DNA of 64,000 nt from assembly GCA_042567505.1 (NCBI GenBank), contig JBHPJW010000002.1:17686-81685 (forward strand), written 5' to 3'. The notes under the pieces were generated by a model. The model was not told where the DNA came from. It worked only from the letters and a program-made list of their open reading frames with translations, and did no database searches. Of the stretch, positions 1-64,000 are shown in pieces. The stretch is from Fibrobacterota bacterium (GTDB taxonomy: Bacteria; Fibrobacterota; Fibrobacteria; UBA11236; JADFYW01). Positions within the stretch are counted from its first letter, which is position 1, and each line of letters opens with the position of its first letter. The translations under genes were made by a program, and so were the position numbers.

Positions 1-143
1 CAGGACGTGTATATCAAGGACATGCCCGGCTCTTAAATGCCTGGGGTCAGCTATAGCGGTATGATAAGAATCCTCAGCAGTGTCCGGTTAATTTCCTCAC
101 AATTTGCGATAGGTCTATGAAATACAGTAGGTTAGCACATTTT

Positions 144-213
144 TTAGACAGGATGGACAGGATGGAATGGATTAAAGAAATAATGTTTTGTTTATCCTGT
201 ACATCCTGTCTAA
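144..213. repeat. Inverted repeat built from 9-bp units (GACAGGATG-like)
   Basis: Left arm TTAGACAGGATGGACAGGAT (144-163) matches the reverse complement of ATCCTGTACATCCTGTCTAA (194-213) at 19/20. Confidence 0.85.
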
Positions 214-376
214 TAAAAACAAGATTTTACCCGGACACTAATGAATAATCCTTTATTCCCTGTCTTAAAAAAACAAGCGCTTTCCGCTGGAGAGTATTGA
301 CACGGAATCAGCCTCCGGCGGGATTACCGATACCTTTTCCATAGGTGTACCGGGTTAAGCTTGTGCCAGGAAACCC

Positions 377-1873
377 CTACAGCTTATACAGTTCAGTGTA
401 CTTTCCCGTGATATAGTCCGCGAAATGCCTGGAGGACGGCGGTTCTCCGGTCACTTTTTCCACCAGCTCCGCGGGACTGTACCTCCTGCCGTGTTTGTGA
501 ACGCGGTCGCGCAGCCACTCCCGCAAAGGATAAAAATCTCCTTTTTCGATGTTCTCATCCAGGTCCTGGATATCTTTCCGGGCCTGGTTGAACAACTGGG
601 CCGAGTACAAATTACCCAGGGAATAGGCGGGAAAATACCCTATGAGGCCGGCACTCCAGTGCACGTCCTGCAGGTATCCATTGCGCGCCTGATCCGGAGA
701 GAGTCCCAGCAGCCTTTTCATTTTCTCGTTCCAGGCCTCTTCCACGTCTTCTATTTTCAGGTTCCCCTCAAACAGGTCTTTTTCTATCTCAAAGCGCAGG
801 ATAATATGCAGGTTATAAGACACTTCGTCGGCCCCCACCCGGATAAAGGAAGGCTTGACCTCGTTCAATGCCAGGTGGAAATCAGCCAGGAACGACTTTG
901 CCAGCTGCTCTGGAAACACTTTTTTCAGCTTGCTGAAATAGTTTTTCCAGAACGGCAGGCCCCTGCCCACCTGGTTTTCCCACAGGCGCGACTGGGATTC
1001 GTGAATTCCCAGGGACACAGCTTCGGCCATGGGCGTGTTGTAATACACTGGTGAAAACCCCTGCTCATACAGCCCGTGACCGCCCTCATGTACCGTGGCG
1101 GATATTGATCCCATCACTTCATGCTCATTGTACCTGGTGGTCAGGCGCACATCCCCCGGGCAGATTCCCTCGGTAAAGGGATGGGCGGAAATATCCAGCC
1201 TGCCCGCCTCCAGCTGAAATCCCAGGTCCCGCAATACCATGTCATTAAACATTTTCTGGGTTTGCACCGGGAAGGACTGGGTCAGCAGATCCCGGTCCGG
1301 CTCCACCGGCGAATGGGTTATCTTCTGCAGCAAGGGCACGGTTTTGTCCTTGAGGTCCGCCAGGATGACCGCTATCTCCTCTGCCGTGGCTTCGGGCTCA
1401 TACTGGTCCAGGAGCGCGTCGTAGGGACACTGCTCATAACCCAGGCACTCGGCGAGTTCCCTGCTCAGATCAAAAACTTTTTTCAACCAGGGATTGAACA
1501 GGCTGGTATCGTTTTTGGGCATGGCCTCCGCCCAGGTCTGCTGGGCCAGGGAGGTGGTCATGGCCAGCTCCTGGGTGAGCCTGGCGGGAATTTTCAACAG
1601 TTTGTCCCGGTCTTTTTTCACTTCCCGCAGGTTGGCCTGTTCCTCTTTGGACAGGTCTTTCGCTTCCTGCAGTGTTTCAATCAGCTCCCCCAGCTCCGGA
1701 TGGCAGTATTTCTCCTGTGCCACCTTGGAGAGCACGGCGCTGCTTTCCGCCCTTGACTTACCCCCCCGGGGAGGCATCATGGTCTCCTGGTCCCAGCCCA
1801 GAAGGGCCTGGGCGGACTTGATTGAGTAGATCTCATTAACCAGGGAAATGAATCGTTGATATTCCTTATTCAT
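377..1873 (-). CDS. Carboxypeptidase, M32 (Taq-like) family
   Basis: 498 aa; LLGWDQETMMP N-terminus, HPF, HEGGH (HEXXH), HESQS, IRVGADE, QDVHW and GYFPAY motifs. Confidence 0.95.
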   Translation of the reverse strand: MNKEYQRFISLVNEIYSIKSAQALLGWDQETMMPPRGGKSRAESSAVLSKVAQEKYCHPELGELIETLQEAKDLSKEEQANLREVKKDRDKLLKIPARLTQELAMTTSLAQQTWAEAMPKNDTSLFNPWLKKVFDLSRELAECLGYEQCPYDALLDQYEPEATAEEIAVILADLKDKTVPLLQKITHSPVEPDRDLLTQSFPVQTQKMFNDMVLRDLGFQLEAGRLDISAHPFTEGICPGDVRLTTRYNEHEVMGSISATVHEGGHGLYEQGFSPVYYNTPMAEAVSLGIHESQSRLWENQVGRGLPFWKNYFSKLKKVFPEQLAKSFLADFHLALNEVKPSFIRVGADEVSYNLHIILRFEIEKDLFEGNLKIEDVEEAWNEKMKRLLGLSPDQARNGYLQDVHWSAGLIGYFPAYSLGNLYSAQLFNQARKDIQDLDENIEKGDFYPLREWLRDRVHKHGRRYSPAELVEKVTGEPPSSRHFADYITGKYTELYKL

Positions 1874-1905
1874 GTGACTTAGTATCCGATAAAGAAGCTT
1901 CTTTA

Positions 1906-2143
1906 CTGTCTTGCCGGGCTAGACCCGGCATCTTTCCCAAGGCAAGATTCCGGCCTTCGAGACTGTGTCATAATTACCATAGCTGTCATTGTCCGGCTTG
2001 ACCGGACAATCTCCCACTATCGATTTGGCCTTTCTCAGATAAAAAGCCACCTCATTAGATGGAGATTCCCTGCATTCGCAGGGAATGACAGATTCTTGTT
2101 TCATTTTACCAATTATGACACAGTCTCCTTTGCCGGAATAACA
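1906..2143. repeat. Cluster of REP-like palindromes containing a 169-bp MITE-like unit with 17-bp terminal inverted repeats
   Basis: GAGACTGTGTCATAATT (1959-1975) and AATTATGACACAGTCTC (2111-2127) are perfect inverted repeats. TGTC(A/T)T...ATCT hairpins lie at about 1906-1933, 1983-2012 and 2063-2090. Confidence 0.75.
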
Positions 2144-2234
2144 ATTTCAAGTTCCCTTTTGCCCAAGAACCGGTTCTGCTTTAATACCTCCGCTAAAAAA
2201 TAGATAATTTATCTTTGCATGGAGGGTGACGTAC

Positions 2235-3110
2235 ATGAAACTCGGACTGGTACAGATAAAAGGAGATTGTCAAAGGCCGGAAAGGTTCCGCCGGCTACTC
2301 TCCCTGGTAAGGAAAGCGGCAGGATCCGGGGCCCGCATTCTGGTCCTGCCCGAATTATTTCTGCACCGCTATTTCTGCCAGGCAGAGGATTCGGGAAACT
2401 TCCTTTTGGCGCATTCACAGCACAGGGATGAAATCAAGCGCCTGCGGGCGCTGGCCAAAGAGTTGGAAATTGTACTCATCGTCCCCTATTTTGAAAAACG
2501 GGAAAAAGACGTTTATCACAATTCCGCAGTGATCTTTGACGCTGACGGCTCCGACCTGGGTACCTACCGCAAGATGCATATACCGGATGATCCGGGCTTT
2601 CACGAAAAGTACTACTTCACTCCCGGCGATCTGGGCTTTAAAACGTTTTCCACCAGATACGGGCGGGTGGGAGTGCTCATATGCTGGGATCAGTGGTTCC
2701 CCGAGGCCGCCCGTCTCACGGCCCTGAGCGGTTGTGACCTGATTGTCTGCCCCACTGCCATCGCCTGGGACCGGCGGGAGCTTAAGGGACTCAGCGCAGA
2801 AGAAGGGAACATGGTTAAAACAGAGCAGCTGGAGGCCTGGAAGACCGTGCAGAGAAGCCATGCCATAGCAAACGGGGTGTTCCTGGCGGCGGTGAACCGG
2901 GTGGGAAGGGAAGACAACCTTGATTTCTGGGGCAGCTCTTTTATCTGCAACACCATGGGAGGGGAACTTGGTTCCCTGAATGTTACTGAAGAAAAGGTAT
3001 TGATCGCCGACTGCGACTTTGGGGAAATTGAAAAAACCCGGAACACCTGGACGTTTTTCAGGGACAGGCGGCCGGAGTGGTATGGTGGGCTTGTGGAGAG
3101 GTTTAATTAG
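2235..3110 (+). CDS. aguB: N-carbamoylputrescine amidase (carbon-nitrogen hydrolase)
   Basis: Nitrilase triad contexts LPELF, YRKMHIPDDPG and ICWDQWFPEAAR; adjacent to agmatine deiminase; GGAGGG RBS supports the ATG at 2235. Confidence 0.92.
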   Translation: MKLGLVQIKGDCQRPERFRRLLSLVRKAAGSGARILVLPELFLHRYFCQAEDSGNFLLAHSQHRDEIKRLRALAKELEIVLIVPYFEKREKDVYHNSAVIFDADGSDLGTYRKMHIPDDPGFHEKYYFTPGDLGFKTFSTRYGRVGVLICWDQWFPEAARLTALSGCDLIVCPTAIAWDRRELKGLSAEEGNMVKTEQLEAWKTVQRSHAIANGVFLAAVNRVGREDNLDFWGSSFICNTMGGELGSLNVTEEKVLIADCDFGEIEKTRNTWTFFRDRRPEWYGGLVERFN

Positions 3111-3278
3111 GTGTGAGGTTTTATTAGTCATTTACGCCTGCCTTTTTCACTTTTTCGTGGGGCATGCAGGCGCGTCATTAGTCATTAGGAGAAAAATCTC
3201 CAATTAATGACTAATGACGCGCCCACGTTAAAAGAAGCGGTGCAATGGGGCGCTAATGACAAATGACACCTCACATCT
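3109..3278. repeat. Nested inverted repeats of the heptamer TCATTAG/CTAATGA between aguB and aguA
   Basis: Perfect 19-bp inverted repeat GGCGCGTCATTAGTCATTA (3169-3187) / 3205-3223; outer arms AGGTGTGAGG (3109-3118) / CCTCACATCT (3269-3278) match at 9/10. Confidence 0.85.
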
Positions 3279-3324
3279 CTTACCTTTTTAAAACCCAACT
3301 ATAACCATCTTCCTCTATGAGCAC

Positions 3325-4347
3325 ATGAACCTAACCCAAAACTACCGACTCCCCGCTGAATGGGAGCCCCAGGAGGCCGTGTGGCTGGTGTGGCCGCAAA
3401 ACCGGGAAACCTGGGGGGCCTTCCTGCCGGAAATTGAAAAAACCTATTACTCAATCTGCCACGCCATATTAGAATATGAACCGGTCTACCTGCTGGGAGA
3501 CAATCAGGCCCTGCTGAATACGGTAGGGCAAAAGATGCAAAAGCGTCATGCTCATGAAAAGCATATCGTGAGAGCGCCCACCAATGACTGCTGGATCCGT
3601 GATTACGGGGGAATGACGGTTATTTCCAAAACAACCGGGGAATCCAGGCGCTCGGTCCTGAACTGGAAATTCAATTCCTGGGGCGGAAAGTACCCGCCCT
3701 GGGATGATGATGACAAAATTCCGGATGTGATGGCAGGTGCCCATCATGCCGAAAGGATTGACATCGATATGGTGATGGAAGGAGGCTCAATCGAGGTAAA
3801 CGGAAAAGGAAAATTGCTGACCACGGAGCAATGCCTTCTGGGCGCCGGAAGAAATCCAGGGATTTCCCGGCCGCAATTAGAGGCTTTGCTCTTCCGGTAC
3901 CTGGGAGCGGAAGAGTTCATCTGGCTGCAAGGAGGCATTGAAGGTGACGACACGGACGGACATGTGGATAACCTGGCCCGGTTCGTCAACGAAACGACCC
4001 TTTTCTGCGCCATCGAAGAGTCAGCCTTCCGGTGCAATTTCCAGGCCCTGAAAAAAAACCAGCGGATCCTGGAGTCCTCTGCTTCCCGCATGGGCATGGA
4101 CCTCATAGAGGTCCCCCTTCCCGCCCCTGTCTTTGTCGATGAGGTCAGGACGCCGGCCTCGTACATGAATTTCCTAATCATAAACGGGGCCGTGCTGGTC
4201 CCCGTGTTCGCCGATGCAAGGGATGAAAAAACTCTCTGCCTGTTTGAACAGCATTTCCCCGGCCGCCGGATCGTCCCCGTCGACTGCCGGTCGTTGTCTT
4301 ACGGATTGGGGGGGCTTCACTGTATCACCATGCAGGTGCCGGCATAA
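3325..4347 (+). CDS. aguA: Agmatine deiminase (peptidyl-arginine deiminase-like family)
   Basis: PAEWEP, WIRDYG, FNSWGGKY, EGGSIE, DTDGHVD, ASYMNF and GGLHCITMQ motifs. Confidence 0.95.
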   Translation: MNLTQNYRLPAEWEPQEAVWLVWPQNRETWGAFLPEIEKTYYSICHAILEYEPVYLLGDNQALLNTVGQKMQKRHAHEKHIVRAPTNDCWIRDYGGMTVISKTTGESRRSVLNWKFNSWGGKYPPWDDDDKIPDVMAGAHHAERIDIDMVMEGGSIEVNGKGKLLTTEQCLLGAGRNPGISRPQLEALLFRYLGAEEFIWLQGGIEGDDTDGHVDNLARFVNETTLFCAIEESAFRCNFQALKKNQRILESSASRMGMDLIEVPLPAPVFVDEVRTPASYMNFLIINGAVLVPVFADARDEKTLCLFEQHFPGRRIVPVDCRSLSYGLGGLHCITMQVPA

Positions 4348-4473
4348 GGCGGAAAAAAATCCTGAAAAAATATGATCCATATCACAATAGGCCCCCTGTA
4401 AAAATCATATATTTGAATAAACCACCCAACTGGGATTAGGTATGCCGGGGTTAATAAAGAACCAAACTGTAAA

Positions 4474-7389
4474 ATGCCTTTTTTAAAAAAAGCCACTTTT
4501 TTTTCCGCCCTTTGCTGGCTATCCCTTTTCTGTTCCTGCTCCACAACCACCGATGCGCCTCCGGCGGAAAGACAGTTGCCGGTGGTTTTTCCCGACTCCA
4601 TCGTGGCGGATATGGACAGTTTTTTGGTACAGATTTTCAATCCGGGAGATGCCCTCAGTCCTGTACAGACGGTATCCGGGAGCGTCGAAGATCTCTCCTC
4701 CGGGTCCCTGACCATCTTATTATCCGAAGTTGTCGCCGACGACTTCCAGGTCTCGGTGCAGGGTTTTAAGGACAATCAGGTTATCATAAACAAGAACGTG
4801 GAGGTGGCACAAGGACAGGATCCAGTGGTGGAAGACGTGCTGGCGGTGGCGACCGGCGATTCCACCTCGGCCCTGAGCTCACTTGCTCTTTCCCCGGGAT
4901 CTCTGAGCCCCTCTTTTGATCCCGATCATATAAGCTACCGGGTGGCCCTGGACAACATCCACTCCCAGGTAACGTTCACCCCGGCCGTGATGGACTCAGG
5001 CGCCACCATCCTTTTGAACGGCGACACGGTGGCGTCCGGCCTGCCCGTCCAGGTTTCCGAACTCGATACCGGAAACACCTACGTATCCTTAAGGGTCATC
5101 TCATTGGCAGGCATATCCCGGAACTACCAGGTAATTATCAACCGGGAGGACTACTCCAAGGTGAAACTTTCCGGCCTCGCCCTTTCCTCAGGGATCCTGA
5201 CCCCGGCCTTTCATCAGGACTCCCTCCAATACCAGGTCCAGCTGTTGTACACGGACTCTGTCTTTCATGTCACCCCCGGCGCCACCGTCCAGGCCTCCAT
5301 CGTGGTGAACGACGCCACCGTCATCCAGGGAACCAGATCGCCCGACATCAACCTGGCCGTGGGTATCAATCCAATCCTGATCCAGGTGATAGGGCAGCAT
5401 GACCTGCAGATGGCCTATACGCTAAACGTCATCAGGGACCCCAGGCCCAGCTCCAGACTGGCGGAAATGTCCGTCTTCCCGGGCGACCTGAGCCCCGTCT
5501 TTCAGCCGGACAGCACGGATTATTCGGTCTTCTTCACCCATTCGGATTCATTAATAAGGATTTTTGGAGCGGTCCTGAATCCCCTGTCCACCATGGCTGT
5601 TAACGGAGTTCCCCTGGCCCCGGGCGATTCCTCGGCCTTCTTGCCGCTTGTGATCGGCGGAAATGTCATCGATGTAAAAGTAACGGCCTATGACAGCTCC
5701 AGCACTCTATACCGGATATCCATCATCCGGGCCGACATGCCAAACGCCGCGTTGTCCGGCCTCACCCTCAGCGAAGGGACCCTGGAGCCGGCTTTTCATC
5801 CCGACAGCACCTCCTACCGGGTATCGCTGCCCCACACCACCACCGCGGTGTTCATGACCCCGGCCCTGGACCCGGGAAACTGGGCCATGGAATATGAGGG
5901 AGCGGCCCTGGGCTATGGATCGTCCACCCCCCCCCTGTCCCTGAAGATAGGCGACACCACGGTCAGCCTCACGGTTTCTGCCGACAGCGGATACTACCCC
6001 ACCACCTACTCGGTTACGTTTACCAGGAACCCGGACACCAACGCCAACCTGGCCCTGCTTTCCCTGTGCAACACCTGCTTTCTCATTCCGGCCTTTGACA
6101 AGAACACCCTGGATTATTTCTATAACGGCATCATGGGGGACCTGAGCGTCCGGGCCGTCACCGAGGGAAACGCCACCGTTACCATCAACGGCGACACCAT
6201 CGTGCCCGGCAGCACTTATCCCATGACCGGATTGGCTCCCGGTCCCCACCGGATACAAATAGAAGTCACGGCCCAGGACACTGTCACCAAAAAGCTCTAC
6301 ACCGCCACAGCGGTGATAAACGGACAGGGTGATCTGCCTCCCTTCACTGAATGCACGGACACCAGGGTGGTGGCCACCCGGCTCCACAAGGGAATTCCCC
6401 ATGTGATGTATCCCGATTGCGAAGTGGGAAACCGGCTCACCGTCAAGCGGTACGCAGGGGGGGAATGGGAAACCCTGGGCGCGCCCGGCATATCAACCGG
6501 CGAGGCCGGCTCCATGGATTACGCGGGAGTTATCTTCACCGAAATGGAGCTGGAAGCCGACGATGAAGCCGTGTACGCGGCCTATCGCGACTCCCGGGGA
6601 AAGGCCACGGTCAAAAAATTCGACAGCGCCTGGAGCGTGCTGGGAACCGAAAGTTTCAGTGTGGACCAGATAACCAGTCTTGTCCTGGATGTGGACGCCG
6701 GAGTGCCTTATGCCGGCTACCTCGACGGCTCCGATTATGTCATTCAGAAATACCTGGGATTGTCCTGGGAGCCTGCCGGACTCGCCCCGCCCGGGCTCTC
6801 CGGCATGGAAGTCAGAGGCGGCGAGATGTATGCGGCTTACCTGAGCGGCGGAAAGGCCTCCGTCTCCGTCTCCACCGGAGCGTCCTGGGACTCAGTGGGA
6901 ACAGGGGAATTTTCCGGCAACGTGGGCGGCGCCCTGAAGTTCGGACTGAGCGGTGAAACTCCCCACGTGGGATACTTAGACTCGGACCAGGGCGATCCGG
7001 TTATCATGAATTACTCCGCCGGCGCCTGGCAGGTGATAAAGAACTTCAATCCGCTGATCATTCCCCTGCCCCCCGGCCCTCTGGTAAAAGCAAGCACCTC
7101 ATCAGTGATTTATTTTCCTGAATATGAATTCACCGTAGATGATCAGGGATCCATGTTCACGGCCTACCGGGACACCACGGATTACGCGTCCGGCATGGGG
7201 ATTTACGCTTATAATCCCAACACCTGGCTGGATTGGGAACTGGTGGACAGGCGAAACGGAATATACCGGAAGTCTTTTTCCTCCTATGAGGGAGATCTGA
7301 TTGCCGCGTACCACCCGGACGGGGGCGCGCCGCTTATTTACGGCTACTGGCACCTGAGGCCCGTTGTCATGAAACGTTCGGCGCGATGA
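4474..7389 (+). CDS. Large surface lipoprotein with five cadherin-like beta-sandwich repeats and a C-terminal beta-propeller-like region
   Basis: Lipobox (FCSC); five repeats of LxxLxLSxGxLxPxFxPDxxxY; W-x-x-(L/V)-G repeats in the C-terminal part. Confidence 0.8.
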   Translation: MPFLKKATFFSALCWLSLFCSCSTTTDAPPAERQLPVVFPDSIVADMDSFLVQIFNPGDALSPVQTVSGSVEDLSSGSLTILLSEVVADDFQVSVQGFKDNQVIINKNVEVAQGQDPVVEDVLAVATGDSTSALSSLALSPGSLSPSFDPDHISYRVALDNIHSQVTFTPAVMDSGATILLNGDTVASGLPVQVSELDTGNTYVSLRVISLAGISRNYQVIINREDYSKVKLSGLALSSGILTPAFHQDSLQYQVQLLYTDSVFHVTPGATVQASIVVNDATVIQGTRSPDINLAVGINPILIQVIGQHDLQMAYTLNVIRDPRPSSRLAEMSVFPGDLSPVFQPDSTDYSVFFTHSDSLIRIFGAVLNPLSTMAVNGVPLAPGDSSAFLPLVIGGNVIDVKVTAYDSSSTLYRISIIRADMPNAALSGLTLSEGTLEPAFHPDSTSYRVSLPHTTTAVFMTPALDPGNWAMEYEGAALGYGSSTPPLSLKIGDTTVSLTVSADSGYYPTTYSVTFTRNPDTNANLALLSLCNTCFLIPAFDKNTLDYFYNGIMGDLSVRAVTEGNATVTINGDTIVPGSTYPMTGLAPGPHRIQIEVTAQDTVTKKLYTATAVINGQGDLPPFTECTDTRVVATRLHKGIPHVMYPDCEVGNRLTVKRYAGGEWETLGAPGISTGEAGSMDYAGVIFTEMELEADDEAVYAAYRDSRGKATVKKFDSAWSVLGTESFSVDQITSLVLDVDAGVPYAGYLDGSDYVIQKYLGLSWEPAGLAPPGLSGMEVRGGEMYAAYLSGGKASVSVSTGASWDSVGTGEFSGNVGGALKFGLSGETPHVGYLDSDQGDPVIMNYSAGAWQVIKNFNPLIIPLPPGPLVKASTSSVIYFPEYEFTVDDQGSMFTAYRDTTDYASGMGIYAYNPNTWLDWELVDRRNGIYRKSFSSYEGDLIAAYHPDGGAPLIYGYWHLRPVVMKRSAR

Positions 7390-7997
7390 GGCATAACCAT
7401 GGAGACCGCATGTTGTTAACATCAAGAGCTAGGACCTGCTGGACGCTGGTGGGGATAGTAATCCTCTGCCAGGGCTATTCCCTGCAGGGGATCAGGAAGG
7501 ACGGCAGCCTGGATAAGGACGCCCTGAAAAAATATTACTTCGAGGGAGAATTTGACAAGGTCCTGGAGGTTCTGGAGATCTACCGCAAGGAAAAAATCTT
7601 GAAGCCCAAAGAGGACCGGATATTCACTTATAAATACCTGGGCGTGATTTACGCCGCCAAACCCGAAACCAGGGAAAAAGCCGAGAGCTACATGTATCAG
7701 ATGTTGAAACTCGACCCCGGCGCGGATTTGTCGGACATGTATATCTCAGAAAGCATTGAGACTATTTTCCTCAATGTCAGGGAACGGTACGTCCGCCTGA
7801 AGGTCAAGGAATCCCCGCCGAAAAAGGCCCCTGAACCGGAAGATGACGATTCCAAAAAAATCGGGAAATGGGTGTGGTGGACCGCCGGAGGACTTGCCGT
7901 GACCGGAGTGGTGGCAGCCTTTGTCCTGATGTCCGGTGAAGACGAACCTGCTGCGCAGGATACGGTTGCGCTTGCTCCGATTGTGCTGGGATTTTAG
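7386..7997 (+). CDS. Hypothetical membrane protein (TPR-like helical domain, C-terminal TM segment)
   Basis: ATGA overlap with the upstream gene; YKYLGVIYA...AESY..QML.LDP TPR-like segment; WVWWTAGGLAVTGVVAAFVLM hydrophobic stretch. Confidence 0.65.
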   Translation: MRHNHGDRMLLTSRARTCWTLVGIVILCQGYSLQGIRKDGSLDKDALKKYYFEGEFDKVLEVLEIYRKEKILKPKEDRIFTYKYLGVIYAAKPETREKAESYMYQMLKLDPGADLSDMYISESIETIFLNVRERYVRLKVKESPPKKAPEPEDDDSKKIGKWVWWTAGGLAVTGVVAAFVLMSGEDEPAAQDTVALAPIVLGF

Positions 7998-8121
7998 TCA
8001 AGTTCAGCAGTGTCCGGCTAAATCCCATGCGAAGCCAAAAAAAAATGGGCCGGGTTACGGGTTTCCAGAGAGGCATGGCCTTTGGCAGGGAATCCAACCG
8101 GGCACTCTTGAGCCAGAACAC

Positions 8122-9930
8122 ATGACGCTGAAAAACCGACTTAAGCGGATTCCCGCCGGCCCCGGGGTCTATATCATGAAAGGGGCCGGGGGCGGGATCA
8201 TATACATCGGGAAGGCCGTCAACCTCAAAAACCGCGTGCGCAGCTATTTCACGGAGAAGGCCTCCGCTTCCCATTTTGCCGGCTATGTTCTGAAAGAAAA
8301 GACCCGGGACATCGACTGGATCATCACCAGCAACGAGCTGGAGGCGCTCATTCTGGAGGCCAACCTGGTGCGCAAGCACCGGCCCAGGTACAATGTGATG
8401 CTCAAGGATGACAAGCATTTTCCCTACATAAAGCTGACCGCCTCCGAGCTCTTCCCAAGGATCATCGTCACCAGGAAGGTGGCCAGGGGAGCCGATCTTT
8501 ATTTCGGCCCCTACACGGACGCGCGAGCCATGCGCGGCACCATCGAGATGATCTATAAGGTCTTCCGCATACGCGATTGCAGCCTGGACCTGCCCTTAAA
8601 AAAGCCCATCAGGCCCTGCCTCACGTATCACATCAAGCGTTGCGACGCCCCCTGCGCGAACCTGTGCTCTGTGGAAGAATACGGAAGGCTGGTGGATGAA
8701 ACCGCCCTGCTTTTAAACGGCCGGAACCGGGAACTGGTAACCATCCTGAAAAACAGCATGAAAGAGGCCTCTCAAAGCCGGAGGTATGAGGACGCGGCCA
8801 GGATAAGGGACCAAATCAATGACCTTGAACTCATCCTGGAAAAACAGAAAATGGATCTGGGCAAGGACGATGTCCCCCGCGATCTGGTCGCCGTGGCCCG
8901 GCAGGGGCGCATTGGCTGCGCGGTACTTCTTCGCATCCGGGGCGGGATAGTTATAGACAAGAAAACCTTTGAACTGTCCTGTCCCCTGGAACAGGACGGT
9001 CCGGAACTGATAACCCACTTCATCAAGGGCTACTACCAGGAACAAAAACTGATCCCCAGGGAATTGATAGTTTCCCATCCCCTTGTCCGGGAAGAAAACA
9101 TGGGGCCTGTGTTACGGGCCTTGCGGGGCGCGCCGGTCACTGTCATCGCGCCGGCCAGGGGAGCCAGGAAACGCCAGATCGAACTGGCCGTAAAAAACGC
9201 CCGCATGAACGTGGTGGAATTCGTTGCCCGGCAGGAAAAAAAGGAACGCCTGGCATACTCGGTGTCTGCCCTGCGGCAGGACCTGGGCCTGAAGGCCCCT
9301 CCCCGCCGGATTGAGGCCTTTGACATCTCACACCTTTCCGGCACCGACACCGTGGCCTCCCTGGTGGTGTTCGTGGACGGGAAACCAAAAAAGAGCCGGT
9401 ACCGCAAGTACAAGCTCACCACAGTGGAGGGCGTGGATGACTTCGCCGGCATGCGCGAAGTGGCGGGCAGGAGAATCAGGCGCCTGATGGAAGAGAACAA
9501 ACCATTTCCGGACCTGTTCCTGGTGGACGGCGGCAAGGGACAGCTGGGGGCCGTGGCCGAGGCCCTCAGAGAGGCCGGAAAGGACGGACAGGAGGTCATC
9601 GGCCTGGCAAAAAAACTTGAAGAGGTATTCAAGCCTGGAGAAGGCGCTCCCCTCATGATCCCCAGGACATCAGCCGGCCTTCGGCTCTTAAAGCACATCC
9701 GGGACGAATCCCATCGCTTTGCCATCGCCTTTCAGCGCTCCCGTCGGAAAAAATATCATGTCCGTTCCTGGCTGGACGATATCCCCGGAGTAGGACCCAA
9801 AACCCGGCAAAAGCTGCTGAGGGCCTTCAAGTCGCCGGAAACCATCCGTTCCCTGCCGGAAGAAGCGCTGGCCGAATGCGTTGGTCCCGCCTTGGCAGAT
9901 AAAATTCTTCGTTGGAATCCGCCAGTCTAA
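8122..9930 (+). CDS. uvrC: Excinuclease ABC subunit C
   Basis: GIY-YIG N-terminus (PGVYIM...IYIGKAVNL.NRV.SYF), UVR domain, RIEAFDISH, LVDGGKGQ, RDESHRFA and HhH C-terminus. Start set at MTLKNRL (8122). Confidence 0.97.
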   Translation: MTLKNRLKRIPAGPGVYIMKGAGGGIIYIGKAVNLKNRVRSYFTEKASASHFAGYVLKEKTRDIDWIITSNELEALILEANLVRKHRPRYNVMLKDDKHFPYIKLTASELFPRIIVTRKVARGADLYFGPYTDARAMRGTIEMIYKVFRIRDCSLDLPLKKPIRPCLTYHIKRCDAPCANLCSVEEYGRLVDETALLLNGRNRELVTILKNSMKEASQSRRYEDAARIRDQINDLELILEKQKMDLGKDDVPRDLVAVARQGRIGCAVLLRIRGGIVIDKKTFELSCPLEQDGPELITHFIKGYYQEQKLIPRELIVSHPLVREENMGPVLRALRGAPVTVIAPARGARKRQIELAVKNARMNVVEFVARQEKKERLAYSVSALRQDLGLKAPPRRIEAFDISHLSGTDTVASLVVFVDGKPKKSRYRKYKLTTVEGVDDFAGMREVAGRRIRRLMEENKPFPDLFLVDGGKGQLGAVAEALREAGKDGQEVIGLAKKLEEVFKPGEGAPLMIPRTSAGLRLLKHIRDESHRFAIAFQRSRRKKYHVRSWLDDIPGVGPKTRQKLLRAFKSPETIRSLPEEALAECVGPALADKILRWNPPV

Positions 9931-9941
9931 AGCGCCCTTTA

Positions 9942-9998
9942 TTTTAGAAGGATAACAGGATAAACAGGATTGATTATAATTGTGTTATCTGTCTAAAA
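9942..9998. repeat. Degenerate copy of the ACAGGAT 9-bp-unit inverted repeat between convergent genes
   Basis: TTTTAGAAGGATAACAGGATAAACAGGATT...TTATCTGTCTAAAA resembles the element at 144-213. Confidence 0.55.
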
Positions 9999-10005
9999 AA
10001 ATGCG

Positions 10006-10812
10006 CTACGCCCTGCAGCAGGACTCGTCCGTGTCAAAACCCGGACGGACAAATGCCCTGGCCTCGGGAAAGTGGGACTCCGTTTTCCGGCGCAGCCGCT
10101 CAAGGTGCACGAGTATGTCGAGGATCTCATCTTCCTGCTCAGGGAAGTGTTTATACAGCTGGCCCCACGCGGCCATGGACCGGTCCATCCCGATGAGGGC
10201 TACTTTTACCGAGCCGTCGGAGTCTTTGGGATAGTCCTCCATTCCATCCAGCGGATCTTCCAGAGAACTGGAAACGCCCCGCACCATCTTGACATAGATT
10301 TGATACTGGTACCAGTGAATAATTTCCGTGGAGTCCTTGATGGTGTTGGCTTCGTCTTCGGGATTGACGCCTGTGAGTTCAAGCTTGTGCTTTAACATCA
10401 ATTCCTTTTCTTTCTCCTTGAACAGGTCCCTGTTTTTTTCAAACCACTCTTTTACCATCTTGGCGTAACAGTCGCCCGCCCGGGAACATTCATGGTTCTG
10501 AGCGGTTTCCCTCTGCCGTTCCATGTCCCTCTCTATTTCCTCTGCATCAACGGCATCCAGATCTATGCCCTCTTCCTCAGCGGTATCCTTTATCATTTCC
10601 ATGGTAAGCCGGAAGGTTTCCCCGAGTTTGTCCCAGAACGTGTCGTTATTAAGGTCGCGCGAGTCCTGGTCCGGAAACTGCTCTTCGCCGGTAAGGTAAT
10701 TCAGGCAGCGGACGGTAAAGGCGCAACGCTCGCACCATCTGTCACAGTAATTATAGATTCCGGATATGAGGTTGGGGTTCTGTGCCAGCTTCAACAGCCT
10801 GTCTTTATCCAT
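10006..10812 (-). CDS. Conserved hypothetical protein with N-terminal Cys cluster
   Basis: 268 aa ORF with YNYCDRWCERC..TVRC; the C-terminus FPEARAFVRPGFD looks like a conserved family end. Confidence 0.7.
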   Translation of the reverse strand: MDKDRLLKLAQNPNLISGIYNYCDRWCERCAFTVRCLNYLTGEEQFPDQDSRDLNNDTFWDKLGETFRLTMEMIKDTAEEEGIDLDAVDAEEIERDMERQRETAQNHECSRAGDCYAKMVKEWFEKNRDLFKEKEKELMLKHKLELTGVNPEDEANTIKDSTEIIHWYQYQIYVKMVRGVSSSLEDPLDGMEDYPKDSDGSVKVALIGMDRSMAAWGQLYKHFPEQEDEILDILVHLERLRRKTESHFPEARAFVRPGFDTDESCCRA

Positions 10813-11070
10813 ATACCATTAATCTAACTAAAAAACCAAAGAAACCACCACTAAATATAGGGGCCCTTTCCGCCCCGGACAAGGGTTGTTTTCATTTCCA
10901 CCAAACATAGTCCGGAACGGCTCTAATCCTGTAAGCCATTTAATAATATGATGTTAAAAACAAATACTCTCCGGGGCTATCTGATGACCGCAGAGGCCCA
11001 AAAACATGGAATCAACACGAAAGGGCCGGGGGCCGGTATCGCCCGGGCGGTATAGCTATCTTTTACCTTG

Positions 11071-11922
11071 ATGAAAACAGTAAACAACGGCACTCCGCCG
11101 GCGTCATCCTCCTGTCCCTATGAGACCCTTTATATCTACGAGATGCGCGGATCTTTCACCGCTCCGGACGACCTTTTTAAAACCGGTTTCCTCGGATCAT
11201 GGGAAGAGGGCGAAGAGTATTCATTCCTGTTTTTCACCGTACACAACAGGGACGAGGTGAAGAAGGCGGCGGCCGACCATGGCCTTGAATACCGCTCCGA
11301 GACCGTGATGCCCTATTCACAATGGGAGGCAGGGGACAAGATCAGGCCCCTGACCGCGGGCCGTTTTTTCATCTGCCCCGCATGGCTGGAGAAGCCTGAA
11401 CCGGAAAACACCGTTCCCGTCATCCTCGATCCCGGGGTGGCCTTTGGCTCGGGTTACCACTCCACCACCAGGGATTGCCTGGAGCTGATGAGCCAGGGTT
11501 TCGGGCACCAGGAATTTCCCGCCCGAGTGCTCGACCTGGGATCCGGGACCGGAATCCTGGCCATTTCCGCGGCCAGGGCCGGCGCCCGTGAAGTGCTGGC
11601 CGTGGAAATGAACAACCTATCAGCCAGGACCGCGGCCCGGAACGCGGTGCTCAACGGACTGGAAGATACAGTAACTATAATCCAGGCCAGGGCCGAAGAC
11701 CATGTATCGGGCTCATGGGACCTGGTGCTGGCCAACCTGACCTATCCGGTATTGTCTGAACTCCTCAACACGCCCGCGTTCCGGAAGTCACCATCCCTCA
11801 TCCTCTCCGGCCTGAGGCCCCCGGAACTGGAAAGCATGATGCCGGAACTGCTCCGCAGCGGCCTCAAACTCATGGCCCGGCGGGAACATGATGATTGGTC
11901 AACGGTTCTCCTCAAACGCTAG
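11071..11922 (+). CDS. prmA: Ribosomal protein L11 methyltransferase-like SAM-dependent methyltransferase
   Basis: LDPGVAFGSGYHSTT, VLDLGSGTGILAI and DLVLANL motifs; the N-terminus is divergent from canonical PrmA. Confidence 0.75.
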   Translation: MKTVNNGTPPASSSCPYETLYIYEMRGSFTAPDDLFKTGFLGSWEEGEEYSFLFFTVHNRDEVKKAAADHGLEYRSETVMPYSQWEAGDKIRPLTAGRFFICPAWLEKPEPENTVPVILDPGVAFGSGYHSTTRDCLELMSQGFGHQEFPARVLDLGSGTGILAISAARAGAREVLAVEMNNLSARTAARNAVLNGLEDTVTIIQARAEDHVSGSWDLVLANLTYPVLSELLNTPAFRKSPSLILSGLRPPELESMMPELLRSGLKLMARREHDDWSTVLLKR

Positions 11923-11930
11923 AGCGAAGA

Positions 11931-11965
11931 TAACGGCGTGCCAGCCCGCCTGAGGCGGGCTACAA
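11931..11965. repeat. REP-like palindrome (TAACGGCGTGCC...CTACAA)
   Basis: Has the same flanks as the copy at 51721-51750; internal hairpin AGCCCGCC-TGA-GGCGGGCT. Confidence 0.6.
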
Positions 11966-11996
11966 AGCTCCTGCTATTACCATATAATAGGGGGAG

Positions 11997-12054
11997 GAGA
12001 GATGGCGCGCCTGCCGGTGCTTCTATACAGACGCCTGCAGGCACGCCATCTCTC
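11997..12054. terminator. GC-rich hairpin between convergent genes (possible terminator or REP)
   Basis: GAGAGATGGCGCGCCTGC / GCAGGCACGCCATCTCTC (17/18), followed by a short T run. Confidence 0.5.
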
Positions 12055-12114
12055 TTTTCCAGAATATGTCTAAAATGTTTTGGACAGCAATGATCTAGAA
12101 TTTAGAATTCATAA

Positions 12115-12603
12115 TTATTTTTCCGCCACCGTTATCCTTATCTGTGTCGCGCCCTCGATGGAAATGGCCATCACATTAATCCTGCGCGAGCCCTTTTCAG
12201 CCATATATATATTCTGATCGCCCCTGTCCATGCCCCCTGTTTTTACCCAGCCCTTTGCCGTCAGTTCTTTTTTATAGCTGTCCATGACTGTCTTTGCATC
12301 ATCCCCGGTGCTGAGGGTAACCAGGTTCCCCCCGGGGATATCCATGGACATTACGACCTCGGCACCTTTATATACATACACGTCTGGGGAGAATCCATCG
12401 GGGAGCCTGGCGCCTTTACCGGTATTGATGGATACGGATCCGTCTTCCGTCTCTATATTGATGTTTCCCTCACTCAGGTCAATATCGGCTTTGCCTCCGC
12501 TCTTTTTCTCAATTGCCCTTTCCAGAGCATCCTCCTGTGCTTTCTTTCCACAGCCAAAAAAGGCCAGAAGGAGCATAAGCATCATCAGGTTTATCTTGCT
12601 CAT
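12115..12603 (-). CDS. Hypothetical lipoprotein
   Basis: Signal peptide with lipobox FFGC; LPDGFSPDVYVY segment; AGGAG RBS. Confidence 0.75.
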   Translation of the reverse strand: MSKINLMMLMLLLAFFGCGKKAQEDALERAIEKKSGGKADIDLSEGNINIETEDGSVSINTGKGARLPDGFSPDVYVYKGAEVVMSMDIPGGNLVTLSTGDDAKTVMDSYKKELTAKGWVKTGGMDRGDQNIYMAEKGSRRINVMAISIEGATQIRITVAEK

Positions 12604-12817
12604 ATTTACTTTCTCCTTATCTTCATGTTAGTTTCTATCCAAAATAGCTTCTTTTTTATCATGGCGGACGTGCTTGCCCTGCATGGCCTTGCCGAAGCAG
12701 GGATCCGGCATCTTTCCCCCCTCTGTCACGCCGGGCCACGACCCGGCGTCCTACGAGAGCATGTTCCCACAAGTGCCGGAACGACAGTTTCAAAATATAA
12801 TTTTGGGTCGCTTCCTT

Positions 12818-14320
12818 CTATTTCAGAGCCTCATAGGCATCGTACTGTTCTATTTGCCAGTCCCAGTCCACTATTTCAAAATCATTCCAATCCAGGGTGA
12901 CGATGCCGTTGGAGGTGAGGGCGAAGAAATTATGGGTGATGCTGGCGTCCATGGGCGCCGAATCGGACATGTAGTCCTCTCCCCAGAGGTCCGCCCATTT
13001 GAGCTGGGTGTGATCGTCCCGTTCTGCCATCAGGTAACTGTTCCAGTTGGATCCGGCGTTATCCGTGACTATCATGCCGTACTTCTGCAGGGCCCGCAGG
13101 ATGATGCGGGAGGCCCGGGAGGCCTTGTACAGGTCGGTGCCCGGGTCACCCTGCTGCGGGGCCTCGGAATCAATGTCATAACTGCTCTTGAGCCGGATGC
13201 GCAGGCCCATGGGCGCGGCCTCCTGGTTGCTGGAACCGGCGCGATGGGAGCCGGGAAACACGTAATCGTTATAACTCCTGTCCACTGTGGTGCGCAGGGC
13301 ATGGTGAATTTCCCCTTCCTCTATCTCATGGAGGAGGATGCATCCTGGAGTGACCGACAGGCCCGAAGCGTCGGAAGATGTCCAGCCTATGGGCCGGTAA
13401 GACATGGCCCTGCTTGGGGCGCCGTAAGGAGACCTGTTTTGGGAATACTCATAGGATTCCGCTTTGAAATCAAAATAGGCCTCGCACATCGCGCGCCAGT
13501 CCTGGGGGTCGTCTACTTTGCTGCTGCTGTACGTGGTCCAGTAAACCCAGTTCTCCACGTCCACTACTTCCACGTGCCTGTCCCCGTTGCCGGTATTGGG
13601 AAATCCTTCCGCATAGGCGTCGGCCGGGTCGCCCAGGGAAGTATGGGGAAAGGGCATGGGAACGATATCGCTCTCGCTCGGATAACCGTCTATGCTTGGA
13701 GTTTCTTTGGGATGGTCGCCCATCACCCGAAAAACCGGAAACTCCACCATCACCGAAAGGAACCAGTCCTCCTGGCTTTCCTGGCCTGATATATGGTTGA
13801 TGTAATTGGAGGACCTGCTGCTGATCTCGCCCTTGCGCACATCCATGGCCCAGTGGTGGTGCCGCGGATTAAAGGGCTGGTTGGGCCAGGGCGGCCAGCC
13901 CTCCCGGTCCCAGGCCGTGACCTTAACCCTGACCTGGTCGAATTCTCCGGCCGTATCAGTAACCGTGAAGGTGATGGTATGGCCGATACCCGGGGATACC
14001 TCCAGGTCTCCGGCCAGGTTTTTGTAAAAGAGATACGGGCCCTCACCTTCCAGTACAGGATCCAGCTCTACTCCCCGGACGCCCGCCCAGATGCGGCAAT
14101 CGTCGCCGTCGTCATCAGCCAGATCAAAGGTCACCCGGAAGGTGCGCGTCTTCATGCCGCGGCCGTTATCCGAAATGTCAATAATCTTGGCCTGCACTGC
14201 CGATACCACCGGCTCCGCGGCCGGCAGGCTTTTAAAAGACCCAGCCGCCGGCAGAAAGGCGATTGCCGCAAGGCTTATCAACCGAAGGCGTCTCGTGTTA
14301 CGTCCAATTGATTTTTTCAT
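12818..14320 (-). CDS. Secreted protein of unknown function (N-terminal Ig-like region, conserved C-terminal domain)
   Basis: Signal peptide; conserved-looking motifs GDRH, WTSSDASGL, EIHHALR, APMGLRIRL and ALQKYGMIVTDN. Confidence 0.7.
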   Translation of the reverse strand: MKKSIGRNTRRLRLISLAAIAFLPAAGSFKSLPAAEPVVSAVQAKIIDISDNGRGMKTRTFRVTFDLADDDGDDCRIWAGVRGVELDPVLEGEGPYLFYKNLAGDLEVSPGIGHTITFTVTDTAGEFDQVRVKVTAWDREGWPPWPNQPFNPRHHHWAMDVRKGEISSRSSNYINHISGQESQEDWFLSVMVEFPVFRVMGDHPKETPSIDGYPSESDIVPMPFPHTSLGDPADAYAEGFPNTGNGDRHVEVVDVENWVYWTTYSSSKVDDPQDWRAMCEAYFDFKAESYEYSQNRSPYGAPSRAMSYRPIGWTSSDASGLSVTPGCILLHEIEEGEIHHALRTTVDRSYNDYVFPGSHRAGSSNQEAAPMGLRIRLKSSYDIDSEAPQQGDPGTDLYKASRASRIILRALQKYGMIVTDNAGSNWNSYLMAERDDHTQLKWADLWGEDYMSDSAPMDASITHNFFALTSNGIVTLDWNDFEIVDWDWQIEQYDAYEALK

Positions 14321-14442
14321 ATTCTTCCTGGTTCCGGATCAGTCCCTTCGGCCCTTGGCAAGCAAGCCGGAATGACGTTTCCAGGGCACATTACATGAAA
14401 AAACTTATGGGATAGTTCACTAGGCACAGGCTTTCCCTCTCC

Positions 14443-14865
14443 CTATCTCAACAACATGAATTTCTTTTCAAATGACTGGTTTTCCACCGCCAGGCGGACC
14501 AGGTACAGGCCGGGGCCAAGGGGCCGCCCTCCGGTATCTTTTCTGTCCCAGGACACCACTCCGCTCCCGCCCCAATGGGAAGCGTCAAACGCCTTGATCA
14601 ATCTGCCGGCGGGGGAATAAATCTTCAGGCCGGCTTTCAGGCCTTTGGACAGTTCCCCCTCCAGCACAAAGAGGACGGCTTCTTCCCCCCGGACGGAATG
14701 GTTCAGCACGGAAAACCCGCCGGCATTTCCGGAAGCGACAGGGGCTTCATGCTTTACCAGCGTTACACCATCCCAGCCCATCATGCTGCTCCAGGCCGAA
14801 TGGGTCCCGGCAAAAACGTCTGGAAAAAGCACTGTCATCAAGATTAACAAAAGCAAAATTCTCAT
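14443..14865 (-). CDS. Small secreted protein consisting mostly of a FlgD-Ig/T9SS-CTD-like domain
   Basis: AGGAGG RBS before the ATG at 14865; signal peptide; KIYSPAGRLIK...VSWDRKD..GR.LGPGLYLVRL motif. Confidence 0.7.
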   Translation of the reverse strand: MRILLLLILMTVLFPDVFAGTHSAWSSMMGWDGVTLVKHEAPVASGNAGGFSVLNHSVRGEEAVLFVLEGELSKGLKAGLKIYSPAGRLIKAFDASHWGGSGVVSWDRKDTGGRPLGPGLYLVRLAVENQSFEKKFMLLR

Positions 14866-15061
14866 TATTCCTCCTGTTTTGGCGAAAGCAATTTCACCCT
14901 GCGTAACTCCTTGCGTATGTTTACCTGATGGATGAAACCGGGTTGTGCTACAAAAGCGGACTGCTTCCATGAACTGCTGAAACCAGTTTCATTACCGGGG
15001 CTTCAAACTCTCTTCATTAAGATATGCCCTTTTTCTTATTTTAGCAGATAGTTTTTTTTCC

Positions 15062-16108
15062 TCAAAACCCTGATTTACCGAGTTTTTGCAGCAATTCCAA
15101 TACCTTCTCCGCTTCTTCCAGGGACAGGTTACCCATGCCGCAGGCAGGGGTTAAAAGTTTTCGTTCCTGTATGAGGGCTGAGGGAATTCCCTTATTTTCG
15201 AACAAAGTTATTAACTCTTTCATTCTTTCACTCAAAGTCTCCAGGGCAGCTTGTGAAACCACATCCGATCCGCTGGTGGGAACTATCCCCCAGGCCAGGT
15301 ATCCGCCCCGCTCCAGAAAACCGCTTATGGCCTCGGGATAAAGCGCCAGTTTTTCTCCATAGGAGAAGGCGTCAAAAGAAATGATGTCAATTGAAGTCCG
15401 GGCCAGCAGCCCCCAGTCCATGTTCCCGCAGCAATGCACGCCCACGGCCGCGCCCGCGTTCCGTACTTCTTCGGCCGCCTCATCCAATACCTGGATTACG
15501 TCCTCATCTGAAATGCCCATGTAGGCTGGCGTACCCAGGGCAGAGAGAATCGGCTCGTCAAAAAAGATGATGATGTTTTCGGCATACTGTTTCAGTTTTT
15601 CAATCTGCCAGAGCGCCTTCTTGGTAAGGCCCTTGATGATTACATCGCGGTACTGTTCGTCAAACCAGACCGCCCGGCCCTGGTTGTCATTGACTCCCAG
15701 TCCCAGGGAAAACGGTCCCACCACCTGCCCCTTGGCCAGGGGAATTTTGCCAGGCAGACTCTTCAATTGATCCAGAAAAGCATCCAGCCCTTCCGCGTAT
15801 TCAGCGGTAATCGCAAAAGGATCCACTACCCCGGCCAACACCTCCTCATAGAATCTAGACATGGCATTCAGCAGGTCATCGTCTTTCTCAACCCAGATCC
15901 GCTTTTCCTCTTCATCAACGCGTACTCCGGGCAGGCCCTGGCTGTACTGCGCCAGCATCCCCTCTTTAAAGGAGCGCCTTGGCACCTGGGGCCAGGCCGG
16001 TACGGAAAGCGGAAAAACCTTTAGTGCTTCCAGCGCTTCCTCAGCTGTTGCCTGCGGCAGGCTGCCGATCATGGTGGTCTGGTTGGGAGGAATATCAAAC
16101 ATGGGCAA
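15062..16108 (-). CDS. Short (core) cobalamin-independent methionine synthase, MesB-like
   Basis: Single MetE-like barrel with Zn ligand contexts VHCCG and TPACG; WPQVPRRS..E.M..Q...G.PG N-terminus; lacks the N-terminal MetE domain. Confidence 0.75.
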   Translation of the reverse strand: MPMFDIPPNQTTMIGSLPQATAEEALEALKVFPLSVPAWPQVPRRSFKEGMLAQYSQGLPGVRVDEEEKRIWVEKDDDLLNAMSRFYEEVLAGVVDPFAITAEYAEGLDAFLDQLKSLPGKIPLAKGQVVGPFSLGLGVNDNQGRAVWFDEQYRDVIIKGLTKKALWQIEKLKQYAENIIIFFDEPILSALGTPAYMGISDEDVIQVLDEAAEEVRNAGAAVGVHCCGNMDWGLLARTSIDIISFDAFSYGEKLALYPEAISGFLERGGYLAWGIVPTSGSDVVSQAALETLSERMKELITLFENKGIPSALIQERKLLTPACGMGNLSLEEAEKVLELLQKLGKSGF

Positions 16109-16269
16109 GTTCCTTTTTAACGGTCTATAGTTTTATGACTAGTTCACAAATATACCCAAAAATTATGGAGCATGCGGTGATAAAAAAAGCAAGTTTTATA
16201 AATGGCAAAATATCCACCATAGTACCACCTTCATTGCCATGGGATTTTAGTTTTGGTAATTTAGAATCT

Positions 16270-16470
16270 ATGGCTGCAGCAATTTCACATGACAGGAAAG
16301 ATGAGACCATTGAGAATAAAACACTTTGGTTTCGTTCTTTAACCATGTCGGAAAGGATGGAAATGCTGTGTTCATTTACAGACCTGGCGCTCACAGTAAA
16401 TCCAAAACTAAAGGACATTCATCGTGCTCAACAAACTTCAGGACGTATTCAAGTCATTTCAAAAGCATGA
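16270..16470 (+). CDS. Small hypothetical protein, probable partner of the downstream nucleotidyltransferase
   Basis: 66 aa MAAAISHDRKDETIENKTLWFRSL...; overlaps the downstream gene; lies in an AT-rich segment. Confidence 0.55.
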   Translation: MAAAISHDRKDETIENKTLWFRSLTMSERMEMLCSFTDLALTVNPKLKDIHRAQQTSGRIQVISKA

Positions 16471-16879
16471 AGTAAGATATGTTGTCATTGGAGGAATTGC
16501 CTCTATTTTACATGGAGTGCCAAGAGCAACCTTTGATCTTGATCTTCTGATAGAAGCGTCTCCGGACAATGCTCAAAAATTACTAGACGCCTTGCTGTCC
16601 GCAGGTTTTGGAACTGCTTCATTAACCAATAAGGACGATGTGCTTTCAAATGAAATTACCATTTTTAAAGACAAAGTCCGAATTGATGTACAAACATCCA
16701 CTCCTGGCATAACATTTGAAAATGCATGGAAAAACAAAAATATCATGAAATATCAGGACCAGGACTTCTTTGTTCTCTCAAGAGAAGATTTGATCCATTC
16801 TAAAAAAGCTGCCGGAAGGGATGTCGATCTTGAGGACGTTCGATTACTTGAACTTCCCGGGACTGATCAAAATTCCTGA
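16424..16879 (+). CDS. Nucleotidyltransferase-fold protein (DUF6036-like)
   Basis: YVVIGG.A...HG.PRAT.DLD and C-terminal KKAAGR.VDLEDV motifs; GTG start. Confidence 0.8.
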   Translation: MLNKLQDVFKSFQKHEVRYVVIGGIASILHGVPRATFDLDLLIEASPDNAQKLLDALLSAGFGTASLTNKDDVLSNEITIFKDKVRIDVQTSTPGITFENAWKNKNIMKYQDQDFFVLSREDLIHSKKAAGRDVDLEDVRLLELPGTDQNS

Positions 16880-16989
16880 ATTATCCGCTCTCCCACAAGT
16901 TTAAATCACGCCGAAAAAAGATATTACAGTCATCTCTACGGATTGTGCCATGAGTATGGCTACCTTATTTAGTCTATCTTTGACATGGT

Positions 16990-18168
16990 ATGGCAACGTT
17001 ACTCAAGCACAAAAACCTGACCAAGCTGACCATCCTCATGTCCAGCATGATGACCATGATGGCGGGAGCGGTGGTCGCCCCTTCGCTTCCCAATATCACC
17101 TCGGTGTTTCAGCAGGTCCCCCATGCCGGATTGCTGACCCGCTTGATAATCACCCTTCCCGCGCTGTTCATGGCTCTGATGTCGCCCCTGGCCGGGTGGT
17201 TTATAGACAGGTTCGGCAGGAAAAATCTGATCCTCTGCAGTTACCTTCTCTACGCAGCGGCCGGCACTTCGGGATATTATCTCCATGATTTATACCCCAT
17301 CCTGGCGGGAAGGGCCTTTCTGGGCATAGCAGTGGCCGGCATCATGACCACCGGCATAACCCTTGTGGGTGATTATTTCCAAGGCGGAGAGAGAACGGCC
17401 TTCCTTGGATTTCAGGGCACCTTTATCGCCCTGGGGGGAGTTGTCTTCATCTCCCTGGCGGGATTTCTGGCGGACATACACTGGCAGCTTCCCTTTCTCA
17501 TCTATCTCTTTTCCCTGCTTGTGTTCTGCATGGCCATTCCCTTTATCACCGAGCCGGTACGGAAAGGACCGGAACGGCCGGCCGGTACGGGGCCGTCAGC
17601 GGGAGCGGCCGCACCATACAACAGGGGCATGATCTATCTGCTTTACGGGCTCGTTTTCCTGGGAATCGTTTTTTTCTACATGGTACCGGTGCAGATCCCC
17701 TATATGCTGAGAACCATTGGCGTGAGCAACACCCTCACGGGCCTTTCCATCAGCTCCATGACCCTGGCCTCAGCATGTATATCCTACAATTATCATCGAA
17801 TCAAAAGGCGGCTTTCCTTTCCCGCAGTGTATGCAACGGCGTTCGCTGTCATTGCCTGCGGTTATTGCATCATTGCGCTTGGCTCCGTCCTGCCGCATTT
17901 CATCACCGGCCTCGTCATCAGTGGATTGGGCATAGGCCTCTTAATGCCTTCGGGAAACCTCTGGGCTATGGAACTCGTCCCCATGGAAATCAGGGGCAGA
18001 ATTGTAGGCCGGGTTTCCTCTTCAATGTTTCTGGGGATGTTTCTCTCACCGGTCCTGCTGCAGCCGGTGGTCGACAGGTTCAGCCTTCCCGGAGCATTCC
18101 TGTGCGCCTCGGTGATGATGAGCGGCATGTGCCTCGCATTGATTTTATTAAAAGGAAAAATGCGGTAA
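16990..18168 (+). CDS. MFS transporter
   Basis: About 12 hydrophobic segments; MFS motif A GWFIDRFGRK. Confidence 0.92.
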   Translation: MATLLKHKNLTKLTILMSSMMTMMAGAVVAPSLPNITSVFQQVPHAGLLTRLIITLPALFMALMSPLAGWFIDRFGRKNLILCSYLLYAAAGTSGYYLHDLYPILAGRAFLGIAVAGIMTTGITLVGDYFQGGERTAFLGFQGTFIALGGVVFISLAGFLADIHWQLPFLIYLFSLLVFCMAIPFITEPVRKGPERPAGTGPSAGAAAPYNRGMIYLLYGLVFLGIVFFYMVPVQIPYMLRTIGVSNTLTGLSISSMTLASACISYNYHRIKRRLSFPAVYATAFAVIACGYCIIALGSVLPHFITGLVISGLGIGLLMPSGNLWAMELVPMEIRGRIVGRVSSSMFLGMFLSPVLLQPVVDRFSLPGAFLCASVMMSGMCLALILLKGKMR

Positions 18169-18217
18169 TTCGCACCGGATTTGTATTTCTGTCTGTTAGG
18201 GGTTTAGGGTTCTTCGA

Positions 18218-18241
18218 CCCCTCTCCTGGAAGGGAGAGGGG
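18218..18241. repeat. REP-like/terminator hairpin CCCCTCTCC-N6-GGAGAGGGG
   Basis: Perfect 9-bp stem 50 bp downstream of the MFS stop codon. Confidence 0.5.
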
Positions 18242-18924
18242 CCAAAGAGAGGGAGGGATAAAAAAAGTCTTTTTAAAAATTCGCTCTTGGTTCTCAACTG
18301 ATATATTAATGTAGGAGAAAATATCCCTTTTTTAAAGGCGTTTTTATTTTAATCAAGCTAAAAATTAAATAAAATGAGGCGCTAGATACTGCCAAAGTAA
18401 GATTTCATATCATTTGAACATTTTGAATTTAAAATAACAGTTTGGTTATTTTTTGAAAATTTCCACACTTATACCATCTCGTAAAATTTACCCCTTATTC
18501 TTCTTCTGATAAAAGTGTTTGTCAAAAAAAATCCCCGGCAGGAAAGCATCCGCCGTAGATAACAATCCCGCAAGAAAAAGGGCATAAGACGTTCCTGGGT
18601 AGCACAGGATCATCCCCCGCGGCAACCGCAATTCTCCTGGACAAAACCTGGATGGAGCCAATTATAATACCGGCTGAACCGGCGGGCCATTTACCCTTCC
18701 AAAACAGATGTATTCAGCCTGGCATACATAACCGGTTCAGTTCCTTCCCCAGGTCTTTCCGGTTGCAGGGTAGTTGTAAGATTACTTGGGGAATGTTTAG
18801 AACGGATCTATTATTACCGGAGCATGTACGTTATGCGTTGAAGCAAACAAGCCTGGGATCCATGCCTGACGCTTTGAAGGAGCATGCCATGAATATGTAA
18901 AACCGGAAGGAAAGGAGAAACGTT

Positions 18925-20004
18925 ATGATTATTAAACCCGGGAAAGACTGCGCCTATTCCCTGCTTGTTCCCACCAGCATGGGAGTCCGTATCACTCCCG
19001 CGAACGGGCAACCCGTGCATTGCAGCGATACCTTTTTTATGCAGGCCACCAGCGCAGAGTCCAACGTCGCCTCCGTTTCCTCCTATCTCGGTCTTCCGGT
19101 TAAAGTGCTCACGGCATTTGTCAAGGGAAGCCCCATCGCCCGCTTCATCAAAGACAACCTCGCGCACCGGCACATGGATTATGAGGGCAGGGAACTGGAA
19201 CAGGATGGGCCCTGGGGATACCGGCACCAGTTCAACATAGCCGACAGCGGCTGCGGTTCCCGCGGCCCCCGCGTCCAGAATGATCGCGCCGGAGAAGTAG
19301 GCCGTACCCTGAATGTAGAGGACTTTGATCTGGACCGGATTTTCGGCAAAGAGGGGGTGCAGATGGTCCATTTATCCGGCTTGATAGGCGCCCTGTCTCC
19401 TGAAACCGGAAAGTTCTGCCTGGAACTCGCCAGAATCGCCAAGAAATACGGCACCTGCATTTCCTTTGATCTCAACTACCGGGCCTCATTCTGGAAAAAC
19501 CGGGAAGATGAGCTTAGCCAACTCTTTATGGAAATTGCGGGAATCTCCGACATCCTGGTGGGAAATGAAGAGGATTTCCAGCTCTCACTGGGAATAGAAG
19601 GCCCTGAAGAGGGAGGAAAAAACCTGGCGGCTAAAATCGACAGCTTCAAGGGCATGATCGAGAGGGCAAGCCAGGCTCTTCCCAAAGTGGCCGTCTTCGG
19701 CACCACCCTGCGTGAGGTGGTGAGCACCAATTGCCACCTCTGGGGCGCCATTATGTCTGAAAACGGAAACTGGCATGTGGTTGAGCCCCGTGAAATCACG
19801 GTGCTGGATAGAATCGGCGGCGGAGATGGTTTCGTGGGCGGAATGCTTTATGCCATCCTGAAAGGCTGGGAACCGGAAACATGGGCCCAGTTCGGCTGGG
19901 CAAACGGAGCCCTGACCACCACGCTTTTAACTGATTACTCTCAACCTGCTGATGAAGAGCAGATCTGGAGCGTCTGGCAGGGAAACGCGCGGGTGCGCCG
20001 CTGA
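18925..20004 (+). CDS. PfkB-family sugar kinase (2-keto-3-deoxygluconate kinase-like)
   Basis: SAESNVA, SFDLNYRASFW, GNEEDF and DRIGGGDGF (PfkB signature); AAGGAG RBS. Confidence 0.88.
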   Translation: MIIKPGKDCAYSLLVPTSMGVRITPANGQPVHCSDTFFMQATSAESNVASVSSYLGLPVKVLTAFVKGSPIARFIKDNLAHRHMDYEGRELEQDGPWGYRHQFNIADSGCGSRGPRVQNDRAGEVGRTLNVEDFDLDRIFGKEGVQMVHLSGLIGALSPETGKFCLELARIAKKYGTCISFDLNYRASFWKNREDELSQLFMEIAGISDILVGNEEDFQLSLGIEGPEEGGKNLAAKIDSFKGMIERASQALPKVAVFGTTLREVVSTNCHLWGAIMSENGNWHVVEPREITVLDRIGGGDGFVGGMLYAILKGWEPETWAQFGWANGALTTTLLTDYSQPADEEQIWSVWQGNARVRR

Positions 20005-20100
20005 CCCCGGTTTCGGCAGGACCGTTCCCCTTTTTTTAGTAAAATTTCCCTTATTTTTGTGGTATAATCAAAGTATGATGTCCGGTAAAAGGAGGCTGCC

Positions 20101-20472
20101 ATGCCAGGAAAAAAGCTGAACCAGGAAAAAACTTACCAGGGAGCGGAACGGAGAAGAGCAGCGCGCCTGACCCTTACCACCTTCTGTCCGTCCACGTTCA
20201 AGCATACCAGGAAAGAATACCCGGCGCTCATGGTCGATCTCAGCGAATACGGGGCCCAGTTCAAAGCCCTAAGCAGCAATGAAACCATGAAATTGGAAAA
20301 AGGCATGGAATTGGAGTTTTCCGTAAACACTCCTTATGGAACATCTAACTGCAAAGGCAGAGTCGCATGGCATAAAAAAATCGATGACTTCTACAGCTGG
20401 GGGGTTGAGTTCACCAATTTTTCCAAAGACGAGAAGGACCCGCTGAGGTGTTTTATCGACTCACCGTTTTAG
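20101..20472 (+). CDS. Stand-alone PilZ domain protein
   Basis: RxxxR (ERRRAAR) and DxSxxG (DLSEYG) c-di-GMP-binding motifs are intact; the end matches the WGVEF pattern. Confidence 0.85.
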   Translation: MPGKKLNQEKTYQGAERRRAARLTLTTFCPSTFKHTRKEYPALMVDLSEYGAQFKALSSNETMKLEKGMELEFSVNTPYGTSNCKGRVAWHKKIDDFYSWGVEFTNFSKDEKDPLRCFIDSPF

Positions 20473-20477
20473 GGGCA

Positions 20478-20690
20478 AGTGAAGTTGAGTTGTGAGTAAG
20501 GAGTGGGGAGTAGGGAGAAAGGAGTGAAGCTAAGAAAAAATAGAGTAACAAACTCATAATTCAGAATTGTTTGAACTGTAATCATTACTTCATCCTTCAT
20601 AAATCGTTCATCTTTGTTCGTAAATCAAATGCCCAGATTTTGAACACCCCACTCTCCCCACTCCCCACTCCCTACTTTTCACACTTCAGC
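20478..20690. repeat. Inverted arrays of purine-rich heptamers (GAGTGGG/CCCCACT-like) between convergent genes
   Basis: AGTTGTG-AGTAAGG-AGTGGGG-AGTAGGG-AGAAAGG-AGTGAAG on the left; CCCCACT-CTCCCCACT-CCCCACT-CCCTACT on the right. Confidence 0.75.
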
Positions 20691-21457
20691 CCTGCCAATA
20701 TCTCCCTCTGAATCTTCACCGCCTCATGGGTGATGGAATCATTGAACTCCCTGTCCACCGCGTGGTCGGCGGTGCAGGGATAGGCGCTCAGGCGGTTGTC
20801 TATGATAAAGGTGAGGTCATCATCGACTTCCTTGCCCGTAAGGCCCCGGCAAGTGTAATAGGTGGCGCCGCAGGGCGCGCTCACCTTCACCCTGGCCTCC
20901 GCGATAAAACCGTACTGTATATCATACTCCACTTCCGGCCTGCCAATCCTGAATTTCTCCCGGAACTCCTTCAGGATCCCGCCGGCCGGATTAAAGGAGC
21001 AGAAGGGCTTGGGAAAAGATGTCTCCACCCCGTTTTTATCACACACCCGGGTTATTTTGGCAATGAAGTTCGGGCTGATCCAGTCGCTGCCCTCGATGGG
21101 CACAATCATTCCCTTGTAGCTGGAAAACCTTTCGGCAAAGCCCAGCAACAGTTCCTCATTCACAGAGACCGCCACCACCACATCACAGGCCGGGATGTTC
21201 TTGGGCAAGTATGTGCCGGCATCATCTATCATTACCGGAAGCACTGCGGGAAGCTCTATCACTCCGGCCAGACGCTCGGAGAAATCCAGCCCGTATTTCC
21301 CGCGGCAGGCCACGCACTTGTCCTGGCAGGCTCTGCAGTAATCTCCCCGGTCGGTGAGGTGGCCGATAAACCGGCCGGCGTAGTGGGTATCCATCTTCAC
21401 CGCATAGGGGTCCTGCCCCGCCCGGTTGGGCACGCTCCTAAGTATCAGGATTCTCAT
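20672..21457 (-). CDS. DUF166-family protein
   Basis: PKPFCS, FRIGRP, SAPCGATYY and AYPCTA motifs typical of DUF166; N-terminal CxxCxxxCxxC. Confidence 0.75.
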   Translation of the reverse strand: MRILILRSVPNRAGQDPYAVKMDTHYAGRFIGHLTDRGDYCRACQDKCVACRGKYGLDFSERLAGVIELPAVLPVMIDDAGTYLPKNIPACDVVVAVSVNEELLLGFAERFSSYKGMIVPIEGSDWISPNFIAKITRVCDKNGVETSFPKPFCSFNPAGGILKEFREKFRIGRPEVEYDIQYGFIAEARVKVSAPCGATYYTCRGLTGKEVDDDLTFIIDNRLSAYPCTADHAVDREFNDSITHEAVKIQREILAGLKCEK

Positions 21458-21604
21458 AACATCAACCCGGTAAGGCCCTTTTTTCTCCTTTCATCCGGCC
21501 CGCCGGCCGGGATGCTTCCTGGAACGGCCTTGCCGGTTTTTGCCTGCTAATATAAAAAAACTGAGGTTGTGGAATTCGATGCGGAAATGATGCCGGTTTT
21601 ACTA

Positions 21605-22081
21605 TCAATCCGCCCAGGTAAAAGAAAATGAGAAGACTTTTTCGTTGCTCAGGAAAAGCCCGTAACGGCACGATTTAAAATCAAGGGCCACGGTATTGCA
21701 TACAAGCTCAAGATACTCATAATCTATTAAGCGGTTTTTCAAAACCCTCTTGTCAAAGTTGACAAACAGTTCTCTCCGTGTAATGGCAAGAGAAAACACA
21801 TATTCAATCGGACTCAGAGGATTGTTCTTATGCTTAATGGAATTATCCAGTTCTATTCCGCTCTTTAACCTTCCGCAGAGGGTCTTGACCAGCTCGAGGG
21901 TATCTATACCGAACCAGTTTCGGTTATGGAATGACCATTTCACCGCGAATTCAGGTGATACTGAAATGGAAAAATCTTCCCCCAGCTCATGGCGGGAAAG
22001 CTCCTTAATGTTATCTATAGCAGCGTAATCCACACCTGTTACAGAGTGGATGTTATTGTCAATTTTTATTTTTTCAGGCAT
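21605..22081 (-). CDS. Hypothetical protein
   Basis: 158 aa ORF in an AT-rich segment; no recognised motif. Confidence 0.55.
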   Translation of the reverse strand: MPEKIKIDNNIHSVTGVDYAAIDNIKELSRHELGEDFSISVSPEFAVKWSFHNRNWFGIDTLELVKTLCGRLKSGIELDNSIKHKNNPLSPIEYVFSLAITRRELFVNFDKRVLKNRLIDYEYLELVCNTVALDFKSCRYGLFLSNEKVFSFSFTWAD

Positions 22082-22371
22082 ATGTGCGTCTCTTTTCTAA
22101 GTATATCAGAAACCGGGAAAAATTCAGTGACTCCTGTCACGTACGGGGCAAATAACATTCGTCCACTGATGCCAAACAGTGCTAACTGTTTGTTAAAACC
22201 ATGGTAACCGGGAACAGATATTTGAGTCCAAAAAATCAACCATTTTAGAGGGCGAGGACAAAAAAAGCCAACAAAAAAACACATTTCACTATATATTATA
22301 ATGGGGCGAATAAAATGCTTTCTCACTATTCTGCTACTGTTATTTAGACCAAATACTTTTAAGGAGGAATT

Positions 22372-24036
22372 ATGAAATATTTACTATCATCTCTGGCGTT
22401 TCTGATGGTGTATACATACAGCCAGGAGCCGGTTCTGCAGGACCTTACCTTTGTGGAATCATCAGAAACCTTTGTAAATCCTGAGCGGGGATTCCACCGG
22501 TTCCAGACCCTGACCTCGGGAAATTTCAGCTCGCTCAGAGGTTCGGGCAATACCCTTATCTACGGAAGAATAGATGCCTCCGGTTACCGCAACGGCCCCT
22601 TTCCCGATTCTTTTCTGGAGCAAATAAGACAGGGATTTGCCAATGTCCGCAGCGCAGGCATCAAGGTTAACCCAAGAGTGGTGTACACTGAATCCATAGG
22701 AAACCCGGACGCCCCGATTGACGTGGTGTTAAACCATATAGAACAGCTGGGTCCCATATGGCAGGAAAACGTGGATGTGATCAATGTGCTGGACCCGGGT
22801 TTTATCGGGGCCTGGGGGGAATGGCACAGCTCCACCAACAACCTCAATAGCGAGGAGAACATGAATGCCATCATCGAAGCCCTGCTGGAAAATCTTCCTG
22901 AGGAACGGATGATGCTGGTGCGTCAGCCCCATTTCAAACGGCGCTACGTGTCCGGCGACTCATGGGACGAAAACGCCGTGCTGTCAGAGGCTGAGGCCTT
23001 TAGCGGCACTCCCATCGCGCGGATCGGTCATCTCAATGACTGTTTCCTCTCCTCGGACAACGATGTAGGCACCTATACCAACTGGAACCTGCAGGAAGAA
23101 CTGGCTTACCTGGAACAGGAGTCCCGGTACGTGACCTGGGGAGGAGAGACCTGCAGCACTCATGAACGCAATGACTGCGACAACACCCTGACGGAGATGG
23201 CCATCATCCATGTGAATTACTTGAACAGGGACTATAACGGCAGCGTCATCAGCAAATGGGAAAGCCAGGGCTGTTACGACGAAATCGAACGCAGGCTGGG
23301 CTACCGGTTTGTGCTGACGGGCGCCCGCATCGCCGACGCGGTAAAACCCGGCGGGACCATGCAGCTCTCCTTTACCATAAACAACGTGGGCTTTGGCGAA
23401 TTGTTCAATCCCCGATATGCGGAGGTGGTACTCAGCAACGGCTCCGCAGAACATGTGGCTGTTCTCGACACCGACCCCAGGTTCTGGAGCGCCGGACAGG
23501 AAAGTACCGTGAACGTCTCCCTGAGCATACCAACCACCATGGCGGAGGGCACCTATTCCGTGGGCCTGCGTATGCCTGATCTGTCGGCATCCATACATGA
23601 TGACCCCAGATACGCCATCCGCTTCGCCAACCAGGGCGTGTGGGACGACGCCACCGGCATCAACACCCTCAAGTCCGACTTTTCCATTTCCAGCTCGGCC
23701 CCGGGCGCCGTAGATCCGAGCTTTACAGATTTCGCCCAGATCGGCGGGACCGTGCCGGTCGGCCGCAACCAGCCGAGCCGTTCCCCTGTCCACACGGCCG
23801 TGTCGGGAAACGAACTCATTCATGGTTACAGCCTGGACAAGCCTTCCCTGGTATCCGTCGCGGTCCTTTCCGTGAATGGAAAACGGTTGTCCCAACTCTG
23901 GTCCGGCCGCCGGGAAGCAGGCGATCACAGCCACGCCTTTTCCCTGCAAGGGCTCACGCCGGGCCTGCATGTGCTGGAAACAAAGATTGGCGGGAAAGCC
24001 ATCCTGAGCAAGTTTGTAGTAGTTGACGGCAAGTAA
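22372..24036 (+). CDS. Secreted DUF4874/DUF4832-domain protein (putative glycoside-hydrolase-like) with C-terminal secretion-type domain
   Basis: AAGGAGG RBS, signal peptide, NPERGF, GFIGAWGEWH, RIGHLNDCFL, GGETC and RLGYRFVL motifs. Confidence 0.85.
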   Translation: MKYLLSSLAFLMVYTYSQEPVLQDLTFVESSETFVNPERGFHRFQTLTSGNFSSLRGSGNTLIYGRIDASGYRNGPFPDSFLEQIRQGFANVRSAGIKVNPRVVYTESIGNPDAPIDVVLNHIEQLGPIWQENVDVINVLDPGFIGAWGEWHSSTNNLNSEENMNAIIEALLENLPEERMMLVRQPHFKRRYVSGDSWDENAVLSEAEAFSGTPIARIGHLNDCFLSSDNDVGTYTNWNLQEELAYLEQESRYVTWGGETCSTHERNDCDNTLTEMAIIHVNYLNRDYNGSVISKWESQGCYDEIERRLGYRFVLTGARIADAVKPGGTMQLSFTINNVGFGELFNPRYAEVVLSNGSAEHVAVLDTDPRFWSAGQESTVNVSLSIPTTMAEGTYSVGLRMPDLSASIHDDPRYAIRFANQGVWDDATGINTLKSDFSISSSAPGAVDPSFTDFAQIGGTVPVGRNQPSRSPVHTAVSGNELIHGYSLDKPSLVSVAVLSVNGKRLSQLWSGRREAGDHSHAFSLQGLTPGLHVLETKIGGKAILSKFVVVDGK

Positions 24037-24075
24037 GGTGCGGCAGAGTATCTATCCGAAAATATAATCAGAAGG

Positions 24076-24121
24076 AGCGCACCAGTAGGCGGGATTCATG
24101 AATCCCGCCTACTGGTGCGCT
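24076..24121. repeat. Perfect 46-bp palindrome (GTAG-type REP-like / bidirectional terminator)
   Basis: AGCGCACCAGTAGGCGGGATTCATGAATCCCGCCTACTGGTGCGCT is self-complementary and lies between convergent genes. Confidence 0.85.
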
Positions 24122-24155
24122 TCCGTTTTTCTTAATTATGCTTCAACCACCACCC

Positions 24156-25882
24156 TCATTGCTGCCGGGAAAGTTGCAGGACGGTCCTGAATCCCACGAA
24201 ATTGCTCTTCCAGCCAGCTCCCCCAAAACCCCGCTTGGCTGACCTCAATTCCGAGATGTCATCGGTCCAGCTTCCCCCCCTGATGACCCTCACCTCCGTT
24301 ACCACGCTTTCCGGGCCGGTGGGATTGTTCTGCGGACTGTTGCCGTAATAAGTGGCGTCATACCAGTCGTTGCACCATTCCCACACATTGCCCGCCATGT
24401 CATGGAGATTATACGCGTTGGGAAGCTTGGTGGCGGCAGTTTTCGTGCCTCCGTTGGAAGTGCTGTCATACCAGGCGTAAGAGCTGTGGGTGGTGTCTTC
24501 CCAGTAATAGGCCGAAGTGGTCCGGGCCCGGCAGGCGTATTCCCATTCCGCCTCAGTGGGCAGACGGTATCCCATCACATTATAATCCATGGCCAGGTCC
24601 TGCAGGTTTGTGCAGCCTTTGCCTGGATGGCCTTCAATTTCTGAATAACCATACACCGTATCCAGGCCGTGAAGCACGCTGAGTTTATTGCAGTACAGGA
24701 CCGCATCAAACCAGGTCACCGACTCCACCGGGTACTCTGCCCCGGTGAAGTAAGACGGATTTTCGTACGACTCAAATTCAAAAACATCGAGGTATTCTCT
24801 CTGGAAGACCTCGGCACTGTCTATCATGAAACCATTTATAAACACCGAGTGCGCAGGGGCTTCATCCGCGTCTCCAGTATCTGATCCCATAACGAAGGTA
24901 TACGGCGGCAATTCTTTTAATTTGGGATTTATTGAGTAAACCTTGACCATGTCTGTGGCCTGGTTTCCATCATCATCCGTAACACGCAGAATACATTCGT
25001 AAATCATGCTGGAATCAACGGCAAAAGAGAATAGGCTCGTATCGCTCTCCACAAAATTTCCGTTATTCATGATATCCCATTCCCATCTGACTATCGCCCC
25101 TCTTTCCTCCCTGACAACTCCCTGTAAATGAGCTGTTTCTCCCGGAGGAACGACCTGGTCTTTCCCCGCGTCAATCACAGGCACGTCCGCCAACACCTCG
25201 ATAAGCACGTCTTCCGCGACTTTCTCCCCGCCGGACAGGGTGATTCTCAAGATACAGGTGTAATGCAAGTCCTCTGTGGAGGGAACCGTGATCTGAGTGT
25301 CCGGGCCGGAGGTCTGCACAAATTCACCTGTCATGCCTATGTCCCATTCATACATAATGATGGAATCAGCGATGACTTCGATATGAGGGACCAGTTGCAC
25401 CACATCCTTTATGGTTACCGTGGTGTCCTCCCCCGCGCTGAACGCCAGCAGGTTCCGGTGCAGCACCTGCACGGCCCAGAAGAGCTCGTCCGTGGCATTG
25501 GAGTCATCCTTCACCTGGACCGTAAAAAAATGCAGGCCCACGTCTTCCTCCGTGGGCGCCCACTGCAGGGCGCCGGTCATGACCTCCACAGACATGGTGT
25601 CACGGCCCTCAATCATCTCATACTGCAGGCCCAACTCCTGGTCGAGGTCGGATGCCCGCACCGTATCGGTGTAGACATCGCCCAGGAGAACCGAATCGAG
25701 AAGCTCCTGTCTCCGGGTCAGGAATTCAGGCGCCACATTATACCGCGAGTCAAGCACTTCAAGATACCAGGACAGGGTGTCGGCCGCCCCGTCCTGATCA
25801 AGGACGTAAGCGTACAAGGGCAGCATGCCGGTATCGGCAAGGGAGGGGATGAAGGAGATGGTGGAGTCATCTATCATCTGCA
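24156..25882 (-). CDS. C-terminal part of a split lipoprotein gene: Ig/PKD-like repeats plus formylglycine-generating enzyme (FGE/SUMF1) domain
   Basis: FVMGS, PVESVTWFDA..YCN, YRLPTEAEWEYACRA, PNAYNLHDMAGNVWEW, RGGSW and GFR motifs. Confidence 0.85.
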
Positions 25883-27216
25883 GGGGGGGGGCTCGCTGTA
25901 AAATAAACAATATTGGATGAGTCGTTGTCATCGGCCCGAAGCACTTTTGCATATGTCTGCCCGGCCTTTATCCTCCCTTCCAGGTTTTCGGTGACGGTGA
26001 GGAAATAGGGAGGATGATTGGAAATGTCCACATATTGCGGGTCGTAGAAAAGCACCAGGGTATCGGAACCGGTATTCTCATACCCGCTGCTGTCAACAGC
26101 CGTAATGACTATCGTATTTTCGTTGGAGTCCAGGAAGAAGCCCTCCTTTTCCCAGTAACCGCCCGTCACTTCAACCGCATGCAGTCCCACGGAAAACTGT
26201 TTAACACCGCTGGTATCGTGTACCATCCCAAAGAGCTTGATGACCTTCAGGTTTACCGTGTCCGGATTGCTGTGGGACAGGACGGAGACAACCGGCGGCT
26301 CCCTGTCAGGTCTATGGTCGTAGAACACCACCAGTTCCACATCAACGGCATTCCGGTGTTCGCTGCCGTCAACGGCGGTGAGGACGATGGTGTTCAGGCC
26401 AGAGTCGAGCGCAAAGCCGCTTTTCTCCCAGTACTGCTCCTGGAGATCAACCGGGACGGAATCCACAAAAAACTCCAGCACGCCATTAGTGTCGTTCACC
26501 GTTCCGAAGATATCTATGGTCCCGGAGGTCACCGTGTCGGGATTGGCATGGGACCGGATGCTTATGGAGGGGGGTATGCTGTCGTAGGGATGGGTGACGG
26601 CATGGGCGTACAAGCCGTAAGCGGAGTTGCCGCCATCGTTTGCAGCGCACACCCGGTACTGGTAGAAAGATTCCGGCGCCAGGTTCGAGTCAATGAACGA
26701 TGTTTCTGAGGTGCGGCCCGTTTCCTCAAAGCCCGAAGAAGAGTCCGGCCTTCGCTCTACGACGAACAGATCATGGAAGTCCGACTCCAATTCCCATTTC
26801 AGTTCAACCTTGTCATGGGAAACGGCCAGGGCCGAAAGGTGGCCGGGAACGGGAGGAGGAAGCAGGCAGGCCTGGATCTCCACGGAACTGTTTTCATCGG
26901 ACAGCTCTTCCAGGTTGAGGCTGCCGGAATAGACCACCCTGCCCTGCCCGTCAATGCCTTCCACCACGATAGTGAGGCTAATGCCCTGAGGAAGGGCTTT
27001 TATGCTCCCTTTCCCGGCGGAATAGTTAAAAGTTTTAACCCAGTCGGAAGAAAATCCGGGCGATTGCAGAGTTATCCTGACGCTGTCCACCGCTCCCGGA
27101 GTAACGGCCTGGTCCCCGTTCATCCAGACGATCCTGGGGATTATCTGTACGCGATCAGGCTCCGGTTTGTTAAATAAACACCCAAAAAACATCATAAACA
27201 GGATAATAAGGCGCAT
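25867..27216 (-). CDS. N-terminal part of the split lipoprotein gene (lipobox, FN3 domain, two Ig-like repeats)
   Basis: MRLIILFMMFFGC lipobox; FN3 motif (L.W......F.VER...F.D..L.P...Y.YRV.A.N); repeated PP.I...SH.NPDTV units. Confidence 0.8.
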   Translation of the reverse strand: MRLIILFMMFFGCLFNKPEPDRVQIIPRIVWMNGDQAVTPGAVDSVRITLQSPGFSSDWVKTFNYSAGKGSIKALPQGISLTIVVEGIDGQGRVVYSGSLNLEELSDENSSVEIQACLLPPPVPGHLSALAVSHDKVELKWELESDFHDLFVVERRPDSSSGFEETGRTSETSFIDSNLAPESFYQYRVCAANDGGNSAYGLYAHAVTHPYDSIPPSISIRSHANPDTVTSGTIDIFGTVNDTNGVLEFFVDSVPVDLQEQYWEKSGFALDSGLNTIVLTAVDGSEHRNAVDVELVVFYDHRPDREPPVVSVLSHSNPDTVNLKVIKLFGMVHDTSGVKQFSVGLHAVEVTGGYWEKEGFFLDSNENTIVITAVDSSGYENTGSDTLVLFYDPQYVDISNHPPYFLTVTENLEGRIKAGQTYAKVLRADDNDSSNIVYFTASPPPADDR

Positions 27217-27229
27217 GCAGGTCCTTCTG

Positions 27230-27568
27230 TCACCATTCCATCTCAATGTCCACCGGTGACGATTCCTCTTTATTGTAATATTTGGAAAACAAATAAAAGG
27301 CGGTGATAGTGGCCGCAAAAACACTCAGAATAAGCGCTCCCGATAGTTTTGCGGAAATGTTGGGATCAGTTTTTTTCAATTGGCCCGCATTATTTTCCAC
27401 GGGAACAGGCTGGGGTTCGGCCTCCGGCGCTTCCTTCTCCTTGGGAGCGTCTTCAACCACCGAATCCTCTTTGAGCTCGCTCCCATAGCCGTATCCGATA
27501 ATGAGGATCGGTATCAGGATAAGTGACACCGCTTTCAGGCCAAGCCTCGGCGTATGGAAAAAGGCCAT
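27230..27568 (-). CDS. Small hypothetical membrane protein
   Basis: 112 aa with two hydrophobic segments; 13 bp upstream of the lipoprotein start. Confidence 0.6.
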   Translation of the reverse strand: MAFFHTPRLGLKAVSLILIPILIIGYGYGSELKEDSVVEDAPKEKEAPEAEPQPVPVENNAGQLKKTDPNISAKLSGALILSVFAATITAFYLFSKYYNKEESSPVDIEMEW

Positions 27569-27978
27569 GGTATTTGTTTTACTACGGCTTTGAAAAGCTA
27601 TTTAATTATCTAATTATATGGGAAGGAGCCCGAAAGAGTCAAGATCTTTCCTTTTGGCCATCTACCCTCCCGGGAAGAATAACAGGGCGAAAATCTTTAT
27701 CAACAGGAAGAAAGGAAACAGTATGTGCGGAGGCCTCCGTTTGCTTTTCCACCATGGGTCAGATCTGTATTAACTTCTGAATGACTTTCCGGATGAATCA
27801 GCTCAAATGGGCCGGACCCTCTGCTGTTCTCTGAACGGTTCATAATTGCATACCTGTTTTTCTGTTCAACCTCTTTTCAAACGTCAACAAGGCATCCTTG
27901 TAATGGTAAAAAACCGTCCTGTATTGAAAGTGTTTTTTCATCCTTACCCTGTTCCTTGATGCCTGTAGAATTGCTATC

Positions 27979-29724
27979 TTGACTGCATACATGCTTAACC
28001 AGAATGTGAAAACCTCCCAGATAATCTCAGCGCCGGAATCGCTGACCAATGTACTTGGCGTGGTTTATATTCATAAAAAAGCCAGGGACGGAGGGGATCT
28101 CTACCTCACCCGCTTTGGCATTCAAAGGGCCGGCCTGCTTGAAATTGAAAACTGGTATGACAAAACATGGTTTTATTCCCGCGGGGAACAGCTGGAAGGC
28201 ACAAGCTCGGTATTCCGGGTGCCCACTAAGGAAGTAAAAGGAAAAAGCATCGAGCTGGTCGTTAAAAACTGCCGTGTGGGTGAAGACGTTCCCCTCGAGA
28301 CCAAGACCCTCCTCGAATTCATTAACACCGAGTTCAACAGCCCCTGGGAGGAATTCGCCCTGGTCATGGAGATGCGGGACGGAGCATACGGCCCCGGGAA
28401 TTATTCCATAAGAACCCAGGAGCCCCTGGCCATCTATGTTCCTCCGGAGAGGATGCAGCTCTGGCAAAGCGGCAGATCCAAAGATAAAGTCAACCGCATC
28501 AAGTCCAGGCACCCCGGCATAGAGCTGGACATCCTGCGGCAATACAAACTAATATACGGATGGATCAAAGGAAAAAATATCATTGAGGTCTTTGAGCTAA
28601 TGGGACTGAAAGGCGCGGCTCTAAAAAAAAACCTCAGGCCGATTACCCTGCGCGCTATTGCAGATCTTGACCGGAAAGGCTACGCGGTTGCGGACATGAA
28701 ACCCGAACACATCATCATCGCTGAAAATGACTTGAAGCCTGTTGAGCAAGAACCGGACGCGGCAAACGGCGCCGGCAATCAGAAGGACATTGAATACCTG
28801 CATTCCCTCATCGAGCAGTACCGTTATTCCGTTGTAGATTATGAACTGCTCGTACGTACGCCGGACCATGAAAAAGAAGTAAAGGCGGCCCGCCGTCATT
28901 CATATCTATTAGATCAACGCGACCGTTACGTCGCCACGGACACTCCATCCCACCTTCGGAAAATGGACATCTTCGGCGTCCCCTATGTATACGGCAAGGC
29001 CGAAAGCACGGACGGAAGGCTCTGGGTAGTAGGCGCCAACTCCCGTTTGTTCGATTATTTCCTGCCGGAGCGGTGGCGTAATACGGAAGGCTGGAAGCTT
29101 TCAGACAGGAATGATATTTTTTATTCACATACAAAAGACGATTTGCACATTGTTTGGAAAACTTCCCTGGTAGGAGACATCCCTTCCCCCGGTTTATGGT
29201 ATAAAGCCTGGGACAATGTGGCGCTCTACGGTTTCAACAGTCCCTTTGAGGAATTCGCAATTGCTGACTACCTCAACAAATGCGGCATACAAACCGTATA
29301 CACCAGGGCCATCTATATGACCGGCAGTAAAAAACTAAACCAACCGCTTGACTTGTCTAGATACGAAACACATAGGCTTTTTACTTGCCCCGACGGTTTC
29401 CCGGTGCTCTCCAAGGACCATAATTATATAACCATCCGTGGTTACTTCAACGGGCCTGACGAATGGGTGGCTCTCCAGAAGGGGAAATTATACCGGCCCA
29501 TAAGTCTTTCCAGAGCGCTTGTCAACCATGCAATATCACAAGAAGAATACAATTCCATTTTCAATACCCTGCTGGAAAAATTAAATGACGCCGGCGTCGA
29601 TGGGTCGCTCCTGAAAGGCAATGATGTCCTTCTGGCTTTTGACCCGGCTCATAGACTTGTCCGGGACAAACAGGAAAAGCCCGAAGCCAGGATATGCAAC
29701 TTTGAGAGGCTGTACCGGAGGTAA
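27979..29724 (+). CDS. Hypothetical protein with two tandem protein-kinase-like (Kdo/RIO-like) domains
   Basis: Internal duplication FNSPWEEF / FNSPFEEF; VVK/VWK lysine; ADMKPEH catalytic-loop-like motif and VDYE. The start may be the ATG at 27991. Confidence 0.65.
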   Translation: MTAYMLNQNVKTSQIISAPESLTNVLGVVYIHKKARDGGDLYLTRFGIQRAGLLEIENWYDKTWFYSRGEQLEGTSSVFRVPTKEVKGKSIELVVKNCRVGEDVPLETKTLLEFINTEFNSPWEEFALVMEMRDGAYGPGNYSIRTQEPLAIYVPPERMQLWQSGRSKDKVNRIKSRHPGIELDILRQYKLIYGWIKGKNIIEVFELMGLKGAALKKNLRPITLRAIADLDRKGYAVADMKPEHIIIAENDLKPVEQEPDAANGAGNQKDIEYLHSLIEQYRYSVVDYELLVRTPDHEKEVKAARRHSYLLDQRDRYVATDTPSHLRKMDIFGVPYVYGKAESTDGRLWVVGANSRLFDYFLPERWRNTEGWKLSDRNDIFYSHTKDDLHIVWKTSLVGDIPSPGLWYKAWDNVALYGFNSPFEEFAIADYLNKCGIQTVYTRAIYMTGSKKLNQPLDLSRYETHRLFTCPDGFPVLSKDHNYITIRGYFNGPDEWVALQKGKLYRPISLSRALVNHAISQEEYNSIFNTLLEKLNDAGVDGSLLKGNDVLLAFDPAHRLVRDKQEKPEARICNFERLYRR

Positions 29725-29843
29725 GCGGCTGATATCCCCTTAAGCGCCCATGCGCAGCACGAACTCCTGAACACTCCGATGCATGAATCCGCTCAGATGG
29801 GACCGGTGTGCAGCTTCTGTTCTCCGAACGGGGCCGATTTGCA

Positions 29844-31553
29844 TCAATCCACGTCTACCAGAAATTTGGTGGTAAAGGATTTCCCTTTAGCCTGAAACCT
29901 GAACAGGTAGAGTCCCGGACTGAAGGCGGGAACCGCAAGCCTGGCATGGTGCCTGCCCCGGATTTTTTCCCTGGTGGCGGGAAGTTTGCTCTGGTACACC
30001 TTCCGGCCGCCGGTAGTATATATATGGCAGGCGTAATCCCCGGACATGGGAAACGCCGCGGATATATCCAAGTATGTTCCGGCATGTTTTACGCTCCAGA
30101 TTTGGCCTCTTCCCGCAAAAACACCGGCTTGAACAGGGACGGAACCGTCCACCAGCTCGAAGGCCGTGAAATCAGCATTCGCTTCTCCCGGCGCCGAAGC
30201 TGATAGCTCCAGGGAGTTAGTGAGCCAGTTCACTCCGCTTTCTTCGTCCCATACATCAGCATTGGCAAAACGTATCGCATACCTGATGTCATCGGCGATG
30301 GATGGGGACTTGTCCCGCAGGCGCAGGCCCAGGGAATAGGTTCCCTCCGCCAGCTGAGCGGGGATTTTCAGACGTACATTGATGGGAGCAGTTGTGCCGC
30401 CCCGCCACCACCTGGGATCAACACCCAGCACCGCGGCAGACAGGCTCCCGTCCGGAGAGCGAAGCACGGCTTCCACGTCTCTCGGATTAAAGAGCTCGCC
30501 CCAGCCCACATTGGCAATGTTCACATTCAGGTCCAAAATCCCGCCGGGCGGCACAGGGCTGTTCAGGGAGGCGTCCTGCAATACATAGCGGTATCCCATT
30601 TTCAGAGTGATCTCATCATAACACCCATCATCCTGCCACCTTCCGATTACCCCCCCATGGTAATCGTGATTTAAATGGTTGATGTGAAGTTTTTCCATTT
30701 CATAGAGGGTGTTTGGGCACTCACCCATGGCATGGACCGCGCAGGTTTCTCCTCCAAAAGGGGAAAAAGCGGATTCTGTCCCGATGTAATCCAGGTTCTG
30801 CTCCCGGCTCCAGCCATACTGGTACGTGCCCACATCGATATCACTGGAGAGAAAGCAGTCATTAAGATGGCCCACACGCGATAAATTGGAACCGTCAAAA
30901 GCCACGCTGGAATCCAAAATGGGCTCGGTAGCGTCATGTGATCCCCCGAACACCCGCCGTTTGAGGGCGGGATACCTCACGTACACCATTCTATCCTGGG
31001 GGAGGGCGTCCAGGATGGCAAAAAGTATTGCCTTTTCGTTTTCCGGCGTATTGAGTCCGTTGGAAGACGTATGCCATTCCCCCCATCCCCCGATAAAACC
31101 CGGATCTAATACACTAATGACGTCCATATTCTGCTCCCAGAGCGGCCTTAACTGTTCAATATGATTCATCACTATGTCCAGGGGAGCGTCGCACCCGTAT
31201 CGGGCTTCGCAACCGTCTTCGGGACCATTATTGTAAGCCACCCTTGGGTTTACCTTGATGCCGTTTTCCCTGGCCAGGTCAAAACCCGCTTGTATCCGGT
31301 CCAGAAAATCCTGGGGAAAGGGGCCGTCCCGAAAATCATCAGCGGAGATTCGGCCGTATATCAGGGTCTTATTCTCTCCCCGTATGTTGAAATTACCCGC
31401 ATTGGGAAGCTCACGGGCCCTGAACCAGCCCCTTTCGGGATTGGGGAAATCATCAAAGGACTCTTCATAGCTGAGCTGAAGAAGGCCCTGGGCCGTCAGG
31501 AATGATGTTGCTGCCATCAGGAACCCCGAGATGACCATGGCGGAACGTTTCAT
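29844..31553 (-). CDS. Second secreted DUF4874/DUF4832-domain protein
   Basis: Same motifs as 22372-24036 (NPERGW, GFIGGWGEWH, RVGHLNDCFL, GGETC, MGYRYVL); AAGGAGG RBS. Confidence 0.85.
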   Translation of the reverse strand: MKRSAMVISGFLMAATSFLTAQGLLQLSYEESFDDFPNPERGWFRARELPNAGNFNIRGENKTLIYGRISADDFRDGPFPQDFLDRIQAGFDLARENGIKVNPRVAYNNGPEDGCEARYGCDAPLDIVMNHIEQLRPLWEQNMDVISVLDPGFIGGWGEWHTSSNGLNTPENEKAILFAILDALPQDRMVYVRYPALKRRVFGGSHDATEPILDSSVAFDGSNLSRVGHLNDCFLSSDIDVGTYQYGWSREQNLDYIGTESAFSPFGGETCAVHAMGECPNTLYEMEKLHINHLNHDYHGGVIGRWQDDGCYDEITLKMGYRYVLQDASLNSPVPPGGILDLNVNIANVGWGELFNPRDVEAVLRSPDGSLSAAVLGVDPRWWRGGTTAPINVRLKIPAQLAEGTYSLGLRLRDKSPSIADDIRYAIRFANADVWDEESGVNWLTNSLELSASAPGEANADFTAFELVDGSVPVQAGVFAGRGQIWSVKHAGTYLDISAAFPMSGDYACHIYTTGGRKVYQSKLPATREKIRGRHHARLAVPAFSPGLYLFRFQAKGKSFTTKFLVDVD

Positions 31554-31582
31554 ATTTGCTCCTCCTTTCCAACACCGGTAAG

Positions 31583-31688
31583 GTGATGACTAAAATTACC
31601 ATAGATTTTTATAAAATTTACTTGGAAAATCCAAAAAATACTGGGTATAATTAAGTAAGCAAGCGTAAAAGTGATGACTAATTAGTCA
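31583..31688. promoter_or_regulatory. Putative operator sites in a divergent promoter
   Basis: GTGATGACTAA occurs twice (31583-31593, 31671-31681); perfect palindrome TGACTAATTAGTCA at 31675-31688; TATAAT at 31646-31651. Confidence 0.5.
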
Positions 31689-31730
31689 CCAGATTTAATA
31701 TTTTTTTTACTTTTCAGCATCTGGGGCATT

Positions 31731-32561
31731 ATGGAACAACCAAGAAACATCATGGAATTCAACGATTACCGGGATTATTTGTCTCATTACTACCGGGTGA
31801 TGAAACATCAGAACGCCCGTTTTTCCTATCGATATATAGCGGGCAAAATCGGTATGGATTCCAGCTTTCTGATTCGGGTGATGCAGAAGAAGACTCATTT
31901 ACCGGCGAACCTGGTCGCGAGCCTGGATAAGTTCCTGGGATTAAAAAAGCGCGAGAGCCAATACCTTAAACAATTAGTACTCTACAACCGGTCTAAAACC
32001 GAGGCCGAAGCCAAAACTCATCTTGAGGCACTTATCGCTTTGCAGAAACCAACCTACCAGAGTGTGAATCCATACCAGTATGACTATTACAAAACCTGGT
32101 ACCATTCCGCGGTCCGCCTCCTCCTGGACTATTATCCCTTCGATGGAGACTTTGAAAAATTGGGTAAGCAGCTCAATCCTGCCATTTCGGGCTATGAGGC
32201 GAAAAAATCAGTGGAACTCCTGGAAAAACTCAACCTCATCAAGAAATCACCATCCGGCAGATACAAGGTGCTGGACGACAACCTCACATCGGGCAGGCAC
32301 TGGACTGATGTAGCCGTGGGCCAGTATCAGATGGAAGTATTGAATCTGGCGAAAAAATCCCTGCAAAAAACTCCCAAGCGTCAGAGAAATATTTCTACCC
32401 TTACTCTGAATATCAGTCAAAATGACCTACCCGAGATTGACAGGATAACTTCGGAATATCGCCGAAACCTTGCTCGTTACATCAATTCCAGAACTCAAAT
32501 GGACTCTGTTTATCAGATTAACATCCAGATCTTTCCCTTGACCCAGCTTAAAAACCATTAA
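31731..32561 (+). CDS. TIGR02147-family protein (N-terminal HTH, DUF4423-like C-terminus)
   Basis: EFNDYRDYL..YY...K......SYR.IA.K.G, YDYYKTWYHSAVR and RNISTLT...YQINIQIFPL motifs. Confidence 0.9.
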   Translation: MEQPRNIMEFNDYRDYLSHYYRVMKHQNARFSYRYIAGKIGMDSSFLIRVMQKKTHLPANLVASLDKFLGLKKRESQYLKQLVLYNRSKTEAEAKTHLEALIALQKPTYQSVNPYQYDYYKTWYHSAVRLLLDYYPFDGDFEKLGKQLNPAISGYEAKKSVELLEKLNLIKKSPSGRYKVLDDNLTSGRHWTDVAVGQYQMEVLNLAKKSLQKTPKRQRNISTLTLNISQNDLPEIDRITSEYRRNLARYINSRTQMDSVYQINIQIFPLTQLKNH

Positions 32562-33826
32562 TGTTTTTGAGAAACCTTTTCACGTACCGCATTCTCAAGG
32601 ACCTTCGGGTTCCGGAGGCCGTCTATCTCTGGGTCATATCAGCCGTCCTGGGAGGAGCTGTCCTGCAGGGATGCCTTAATTCCCTGGATCCACAGGCAGG
32701 TAAAACTTCTGAGACCACCAATGGGGTTTCTGTTTCCGTGGTGGATACGGCAGGCGCCCCCCTTCCCGGGGCTGTGTTAACCAGGATAGCCGTGAGGGAT
32801 TGGGCAGAAAGAATACGGTCCAATCTGCCGGTCTCCTCAGATACCCTGGAAGCTAATTCCGAGGGCCGGATTTTTATAGACAGTTCCCTCCTGGAAGAGG
32901 GAAATTTCGAGGTGACCGCAGGAACTTTGGGCGCTCACCGTGAGCTACTCACCCTGGCGCCGGGAGACACCTCAGTCACCCTGACGCTCCGCCCGCTCAA
33001 GCCCTATTCCCTGGTGCTGAGTTCTGATTCCATGAACATCGAACGCGTCAGGTTTGCCGGAAGCTCCTACGCAGGGACCAGGGACTCAAGCGGACTCAAT
33101 GTATATACCATCCCCCGGGCGGCCGCAGGACAATACGCTCTGGTAGGGCAATTCCAGAGCGGAACGGCATCCACGCTCTCCCCCTTGAAGTCAGTGGCTT
33201 TCTCCGGCAGCCAATCGGCATTGGATAGTATCAGATTTAACGCCCATGAAATCTTACTGGAGGATTTCGGGGACAACAATAACCGCCCGGTTATTTCAAG
33301 CATTTGGGAGGACTCCCGTTGGATGCTGAATACCGATACCAGCGAAGGCGGAAATTCCCAGATCCTTTCACCGGTCTCACAGTCTCCGGAAGACTTTTCC
33401 AATGCCGTATCAGCAACGGAGGCCTATAGAGAACGTTCTCTAAGAGTGGATTATTCCCTTGACGACAACCATCAATATCCCTTTGTGGAAACAATCATGT
33501 CCCTGGGCGGAACCGTTTATGACATGACCTCAGTAACCTCTCTGGAATTTGCCGCCAGGGGAGACGGCATTCTTGAAGTAGTATTTTCCGTGAGGCCCGG
33601 CAGCGGTGGAACCTGGGCCAATTACCAGGTTTCCCTCACAGACACCTGGCAGACCTTCCAGGTTCCCACAGATTCCCTGCTGACCCCTCAGGGCCTACCG
33701 GTAGACTGGCAGGACCAGGGACGTTATGTCACCAGTTTAAGCTTCAGTGCGCTAAGCGGAAGTTTTTTCGCATTGGATGATATCAGACTGTCGGGCGCGG
33801 GAATTCAGGGAATTTCTTCCCAGTAA
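32561..33826 (+). CDS. Lipoprotein with C-terminal carbohydrate-binding-like (CBM11/CIA30-like) domain
   Basis: TAATG overlap with the TIGR02147 gene; lipobox LQGC; LLEDF.D...W...D...GG.S and L..W....V motifs. Confidence 0.75.
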   Translation: MFLRNLFTYRILKDLRVPEAVYLWVISAVLGGAVLQGCLNSLDPQAGKTSETTNGVSVSVVDTAGAPLPGAVLTRIAVRDWAERIRSNLPVSSDTLEANSEGRIFIDSSLLEEGNFEVTAGTLGAHRELLTLAPGDTSVTLTLRPLKPYSLVLSSDSMNIERVRFAGSSYAGTRDSSGLNVYTIPRAAAGQYALVGQFQSGTASTLSPLKSVAFSGSQSALDSIRFNAHEILLEDFGDNNNRPVISSIWEDSRWMLNTDTSEGGNSQILSPVSQSPEDFSNAVSATEAYRERSLRVDYSLDDNHQYPFVETIMSLGGTVYDMTSVTSLEFAARGDGILEVVFSVRPGSGGTWANYQVSLTDTWQTFQVPTDSLLTPQGLPVDWQDQGRYVTSLSFSALSGSFFALDDIRLSGAGIQGISSQ

Positions 33827-34039
33827 CAGCTCCTCCGGCCTTCCCTTCAGCATTTATGGCGGGGACTCCCGGAATGAGATATCAATCCGGCAACCCATAC
33901 CCAGGATTCCGTCCTGCTTCAAGGGAGCCCATTACCTGGCCTCTGACCAGCTCTTTCTTTTTCCTCTTATTGCCCCAGGGGGTAATCCCGGTAAGGCCCG
34001 TATCCTTCAATAACTATCGGGACGCAACTCCGGACGGCA

Positions 34040-34822
34040 TTAACTCCTGAACGCCTCGATGTACGAGTCCGCGTAGATGGAGCGGTTCATCATGAGTTCG
34101 GCCGTGAGAATGGCATTGACCATTTCATCATCCATCATGTCCAGAATGGCCGCGTCAGCTCCGTTTGCGATAAGCATAGTGATAAAGGTCCTGTCTATCA
34201 GGTGCTTTTGTTTGGTGCCGTTGGAGATATTACTCAGGCCGCACACGATGTGAGGGGGCGGATCGTTGAACAACGTGAATTGATTGGCCGCCTTTAAAAT
34301 CTCAGGAGACTGTTCCTGCATGAACTTGAGGGGCATCACAATCGGATCCAGAAAGAGCTGGTCCGCCTCAAGTCCATATTCCATGGCCTTGGCAAACAGC
34401 ATTCCGGCGTTTTCCACCCGCTTGTCGGCGGTCTTGGGACTGCCTTTGGCGTCCATAGCCAGCCCTATGATGGAGGCGTTGTATTCGGCCACCACCGGAA
34501 ACAGAGCGTCCATGCGCTCGTCAATGGCGGCTACGGAGTTCACCAGGGGAGGTTTCTTGCAGACCGGGATGGCCTCTTTCTGCATAACGATTTTGTTGTT
34601 GTCGATGCTGATGGGGGTTTCCACCTCATTCTGCACGGTCTCTATCATCCAGCACAGATCTTCGGGCTTGTTTGACGCCGTTCCCATGTTCACGTCCAGG
34701 TAGGTGGCGCCCTTGTCAGTCTGTTTTTTTGCCCACTCCCTGATGGGATCCGGGTCTTTGTTGACGATTGCTTCCTTGATGTCCTTAAAGCCGGCGTTAA
34801 TTCTTTCACCGATAAAAATCAT
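34040..34822 (-). CDS. acsE: Methyltetrahydrofolate:corrinoid/Fe-S protein methyltransferase
   Basis: IGERING-like start, LDVNMG, ISID, NSV, DPIVMP and CGLSNISNG pterin-binding barrel; last gene of the acs cluster. Confidence 0.92.
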   Translation of the reverse strand: MIFIGERINAGFKDIKEAIVNKDPDPIREWAKKQTDKGATYLDVNMGTASNKPEDLCWMIETVQNEVETPISIDNNKIVMQKEAIPVCKKPPLVNSVAAIDERMDALFPVVAEYNASIIGLAMDAKGSPKTADKRVENAGMLFAKAMEYGLEADQLFLDPIVMPLKFMQEQSPEILKAANQFTLFNDPPPHIVCGLSNISNGTKQKHLIDRTFITMLIANGADAAILDMMDDEMVNAILTAELMMNRSIYADSYIEAFRS

Positions 34823-34838
34823 TTTTTGTCTCCTTTCC

Positions 34839-35795
34839 TTATGATAATCTCTCTATGGTCTGTCGCATTGTCTTAATGGCTACAGGATGGGCCATCACCA
34901 AGATGTCGGTCCCCGCCTGGAGATAATCCGCCGCGCAGGCGGCTTCCCACATCGGCCCCCTTCTTTCAGGGTCTCCCCAGCCCGGTAGCACGTCTTCTCC
35001 GGCGCTGGCGTCTTTTATTCTCCACACTTCGCCGCCCACATCGGCCAGCTGCGGGGCCGCCATGAGCTTGTCTCCCTTGAGTCCCGTGGTCCGGGCCCTT
35101 TCCAGGATAGTATATACATAGTCAAGGCCGTACCCCAGGGCGGCGGTGGTTTGGAACATGACAACGTCCTTGAGATCATAACCGGCGTCCTGCAGGAGTA
35201 TATTCACCTGCTTGCCGATGTTAATGTCCACCGGAGCCTCTGAGATAATTTTGTGCTTGTCGGCTTTGCAGATGGCGACCACGGTCTTGTAATTGCTCTC
35301 TTTGGCGGAGCCTATCAGGCAGTTCTCGCCCCTGGCCGCGGCCGAGCATTCCTGCAGCACGGAAGCGTCCTTGTCATCGTCTCCGCAGCCCCAGATTATC
35401 AGGGGAACATCCACCGCCTTCAGCACGTCCTGCACCACTTTAGCGCAGTCGGAGGCCGAATTATTTTTTCCCGAAGGATCGGCCCCTATCATGCTCAGGC
35501 TTATCAGGTCGCAGCCGAACTCGCTCACGCATTTCTTCGCCCAGTCGGCCGGGGAATTTATCTCATCGCCTATGGCTTTCTTTAAAAAACCAGGCCAATC
35601 AGGAGGAATGTCGGCTACATATCCGGCTATCACCGGCGGATTGGCTATTTCCCCCTCAAATGTCATGGAGGGCAGGGTGGTGTGTCCGCCCACAGTCACG
35701 GTCTTTCCCCGTGTACCGCCCTGCTCCGAAGCAGCGCCCAGCGTTACCTCATTTATTTTGCTTGTCCATCTCTCATTTACCTTGGGTATTTCCAT
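34839..35795 (-). CDS. acsD: Corrinoid Fe-S protein small (delta) subunit
   Basis: VTLGA...GGTR...VTVGG, TAALGYGLDY, RGPMWE and GTDILVMAHP motifs. Confidence 0.95.
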   Translation of the reverse strand: MEIPKVNERWTSKINEVTLGAASEQGGTRGKTVTVGGHTTLPSMTFEGEIANPPVIAGYVADIPPDWPGFLKKAIGDEINSPADWAKKCVSEFGCDLISLSMIGADPSGKNNSASDCAKVVQDVLKAVDVPLIIWGCGDDDKDASVLQECSAAARGENCLIGSAKESNYKTVVAICKADKHKIISEAPVDINIGKQVNILLQDAGYDLKDVVMFQTTAALGYGLDYVYTILERARTTGLKGDKLMAAPQLADVGGEVWRIKDASAGEDVLPGWGDPERRGPMWEAACAADYLQAGTDILVMAHPVAIKTMRQTIERLS

Positions 35796-36546
35796 TTTTT
35801 CCTCCTATTTTTTCCATCATAAAAAAGATACCTTCCTTTGCCGGAGAGTTCAATTTCCGAAGGGACTCGCTGTTGAAAATCGCCTCCTCAACGGCTTCAT
35901 CTTCCGGCACATCAAATAAATATTCCATCTGTGTTTCCTCAGCCAATTTCTTTATGCTTTCCCTTCGACCCTCCTTGAGCATGTTAGTGACCAGGTATTT
36001 TTTTCCCACCGGATTTTTCAGCTTCCTAGTTATCTGCTCGATGTTCTTAGCGGTATTCAGGGAAATGGGGTTGTTGTTCACCACCACTACCAAGATGTCA
36101 ATGTTCGAGGTCGTCCGGCGGCTGATGTGCTCAAGCCCGGCCTCATTATCGATGACCACCCATTTATAGGATGGCGTGAGATCCGCGTGGAACTTCCTTA
36201 TCAGGTTGTTGAGCGCGCAATAACACCCCGAACCCTCTCCCCTGCCCATGGTGATGAGATCAAAGCCTTCGGCCTCCTCCACTATTCCGTGCAGGCCGGC
36301 CTCCATGTAGTTTGCCTTGGTCATGCCGGGGGGAAAGTCCTTCATCTCTTCCAGGACCTCGTTGCGCAGGTCCCCGATGGACTGCCCTGTGGTGATGCCA
36401 AGCAGGGTGCCCAGGTTCGAGTCCGGGTCGGCGTCAATGGCCAGCACCGGCCCCATGTTTTTGGTGATGAGGTAATCGACGATCAACGCGGCAATGGTAG
36501 TCTTGCCTGTGCCGCCTTTGCCTGCTACGGCTAGTGTTTTGGCCAA
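35773..36546 (-). CDS. cooC: CooC/AcsF nickel-insertion ATPase
   Basis: GKGGTGKTT, DADPDSNL, GSGCYC and DNEAGLEHISR motifs. Confidence 0.92.
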   Translation of the reverse strand: MAKTLAVAGKGGTGKTTIAALIVDYLITKNMGPVLAIDADPDSNLGTLLGITTGQSIGDLRNEVLEEMKDFPPGMTKANYMEAGLHGIVEEAEGFDLITMGRGEGSGCYCALNNLIRKFHADLTPSYKWVVIDNEAGLEHISRRTTSNIDILVVVVNNNPISLNTAKNIEQITRKLKNPVGKKYLVTNMLKEGRRESIKKLAEETQMEYLFDVPEDEAVEEAIFNSESLRKLNSPAKEGIFFMMEKIGGKNGNTQGK

Positions 36547-36570
36547 GGTAAAGGCCTCCCTGGGAATAGG

Positions 36571-36607
36571 TTGGAGTAATGGAGTACTGGAGTGATGGAG
36601 TATTGGG
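36571..36607. repeat. Left arm: 9-bp tandem repeat (TGGAGTNNT) inverted relative to 37081-37117
   Basis: TTGGAGTAATGGAGTACTGGAGTGATGGAGTATTGGG; 33/37 match to the reverse complement of the other arm. Confidence 0.92.
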
Positions 36608-36631
36608 TTCTTTTTTGGGGTGATGACGTCC

Positions 36632-37093
36632 TCATTTCATACCGCTTTCATATGAGTAAACATCATCACGCTCTTTTTCTGTAAGGGAGTCTACCCAATC
36701 TCCATGATTCCTTTTATGTTCCAGGCTCTCAACCAATTTGAGCAAACCGTTTTCCAATTTATATGCTAGTGCATCTAATTTTTCATAATCTTCGTCTGTA
36801 ATCTGCTCGGCTTTCTTATAGGCAATATTACCTGATACAGATTCACCCAGAGAACCCAAGGCAATATTCAAGAACTGAAGATATTCCCGTATTGACTTTC
36901 TACAGTATCCTTCAGCGATATTCCCGTGGATGGAATCGCTGGATACAATAGCCTGAGAGGCAATCCGTTTTAAATGATAAGTAAATTTGCTGTACACTTT
37001 ACTTGATGATACATAGTAGTCCACTGCATCCCGCCATACCCGCAGCTTCTGATATCCACGATTCTTGTTTCTGTTCTTCCCCCAATACTCCAT
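36632..37093 (-). CDS. Four-helix-bundle protein (23S rRNA intervening sequence protein / Avd-like family)
   Basis: GYQKLRVWRDA, Q...SS.SI.GNIAEGYCR...EYLQFLNIALGSL.E motifs; AT-richer than its neighbours. Start is the ATG at 37093 or the TTG at 37117. Confidence 0.9.
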   Translation of the reverse strand: MEYWGKNRNKNRGYQKLRVWRDAVDYYVSSSKVYSKFTYHLKRIASQAIVSSDSIHGNIAEGYCRKSIREYLQFLNIALGSLGESVSGNIAYKKAEQITDEDYEKLDALAYKLENGLLKLVESLEHKRNHGDWVDSLTEKERDDVYSYESGMK

Positions 37094-37117
37094 TACTCCA
37101 ACACTCCAGTACTCCAA
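37081..37117. repeat. Right arm of the 9-bp-unit inverted repeat
   Basis: CCCAATACTCCATTACTCCAACACTCCAGTACTCCAA; begins a few bp after the acsV stop codon on the coding strand. Confidence 0.92.
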
Positions 37118-37121
37118 AGGG

Positions 37122-39008
37122 TTAAGCTTCTGCTCCAGAAAAGTATTCTATATCCGTATGCGGCAAAAACATCGCCTTCTGAAACTCCTCCACGTAGTCA
37201 TCCGCGCCCATCAGGTCATAGTAGGTGGTGTTCTCCTCTATTTCCCTGGTCTTTTTAAATCCCTCCCGGTGCAGCGCGGCAATTTTGGCTCCCATCAGGG
37301 ACGTATTCCCCGCAAACTTCACCCTCTCCCGGGGTATGTTTGGAATGAGCCCGATGTTGATTGCGTTATTTATGTTTATGTGTTTGCCAAAGGCTCCCGC
37401 CAGGAAAAACACATCTATGTCTGAAAATTGCATGTCGAGCCGGTGCAGCATGATTTTCATAGCCGCGAAAATCGCCGCCTTGGCCGTTATGATATTTTCA
37501 ATATCAGCTTCTGAAATAAATATCATTGACTTGTTGCGCTTCTCGTTTCTCTTTAACAATACATATTGCCTGATGCCATCCTTTTTCTTAATCCTGTCAG
37601 GCGGGCCGTCTACGATTTTCCCGGAACGGTTGATGATTTTCCGCTCAAGCATGACGCTGATGAGATCGATGATGCCGGAGCCGCAGATTCCCCGGGGAGG
37701 GACATTTCCAATGGTCTCGAAACAAAGCCTGCCTCTCTTTACGGACACTTTTTCTATGGCCCCTTCTTCAGCCCGCATGCCGCATTCCACGCTGGCGCCT
37801 TCCAGCGCCGGACCGGCCGAGGCGGAACAGGACATCATCCACTCCCGGTTGCCCACGATTATCTCGCCATTAGTGCCGATGTCAACCAGCAGCGACATTT
37901 TTTCGCTGTTATACATGCCGGTGGCCAGGATGCCGGCGGTCAAGTCGCTGCCCACCCAGCCGCTGATGCCCGGCAGGCAGTAGAGGAGGCCCGTGGGATT
38001 GATTCTGAGCCCTACTTCCCCGGCCCTCAGCACCGGAGGTTCAACCGACGACGATACATAGGGCGTACGACGGATGTTCCTGGTGGGCAGGTCGAGCAGA
38101 AAGTGGGTCATGGGAGTGTTTCCCGCGCATACAACCGCGTTCACATCCCGTATCTTAACGCCGCTTTGCTTGAGCAGGCCCTTAATGAGCCTGTTGATGT
38201 CCCGGACCAGCGCCTCGTGCAGTTTGTCATCGCCTTTTTTTTCCGCCGCAATCATGCGGGCGGTTACTTCCCTTCCATAAGTCATCTGGGAATTGAAACA
38301 TGCCGCCGCTCCTGCGGTCTTATGCGAGACCGCGTCAATGAGGTGCGCCACCAGGGTGGTGGTCCCCATGTCAACTACTATCAGGTAGTTATCCATTTCC
38401 GTATTCCCGCCTTCCATATTCATCAGGCGCATAGAGTCTCCGTTAACGCCCACGGTGGCGGTCACACGGAATTTGTGCTTGCGGAGCCCGCCGGGAAGGC
38501 ACTTGATGATGGAAAGCGGCGTGGTAATCGTTGAAACTCCGAGTTTCTTCCTGATGGCGGCGCATACCCGTTGATGATCAGCCATGTTTGATGCCAGGGT
38601 CGGTTCCTCCAGTTCCAGATAGATTTTTTTTACTAAAGGTGATGGGATGAATTCCAGTTCCCGCAATTTGGTATCAAGCTGTGCAAATCGGCGAAGGTCA
38701 CTGTCCACGGCTGTTTTTTTCCTGACCAGGGATTTTCTGGGGATCTCGACCGTAAGATCGGATTCCGCTTCTGCCAGGCAGGAAAGCACCATGCCCCCGC
38801 CGGCCTCTTCCCGCGTCAACCTTTCCGAGATCCCTCCGGCGGTTTTTCCCTTCTTCACCTTCATCCGGCAACCGCCGCAGGTTCCTTCGCCTCCGCACAG
38901 ACTATTGACCAGGATCCCTGCCCTGGAAGCCGCTTCTAAAAGGGTTGCGCCTTTATCAACCTGAACGGTTTTTTTTTGTGGAAGAAAAGTGACCTTACAT
39001 GAAGGCAT
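37122..39008 (-). CDS. acsV: Reductive activator of CFeSP (RACo/AcsV; 2Fe-2S plus ASKHA ATPase)
   Basis: N-terminal CGGEGTCGGC...C; DMGTTT, DIGTNGEI, SAGPALEG and GICGSG motifs. Confidence 0.92.
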   Translation of the reverse strand: MPSCKVTFLPQKKTVQVDKGATLLEAASRAGILVNSLCGGEGTCGGCRMKVKKGKTAGGISERLTREEAGGGMVLSCLAEAESDLTVEIPRKSLVRKKTAVDSDLRRFAQLDTKLRELEFIPSPLVKKIYLELEEPTLASNMADHQRVCAAIRKKLGVSTITTPLSIIKCLPGGLRKHKFRVTATVGVNGDSMRLMNMEGGNTEMDNYLIVVDMGTTTLVAHLIDAVSHKTAGAAACFNSQMTYGREVTARMIAAEKKGDDKLHEALVRDINRLIKGLLKQSGVKIRDVNAVVCAGNTPMTHFLLDLPTRNIRRTPYVSSSVEPPVLRAGEVGLRINPTGLLYCLPGISGWVGSDLTAGILATGMYNSEKMSLLVDIGTNGEIIVGNREWMMSCSASAGPALEGASVECGMRAEEGAIEKVSVKRGRLCFETIGNVPPRGICGSGIIDLISVMLERKIINRSGKIVDGPPDRIKKKDGIRQYVLLKRNEKRNKSMIFISEADIENIITAKAAIFAAMKIMLHRLDMQFSDIDVFFLAGAFGKHININNAINIGLIPNIPRERVKFAGNTSLMGAKIAALHREGFKKTREIEENTTYYDLMGADDYVEEFQKAMFLPHTDIEYFSGAEA

Positions 39009-39013
39009 CTATT

Positions 39014-40345
39014 TTATTTTTTCCAATTTTCATTCAAAAACGCGGGTATCTTGGATGCCAGTTCAGGCCCGATAATCACTTCTTTCCAGTCTGAAGTGTC
39101 CTCGATTTCCGCCCTGAACACCGGCAGATAGCCCGGAATTATCAGTTTGCGGTGTTTTACCTTATCCGCCACGCCCTGCTCTTGTATGGTCTTCACCACC
39201 TTTTCCACGGAAATTTTGTCCCCCGCGTATGCATTAAGCACTCCCAATCCTTCGGTGTCCACCACGCAGATATAGGCGGGCACCTTGCTCCGTTCCACTT
39301 CCCCTTCCACGCTGAAATAGGTGAGGGAAAAGTTGGTGGTGAAAAGAACTGGCGAATCCTCATTGGGCTGCCCCACTTCGTACAGTTTGGTTTCAACAGT
39401 GTTGGGCTTTTGAGGATCGGTGTAGACATTCTGGACCGTGGTCATGATGGGAAGCAGCTGGCAGGGCTCCACGCCGTTGATAACCACGATACCCGCGTAC
39501 TTAGCCGCGAAGGTGCTGGCTAAGACAGTTTCCACTTCGGGTGAGTCCGCTTCGATATCAACCATGGCGGGAAATCCCAGCTCCCGGAAGTTTTTCTTCA
39601 AGGCCGCTCTTCGGGCAATGGTTATGTTTCTCAGGGTGTCGCCCGCGTTTAGAGAACCAAAGGACAGAACCAGGTCCGTCACGCCCTTGTCCTTGGCCTT
39701 CTTGGCATTGTCAGCCATTTCTTCCAGGTTCGCTCCGCCGATGGCCAGCGGTGCCTTTACGGCAACTGCTACTTCAGCCAGAGCGTCCACGCTGGAAGCG
39801 TCGGCTTTATAAATAAGCGGATTCTGGTCCTTCACGGCCTCCACCGCGGCCTTTAAGGCGTCCGCGGAGCCCATCAGGATCAGGGGAACACTGCTTTTTT
39901 CCGCGGCCAGCTTGGCCCGGCCTGCCGGGTCGCCGCCGTCAACTTCCACAGCGCATAACTCGACTTTGAGTTCTTCGCCAACTCTTATGAATTTGGCATT
40001 ATTGATCTTTTCAATCTTGGCGGCAGCTTCATCATCGGAAAGCGAAGCGGGAACCCGTACCGCAATACCTGTGCCGTGATGAAACTTTTCCTCGTGCCGG
40101 AACATCACTGTTTCCTGACCGAACACAAATTGTTTTCCCTCCGGCCCAATCTTCACCAGCTTCATGGGAGGCGCGGAAGCGTCTGACAATGCTGACTGAG
40201 CGTCATCGGAAATCTCCGGACAGTCGCTTAAAGCTTTCTGCTTGGCCGCGACCTGCATGGCAAAGGCCATACATGTGGGAAAACCGCATTCTTTGCAGTT
40301 AGTTTTGGGTAAACTCTTGTAGATTTGCATTCCTGTTAGTGCCAT
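39014..40345 (-). CDS. acsC: Corrinoid Fe-S protein large (gamma) subunit
   Basis: LPKTNCKECGFPTCMAFA 4Fe-4S motif; YTDPQKP, TTNFSLTY and G.GVL.AYA motifs. Confidence 0.97.
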   Translation of the reverse strand: MALTGMQIYKSLPKTNCKECGFPTCMAFAMQVAAKQKALSDCPEISDDAQSALSDASAPPMKLVKIGPEGKQFVFGQETVMFRHEEKFHHGTGIAVRVPASLSDDEAAAKIEKINNAKFIRVGEELKVELCAVEVDGGDPAGRAKLAAEKSSVPLILMGSADALKAAVEAVKDQNPLIYKADASSVDALAEVAVAVKAPLAIGGANLEEMADNAKKAKDKGVTDLVLSFGSLNAGDTLRNITIARRAALKKNFRELGFPAMVDIEADSPEVETVLASTFAAKYAGIVVINGVEPCQLLPIMTTVQNVYTDPQKPNTVETKLYEVGQPNEDSPVLFTTNFSLTYFSVEGEVERSKVPAYICVVDTEGLGVLNAYAGDKISVEKVVKTIQEQGVADKVKHRKLIIPGYLPVFRAEIEDTSDWKEVIIGPELASKIPAFLNENWKK

Positions 40346-40378
40346 TTGATCCTCCTTAATAAAATCGGTTACGTCTGT

Positions 40379-40697
40379 CGGTGACGGTGACGGTTACGGT
40401 GACGCCTGCCCCCCGCGACGGTTGGGGAATGCCCGTTTCGTCTTTCGGTGATGTTTAGGGTGATACTTCGCCACAAACTGTCATTCCCCGCGAAGGCGGG
40501 GAATCTATAAAGATGGTTGTCCGTGTATAAATTCATTTTGAACAAATCCGAAAAAAAATTACAATTTTTTTTCTGTTTTTGTACTTCCCAATATCTGCTA
40601 TATCTTCTCAACTATTCCCAGATTCCCCGCCTTCGCGGGGAATGACAGGGCGGATTACCTTATTTACTCACTGTCACCGTCACTGTTTCCGTCACAG
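40379..40697. repeat. Nested cassette: hexamer (CGGTGA) tandem arms enclosing a perfect 29-bp REP doublet
   Basis: CGGTGA/CGGTTA x4 at 40379-40404; inverse degenerate array at 40667-40697; CTGTCATTCCCCGCGAAGGCGGGGAATCT at 40478-40506 and its exact reverse complement at 40620-40648. Confidence 0.9.
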
Positions 40698-40698
40698 C

Positions 40699-42918
40699 TT
40701 AAAATAACGGCTCCATCGCCATCACAGGATGTTCCACCTTCTGCAAGTGCTCCATCAGCTTTTCCGGATCTTCCGCGTCTTCTTCGGTGGCTATCTTGTC
40801 AAAGAGGTCCGGCATGCCGGCTTTTTCCAGCTGAGCTTTTAGCCTGTCGCCCACTTCCTCTTTGAGCTGCTTGGGCATCCAGACGATTCTCTGCCATCCG
40901 CCTTCGGCCGATACGAACTTGGGGCTTGAAATATACAGCTTGCCAATCCCGGTAAATCCCGGCATCTGGGCCCCGCCGCCAATTTGGCCTGCCAGGGTGG
41001 AGAATTTCATGCCGATGGGGGTCATGCCGGCAAAGTCCCGGTCTACCACCATGATTCCGGATACTTCGGGAACAACCGCGGCAATGCACTCAAAACAGCC
41101 GCAGGAGGTCATGGGATCTTCCATGATGGAGTAGGCGTTGAACTTCTGCAGGGCGCCGTTGGACTTTACATCGATGTAGTCATTGATGTTCTGCCATGAG
41201 CCCTTTTCCTTGTCCAGTTCCGTGCCCTTTTTCACCGGCTCATTGGGCCCGTGTTCGTCTATCTGAAAGGAGGCCTTGCAATCCAGCCAGGTATAGGCGC
41301 CGCAGAGTCCTAGACGCTGGGGAGTGACAATACAGACATGGTTGGGAGCATATGACTGGCACAGGGTGCATGAGTAAAAATCTTCAACGTCCTCGTCGGT
41401 CATACCGCCGATTTTGTCGTCCCTATCCGAATAAATCGCCCTTGCATTCTCAAGCATTTCCTTGGTCTTGTCCGGGTCAGTGAAAATCTTCACCTGCACG
41501 CGGTCCACAATGGAGGAAAAATCGCCTTTTATCTTGGCCAGCAGTATTTCCCCGAAGTCCTTGATCTTAAAGCCCTTTTCCGCGGCTTCTTTACTGATGC
41601 GCACCCAGATGATATTGCGCTGGCCCATATGGAAAATGCCGTTGGCGCAGGAAATGTATTCATGAATACGCCTCTCCAGCACAGACTCAAAGTCTTCCTG
41701 GAATTCGCGCCCCGCCACCTCTACCAGGATGCCGAAGGGATAGGCCTCTCCCTGTTTCATCTTGTCTATCTCATCACCTATCACTTCTATATTGCCGTCT
41801 TCAATATCATCCATGCCCTTCATGCGCAGCATCTCAAAGGCGTCGGTGTACTTGCCGCCGAACTGCACATGCATGTCTTCTTTCCTGACCCGTTCGCCCT
41901 CAAAACCGGCGCCGTAGGCAACGGGGATGGGGACTTTTTCCACCTTGATGGTCAGCCCGCGCACCTCGATTGCCCTGCTCACCAGGTCTTCGTACTTCAC
42001 TCCTGAAACAACGTGTTCATAAGTGCAGATGCCGGTGGGCAATATCTGGGGAATGTCGGTGTCCGCTATCACGGGGAAACCGTAGTTTATGGCACCCGCG
42101 GCAGTGGCGTATTTCTCGTCGGTGATTATCTGTTCCTTGGTCTCGGCGTTGTCATCGCTGCCCAGCGCCAGCACAAAGGCGAACACGCGCTCCTTGTTGT
42201 ACATCAGGATTTCCTTGGCGGCCTTGAAGCTGCCCGGCTCCACTCCGCCGAAGCTCATGGCGGAACGGGCCGCAAAGTTCAGGGCGTAAATGGCCTGGGT
42301 GATTTCCTTGCCGTAGGGCACCAGGTAGGTGTCCCAGTTCATCTCAAGGCCCTCTGCGGCGGCCTGCTCGGCCACGCATTTGCCGTTGGAGTTGCCTGCC
42401 ATGAACACCAGGATGCTCTTTTCTTGCAGGTCGCGCAGCAGGTCAACCGCTTGCTGGTTGGTCTCGGTGGCGCCTACGATGGCGGCAAAACCCGGCATCC
42501 TGCCGTCCACCAGCTTGATGCCCTGCAGCCGCAGGATGTCGTCTCCGGTAAATCCCAGCCAGATGCCTTCGGCAGTGCCCGGGCCCATCACGTATTTGAG
42601 CGATTCAATTATTTCTTCCGCTATCAGGGTGGCGACGCCGGAATTGAGCGTATCACCCAGGTAGGGAAGCCACAGGCCTTCCGAGGGTATGGGGCCCAGC
42701 AGCTTCTTGGCTTCCTGAAGGGACTCTTCCAAATCACCCAAAGTAGTGACCTTCTGTCCCAGGAACAGGAGCATGATGGGCAGAAAATAGGCGGTGTTGG
42801 GATACTCCACCTTGCATTCCTTGCCTTTGGCTTTAATGGCGGCGGCCAGGTCTTTTTCGGCTCTTGCCACCATGGCATGGGCTCCTCTTATGGCTGCGGT
42901 CGCTATAATCTTTGACAT
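40699..42918 (-). CDS. acsB: Acetyl-CoA synthase (bacterial-type, with N-terminal domain)
   Basis: A-cluster ligands FYSCTLCQS, HVC, RLGLCGA and MTSCGCFEC; PNTAYFLP N-terminus. Confidence 0.98.
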   Translation of the reverse strand: MSKIIATAAIRGAHAMVARAEKDLAAAIKAKGKECKVEYPNTAYFLPIMLLFLGQKVTTLGDLEESLQEAKKLLGPIPSEGLWLPYLGDTLNSGVATLIAEEIIESLKYVMGPGTAEGIWLGFTGDDILRLQGIKLVDGRMPGFAAIVGATETNQQAVDLLRDLQEKSILVFMAGNSNGKCVAEQAAAEGLEMNWDTYLVPYGKEITQAIYALNFAARSAMSFGGVEPGSFKAAKEILMYNKERVFAFVLALGSDDNAETKEQIITDEKYATAAGAINYGFPVIADTDIPQILPTGICTYEHVVSGVKYEDLVSRAIEVRGLTIKVEKVPIPVAYGAGFEGERVRKEDMHVQFGGKYTDAFEMLRMKGMDDIEDGNIEVIGDEIDKMKQGEAYPFGILVEVAGREFQEDFESVLERRIHEYISCANGIFHMGQRNIIWVRISKEAAEKGFKIKDFGEILLAKIKGDFSSIVDRVQVKIFTDPDKTKEMLENARAIYSDRDDKIGGMTDEDVEDFYSCTLCQSYAPNHVCIVTPQRLGLCGAYTWLDCKASFQIDEHGPNEPVKKGTELDKEKGSWQNINDYIDVKSNGALQKFNAYSIMEDPMTSCGCFECIAAVVPEVSGIMVVDRDFAGMTPIGMKFSTLAGQIGGGAQMPGFTGIGKLYISSPKFVSAEGGWQRIVWMPKQLKEEVGDRLKAQLEKAGMPDLFDKIATEEDAEDPEKLMEHLQKVEHPVMAMEPLF

Positions 42919-42973
42919 AGTTGATACTCCTATTTCAATTTTAATGATCCATTGTTTAAATAAAACCTTAGTA

Positions 42974-43110
42974 TGTCATTCCGGCGAATGCCTAATACTG
43001 TCATTCTGACGAAAGTCAGAATCTTTCCATGGTAAAATTTACTCTGGAAAGATGCCGGGTCAGTGCCCGGCATGACAAACTTGAGCTTTTCGGTCAAGTC
43101 CGGAATGACA
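42974..43110. repeat. Mosaic of four REP-like units (BIME-like)
   Basis: TGTCATTCCGGCGAATGCC, TGTCATTCTGACGAAAGTCAGAATCT, AGATGCCGGGTCAGTGCCCGGCATGACA and TCGGTCAAGTCCGGAATGACA. Confidence 0.75.
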
Positions 43111-43131
43111 TTGCTTATCATCTTAAACATC

Positions 43132-43905
43132 TTAATACACCAGTTTAGAAACTCTTCTCCTGCACTCCGGACACTTCTCAAAAATGTCTTCACGCAGGTT
43201 CAGCTTAACCTTCTTCTTAATAGTCTTTAAATGAACTACCGGAGCAAAGGATTTTCCACACTCCGAGCAGGCCTTCATCTCGTGCCAGGTGTCCCAGTTT
43301 TCCATGAACAGGTTTTTCCCATCCTGACTCACTTTAATAGCTCCGGTTGGGCATACATTGGCGCAGGCGTTGCAAGCGATACAGATCTCCTTGGTGACCT
43401 GATACGGCGACACGAGTTTTTTATTGATACCTCTGAATGCTATGCTGATTCCGCCTGTGCACATGACATCGTGACAGGCGCGCACACAAAGCCCGCAAAG
43501 GATACAGTTTGATTCCCCCTTGTCCTTTGTTTCGAATCTTTCTTCCGCTCCGTACTCTTTCGCCATTTCATTTAAAAGGGGAGATTCCGGAGCGCGGGAA
43601 AGCAGCAATTCCAATATTACTTTTCGTTCCTTGCGGACTTTGGGAGTATTCGTCTGAACCACAAGCCCGTCTTCAACCGGATACACACAGGAGGCGTCGA
43701 TCCAGTTATAGGTTTTTCCCCGTTTGGTGACGCTCATCTCCACGATGCAAATACGGCAGGAAGCATACATGGGCAGCGATTCGTGGTAGCACAGTGTCGG
43801 AATAAAAACTCCGAGCTGCTTGGCGGCCTCAATGACCAGAGTGCCTTTGGGAACCTGAGCTTTACGTCCATCTATCTCTATATTCAGCAATTTTTCCTCA
43901 GTCAT
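43132..43905 (-). CDS. NuoG/HydA-like Fe-S subunit (2Fe-2S plus 2x4Fe-4S; no catalytic domain)
   Basis: PTLC...ASCRIC...SC; CILCGLCVRAC; CIACNACANVC; C-terminal CxxC...CxxC; no H-cluster or Mo-binding domain. Confidence 0.88.
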   Translation of the reverse strand: MTEEKLLNIEIDGRKAQVPKGTLVIEAAKQLGVFIPTLCYHESLPMYASCRICIVEMSVTKRGKTYNWIDASCVYPVEDGLVVQTNTPKVRKERKVILELLLSRAPESPLLNEMAKEYGAEERFETKDKGESNCILCGLCVRACHDVMCTGGISIAFRGINKKLVSPYQVTKEICIACNACANVCPTGAIKVSQDGKNLFMENWDTWHEMKACSECGKSFAPVVHLKTIKKKVKLNLREDIFEKCPECRRRVSKLVY

Positions 43906-43909
43906 AGCT

Positions 43910-45802
43910 TCAGACCTTGTTCACAGAATCAAATTTACAGACATCGAAGCAAATCCCGCACTTGGTGCACTTGGCTTTATCCAGCACGGCAATCTCCTTT
44001 TTCTTCCAGCTGATCGCGTCAGCAGGGCACTTTTTATAACAGGCACCGCACATTGACTTTGCACAAGCCTCAGCGTCAATTTCAAATTCAAACAGGGCTT
44101 TGCATACGCCTGCCGGGCACTTCTTTTCCTTCACATGCGTCATATATTCATCACGGAAATACCGTATCGTACTAAGCACTGGGTTAGGGGCGGATTTCCC
44201 CAAAGCGCACAGGGAACAGTGTTTAATTACTTCAGAAAGTTCTTCCAGAAGCTCTACGTCGCCATCCTTGCCTTTCCCCTCTGAAATCCTGTCAACAATT
44301 TTATACAGCTGGTAGGTTCCCTCACGGCAAGGCGTACACTTTCCGCAGGATTCCTCCACCAAAAAAGAGAGAAAGTAGCGGGCCACATCCACCATACAGG
44401 TGTCTTCGTCCATCACGATGATGCCGCCTGAGCCCATCATCGAGCCGACTTTGGTGAGTTCATCGAAATCCACCGGCATGTCGATCTTATCAGCGGGTAT
44501 ACAGCCGCCGGAAGGCCCGCCTGTCTGCACGGCCTTGAATTTTTTGTCTCCCGGGATGCCGCCGCCCACATCGTAAATAATCTCTCTCAGGGACAGTCCC
44601 ATGGGAACTTCCACAAGCCCGTTGTTGTTTATTTTCCCCACCAGAGAAAATACCTTGGTGCCCTTGGAACCTTCTGTTCCAATGCTCGCATACTCTTTCG
44701 CGCCCATTTTAAAGATAATGGGAACATTCGACCAGGTCTCAACGTTATTAAGGGTGGTCGGTTTTTCCCGCAAACCGGCTTCTACCGTATGTATATGCTT
44801 TACCCTCGGCTCCCCTACTTTTCCTTCTATGGAAGCCATCAACGCGGTGGACTCTCCGCACACAAAGGCGCCTCCACCCCTGCTTATCTTTATATCAAAG
44901 GAAAAGTCCGTGCCGAAGATGTTCTTGCCTAATAAGCCGTGCTCACGTGCCACCGCAATGGTCTTCCGCAGGGTTTCCACGGCAAGCGGATATTCAGCGC
45001 GCACATATATATATCCCTCCGTGCTGCCTATCCCGTATGCGCCGATGGCCATTCCCTCGAGAACGCTGAACGGATCGCCTTCCAGCACCGTCCTGTCCAT
45101 ATAGGCCCCCGGGTCGCCTTCATCGGCGTTGCAAATGACATATTTCGGAGATCCCGAAGCCTTGCTGCATGACCTCCACTTCCTTCCCGTGGGAAACCCG
45201 CCTCCTCCGCGGCCCCGCAGGCCGGCTTCCGTAACCGTGTCAACGATATCATCCGGTTTTAATCCGGTGAGGACGTTATACAGGGACCGGTATCCTCCCC
45301 TGGCGATATATTCTGAAATGTCCAGCGGATCTACCAGGCCGCTGTTGCGCAGGGCAATCTTAAACTGCGGCTTGTAGAAAGGAACCTCCTTGTATTCCTT
45401 TATATCCGCGGCTTTTTTGTTATCAACGCCGTCCACCTTGAATCCGCTGTTATTCAGCTGCATGAGAGCATGTTTTCCCGGAGTTTTTCCATCAATCCAT
45501 TCGGGAATGAGCTTTTCCATTTTCTTAGGGGTCAGCTGACTGTAAATAACCGGGGCCAGGCCTGGAACCATTACATTAAGCATGGGCTCAAGCTGACACA
45601 GACCTATGCACCCCGTCCGAGCCAGCACAACGTCAGTTCCCTTGAGGGCCTTCTCCAGCTCGCTATAGAGTTTATCCGCGCCGGATGCGCGGCCGCAGGT
45701 ACCCATCTGAACAGCGATTTTCACTTTTCCAGGGAAAATCCTGGTCTTTCCCTTTTTGCCCAGGCTCTCCAGCTGTTTTAAATCTTTCACTAACGTGGCC
45801 AT
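43910..45802 (-). CDS. NuoF/HydB-like FMN/NADH-binding subunit
   Basis: GLRGRGGGGFPTG, NADEGDPGAYMDR, AFVCGE, ESCGKCTPCREG; N-terminal 2Fe-2S (GCIGLC) and C-terminal 2x4Fe-4S. Confidence 0.93.
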   Translation of the reverse strand: MATLVKDLKQLESLGKKGKTRIFPGKVKIAVQMGTCGRASGADKLYSELEKALKGTDVVLARTGCIGLCQLEPMLNVMVPGLAPVIYSQLTPKKMEKLIPEWIDGKTPGKHALMQLNNSGFKVDGVDNKKAADIKEYKEVPFYKPQFKIALRNSGLVDPLDISEYIARGGYRSLYNVLTGLKPDDIVDTVTEAGLRGRGGGGFPTGRKWRSCSKASGSPKYVICNADEGDPGAYMDRTVLEGDPFSVLEGMAIGAYGIGSTEGYIYVRAEYPLAVETLRKTIAVAREHGLLGKNIFGTDFSFDIKISRGGGAFVCGESTALMASIEGKVGEPRVKHIHTVEAGLREKPTTLNNVETWSNVPIIFKMGAKEYASIGTEGSKGTKVFSLVGKINNNGLVEVPMGLSLREIIYDVGGGIPGDKKFKAVQTGGPSGGCIPADKIDMPVDFDELTKVGSMMGSGGIIVMDEDTCMVDVARYFLSFLVEESCGKCTPCREGTYQLYKIVDRISEGKGKDGDVELLEELSEVIKHCSLCALGKSAPNPVLSTIRYFRDEYMTHVKEKKCPAGVCKALFEFEIDAEACAKSMCGACYKKCPADAISWKKKEIAVLDKAKCTKCGICFDVCKFDSVNKV

Positions 45803-45807
45803 AAACT

Positions 45808-46341
45808 TTAACTCTTATATTGCTTTAAGATTTTCTTGATTTTTTCCGGCTGGAGATTGCCGAAGGTCTTTCCGTTGATCATCAGGACAGGAGCCAAGCT
45901 GCAGCACCCCAGACATCTCACCGTCTCCACTGAAAAGTGCCTGTCTTCGGTTGTTTCCCCGTCTTTAATGCTGAGTTGGTTATAAAGCTCATCCATAAGC
46001 CGGCCGGCGCCCTTGATATGACAGGCGGTGCCGGTGCAGACCTGAATATTATACTTTCCTTTGGGAATCAGCGAGAAAGCGTTATAAAAAGTGGCTACCG
46101 AAAACACCCTGCTTAAAGGAATCTCCAGATGGGAGGCCGTGGACCGCATGCAGTGTTCCGGAAGATAATGTAATTCCTCCTGGACCTCCTGCAGAATGGG
46201 CAGCAGAGATTCGGTATCTATGTCATACCGGTTTATAATTTTCTCAACCGAAGCTTGTTCTTCCTTTATCTCTTCCGGAGACAGCTCTGCTTCCGGAGGG
46301 GAAGCCTCTGCTACCGTGGATACCGTGTCTTTTTCAGCCAT
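45808..46341 (-). CDS. NuoE/HydC-like 2Fe-2S subunit
   Basis: VATFYNAFS, VCTGTACH and VRCLGCCSLAP motifs. Confidence 0.93.
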   Translation of the reverse strand: MAEKDTVSTVAEASPPEAELSPEEIKEEQASVEKIINRYDIDTESLLPILQEVQEELHYLPEHCMRSTASHLEIPLSRVFSVATFYNAFSLIPKGKYNIQVCTGTACHIKGAGRLMDELYNQLSIKDGETTEDRHFSVETVRCLGCCSLAPVLMINGKTFGNLQPEKIKKILKQYKS

Positions 46342-46851
46342 CTACGCTTCGCCCTTCTGAATCTGGACCATGTATTTCTTGCGCTTGAGGGCCGCAGCCT
46401 CATCCGGGGCCGCGTATTTAATGGCGCCGGTGGGACAGCCTTCCACGCAGGCCGGATTTTTACCTTCGGCCAGCCTTTCGTGACAGAGGTCGCACTTGAT
46501 CATGACCCGCTCATTTTTGCCTTTGCGCATCACCCCGAACGGGCAGATGAGGATACACTCATGGCACCCGATACATTTATCGTTATCCACAATCACCGGG
46601 TCATCCACGGATAAACGGGAGATGGCTTTGGTCGGGCACACCGCCATGCAGGGCGCGTCCTCACAGTGCCGGCAGTGCAGCGGCATGGTCATTTCTCCGA
46701 ACTGCTGCAGAATAACCCGGTTCACCGGACTTGGGGACTCCAGCATGGCTTCTTCCAGATTTTTACTCTGGGAGTGGGCAACCGCGCAATGCAGTTCGCA
46801 ACTATGACAGGACATGCATTTTTCAACATCAACTACGATTATTTTTTTCAT
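46342..46851 (-). CDS. cooF: CooF/HydN-like 4x[4Fe-4S] ferredoxin
   Basis: CMSCHSCELHC, CRHCEDAPC..VCPT, CIGCHEC..ICPFG and KCDLC...ACVEGCPT. Confidence 0.9.
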   Translation of the reverse strand: MKKIIVVDVEKCMSCHSCELHCAVAHSQSKNLEEAMLESPSPVNRVILQQFGEMTMPLHCRHCEDAPCMAVCPTKAISRLSVDDPVIVDNDKCIGCHECILICPFGVMRKGKNERVMIKCDLCHERLAEGKNPACVEGCPTGAIKYAAPDEAAALKRKKYMVQIQKGEA

Positions 46852-46862
46852 TGATGGTCTCC

Positions 46863-48788
46863 TTATGCCTGGTAGGGATATGGCTGTTCATACATGGGCG
46901 GCTTCAGTTTTAAAGCCGCGCGCTTTTTATCGATATGGGCTATCATTTTCTGTGCCGCTTTCACGGGGTCCAGCTCAAAGGCCCATTTGCCTCCCGTCTC
47001 CTGCTCAATCTCATCGGTGAGATAGTTGAACAGGTTTTTACTTCCCATCATGGGGAGGGGAGTGCCTATCATGGTATATACTCCGGAAGCGACAACGTAG
47101 AATCCGATGGCCACGGCTTTTTCACTCATCCATTCCGGGGCCGCGCCGGCCACGGGCAAATCAGAAATATCATCACCCAGCCCGCCTTCAGACACGATGT
47201 TGGTCAGGGTGGTGAGAATACGGCTGTTGTCAACACAGGACCCTAAATGCAGTACAGGAGGAATGCCCACCGCCCGGCAGATTTCCTGCAGGCCTTCACC
47301 GGCATATTTCTCCGCGGCCTCGGGCTGCAGTAAACCGTGCTTGGCGCAGGTGACAGCGTTGCATCCGGTAGTAACAACCAGGACATCGTTGGCGATAAGC
47401 TCCTTGACCATCTTCAAATGTCCCTCTTCATAGGGGACATTGGGATTGGAGCAGCCGATAACTCCGGCCGCTCCGCGCAGCCTGCCGGAAATCACCGCGT
47501 CGTTCAAGGGCCGGTACGTGGCCCGGTATTTGCCCCCCAGCATGGTAAAGACGTCTTCAGTGGTAAAGCCCGCAACCAGTTCTTCTTTATCATCGGGGAT
47601 TTGAACGCTTTTTCCCTTGCGGTTGGGGAAATTATCTATGGCTGTTTCCAGAATCTTAGTGGCAATCTCTACGGCCCTGTCTTCAGAAAACTCAATATGC
47701 TCAACACCGGGCATTTTAGCCTTGGGAGACGTGGTGATGAGCTTGGTGTGAAAACATTTACTCACGGTATCGAGAGCGGGCATCAGGCACTGCACATCCA
47801 CCACCATGAGGTCCAGGGCGCCGGTTACCATGGCCAATTCCTGCTGCAGAAAGGTGCCGGCCAGAGGGATGCCGTGCCGCATGAGGATTTCGTTGGCCGT
47901 ACAGCAGATGCCGCCCAGGACTATCCCCTTGGCGCCTTTTTCTTTGGCTTTTGCGATTAATTTTTCGTCCTGCGATACTATTGCTATGATGTCTGACAAG
48001 GTGGGTTCATGGCCATGTACGATAACATTTACATGGTCTTCTTTCATTATGCCGAGGTTGGCTTCGGACCGGATATTCTGTGGACGTTTGAAAATAATAT
48101 CAGATAATTCAGTCGCCACCATGGAACCGCCCCAGCCGTCCGCCAGCGCGGCACGCATCCCGTGGTGAATGATATTTTTATAATCACAATCCACCCCCAT
48201 ATTGGTGCGATGCATGGCCTCTACTACTTCCCTGTCTACAGCGCGGGGAAATATGCCCAGTTTATTCCATAAGTCCTTTCTGGCTTTAGGAGCTTTTTCG
48301 GCGATTCTCATTTGCCCCTCATAACGCCCAAATTCTTCAAGACCGGCAATGGCCACATCTTTGGCAATATCTTTTACCTCACGGCCTTCAGTCTTGATTT
48401 TGTATGCCTCTGCTACCTGCATTAATTTTGTCTCATCCTTTATCTTATAGTCACAATTTGGATCTGTAGCCGCCATGAGAAGAGTATGGGCGATGTCCCG
48501 GCCATGGTCCGAGTGAGCCGAAGTTCCTGCAGCTATCATTCGAATAATATTTCTGGCCGCAATAGTATCAGCGTTTGCGCCACACACACCCTCTTTAGGG
48601 CCCTCTCCAAAAGGATCAATCCTGCATGGACCCATGTTACATATTTTACAACACAAACCGGTGGATCCGAACCCGCATTGAGGCTGCATGCCTTCATACC
48701 GGTCCCATACAGTTTCTATATTTTCAGACTCTGCCCGCTTCACCATTTCCTTTGAAGCGTTATCAGCATATTTTAATTCTTTAGCCAT
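46863..48788 (-). CDS. cooS: Ni,Fe CO dehydrogenase catalytic subunit (CooS/AcsA)
   Basis: D/B cluster QCGFG..GLCCKICNMGPC; C-cluster ligand contexts HGHEP, CCTANE, DVQC, GCSN, GCNA and GSCVDN; WMSEKA lysine. Confidence 0.98.
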   Translation of the reverse strand: MAKELKYADNASKEMVKRAESENIETVWDRYEGMQPQCGFGSTGLCCKICNMGPCRIDPFGEGPKEGVCGANADTIAARNIIRMIAAGTSAHSDHGRDIAHTLLMAATDPNCDYKIKDETKLMQVAEAYKIKTEGREVKDIAKDVAIAGLEEFGRYEGQMRIAEKAPKARKDLWNKLGIFPRAVDREVVEAMHRTNMGVDCDYKNIIHHGMRAALADGWGGSMVATELSDIIFKRPQNIRSEANLGIMKEDHVNVIVHGHEPTLSDIIAIVSQDEKLIAKAKEKGAKGIVLGGICCTANEILMRHGIPLAGTFLQQELAMVTGALDLMVVDVQCLMPALDTVSKCFHTKLITTSPKAKMPGVEHIEFSEDRAVEIATKILETAIDNFPNRKGKSVQIPDDKEELVAGFTTEDVFTMLGGKYRATYRPLNDAVISGRLRGAAGVIGCSNPNVPYEEGHLKMVKELIANDVLVVTTGCNAVTCAKHGLLQPEAAEKYAGEGLQEICRAVGIPPVLHLGSCVDNSRILTTLTNIVSEGGLGDDISDLPVAGAAPEWMSEKAVAIGFYVVASGVYTMIGTPLPMMGSKNLFNYLTDEIEQETGGKWAFELDPVKAAQKMIAHIDKKRAALKLKPPMYEQPYPYQA

Positions 48789-49539
48789 GTGTCAGCTCCT
48801 GTTCTAGTTTATTCTTTACTTTATAAATCTCTTCTTTAGTTTCCCCATTAATGGAAAATCCACGATAATCGAGAAGCGTTTCATCATAGGGAACAGCGCT
48901 TAAAACCTCAGCGCCGGTCTCACTGATAATCCTTTCAAGATCTTCCGGTTTTCGTACTTTGTTGGCAATCACTGCTATCTGTTTTATGTTCAGGTCCCCG
49001 GCCAGTTTTTTTATCCGGTCAAAAGTCTGCAGGCTGCTGGTAGTGGCTTCAACCACAACCAGGAGCAGATCCACAAACTGGGCTGTGCCTCTGCCCAAGT
49101 GCTCAATGCCTGCCTCCATGTCAATAATAACTATTTCGTCCCTGGCCACCAGCAAGTGGCTGAGCAGCTGCTTAACCATCACGTTTTCAGGACAGACGCA
49201 ACCACCGCCGCCCCTGCGCACTGTACCCATAACCATGTGCTTGATTCCGTCCTTTTCCACAGAAAACCTGTCAGGGATATCATCAACCTTGGGATTCATG
49301 GTGAAATAAACGGTGGATTTTCCTGGTTCAGCTCCCACCCTTTCCTTTATCAGTTCCTTCATCTCCGCCAATGGAGTGATTTCCTGTTCCTCAGAAAAGC
49401 CCAAGGCATTGGCCAGGTTGGCGTCAGGATCGGCATCTATGGTAAAGACCTTCGCCCCCTCATCGCTGAAAGCGCGCGCCAGCATGGCCGCTATGGTGGT
49501 CTTGCCCACTCCTCCCTTACCTGAGATGGCTATTTTCAA
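48781..49539 (-). CDS. cooC: CooC nickel-insertion ATPase
   Basis: KIAISGKGGVGKTT, DADPDANL, GGGCVCPEN and DMEAGIEHLGRG. TTG at 49539 preferred over GTG at 49572, which lies inside a REP. Confidence 0.92.
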   Translation of the reverse strand: MKIAISGKGGVGKTTIAAMLARAFSDEGAKVFTIDADPDANLANALGFSEEQEITPLAEMKELIKERVGAEPGKSTVYFTMNPKVDDIPDRFSVEKDGIKHMVMGTVRRGGGGCVCPENVMVKQLLSHLLVARDEIVIIDMEAGIEHLGRGTAQFVDLLLVVVEATTSSLQTFDRIKKLAGDLNIKQIAVIANKVRKPEDLERIISETGAEVLSAVPYDETLLDYRGFSINGETKEEIYKVKNKLEQELTHG

Positions 49540-49567
49540 TGTCTCTCTTCCTTTTTCTTCTGCTTTT

Positions 49568-49631
49568 GTCACACTTCGACAAGCTCAGTGTGACGCTTCC
49601 CCGTCATCCTGAACCTGTCGAAGGATGACGG
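49568..49631. repeat. Pair of REP-like hairpins (CTTCGACAAGCTCAG family)
   Basis: GTCACACTTCGACAAGCTCAGTGTGAC and CCGTCATCCTGAACCTGTCGAAGGATGACGG, in opposite orientation. Confidence 0.75.
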
Positions 49632-49648
49632 TAATCTAATTCTCCTGT

Positions 49649-50602
49649 TCAAACCTCCGGCCTCGGCAATAATCCAGCTTTTTCCGCAAATCCCATAACT
49701 GTCTTTTCCGCTTCTATAGCCATGAAATGAACACCGCGCACCCCCTCTATTTCCTTCATTTCCTGCACCTGCTCGATGGCGATCTGCTGTCCTTCCTCTT
49801 TGGGGTCTTCGGCCTTTTTCATCCTCTCTATCATATGGTCCGGAACCGTCATGCCGGCCACATTGTCCCGCATGTATTCAGCCATCCTGACTGATTTTAA
49901 AGGCGTCACACCGGCCAGGATAGCGGTCTTCTCATGCAGCCCCTTGTTGACTACTTCCTTCATCCACTTCTTAAAACGGTCCATATCATAAATGCACTGG
50001 GTCTGAATAAAATCAGCACCGGCATTGACTTTCTTGGCAAGTCTGGTGGGCCGATAATCAATGGGTCCCCCAAACGGATTGGCGGCAGCGCCTATAAAAA
50101 TTCTTGGTTCCACCACCGGGCCCTTTTTGCCCTGTTTAATTTCATCTCCGCAGGCGAACTGCTTTTCGTCGCGCATTTTTTTCAGCATGGCTATCAGCTG
50201 CATGGAATCCAGATCATAGACGTTTTTGGCGGTGGGATGGTTGCCGAAACACTGATGATCGCCGCTCAGGCAGAGGATATTGTGCACCCCGAGAGCATAT
50301 GCTCCCAGCACGTCCGCCTGAATGGCCAGCCGGTTGCGATCCCGGCAGGTTATCTGCATGACCGGTTCCAGACCGCATTCAATAGCAATCACACTGGCGG
50401 TCAACGAGGACATCCTGACGATGGCGGTCTGGTTGTCGGTGATATTCACCGCATCCACAGCGCCTTTTAAGAACTCAGCTTTTTTCTGGACATGCTCCTT
50501 GTCCGCACTCTTGGGAGGGCCCAACTCGCCGGTGAAGACAAATTCAACCTTGGCCAGGAGTTTCTCCAGCCTGCCTCCGGATTTTAACGCAGTCTCATGC
50601 AT
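49649..50602 (-). CDS. metF: Methylenetetrahydrofolate reductase catalytic subunit
   Basis: ELGPPKS, AVNITDNQ, QITCRDRN, LCLSGD and GADFIQTQ motifs. Confidence 0.96.
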   Translation of the reverse strand: MHETALKSGGRLEKLLAKVEFVFTGELGPPKSADKEHVQKKAEFLKGAVDAVNITDNQTAIVRMSSLTASVIAIECGLEPVMQITCRDRNRLAIQADVLGAYALGVHNILCLSGDHQCFGNHPTAKNVYDLDSMQLIAMLKKMRDEKQFACGDEIKQGKKGPVVEPRIFIGAAANPFGGPIDYRPTRLAKKVNAGADFIQTQCIYDMDRFKKWMKEVVNKGLHEKTAILAGVTPLKSVRMAEYMRDNVAGMTVPDHMIERMKKAEDPKEEGQQIAIEQVQEMKEIEGVRGVHFMAIEAEKTVMGFAEKAGLLPRPEV

Positions 50603-50636
50603 CGTTTATCTCATTTAATCAACATAGCCCATGGGT

Positions 50637-50752
50637 TGTCATTCCCCGCGAAGGCGGGGAATCTGCCCGCTTATGTTTTCCTCAAGATTATAATAGCTGT
50701 ATTCCTCATGTTTAAACTATCAGGAGTTTCCCCGCCTTCGCGGGGAATGACA
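50637..50752. repeat. REP doublet in inverted orientation between metV and metF
   Basis: TGTCATTCCCCGCGAAGGCGGGGAATCT at 50637-50664 and an inverted copy with one mismatch at 50725-50752; the first copy is identical to the core of the unit at 40478. Confidence 0.9.
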
Positions 50753-50754
50753 TG

Positions 50755-51429
50755 CTATAGCATTACGTCCTCTCTCTTAACCGTCCTCGGGCCGCCGTCA
50801 CGCGCAGTCGACCAGTCCTTTAAAGGTTGATTGGCTTCAAGTTCATCCAACCTCCCCAGCTTTTCCATCCGATCATATATCAGCTGCCAGGCGCAATCGA
50901 TGTTTTCCGTGTCCACCTCGCATTTGCCATTGGTAGAGCCCCCGCAGGGCCCGTTCATGATGCTCTTGGAACACCGGGCAATGGGACAGATGCCGCCGTA
51001 CTGCTCCAGAATGCACTGCCCGCATCCCGCGCAGCGCTCCGCCCACACACCCTGTTGCAGGTTCGTGCCAAAAAATTTGGTATCCAGGCCTGGATACACG
51101 ACCATTTCCGGAACAACTTCTATCCCGTATTGAACCCCCACTCCACATGCAGTTGAGATGACCGCGTCAACTTCGCCTATCTTTCTGACCGTTTCCTCAT
51201 CAAAAAATTCCCGATCGCACTGGCGGGTTATGGTATGTTCTTCAACCGTGATATCGTCGCCTTTTTCCCTGGCCGCCAGCTTTATCTGAGACGCTAAAAC
51301 ACCAACTTCCTTTTCTCCACCGGCCATGCAAACAGTTACGCAGGTCCCGCACCCGAGGATTAGCACCTTCTTATGCCTTTTGGCATAATCGTATACTTCA
51401 TCAAAAGGTTTTCTTTCTGCGACAATCAT
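50755..51429 (-). CDS. metV: MetV (methylenetetrahydrofolate reductase Zn/Fe-S subunit)
   Basis: MIVAERKP, GCGTCVTVC, ACGVG, CAGCGQC, CPIARCSKS..NGPCGG and CAW motifs; GGAGG RBS. Confidence 0.93.
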   Translation of the reverse strand: MIVAERKPFDEVYDYAKRHKKVLILGCGTCVTVCMAGGEKEVGVLASQIKLAAREKGDDITVEEHTITRQCDREFFDEETVRKIGEVDAVISTACGVGVQYGIEVVPEMVVYPGLDTKFFGTNLQQGVWAERCAGCGQCILEQYGGICPIARCSKSIMNGPCGGSTNGKCEVDTENIDCAWQLIYDRMEKLGRLDELEANQPLKDWSTARDGGPRTVKREDVML

Positions 51430-51677
51430 AGGTAGCCTCCAAAAAGGAGTCCGGCTCCGCCAAGGGCGAAAAATTCTGTTACTTCAATCGCGCTTTTATT
51501 AATTGCAGTTTCCATAAGCACTGCGGTTTTTTAAGGACTTCATCAATTTTTTCCCGTTTTTGATGAGAATCCCCGCAGTCAATACAATCCCTAAAAAAAC
51601 CAGTAAATCGGAAATAATTTCCCATTTTCTAAGAATAAATAATAACTATTCAAAAATGTGATTAACCAGGTTTCTTT

Positions 51678-51704
51678 TTGCCATTTAGGCAAGGGCTAGC
51701 TCAT
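51678..51704. promoter_or_regulatory. Putative regulator site upstream of the Wood-Ljungdahl cluster
   Basis: TTGCCATTTAGGCAA (TTGCC-N5-GGCAA) plus GCTAGCTCAT; both motifs recur at 61021-61071. Confidence 0.45.
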
Positions 51705-51718
51705 TATTCAATGATCTT

Positions 51719-51750
51719 TGTAACGGCGTGCCGTCGGCGCGCCGCTACAA
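51719..51750. repeat. GTAG-type REP-like palindrome
   Basis: TGTAACGGCGTGCCGTCGGCGCGCCGCTACAA; shares flanks with 11931-11965. Confidence 0.6.
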
Positions 51751-51782
51751 TTGCAAAGAATGTGATATTGTAAATGGAGCTT

Positions 51783-51813
51783 AAAAAAGGAGGGGAAAAC
51801 CCTCCTTTTTTTT
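51783..51813 (-). terminator. Rho-independent (bidirectional) terminator after the cytochrome cluster
   Basis: AAAAAAGGAGGG-GAAAA-CCCTCCTTTTTT with A/T runs on both sides. Confidence 0.85.
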
Positions 51814-51837
51814 ATGCAGTTTTTTTTGAATTAACTC

Positions 51838-52557
51838 TTAAAACTCTACCGTTACCTTTGCTTCCGCGCCGGCTTTGACTTCTACGTCCACGGTCTTTTC
51901 GCCCAGTTTTTCATGCCAGACTTTGAGTTTGTGCTTGCCGGCAGGTACATTTTCAATCTTAAACGTTCCTTTGGCATCTGTGACCGCGCCGTATGGATGG
52001 GGAAGTACCCAGATCCAGCCCTCTTCCCAGTCATGGGGATCACATCCAATAAAAACCAATCCTTCTTTTCTCAAAGGTTTTTTGTGTTTGGCGACCATAT
52101 CCTTTTTAGGCAAAGCCTGGTTGATGAGGCTCTGCTTTTTGTCGCCTTTCATCAAATAATAATGAGCGGTGTGGTTGATGGGATCGCTGTTTTTATAGGT
52201 CATGGTCCCGCCTTTGGGGGCAATAATCACCCTGGGTTCGTTCCGGCAGGCAACGTTATCGATAAAAGCCGGGGTAGCCTTGTCGAGCTTGGCGCCTTCT
52301 TTTATTCCCTCGATAAAGGCGGCCGCGTATTTGATCTCACCTGCGGCTGAGATCACATAATGCTCGGCAGCTATCTCCTCGCCACAAAACTCCTGATCCG
52401 CAGTTACTTTCAGCATGGGATCCTTGGGGATTTCCCCCTTTTTCTTTACCACACCTGAAATTGTGCCGCCGTCCTTAACCTCAATTTCCTTATATTGGGC
52501 AACGGCAGCCAGTGCCAGACAAACCAGGAGAGCCATAGTGATTTGAAACATCTTCAT
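51838..52557 (-). CDS. Periplasmic cupredoxin-like / carboxypeptidase-regulatory-like domain protein
   Basis: Signal peptide; GGTISGVV, N.DPINHTAH, GCDPHDW...HPYGAVTD..G.F.IENVPAG.H.L.VWHE motifs. Confidence 0.75.
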   Translation of the reverse strand: MKMFQITMALLVCLALAAVAQYKEIEVKDGGTISGVVKKKGEIPKDPMLKVTADQEFCGEEIAAEHYVISAAGEIKYAAAFIEGIKEGAKLDKATPAFIDNVACRNEPRVIIAPKGGTMTYKNSDPINHTAHYYLMKGDKKQSLINQALPKKDMVAKHKKPLRKEGLVFIGCDPHDWEEGWIWVLPHPYGAVTDAKGTFKIENVPAGKHKLKVWHEKLGEKTVDVEVKAGAEAKVTVEF

Positions 52558-52619
52558 TGAAAACCTCCTCTTTTATGTTATTCTATTTAATATCCTTATT
52601 TTTTTTAAAATTTTCCAAT

Positions 52620-53783
52620 TTAGAAGAAACCAACAAACCTCAGGATGACCTGGTCCTGGTTCTCAAATTGAGCCTGGGGAATGAAGCGGTTCATCCGGTA
52701 AAAAAGAGCCAGCTCGGTGAATTGGGTGACAAAAGCCTCCACTCCCACAGTCAGGCGGTCCTGGCCGTCCCTATTCCAGGCTAAGCCGGCCTCATTTCCC
52801 ATAATAGTGGTGTTTCTGTCAAAAAACTCATAGGTGGTTTTGTAATTCAAGCCGTCCATGATATGATAATTGAGTTCCAGAAACCCCGCGAACTGGTCCC
52901 TGTTTTCTTTGGTGATGATGTCACCCTCACCCATAAGAGTGAATTTACCGAAGTTAGTCCCGGCAAAGACTCCCCAACGGTAATCATCTCCCCAGAAATT
53001 AGTTCCTTCCAAACCGGGGTGGTCCTCGGTCCAACGCTGGAATGATCCCCCTACCCTCCACCTGCGGTATACCACTGTAGCCACCGTAGAAAACCTGGCG
53101 TCGGTCAGGTTGGCGATGAGGGAAAAAGGGCCCGGCTCAAATCCAATTTCACCGGCCATGTCCCGGGTAAAATAGGTGTACCCTGTTTTTGCGCGGATAA
53201 AGGCGTCATCATCATACAGGCGCAAACCATAGGGAAGCAGCATGTATCCGATTTTCACATAAGAATTCAGGGGAAACTTCATCATGGTCCAGTATTCACG
53301 CCAGCCGTTCTGCATCATGTCCGCGTCCGCGTAAAACAGGACAAAATCCTGAATCAGGTCCATCTGAAAATAAAGGTCGGCCTCTTTAATATTGGTCTTA
53401 TTATCTCCCAGGACTTTGGGAAGGGTGTCGAGTCCGGTTATGGGATCAGTGGGCTGGTAATCAAGGGAAGTGGCATTATCCACTCTCAAGTTTGCGCCGA
53501 CGGAAAGCATTTCGCTTATCTGTCCGCCAAAAAACGCCGGTTTTTTAGATGGCCGAATGGATTTCATTTTAAGCTTGTAATGACCGTACTGCACTCCGAA
53601 ATCAGTACGCTTCCCCCCGCCTGATGCGTTCACATGGCAAACCACGCACTTGAGCCCGGTGCGCACAGCCATGTAGGGCTCTCCGTACGCTGAAAAACCG
53701 AAAAAAAACAGGACAAAAAGGGACACTAAGGGGAAAGCATTCCTCCATCCCGTGAACATGAGTTTTGTTATCCGGTTATTCAT
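52620..53783 (-). CDS. Mono-haem cytochrome fused to a beta-barrel (Cyc2-like cytochrome-porin)
   Basis: Signal peptide, then EPYMAVRTGLKCVVCH...GGGKRTDFG; remainder is alternating amphipathic strands ending in Phe (VILRFVGFF). Confidence 0.7.
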   Translation of the reverse strand: MNNRITKLMFTGWRNAFPLVSLFVLFFFGFSAYGEPYMAVRTGLKCVVCHVNASGGGKRTDFGVQYGHYKLKMKSIRPSKKPAFFGGQISEMLSVGANLRVDNATSLDYQPTDPITGLDTLPKVLGDNKTNIKEADLYFQMDLIQDFVLFYADADMMQNGWREYWTMMKFPLNSYVKIGYMLLPYGLRLYDDDAFIRAKTGYTYFTRDMAGEIGFEPGPFSLIANLTDARFSTVATVVYRRWRVGGSFQRWTEDHPGLEGTNFWGDDYRWGVFAGTNFGKFTLMGEGDIITKENRDQFAGFLELNYHIMDGLNYKTTYEFFDRNTTIMGNEAGLAWNRDGQDRLTVGVEAFVTQFTELALFYRMNRFIPQAQFENQDQVILRFVGFF

Positions 53784-54540
53784 TTATACTTGCCCTGGCT
53801 CCTTCCCAGATCCATAATGAGCAGAGAGCTATCTTGTCATCCGGCACGGGAGCAAGGGTCCCGGCATACGGCATGGCCTCCCCCCCTGTTTTCGGTGTCG
53901 CCTGACCGGTCCAGGCCTTCAACACGGTCAACAGATAACTGCTGTCCGGTTCAAACGGTAAAACCCTCCACCTGGGTTGTTCATCCGGCAGCAGGTAAGT
54001 GGGCTGGTTCACCAGCAGGCCAATGATAGTATCCTGAGTCGCCTGAGAATTATCCAGCACCAGGCCGGCGACGTCAAATATGGGCGGCCCGACACTCCCG
54101 GTATTCTGCCAGCCAGTGGCTCCCAGCAGATGGCATCCCACGTCACATCCATACTGGGTCCAGAGTGGATGTATTTCTGAGAGATAATCAACAGTGGGCT
54201 CGAAGCAGGAGTCTCTGGGGTCCTCACAGGCTGCGCCCGCACCGCAGGTATCTACAACACACTGAGTTGTGATATCCGTACATGTGTCCGACGCCATCAT
54301 ACAGCTGTCATAACAAACCTTCAGACTATCGGTGACATCACAGAAACAGGGGTGTGTCGGATTGGTGGAATCACACGCAAAGCAGGCATCATCCATGGGC
54401 CAGGGAAAATCAGGATCACAGTTCCCGTCGGGCAGGAGCCCTGCACCGCCTCCGCAGTTTTTCATATTGGCAGTGCACAACAGCAAAACTCCGGCCAGCA
54501 ACAGCAGCAACTTAATGTTCTTCTTCGTCACCCTGTCCAT
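53776..54540 (-). CDS. Cys-rich exported protein with planctomycete-type cytochrome c-like C-terminal domain
   Basis: About 14 Cys in the N-terminal half; CDVGCH (CX3CH); P..PD.SYL....K...MP......I....WI.EGA C-terminus. Confidence 0.6.
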   Translation of the reverse strand: MDRVTKKNIKLLLLLAGVLLLCTANMKNCGGGAGLLPDGNCDPDFPWPMDDACFACDSTNPTHPCFCDVTDSLKVCYDSCMMASDTCTDITTQCVVDTCGAGAACEDPRDSCFEPTVDYLSEIHPLWTQYGCDVGCHLLGATGWQNTGSVGPPIFDVAGLVLDNSQATQDTIIGLLVNQPTYLLPDEQPRWRVLPFEPDSSYLLTVLKAWTGQATPKTGGEAMPYAGTLAPVPDDKIALCSLWIWEGARASINE

Positions 54541-54542
54541 GC

Positions 54543-55628
54543 CTATTTCCTGGTTCCTTTGGTCACCTCAGTATCCTGACCGAAGAGCTGGTAGAAGAAC
54601 CCCGGTTTTGTGGTAAGCGACTTGAGGTAATGCACTAGGGCCCATTTCCTGCGCACCGCAACCTCATCCTTGGTGCCCTCCTCGGACATGCTCTTTATCT
54701 CTTCCTCACTGGGCTGCAACGAGAGATATTCCTTGAGCCCGTCCACATCGCTTTCCGGGAAATCATTAAAATACTGTTCCAGATCTACATTGTTGCCATA
54801 CAGGAACAGGTCCGCGTAGGCGGCCATGGGTGTGCCGTCCATCCCGGTATTCATGGTTTTGTAGATGCTTTTGTTGTCCGCCCCCCCTCTGTAAACGCCC
54901 CGGGTAAAATCAAAGGCCTCTATGGAAAAACCATCATCATCCTTGAGCGTGGGAGCCGAAGGCCCGTCTCCCTTACCGCGGGTGCCGTGGCAGGTCCAGC
55001 AACCCAGTATCATGTATATATATTTCCCCTCTTTGAGGATGTTCTCATCAGCGGGAAGTTCCTGGGGAATATCAATGGGTTCACCCGCCCCGTATTCCTG
55101 GAAATCACCGCAGAAAGCCTTTGTATAGGCCAGCACGTCCCTCAGTTCCTGCTCGCTCAGCAGCTCATTGTAGGCCGGCATAGTAGTTTCCTGTATGCCT
55201 TCGGCGATAGCGAGGTAAAGGTCCTCATCCGTGGGCAACTCTCCCGAAGGGGTGGAACGGAATTTATAGACGCCTTTGGTAAAATCCCGGGGACGGGGAT
55301 TGAGGTACTGCCCGGCCACGCCGTTGCCGTCACCCGCACGCCCGTGGCAGCCTGCGCAGGCATCATTATAAACCCTCTTGCCGCGGATGAGTTCGGCGCC
55401 CTGTCCGCTGGTTTTAGCCGCTTCAGCGCGAAGTTCGGATTTGCTCGCCTCTATGGCCTTAGAGATTTCTTCCCTTACGTCAACCTGGCTTGGTTGCGGT
55501 TTGTCGGCTTCAAGGGCTGATTCTTCACTGTAGGAAGCAACAACCCCAGCCAGAATAAAAACCCGGAAAAAAGAGGCATAGCGCAACAGCCTGTAAATTC
55601 CGTACCGGTTTATGAGGTTACTAGGCAT
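54543..55628 (-). CDS. Di-haem c-type cytochrome
   Basis: CAGCH and CWTCH, each followed by PRDFT/AFDFT...TPM/TTMP class I motifs. Confidence 0.9.
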   Translation of the reverse strand: MPSNLINRYGIYRLLRYASFFRVFILAGVVASYSEESALEADKPQPSQVDVREEISKAIEASKSELRAEAAKTSGQGAELIRGKRVYNDACAGCHGRAGDGNGVAGQYLNPRPRDFTKGVYKFRSTPSGELPTDEDLYLAIAEGIQETTMPAYNELLSEQELRDVLAYTKAFCGDFQEYGAGEPIDIPQELPADENILKEGKYIYMILGCWTCHGTRGKGDGPSAPTLKDDDGFSIEAFDFTRGVYRGGADNKSIYKTMNTGMDGTPMAAYADLFLYGNNVDLEQYFNDFPESDVDGLKEYLSLQPSEEEIKSMSEEGTKDEVAVRRKWALVHYLKSLTTKPGFFYQLFGQDTEVTKGTRK

Positions 55629-55766
55629 CTAAAAAAATGGCTTTTTTTCGTCCCCTGTCCCAACCCACAGGGACCTAAATTTCCCGTAAAAATCTTCAAA
55701 AAAAACAAAAAATAATATATAAAAAAAACAAACGGATTTTAAACATCTAAAACCATTTGAAAAACT

Positions 55767-57488
55767 TTAAATTATGCGATTCTTTGTGACAATTAGACAA
55801 AAAAACGGTTGTCTTAATTCCGGACTAGGCGTTTTTTTTCTTACCGCATATACTAGCAGAAGCTCAAGCAAGAGAACCCCCAGCGCGCATTTGATTGCGG
55901 TGATCAGAGGAGCGGCAGGAACCGGGGGCTGCATGTAGAGAGAATACCAGGAAGTTATCCCCCTGGTGTTGCCTCGTTCCTTGCTGAATCCGTCCCATAC
56001 GGAAAAAGCAACAGGAATGAATTCATCCTCTTGAAAAGTCTTTTCACCGGTTCTTTTCCTGGGCCCTTTAAAAATCACCTGCCATTCCCCATCTTTATAA
56101 TTGGAAACGACTTCGATTTCGCCATCTTCCCTTGTTATATTATCACTTCCCTTACCCAGGAAAAAACCGGCGCTTTGTTCTGCCAGATCGGCAAACCATA
56201 TGTCAACCGACCGTCCGCTATCCCCAAAAAGGAAATAAGGCTTTCGAAAACCTTGCGGCAGCCTGGAAGGAAACTGTACCGCTACCGCGTCCGAGAACAA
56301 TTCCGACGGCTTCTCAGCATCAGGGTCAAACCTGGGCACCTCCACGGCCGGGCTGTTCTTTCCCTCCTTTTCGGCGCTCATGTCGTGCCAGGACAGCATA
56401 AGCGCGATATGACTGCCATTATATACCGCTTTGACTTCAATGGTATGCACACCTGGAAAAAAGGTCCGGCCTGGCTCAATGATCTGGCCCACTACCGGAA
56501 GACGGGCGGCCACTGCGTTTTTAAAAATCGACTGTCCCCGGCTTAGATCAATCACTCCCCCGACAGGATGGGCGTTAACCTGGGTTACATACGCGGTATC
56601 ATTATCACCCATGGAATAGATGTAGTTCACTAGATGCCACAGGTCCGCGGTAACTATGAGTTCACCATAAGCGGCCATGGGCGTTCCATCCATGCCCGCG
56701 TAAATTGTCCTAAAAATATCCCTGCGGTTGCCCCCGCCTCTAAAGGTCCAGAGCCTGGTCAGATCCGCGGGCCTTATCATTTTTCCCGAAGCATCTTCAG
56801 AAGTGGGCGCCGACAGCCCGTCCCCTTTCCCGAAAACCCCGTGACAGCTGGCACAGCCGTTCTTCTCATATATTTTCAGACCCTTTTCTGCAGATCCCTG
56901 GCTGAAAGGCGGAGCATCCGGAATGGGGAAAGGATCTACCAATACTTCTGAATCAGCGAAGACTTCGTCAAATGTTTTCATATAGTACACCACTTCGGAA
57001 AGCTCGCGGTCCGATAAACGGGACCAGGGAGTCATTCCGGTAAACGGCATTCCCCTTCTGGTTATTTCTATCAAATCCTGAGTGGTGGGCATCTCTCCGG
57101 AAGGAGTAGTGCGGATTTTAAACGAACCGGAAGTTAGGTCCCTGGGCATGGGTATGAGAAAAGGGGTGGCCGGGCCCTGTCCGTCCCCGGCTTCCCCATG
57201 ACAGCCCGCGCATTTTTTCTGGTATAGTTTTTTACCTGATTCCCGCTGAGCGACGGTACCTGTGTCAGGTGCAACAGCATGCACCAGACCGCAGAAGCAC
57301 AGAGCTAAGGTTAAGCATGCATTTCTAAATAATATATACCAAACACTTGCCATTGCGGCCGGAGCCCGGCCAGTCCCATGATCCGGGCATTCAGAATAAA
57401 AGCGCTTAAGACTCCGGGTCCCGGCCGTGGCCTTGGCAGGCAAGCCCGGAGTTCCAGAACATATTTTTTTAAGATACCTAACAGTCAC
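55767..57488 (-). CDS. Di-haem cytochrome c fused to an EB_dh (DMSO-reductase-type haem b) domain with C-terminal TM anchor
   Basis: CAGCH and CASCH; WHDMS...SDAVAVQF, W.V.F..PR and PVAFSVWDG...ERG motifs. The start may be downstream (about 57353). Confidence 0.85.
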   Translation of the reverse strand: MTVRYLKKICSGTPGLPAKATAGTRSLKRFYSECPDHGTGRAPAAMASVWYILFRNACLTLALCFCGLVHAVAPDTGTVAQRESGKKLYQKKCAGCHGEAGDGQGPATPFLIPMPRDLTSGSFKIRTTPSGEMPTTQDLIEITRRGMPFTGMTPWSRLSDRELSEVVYYMKTFDEVFADSEVLVDPFPIPDAPPFSQGSAEKGLKIYEKNGCASCHGVFGKGDGLSAPTSEDASGKMIRPADLTRLWTFRGGGNRRDIFRTIYAGMDGTPMAAYGELIVTADLWHLVNYIYSMGDNDTAYVTQVNAHPVGGVIDLSRGQSIFKNAVAARLPVVGQIIEPGRTFFPGVHTIEVKAVYNGSHIALMLSWHDMSAEKEGKNSPAVEVPRFDPDAEKPSELFSDAVAVQFPSRLPQGFRKPYFLFGDSGRSVDIWFADLAEQSAGFFLGKGSDNITREDGEIEVVSNYKDGEWQVIFKGPRKRTGEKTFQEDEFIPVAFSVWDGFSKERGNTRGITSWYSLYMQPPVPAAPLITAIKCALGVLLLELLLVYAVRKKTPSPELRQPFFCLIVTKNRII

Positions 57489-58288
57489 TTGGACCCCTCA
57501 GGCCTGAAGCCGGTAAAATCATACAGGTAGATAATAGCATCCCATATTTCTTCTTCAGATAAAAAAGTTTCCCAGGCCGGCATGGCAGAGGCCCAGGGAG
57601 CGGCTTCCTCGGGTATTTGCGGTCCTTTGGATATCCGCCAGAACAGGTACGGCTCGCTCAGGCCTTTGAGGACGGAAGGATCGGCAAGGCTGGCCGGACG
57701 GGGATAAAAGCCGTGGGAAAAGTTTCCCTGCCCCCGGAGGTCAGGCCCATGACAGAACACGCAGTTTTCATAATAAACCCGGACCCCGTTGGCTATATGT
57801 TCCTTGAATTCTTCCGGCTTGTCTTTTTCCAGTTTCCGGAAGGGATTATCTCCTTTTTTCAGGTGTACCGTTTTTCCCCTGAAAATGATACTGTCCGGAG
57901 AAGCCGGATGAATGGTCCGGTCAAAGACCGGCGCCCGGCCCCTGGCTGATTGGCTCACATACACCCTTAATCCTATCAGAACAGGAAGGGCGATGAGAAG
58001 TATTGTCATCATGAACGGGTGTTTGTTCCAGCTGAGGAAACCGGCTGCGGTCTTTGATACCGCTTTCAGCTCCTCAGATTCAATTGCCGTACCGTACACC
58101 CCAAGGCAGGCCGTGACCACCAGCATGAAGAGGCTGATGACGGACCCGGGCAGGGCCGGAGAGAACCCGAACCTGAACATGACGAAAGCGGCCAGCAGCC
58201 ACAGCAAAAGCCTTGAAAGGAGGCTTAGCCGGGTAAACTTCAGGGCTGCAAGCGCTGCGATCACGGCAAAAACGACCAGCAGGTTCAT
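57485..58288 (-). CDS. Membrane-anchored mono-haem cytochrome c
   Basis: About four TM segments, then RTIHPA, YYENCVFCHG, YLFWRISKG and PWASAMPAW motifs. Confidence 0.88.
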   Translation of the reverse strand: MNLLVVFAVIAALAALKFTRLSLLSRLLLWLLAAFVMFRFGFSPALPGSVISLFMLVVTACLGVYGTAIESEELKAVSKTAAGFLSWNKHPFMMTILLIALPVLIGLRVYVSQSARGRAPVFDRTIHPASPDSIIFRGKTVHLKKGDNPFRKLEKDKPEEFKEHIANGVRVYYENCVFCHGPDLRGQGNFSHGFYPRPASLADPSVLKGLSEPYLFWRISKGPQIPEEAAPWASAMPAWETFLSEEEIWDAIIYLYDFTGFRPEGSK

Positions 58289-58827
58289 TGGCCGGTTCCT
58301 TTCCGCGACACCAGAAAATCAACTATGGCCTTGATCTCCCGGACCGTGGCCTGCTGATAAAACTCAGTTGGAACCAGGCTGTCGCCCGTCACCCGGACCG
58401 GACATCCGGGAACAGTTGGCTCGCCGGGAGTTACTATCGCTTGATACAGCCCTGCGGCCCCAAGTCTTTTGCCCACATCATAAAAACCAGGTCCTTTCAG
58501 TGTCTTGTCTTGTTCCAGACTATGACACGTGAGGCATTGATACTTGGCCAGTACGGCTCCGCCTAAGGAATCCCGGACAGCGGCAGCTTCCGCCAACACG
58601 CCTGAATCCGCAGGCGGAGAAGTATCCGGTTGAGCTGACTGTACTGTATCCGACTGAGTTTCTTCCCGAGGCGATTCAAGGGTCTTCCCAGATTTTTTCT
58701 CAGGAGATTTTCCGGAGGGGCCCGGACCGGCCATGGGCGTATCGCTCTGGGGTACTAAAGTAGCCAGGCATACATAGGAAAATGTCACGGCCAGGACAAG
58801 GAAGGTTATCTGCACAAGGATTCTCAT
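58285..58827 (-). CDS. Mono-haem cytochrome c
   Basis: N-terminal TM/signal segment, VPQ motif, CLTCH, KGP....VG.R. Confidence 0.8.
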   Translation of the reverse strand: MRILVQITFLVLAVTFSYVCLATLVPQSDTPMAGPGPSGKSPEKKSGKTLESPREETQSDTVQSAQPDTSPPADSGVLAEAAAVRDSLGGAVLAKYQCLTCHSLEQDKTLKGPGFYDVGKRLGAAGLYQAIVTPGEPTVPGCPVRVTGDSLVPTEFYQQATVREIKAIVDFLVSRKGTGQ

Positions 58828-58828
58828 T

Positions 58829-60898
58829 CTATGTGCTCCTGCCGGATTGTTTCATGTTCTCGGGTGATAGATATGACAACCACAGGATAAAAGCCATAAC
58901 AGCGAAAAAAGCCAATGAGGCAATTGCCGTCACTTTTCCCGCATAACCCAGGGCAGGGAGGGAACCCACCGCCGACAGATCTCCGACAATGCCCGCAACG
59001 TGCCACCCCTGCCGCAGGACATGACGCGCGTAGGCTGTCATTCCCAGGGCCCATGCCAGAGTGGCCGCCAAAATAAAAATCATGTACTGGGCCCGTGCAG
59101 GGGCTTCTCCCCATTTTACTTCCCGGTTTGTCTCCGCGTCTTTATACATCAAGGCATTGACCGTGAAGGTGACCGCTACCGCCAGAACCAGGATGGAAAG
59201 TTGGGCAGCCAGAATACAACCGCAGACTTCCGGTGCGGCATAATACTGATAGACACTCAGGCCCGTCACCACGGCAGCACAGATCCCCAGAACCGAGATT
59301 TGGGTGATGAGGCCAATCCTTGCCCAGGAAACCACCGGTTTTTTGTTGATGTTCCAATACATAAGAATGCTGATGAGCGTACCGATGACTAAGATTATGC
59401 CTGCCGCGTTTTTAAACGGCATATGTCCCATCGCTTCCAAAAAAGGATGAACCTTCGCACCGGTATCGTGCAGTTCCTGAACTGTATAGGCTGCCACGCC
59501 GGGAGTCACCCGCACCGCCAGACATACTGCCATCATGGCCATCATGTTTTTAAGATGTTTCCTCAGACGTTCTGTCCCTCCCGTCCTTTCCAAACATGCC
59601 CATAAATAAAAGTTGGCTGCCAGGAAAACCGCCCCTGTCAGGATTGCCAGCATGAACACCGCATCTGACAGGGTTTTCTGGCTGTCCCCGCCAGCTACGG
59701 TTTGCGTAAACATGGTAATACCTGCGTTCTGCCAGCCCCCGGTAAGGAATAAAAGCAGGAAAGCACCGCCAGAGGTAAAAGCCCCGGCACAGGCGGCCCA
59801 GTCATAATAGCAACGCTCTTCTTTCTCTTCCGTCCTTAAGAACCTGTATGCGCCACAGGCTCCCGCCACCGCACCGGCAAAAGCAATATTGGCGATGAAA
59901 CTGTTTACATTGAGATACATCCACCCGGGATCGACCATGGCCTTCAACAGGCCGATTGTCTTTCCTGGAGCCGCGCCTCCCTCGGGGCTGTTCATAAACG
60001 AAAGCCAGCTGTTTATGACGCCCAGTATTCCCAGCCCGGCCAAAGTCAATCCCAAACCTGTGAGCAAATGCGCTCGCGGAGATAACGTTTCCCACCCGTA
60101 GTGATACAGAAACAGGCACGCCATTTCCGCCAGGATAAAAACGGCCAGCGGGAGGATGGTCCAGCCCAGCACATACATCAGGTAATTGGAGAAATCCGGG
60201 TACAGAAAAAAAACAGCCAGCAACAGCAGCATGCCCGAGGCCAGCGCAAACATACATCCTGAAAACAAAAGCCGACCGCCCTCAAAGGCCAGTCTGAGAA
60301 ATCTCTGGTCACCCGATTTGGCCCCTAAAAACTCTGCGCCCATTATGACAAAAGACATGCCGGACACAAACGCCAGGAACAACAAGAACAGCTGCGCTGC
60401 AATCCATAAGGGAGCCCTGGCCCCGATTACCGGAAAACTGCGGCTCCCGGACCGGCAGTCCTTATATTTTAATGAAGCGGGATCCTCGGCCAGCATTGCC
60501 AGAAGCATTTTTTCAATGTTTGCATCATCCAGGTCAGGAGAGGGCTCTTTGGGCAGGGTTCCCCAGACACCGCTTCCGCCCTTTTTTATCCGCTCACTCA
60601 AATAAGGGAGGTTCTCAACATCATACTTGTGCGATATCTCAGCGTAAGAGGGACCCTTTCCAGGCTGATCTTGGAAATGACAGGTGTTGCAGTTGCTTTG
60701 TTCCATCAGGACCATGCCCTCTTCCGCCAGGGCGATTTGTTCCCCAGATAAGCGGGATGGGGAAATCCGCTTTTCATATAACTGAAAACCGAGCAGAAAC
60801 ATACCATAGGCAAGAAATACAAGAAGAGCAAGCACAGATAAATAGGTGAGGCTTGTGGTCCAGAGTGAAAAAGGGCCTTGTTTGCTTTGGGTACTCAA
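58829..60898 (-). CDS. Cytochrome bd subunit I-like (CydA-like) polytopic protein with an N-terminal cytochrome c domain
   Basis: CNTCH domain; WIAAQL, E..CLFLYHYGW, INSWLSFMNSP, FIANIAFAG and ARHVLRQGWHV motifs of bd-like proteins. Start is TTG at 60898 (AGGAG RBS) or TTG at 60982. Confidence 0.75.
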   Translation of the reverse strand: MSTQSKQGPFSLWTTSLTYLSVLALLVFLAYGMFLLGFQLYEKRISPSRLSGEQIALAEEGMVLMEQSNCNTCHFQDQPGKGPSYAEISHKYDVENLPYLSERIKKGGSGVWGTLPKEPSPDLDDANIEKMLLAMLAEDPASLKYKDCRSGSRSFPVIGARAPLWIAAQLFLLFLAFVSGMSFVIMGAEFLGAKSGDQRFLRLAFEGGRLLFSGCMFALASGMLLLLAVFFLYPDFSNYLMYVLGWTILPLAVFILAEMACLFLYHYGWETLSPRAHLLTGLGLTLAGLGILGVINSWLSFMNSPEGGAAPGKTIGLLKAMVDPGWMYLNVNSFIANIAFAGAVAGACGAYRFLRTEEKEERCYYDWAACAGAFTSGGAFLLLFLTGGWQNAGITMFTQTVAGGDSQKTLSDAVFMLAILTGAVFLAANFYLWACLERTGGTERLRKHLKNMMAMMAVCLAVRVTPGVAAYTVQELHDTGAKVHPFLEAMGHMPFKNAAGIILVIGTLISILMYWNINKKPVVSWARIGLITQISVLGICAAVVTGLSVYQYYAAPEVCGCILAAQLSILVLAVAVTFTVNALMYKDAETNREVKWGEAPARAQYMIFILAATLAWALGMTAYARHVLRQGWHVAGIVGDLSAVGSLPALGYAGKVTAIASLAFFAVMAFILWLSYLSPENMKQSGRST

Positions 60899-61020
60899 AC
60901 TCTCAGTTTCTCCTGATTTTGTAACCTCTAACCCCGGCCTTCCCGCAAAGGCCTGACCACACACACACTTTTTATCGTGCAATAATTAATCCAGGGGACT
61001 GGAAATAACCGGTAAAAAAG

Positions 61021-61071
61021 CTAGCTCATATTATAGTAAATTCAATTGCTTCCATTTGCCATTTAGACAAC
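61021..61071 (-). promoter_or_regulatory. Putative promoter of the cytochrome cluster with upstream palindrome
   Basis: Minus-strand TATAAT at 61036-61031; TTGCCATTTAGACAA at 61057-61071 (14/15 match to 51678-51692). Confidence 0.45.
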
Positions 61072-61267
61072 TTTTTCAAGGCTTCTTTAAATTACCCCTC
61101 ATCAAGTCATGATGCCCCATCAGCACCTTCATACCCGGCAAGTCCCCTGCTTATTATCATCGCCTTTTAAAAACGAAAAATTTTGGTCCGCGAATTAACT
61201 ACTATTCTTCAGACCAGCCGACAAGCTGCTTACTATTGAGGAAAAAAATCAATTCGTATCAGGTCTC

Positions 61268-61900
61268 ATGCAGTTTTTTTCAATCCAACTCATCCTTCTT
61301 TCAATTATCCTGGGACTGGCAGGCTGTAAACAAAAGGAGGAGCACAGACACTACCGGGAAATAAATATCAGTGAGACAAAAAAAGTCTCTCCTCATTCCC
61401 TTGAATCATCAGCAGACCAGTCATTTTCCTCTCCCGTTTTTGCCGGGGACATGCCCGATCTCCGCATAAAATGGGACGTTCCCCAAGGCTGGTCTGAAAA
61501 ACCCGGCAGGGGCATGCGCCTGGCTGTCTTTGATGTGAAAAGCGGGACCCTTTCCGCACAATGCGTGGTGGTTCAACTCCCCGATTCCGGAGGGGGACTG
61601 GTCAGCAATGTGAAACGGTGGATGCAGCAGCTGAAGCTGGTAATCTTATCTGAAGAATCTCTTCAGGATTTTTTATCCCGCCAGCAGCGGTATAAAACCA
61701 TGGGCGGATTCAACGCCATCATGATTGATATGACCGATTTGTTAAGCGGAGACATCACCTCGGACCTGTCCGGCCTGATGGCGGTGATACCGGTGAAGGG
61801 CCAGACATTATACATAACCCTGTTCGGCGCCAGGAGACTGCTTTTGGAAAACAAAAGAAAATTCCTGTCCCTGATCCGTTCCCTGAGAATTGCCGGATAA
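61268..61900 (+). CDS. Lipoprotein of the type found upstream of System II cytochrome c biogenesis genes
   Basis: Lipobox LAGC; W.VPQGW....G.GMRLA, GGGLVSNVKRW..QL motifs. Confidence 0.7.
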   Translation: MQFFSIQLILLSIILGLAGCKQKEEHRHYREINISETKKVSPHSLESSADQSFSSPVFAGDMPDLRIKWDVPQGWSEKPGRGMRLAVFDVKSGTLSAQCVVVQLPDSGGGLVSNVKRWMQQLKLVILSEESLQDFLSRQQRYKTMGGFNAIMIDMTDLLSGDITSDLSGLMAVIPVKGQTLYITLFGARRLLLENKRKFLSLIRSLRIAG

Positions 61901-61903
61901 ATC

Positions 61904-63085
61904 ATGTGGAAGGCCGCCGCCAAACATAACGTCATCCGGACGCTGATCTCTTACCACCTGACCACGGCCTGTCTGCTGCTGCTGCTGGCGCTCACCTTCT
62001 GGGGAACGCTGTACCAGGTTGATCATGGCCTGTACGCCGCCAAGCAGAGGTTTTTCAATTCCTGGTTTTTTTTGATCCGGGATGTTCTTCCCTTTCCCGG
62101 GGGCAGGCTGGTTTTATGGATAGGGTTTATCAATCTGACGGCCGTCACTTTGTTCCGGTTTTCCTACAGGTGGTCCAAGGCGGGACTAATCCTCACGCAT
62201 CTGGGCTTATTGGTGCTTCTGGCCGGGGCCAGCGTAACGTTTCACTTCTCCGAGGAATCCAGCCTTACTTTCGAAGAAGGAGAAGGCGCCAATGTATCCT
62301 ATGATTACCACGAGTGGGAATTGGCCGTCTGGAAGCAGGAAATAAGAGGCGACACCACCATCAAATATACAGAAGCCCACAGCATCACCAACCTTATTGC
62401 CGGCGATAAAATTTCTTTCAGCGAAGTCGGAGCGGAGGTGGAGGTACGGGAAGTCCACCAAAACTGCCGGGCCTTAAAGGGAGGGACGCCCCCCCAGGTA
62501 AGCGGCGTCTTGAGCCCGTCGGGCATCACAGGGTTGGAGCCGGAGAAAGTTTCATCAACCCAGCCCCATAATCTGCCCGGCCTTATCATTGCAACGGCCT
62601 TCGCGGAAGGCGACATCCAAACGGTAAAACTAATTATCCTCTACGCGGCGGATTTTCGCCCGGCTCCGGTAATCATCCGGAACGCCCCGGTGTATTTTAT
62701 GCTGAGGCGGAAAGCATACATTCTGCCCATCACCTTAACCCTGCTGGACTTTAAGAAAACCGAGTATCCCGGGACCATGATACCGAAAAGTTTTGAAAGC
62801 AGGGTAGTGATGCGAAAGCCTGAACTGGAACGGGAAGTGTTAATTTCCATGAACAAGCCCCTGCGCCATCATAATTACACATTTTATCAGTCGTCCTATT
62901 CACAATCTGAACACGGAGAAGTCTCCACCCTTTCGGTGGTACGCAATCCCGGACGGCTGTTGCCTTACATCGGCAGCCTGATAATTTCACTTGGCCTGTT
63001 TATTCATTTCTGCCTGATGTTGTGGAAATACGCAAGGCGTAAAACCATGCAAACTCATCACCCTGAACCAAGCGCGAATGACTAA
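61904..63085 (+). CDS. resB: ResB/Ccs1-like cytochrome c biogenesis protein (System II)
   Basis: GTLYQ...G, FFNSWF, G..L.HLGL..LL, ISMNKPLR...Y.FYQSSY and LSVV.NPG..LPY motifs. Confidence 0.82.
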   Translation: MWKAAAKHNVIRTLISYHLTTACLLLLLALTFWGTLYQVDHGLYAAKQRFFNSWFFLIRDVLPFPGGRLVLWIGFINLTAVTLFRFSYRWSKAGLILTHLGLLVLLAGASVTFHFSEESSLTFEEGEGANVSYDYHEWELAVWKQEIRGDTTIKYTEAHSITNLIAGDKISFSEVGAEVEVREVHQNCRALKGGTPPQVSGVLSPSGITGLEPEKVSSTQPHNLPGLIIATAFAEGDIQTVKLIILYAADFRPAPVIIRNAPVYFMLRRKAYILPITLTLLDFKKTEYPGTMIPKSFESRVVMRKPELEREVLISMNKPLRHHNYTFYQSSYSQSEHGEVSTLSVVRNPGRLLPYIGSLIISLGLFIHFCLMLWKYARRKTMQTHHPEPSAND

Positions 63086-64000
63086 CACTCCCAACAAAAA
63101 ACCCGGTTTGAAAAATGCCATGATTTGTGCATTAAAAACCGCACAAAGACATTGTATAAGCGTGCCGATTCATCCTCTGAAACACCGCCATGGCGCGGCA
63201 ACGCGAAACCGGGCGGAACAAAGGGGGATGGCACGCAGTTACTTTATGGCTCTGGTCCTCTGTGGTCTCAGCTATTCATTCGCCCAACACCAAACAGGGG
63301 TATCCAGCCTGGAAAACTTCGGCCGAATCATCATCCTGGAAAATGGCAGGAAAAAGCCCCTTGATACCTATGCCCGCAGCACTCTGCTGCGTTTTTCCGG
63401 CAGAAGCTCCTATGGAGGAGAACCTGCCGTAAACTGGCTGGCAAGGGCGATATTTACTCCCGAACAAACACAGCAGGACGAGATCTTCATGGTGAATAAC
63501 ATGGAGGTTATCCATGCCATGGGGCTTCCACTGGAACCAGCCCGGCGCTTCAGCTACCGGCAACTGGAAAAGGGACTCGACAAACTCAGAGAGCTGGTTA
63601 CGCAGGTAAGCAGGATAGGCATGAAAAACCAGTCCATTGTCCAAAAGGAAATGCTGAGGCTGTTTCATAATATAAGCGCTTATATCAATCTGGCCTCCAG
63701 TTTCCAGTTCGCGGTCCCGGTGGAGGCGTTTACTATTCATGACTCCACTCTGGCCCAGGTGCTGGGACTGGAACCCGCTCCCGGCCTTCACTCCTTTTAC
63801 GAATTGTTTCTGAAAGCAGGGGACCTGCACGCCATCTTAAGTACGGTCAATGAACAGGACCCGAAAGACGCGGACCCCTTTCAGAAAGAGGTGCTCCGTC
63901 TGACCAGCACCATGTTTCAATGGTCCCGGTACTATAAAGACATGCCCCTGCACATAATTCCCGCCACTGGCCACAGCCGCGAAAACTGGTCCAGTCCCTG
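63078..64000 (+). CDS. ccsA: CcsA/ResC-type cytochrome c biogenesis protein, 5' part (truncated by the window end)
   Basis: Read manually and absent from the ORF track because it has no stop codon: frame read open from the ATG at 63078 (or 63228) through ENGRKKPLDTYAR...WLARAIF, the N-terminus I associate with large CcsA proteins. Confidence 0.7.
   Translation, partial: MTNTPNKKPGLKNAMICALKTAQRHCISVPIHPLKHRHGAATRNRAEQRGMARSYFMALVLCGLSYSFAQHQTGVSSLENFGRIIILENGRKKPLDTYARSTLLRFSGRSSYGGEPAVNWLARAIFTPEQTQQDEIFMVNNMEVIHAMGLPLEPARRFSYRQLEKGLDKLRELVTQVSRIGMKNQSIVQKEMLRLFHNISAYINLASSFQFAVPVEAFTIHDSTLAQVLGLEPAPGLHSFYELFLKAGDLHAILSTVNEQDPKDADPFQKEVLRLTSTMFQWSRYYKDMPLHIIPATGHSRENWSSP

Follow-up and report, generated by a model that had tools for sequence, protein, structure and literature searches.

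Several described systems share parts of the gene cluster analysed here. The rus operon of Acidithiobacillus ferrooxidans (cyc2-cyc1-orf-coxBACD-rus) unites genes for an outer-membrane cytochrome of the Cyc2 type, a dihaem cytochrome of the c4 type, a cupredoxin and an aa3 terminal oxidase, and all characterised Cyc2 proteins are, to our knowledge, Fe(II) oxidases. Cyc2 proteins such as Cyc2PV-1 of Mariprofundus, Cyc2 of A. ferrooxidans and Cyt572 of Leptospirillum consist of a signal peptide, one CXXCH immediately after it and a 16-strand barrel. The reported templates for this barrel are OprP and OprO, single-haem porins of this type are currently thought to be limited to dissolved ions, and Cyc2 homologues are found in many organisms without known iron oxidation (PMC8406198). 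The MtrCAB, PioAB and MtoAB systems, which also cross the outer membrane via a haem protein and a beta-barrel, are built from 26-strand barrels and separate decahaem cytochromes, and solids are accessible to them (PMC8406198). The Nitrospira bd-like family is a putative cytochrome-c-oxidising O2 reductase (bioRxiv 10.1101/2021.01.16.426971; PMC10839748; PMC9040806), and the quinol-binding site is missing from OR-N proteins (bioRxiv 10.1101/2021.01.16.426971). OR-N oxidases of the N. defluvii NIDE0901 type and 'TO_1' of Ca. Manganitrophus contain a CydAA' pair, while the NXR clusters of Nitrospira, Nitrospina and anammox bacteria combine an EB_dh haem b domain (NxrC) and a bd-like membrane protein with an NxrA/B-type molybdoenzyme.

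The window, a 64,000-nucleotide stretch of a Fibrobacterota genome (G000), carries eight co-oriented ORFs (g1-g8) at 51838-60982 on the reverse strand, in agreement with the initial annotation. The domains named there are borne out jointly by the ORFs, Pfam matches and structure models, and a motif scan of g1-g8 recovered all of the 8 CXXCH and the 1 CX3CH motifs that had been counted. The features are as follows.

58829..60982 (-): g1, inner-membrane cytochrome bd-like subunit, OR-N type, CNTCH (PF01654, PDB 2d0s, TM scan)
58285..58827 (-): g2, membrane-anchored monohaem cytochrome c, CLTCH (comparison with dihaem orthologues)
57485..58288 (-): g3, four hydrophobic segments and a C-terminal monohaem cytochrome c domain, CVFCH (PF13442, PF00034, TM scan)
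55767..57488 (-): g4, dihaem cytochrome c fused to EB_dh with a C-terminal membrane anchor, CAGCH and CASCH (PF00034 twice, PF09459)
54543..55628 (-): g5, periplasmic dihaem cytochrome c (c4-like), first gene of module B, CAGCH and CWTCH (PF00034, PF13442)
53776..54540 (-): g6, Cys-rich monohaem protein, secreted or anchored, CDVGCH (CX3CH; orthologue alignment)
52620..53783 (-): g7, Cyc2-like fused monohaem cytochrome-porin, CVVCH (family alignment, AF2, Foldseek, hhalign)
51838..52557 (-): g8, periplasmic cupredoxin with a C-terminal CarboxypepD_reg-like beta-sandwich (model, Foldseek)
51777..51811 (-): terminator-like hairpin (fold of 51765-51840, reverse strand)
61904-63085 (+): ResB (PF05140, E 5e-18)
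from 63078, past the window end at 64000 (+): CcsA-like (full ORF of 671 aa in the contig)

The layout is trans-envelope, as had been proposed: there is a haem-porin for the outer membrane, cytochromes and a cupredoxin for the periplasm, and a bd-like protein for the inner membrane. The likeness to the rus operon extends to all four of its components named above, but here the oxidase is bd-like (OR-N), an EB_dh protein and membrane cytochromes are added, the cupredoxin has an additional beta-sandwich domain, and the carriers are neutrophilic Fibrobacterota-like MAGs rather than an acidophile. The EB_dh domain and the bd-like protein are shared with the NXR clusters; however, none of the eight genes encodes a molybdoenzyme catalytic subunit, as already observed in the initial annotation, and no NxrA/B-type gene was detected within the related clusters either. 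Searches with g1-g8 using phmmer revealed no further conserved gene within the clusters of the relatives.

Two nested modules and their distribution

The cluster consists of one module inserted in another: module B (g5, g6 and g7) is located between g4 and g8 of module A (g1, g2, g3, g4 and g8). Module A occurs without module B at loci L002-L004, L031 and L034, module B without module A at loci L005-L008, L010, L012, L032 and L033, and the composite with identical gene order at loci L024-L030 and L035. All eight genes follow the order of the window in at least 8 other genomes of the taxonomic order, so the arrangement is not due to chance, and the composite cluster is present in at least 9 of 41 related genomes. 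The 15 carriers of the bd-like gene in the order all contain g7 as well, while g7 is found alone in 13 genomes (Fisher p = 0.0015, phylogeny left uncorrected).

Among the 41 related genomes, haem-copper oxidase (HCO) genes were identified in 38, RuBisCO-like genes in 2 and ACS (PF03598) in 2, and most cluster carriers appear to be heterotrophic. Since the carriers mostly have oxidases and lack RuBisCO or ACS, the chain probably serves to gain extra energy or to detoxify Fe(II) and O2, rather than autotrophy.

The haem-porin, its carriers and the proposed chain

In the family alignment, g7 starts with a signal peptide, followed by EPYMAVRTGLKCVVCH and a 16-strand beta-barrel with a GFF end, and it has kept 51 of 52 invariant columns. 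The AF2 model likewise shows 16 strands; in Foldseek, OprP (2o4v) and OprO (4rjw) came out as the top PDB matches, so that the barrel is OprP/OprO-like in both g7 and Cyc2; the spacing from Pro to Cys is identical in the two. For a profile comparison we used 55 motif-defined Cyc2 sequences, including those of Mariprofundus, Zetaproteobacteria, Acidithiobacillus and N. defluvii. The hhalign probability for the g7 family against this set was 98% in global and 95% in local mode, with the signal coming from the N-terminal 40 residues: the haem region alone yielded 95.9% (E 5e-9) versus 1.3% for a reversed control, whereas the barrels alone gave no significant alignment (probability 1.7%). The Cyc2-defining motifs AxPxFAR[QK][TY] and PxL are absent from g7, and in their place the family has EPYxAxRTGxKCxxCHxNxxGGGKR. 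Most members are about 360 aa long, which is under the 365-aa filter of FeGenie. The g7 protein thus belongs to a large unnamed family remotely related to the Fe(II) oxidase Cyc2. We know of no biochemically characterised member of this family or of the OR-N oxidases.

The genes next to g7 are also similar to those next to Cyc2, which include a dihaem cytochrome c and a cupredoxin. Homologues of g5 (E 1e-44 to 1e-56) are located downstream of canonical Cyc2 genes in many phyla, and in Acidobacteriota, Gemmatimonadota, Chloroflexota and N. defluvii both g5-like and g8-like genes lie behind canonical Cyc2. In the window, g5 has kept 44 of 44 invariant columns. The model of g8 (pLDDT 88) has a cupredoxin fold, matching amicyanin, plastocyanin and the N. 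maritimus cupredoxin in Foldseek, and the copper-ligand pattern H/C/H (H129, C172, H175) is invariant, while the axial M178 that is present in >90% of the family is Glu in the window and in the same-family genome G004. The CX3CH of g6 results from a one-residue insertion unique to the window, every identifiable orthologue having CXXCH, and lies within a conserved IxPIF..C..CH...MP...WI..GA domain; g6 had no match in Pfam or NCBIfam.

On balance, and with moderate confidence, we favour the reading that the cluster encodes a self-contained envelope-spanning respiratory chain built from two older modules. This chain most likely oxidises a soluble metal, for example Fe(II), and couples the oxidation to the reduction of O2. 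By analogy with Cyc2, g7 would accept electrons one at a time from a reduced metal in solution, in all likelihood Fe(II), once the metal has entered the 16-strand pore. We infer that g6, g5 and g8 would then carry the electrons through the periplasm, that g4, g3 and g2, which are anchored in the membrane, would receive them next, and that they would end at g1, the bd-like subunit, which in the relatives most likely reduces O2. A Fe mineral, an electrode or a partner cell, the substrates suggested in the initial annotation, would be unlikely because single-haem Cyc2-type porins are thought to be limited to dissolved ions (PMC8406198); in contrast to MtrCAB, PioAB and MtoAB, g7 combines one haem and a 16-strand barrel in a single polypeptide.

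The electrons could in principle flow in the opposite direction, from the bd-like protein as the membrane entry point through g7 to soluble Fe(III) chelates or Mn(III), since haem and copper carriers are reversible, and G000, which is rich in multihaem cytochromes, may be an anaerobe. The existence of Cyc2 homologues in organisms without known iron oxidation also fits such an outward chain. We consider it very unlikely, however, given that OR-N proteins lack the quinol-binding site, that the characterised Cyc2 proteins oxidise Fe(II), that the cluster-bearing relatives are rich in oxidases, and that c551/c552-like, c4-like and cupredoxin carriers have high potentials as a rule. A role in periplasmic scavenging of O2, NO or peroxide fed by general cytochrome c pools, in which the porin moves a small solute rather than electrons, seems quite unlikely to us. 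Canonical bd oxidases also detoxify O2 and NO (PMC10839748) and the carriers already have other oxidases, but both the invariant CXXCH located at the porin mouth and the resemblance of the N-terminal region to Cyc2 speak for a redox function, and module B is also found without any bd-like gene.

Divergence at the inner-membrane end

The Pfam match of g1 to PF01654 (Cyt_bd_oxida_I; E 3e-13) spans the N-terminal half of CydA only. It is preceded by a membrane anchor and a c551/c552-like haem c domain (PDB 2d0s, E 1.6e-14), and the protein has about 13-14 hydrophobic segments in total (717 open codons; 689 aa from the start of the gene caller). The kinship to the bd-like clusters of Nitrospira noted in the initial annotation was confirmed: the profile of the g1 family matched four genes of N. 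defluvii (best E 4.7e-207), and g3- and g4-like (EB_dh) neighbours are present at two of these loci. Every related cluster has an orthologue of g3, and so does N. defluvii. Unlike the CydAA' pair of the OR-N oxidases, there is a single CydA-like gene here, with the cytochrome c fused to its N-terminus and the Cyc2-like module nested in the operon. The g4 protein contains two cytochrome c domains, a PF09459 domain (62 bits, cut-off 33.3) and a transmembrane segment at 528-546; it also matched TIGR03477 (E 4.5e-19), under the cut-off of that model. The EB_dh part is a haem b domain resembling the gamma subunit of type II DMSO reductases.

The g1 gene of the window is highly diverged. Only 91 of 164 family-invariant columns are kept (55%) and 73 are lost, with a family-invariant histidine among those replaced; the residue equivalent to His19 of E. 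coli is Phe, and Lys is found where the Met ligand of the haem c domain is expected from PDB 2d0s. In the tree, g1 groups as sister to the orthologues of the same family, and its terminal branch is 3.49 versus a median of 0.32, or about 7-10 times the length for the orthologues. The ratio of the window branch to the median terminal branch decreases from 7.4 for g1 to 3.9 for g2, 2.2 for g3 and 1.5 for g4, and is 1.0 for g5, 1.1 for g7 and 0.8 for g8; the evolution of g1 and g2 has thus been accelerated in this genome. The g2 protein, with one CXXCH, is 180 aa long, against about 275 aa and two CXXCH in the orthologues, the first haem domain having been deleted. An AhbD/NirJ-like radical-SAM gene flanks the bd-like module in every other examined locus with this module (ten in relatives, two elsewhere) but is missing beside the cluster in the window, where the Wood-Ljungdahl genes start.

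The inner-membrane end, that is g1, g2 and the absent radical-SAM maturase, is thus remodelled or decaying, which makes O2 reduction by this copy doubtful and the terminal step uncertain. With the changes in g1 residues, the g2 haem domain, the g6 motif and the axial Met of g8, the chain may work differently or not at all. The whole chain could be an unused relic whose oxidase end became non-functional after a shift to anaerobic life. These changes, the Lys in the haem c domain of g1 and the missing radical-SAM gene would fit such a loss, and neither HCO nor canonical cydA was found in G000 (a 66% complete MAG), which encodes NrfA and many multihaem cytochromes, as is typical of anaerobic respiration. 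We consider such a relic rather unlikely. All eight ORFs are intact, an open frame of 717 codons with hydrophobic segments retained in g1 would be unlikely under neutral drift at such a divergence, and the conservation of g4 (38 of 39 invariant positions), g5 and g7 on normal branches indicates purifying selection on the outer part.

Wood-Ljungdahl genes and other flanking genes

The CODH/ACS genes, whose adjacency had been noted before, and the MetF/MetV genes are located directly downstream of the cluster, on the same strand and 408 bp away. G000 and G004 are the sole ACS-bearing genomes of the 41, and both contain the cluster. These observations agree with the proposal of a chain from a mineral, electrode or partner cell that is tied to Wood-Ljungdahl C1 metabolism, but the identical cluster occurs without ACS in at least 7 other genomes, which largely refutes it. 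The initial annotation had held that wide occurrence without acs genes would refute its proposal, and this is the distribution observed; a link to acs is lacking. In G004, a radical-SAM gene follows the cluster and ACS is on a separate contig. About 30 nt past the stop codon of g8, a GGAGGG-UUUUC-CCCUCC hairpin lies between an A-run and a U-run (dG -17.1 kcal/mol, z -3.1); a consensus scan did not list it. High-potential c-type, cupredoxin and bd-like carriers would moreover need reverse electron transport to reduce ferredoxin or CO2.

Given the carriers without Wood-Ljungdahl genes among many related Fibrobacterota, the position beside CODH/ACS looks incidental; it would result from a rearrangement just past g8. 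The distribution, the hairpin and the missing radical-SAM gene where the Wood-Ljungdahl genes start thus do not support a connection to C1 metabolism, which we regard as highly improbable.

The divergently transcribed ResB and CcsA genes on the other side belong to system II cytochrome c maturation; they form part of the context and are possibly functionally associated with the cluster. The WGRFWGWD tryptophan-rich motif in the full ORF from 63078 is one that we take to be CcsA-like.

Composition and distribution of the cluster

An ORF check of the window recovered eight genes on the minus strand, here g1 (most upstream) to g8, at exactly the positions predicted in the initial annotation. A motif scan returned the predicted haem-binding sites as well, namely eight CXXCH motifs (one each in g1, g2, g3 and g7 and two each in g4 and g5) and one CX3CH motif (CDVGCH, in g6).

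Genes of the cluster
58829-60982, minus strand: g1, CydA-like (bd-like) subunit, 717 aa, or 689 aa from the gene caller's start
58285-58827, minus strand: g2, cytochrome c, 180 aa
57485-58288, minus strand: g3, cytochrome c, 267 aa
55767-57488, minus strand: g4, dihaem-EB_dh protein, 573 aa
54543-55628, minus strand: g5, dihaem cytochrome c, 361 aa
53776-54540, minus strand: g6, small CX3CH protein, 254 aa
52620-53783, minus strand: g7, porin-cytochrome, 387 aa
51838-52557, minus strand: g8, cupredoxin-like protein, 239 aa

The cluster is a composite of two modules. Module A (CydA-like, c, c, dihaem-EB_dh and g8-like genes) occurs without the porin in other lineages (loci L002-L004), and module B (dihaem c, small protein and porin-cytochrome) occurs without a bd-like gene at loci L005-L008, L010 and L012. 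In the window, module B (g5-g7) interrupts module A, with g4 on one side and g8 on the other. The identical eight-gene order was found in the related genomes G004 (GCA_015232855.1, whose cluster contig is identical to locus L009), G015, G016, G017, G021, G028, G030 and G031, and the two modules are separate from each other in G003 and G002. A word-based homologue search with g1 detected only 5 relatives, the remainder coming from a search of the genome collection. In the order, the bd-like gene never occurred without g7: 15 genomes had both and 13 had g7 alone (Fisher p = 0.0015, with no correction for phylogeny). Across the phylum set, 28 of the 39 genomes of the window's order carried the g7 family versus none of the 257 others, which places a candidate metal oxidation pathway in one order of the Fibrobacterota, a phylum known mainly for polysaccharide degradation. 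No description of the composite operon was found in the literature searched, where Cyc2 and bd-like proteins were treated together only in work on Ca. Manganitrophus.

The region upstream of the cluster contains genes for system II cytochrome c maturation in divergent orientation, including a 671-aa ORF with the motif WGRFWGWD that we take to be CcsA-like.

Features upstream of the cluster
61268-61900: secreted protein of 210 aa without annotation, between the cluster and ResB/CcsA
61904-64000, plus strand: ResB and CcsA, extending in contig C112 of the same genome

Sigma-54 response regulators and histidine kinases are encoded beside stand-alone copies of module B, and the L006 locus also encodes a 925-aa protein with faint Pfam matches to MtrC/multihaem cytochromes and a T9SS sorting tail. 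These flanking genes are found at L006:16232-19009, L005:10434-11840 and L006:11519-15932.

Relationship of the porin-cytochrome to Cyc2

Cyc2 is defined as a fused cytochrome-porin with the motifs AxPxFAR[Q/K][T/Y] and PxL, a 16-stranded barrel and a length of at least 365 aa (PMC8406198). Like Cyc2, g7 has a hydrophobic N-terminus followed by a single haem site (CVVCH, residues 46-50), the CXXCH being invariant in 31 family members. Its 387 aa exceed the 365-aa cut-off, most family members being about 360 aa long, and its AF2 model (pLDDT 76) has the 16 strands of an OprO/OprP-like barrel. A Foldseek search with this model placed OprP at rank 1 (2o4v, E 3.5e-11) and OprO at rank 8 (4rjw), which are also the reported Cyc2 templates (PMC8406198).

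The motifs themselves differ. Upstream of the haem, g7 reads G-E-P-Y-M-A-V-R-T-G-L-K-C, in which the P, A, T and G positions and their spacing are common to Cyc2 but F-A-R-[QK] is not, and a regex scan of the whole genome of the window found no canonical AxPxFAR[Q/K][T/Y] motif. PxL is not present about four residues past the CXXCH, where g7 has VNASGGGKRT and the family consensus is N-x-T-G-G-G-K-R. The family carries instead an invariant signature, EPYxAxRxGxKCxxCHxNxxGGxR, directly after the signal peptide, usually ends in F, and numbers 1,564 representative clusters (50% identity) with E <= 1e-3, or 814 with E <= 1e-10.

To compare the two families, we assembled a reference set of genuine Cyc2 proteins by scanning the genome collection for the published motif, which yielded Mariprofundus, Zetaproteobacteria, Acidithiobacillus, N. 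defluvii and others. The hhalign probabilities for the full-length families were 98% (global) and 95% (local), and the mature haem region alone gave 95.9% (E 5e-9), versus 1.3% for a reversed control. Only 7-23 bits were obtained with hmmsearch. Since the barrels alone showed no significant similarity (hhalign 1.7%), the proposed homology relies on the haem region and the fold. There was no Pfam or NCBIfam match for g6 or g7, and searching PDB sequences with the g7 profile returned nothing meaningful. Because both defining motifs are missing, we classify g7 in a divergent sister family of Cyc2 rather than as a Cyc2 member; it probably works like Cyc2. This family would escape Cyc2 screens that rely on the motif and a length cut-off, and surveys of iron-oxidation potential may thus undercount.

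In Acidobacteriota, Gemmatimonadota, Chloroflexota and Nitrospirota (L036, L040, L041, L046 of N. defluvii, L051, L053, L100, L140, L150 and L153), canonical Cyc2 genes precede genes for a g5-like dihaem cytochrome c and for a g8-like cupredoxin that bears a CarboxypepD_reg domain, in what looks like a conserved three-gene neighbourhood. As the homologues of g5 and g8 follow Cyc2 in several phyla, the dihaem cytochrome and the cupredoxin look like a general set of Cyc2 partners.

Divergence of the inner-membrane components

The bd-like oxidases of the Nitrospira-type class (OR-N) occur widely among Nitrospirota, Nitrospinota and Ca. Manganitrophus, and their electron donors and activity are putative. 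Published work treats them as putative O2 reductases that oxidise cytochrome c (bioRxiv 10.1101/2021.01.16.426971; PMC10839748; PMC12342949; PMC9040806). The g1 protein has the first four CydA-like helices and is homologous to the Nitrospira bd-like genes that mark this class: it matches the N-terminal half of Cyt_bd_oxida_I (PF01654, positions 3-223 of 418, E 3e-13) and aligns with E. coli CydA over residues 8-152 (hhalign probability 95%), both alignments ending before the region of the quinol-binding Q-loop, which is expected to be absent from OR-N proteins. The resemblance of the inner part to Nitrospira clusters, suggested initially, was borne out by matches of the g1-family profile to four N. 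defluvii genes (best E 4.7e-207), 2 of which are located with g3- and g4-like genes. The protein further contains about 13-14 hydrophobic segments and an N-terminal anchored class I cytochrome c domain that is c551/c552-like (PDB 2d0s, E 1.6e-14).

In the window's genome (G000), g1 has lost residues that are otherwise conserved. Of the two conserved residues of the O2-reducing haem site (E. coli numbering), the equivalent of Glu99 is retained (E286) and that of His19 is Phe199; 10 of the 11 homologues have His at this position, and the one at L004 has Gln. The family-invariant H360/R361 are N/S (NIHR reads NVNS), and in the fused cytochrome c domain Lys takes the place of the Met ligand. Overall, 91 of 164 columns invariant in 11 homologues are retained, versus 164/210 to 164/164 for the other members in a leave-one-out comparison. 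A paralogue in place of g1 was rejected as the explanation: in the maximum-likelihood tree, g1 groups with the orthologues of its own family (support 82/89) and has a terminal branch of 3.49 vs a median of 0.32, indicating accelerated evolution of the orthologue.

The divergence is graded along the chain, with ratios of the window's branch to the median of 7.4 for g1, 3.9 for g2, 2.2 for g3, 1.5 for g4, 1.0 for g5, 1.1 for g7 and 0.8 for g8. One of the two haem domains of g2 is lost. In g6, the CX3CH insertion is specific to the window, all identifiable orthologues having CXXCH in the conserved domain. The g8 protein has a cupredoxin fold (amicyanin, plastocyanin) with the family-invariant H129, C172 and H175. 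At the axial position of the type-1 copper ligand set, more than 90% of the family have Met, and g8 has Glu178, with Glu also in G004. Such stepwise erosion towards the inner membrane, seen in a single genome, amounts to a natural experiment that tests which components the chain can do without.

The g4 protein contains a pair of cytochrome c domains, an EB_dh domain (PF09459, 62 bits) and a C-terminal anchor, and scored 68.6 against the cut-off of 169.85 for TIGR03477. In DMSO reductase type II enzymes, the EB_dh gamma subunit is partnered with molybdopterin alpha and FeS beta subunits. An NXR-type or other molybdoenzyme complex was rejected here because a catalytic subunit was found in no cluster: as noted initially, none is encoded in the window's cluster, and neither molybdopterin alpha nor FeS beta genes were detected there or inside the related clusters.

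An AhbD/NirJ2-like radical SAM/SPASM gene is located beside the bd-like module in 10 of 10 relatives' loci and at L002 and L003. It matches TIGR04545 below the cut-off (E 9e-92) and contains a PCP_red domain. Its presence beside every module examined hints that OR-N oxidases need a specially modified tetrapyrrole. Beside the window's cluster the gene is missing, with no remnant anywhere in the window in a tblastn search, and tblastn of G000 found no orthologue, only paralogues of 23-28% identity.

Radical SAM genes beside bd-like modules
L009:8147-9406
L024:15127-16392
L025:10135-11421
L031:12490-13761
L002:8697-10004
L003:1857-3155

At L002:15615-16289, in a module A locus from outside the phylum, a COX2/CuA-type protein is encoded after the g8-like gene, another hint that bd-like modules pair with copper electron carriers.

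Wood-Ljungdahl genes and the proposed electron path

Directly downstream of g8 are genes for MetV/MetF, CooC, CooS, a NuoF-like protein, AcsB and AcsC/D, and the conduit had been proposed to be functionally tied to them. The distribution of the genes contradicts this: ACS (PF03598) is present in 2 of the 41 related genomes (G000 and G004) versus the composite cluster in at least 9, and in G004 the cluster is followed by the radical SAM gene, not by Wood-Ljungdahl genes. Wide occurrence without acs genes is the outcome that the initial annotation had named as grounds for refutation. Folding revealed a strong hairpin, with a U-run, about 30 nt past g8 that an otherwise uninformative consensus scan for promoters and terminators had not detected. 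The loss of the radical SAM gene from the flank, this hairpin, the flank in G004 and the rarity of ACS all make the start of the Wood-Ljungdahl genes look like a rearrangement breakpoint.

The best-supported reading is a chain from a soluble metal, probably Fe(II), to O2. Its anatomy and conservation, the lack of a link to acs and the gradient of divergence are observed directly; we infer the donor, the acceptor and the direction. Electrons would be taken up by g7 in the outer membrane, passed to g6, g5 and g8 in the periplasm, and transferred through the anchored g4, g3 and g2 to the OR-N subunit g1. The cluster parallels the rus operon of A. ferrooxidans. A similar path, Cyc2/TO_1, has been proposed for Ca. 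Manganitrophus (PMC9040806). With an outer-membrane Cyc2-like cytochrome nested among the genes of the oxidase, the operon suggests a specific donor pathway that can be tested, from metal via cytochromes and cupredoxin to OR-N. Lithoautotrophic Fe oxidation as the general role was rejected since there are relatives with the cluster that have neither RuBisCO nor ACS, RuBisCO-like genes being confined to the same two ACS genomes among the 41. The weak RuBisCO_large matches in these two (G000:C190:4791-5291, E 2e-24; G004:C317:13452-14291, E 3e-49) are probably form III/IV-like proteins.

Whether O2 reduction by this chain extends to G000 is doubtful at the terminal step. Haem-copper oxidases are present in 38 of the 41 relatives, and neither these nor canonical cydA were found in G000, the genome being 66% complete. 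Wholesale decay is at odds with the intact ORFs and with the conservation of the outer module. We therefore give meaningful weight to partial decay as well as to re-wiring towards an anaerobic acceptor. If re-wired, the outer half (Cyc2-like porin, dihaem cytochrome c and cupredoxin) would have been kept in this Wood-Ljungdahl-bearing genome, possibly without any oxidase, while g1 and g2 were remodelled by replacement of haem ligands and the AhbD/NirJ-like maturase was lost. Electrons from the metal might then be delivered to, for example, nitrite reduction by NrfA or a membrane pool. We consider it unlikely that the remodelled g1 and g2 feed such an anaerobic chain and that OR-N proteins are generally the terminal oxidases of Cyc2-like pathways. 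If true, the former would amount to anaerobic Fe(II) oxidation by way of a Cyc2-type protein, and the latter would mean that Cyc2-like metal oxidation has its dedicated terminal oxidases in the OR-N bd-like proteins.

Genes for anaerobic respiration are found elsewhere in G000. These encode NrfA (PF02335, E 2e-120), next to and in part overlapped by a tetrahaem ORF that has no Pfam match and is NrfH-like by position, NrfD-multihaem fusion proteins, and cytochromes with 16, 12, 10, 8 and 7 CXXCH motifs. The set points to anaerobic respiration independent of the cluster.

Anaerobic-respiration genes in contigs of G000
C158:185-2136
C163 (several ORFs)
C126:901-2160
C221:4876-5715
C24:972-2153
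C170:75228-77108
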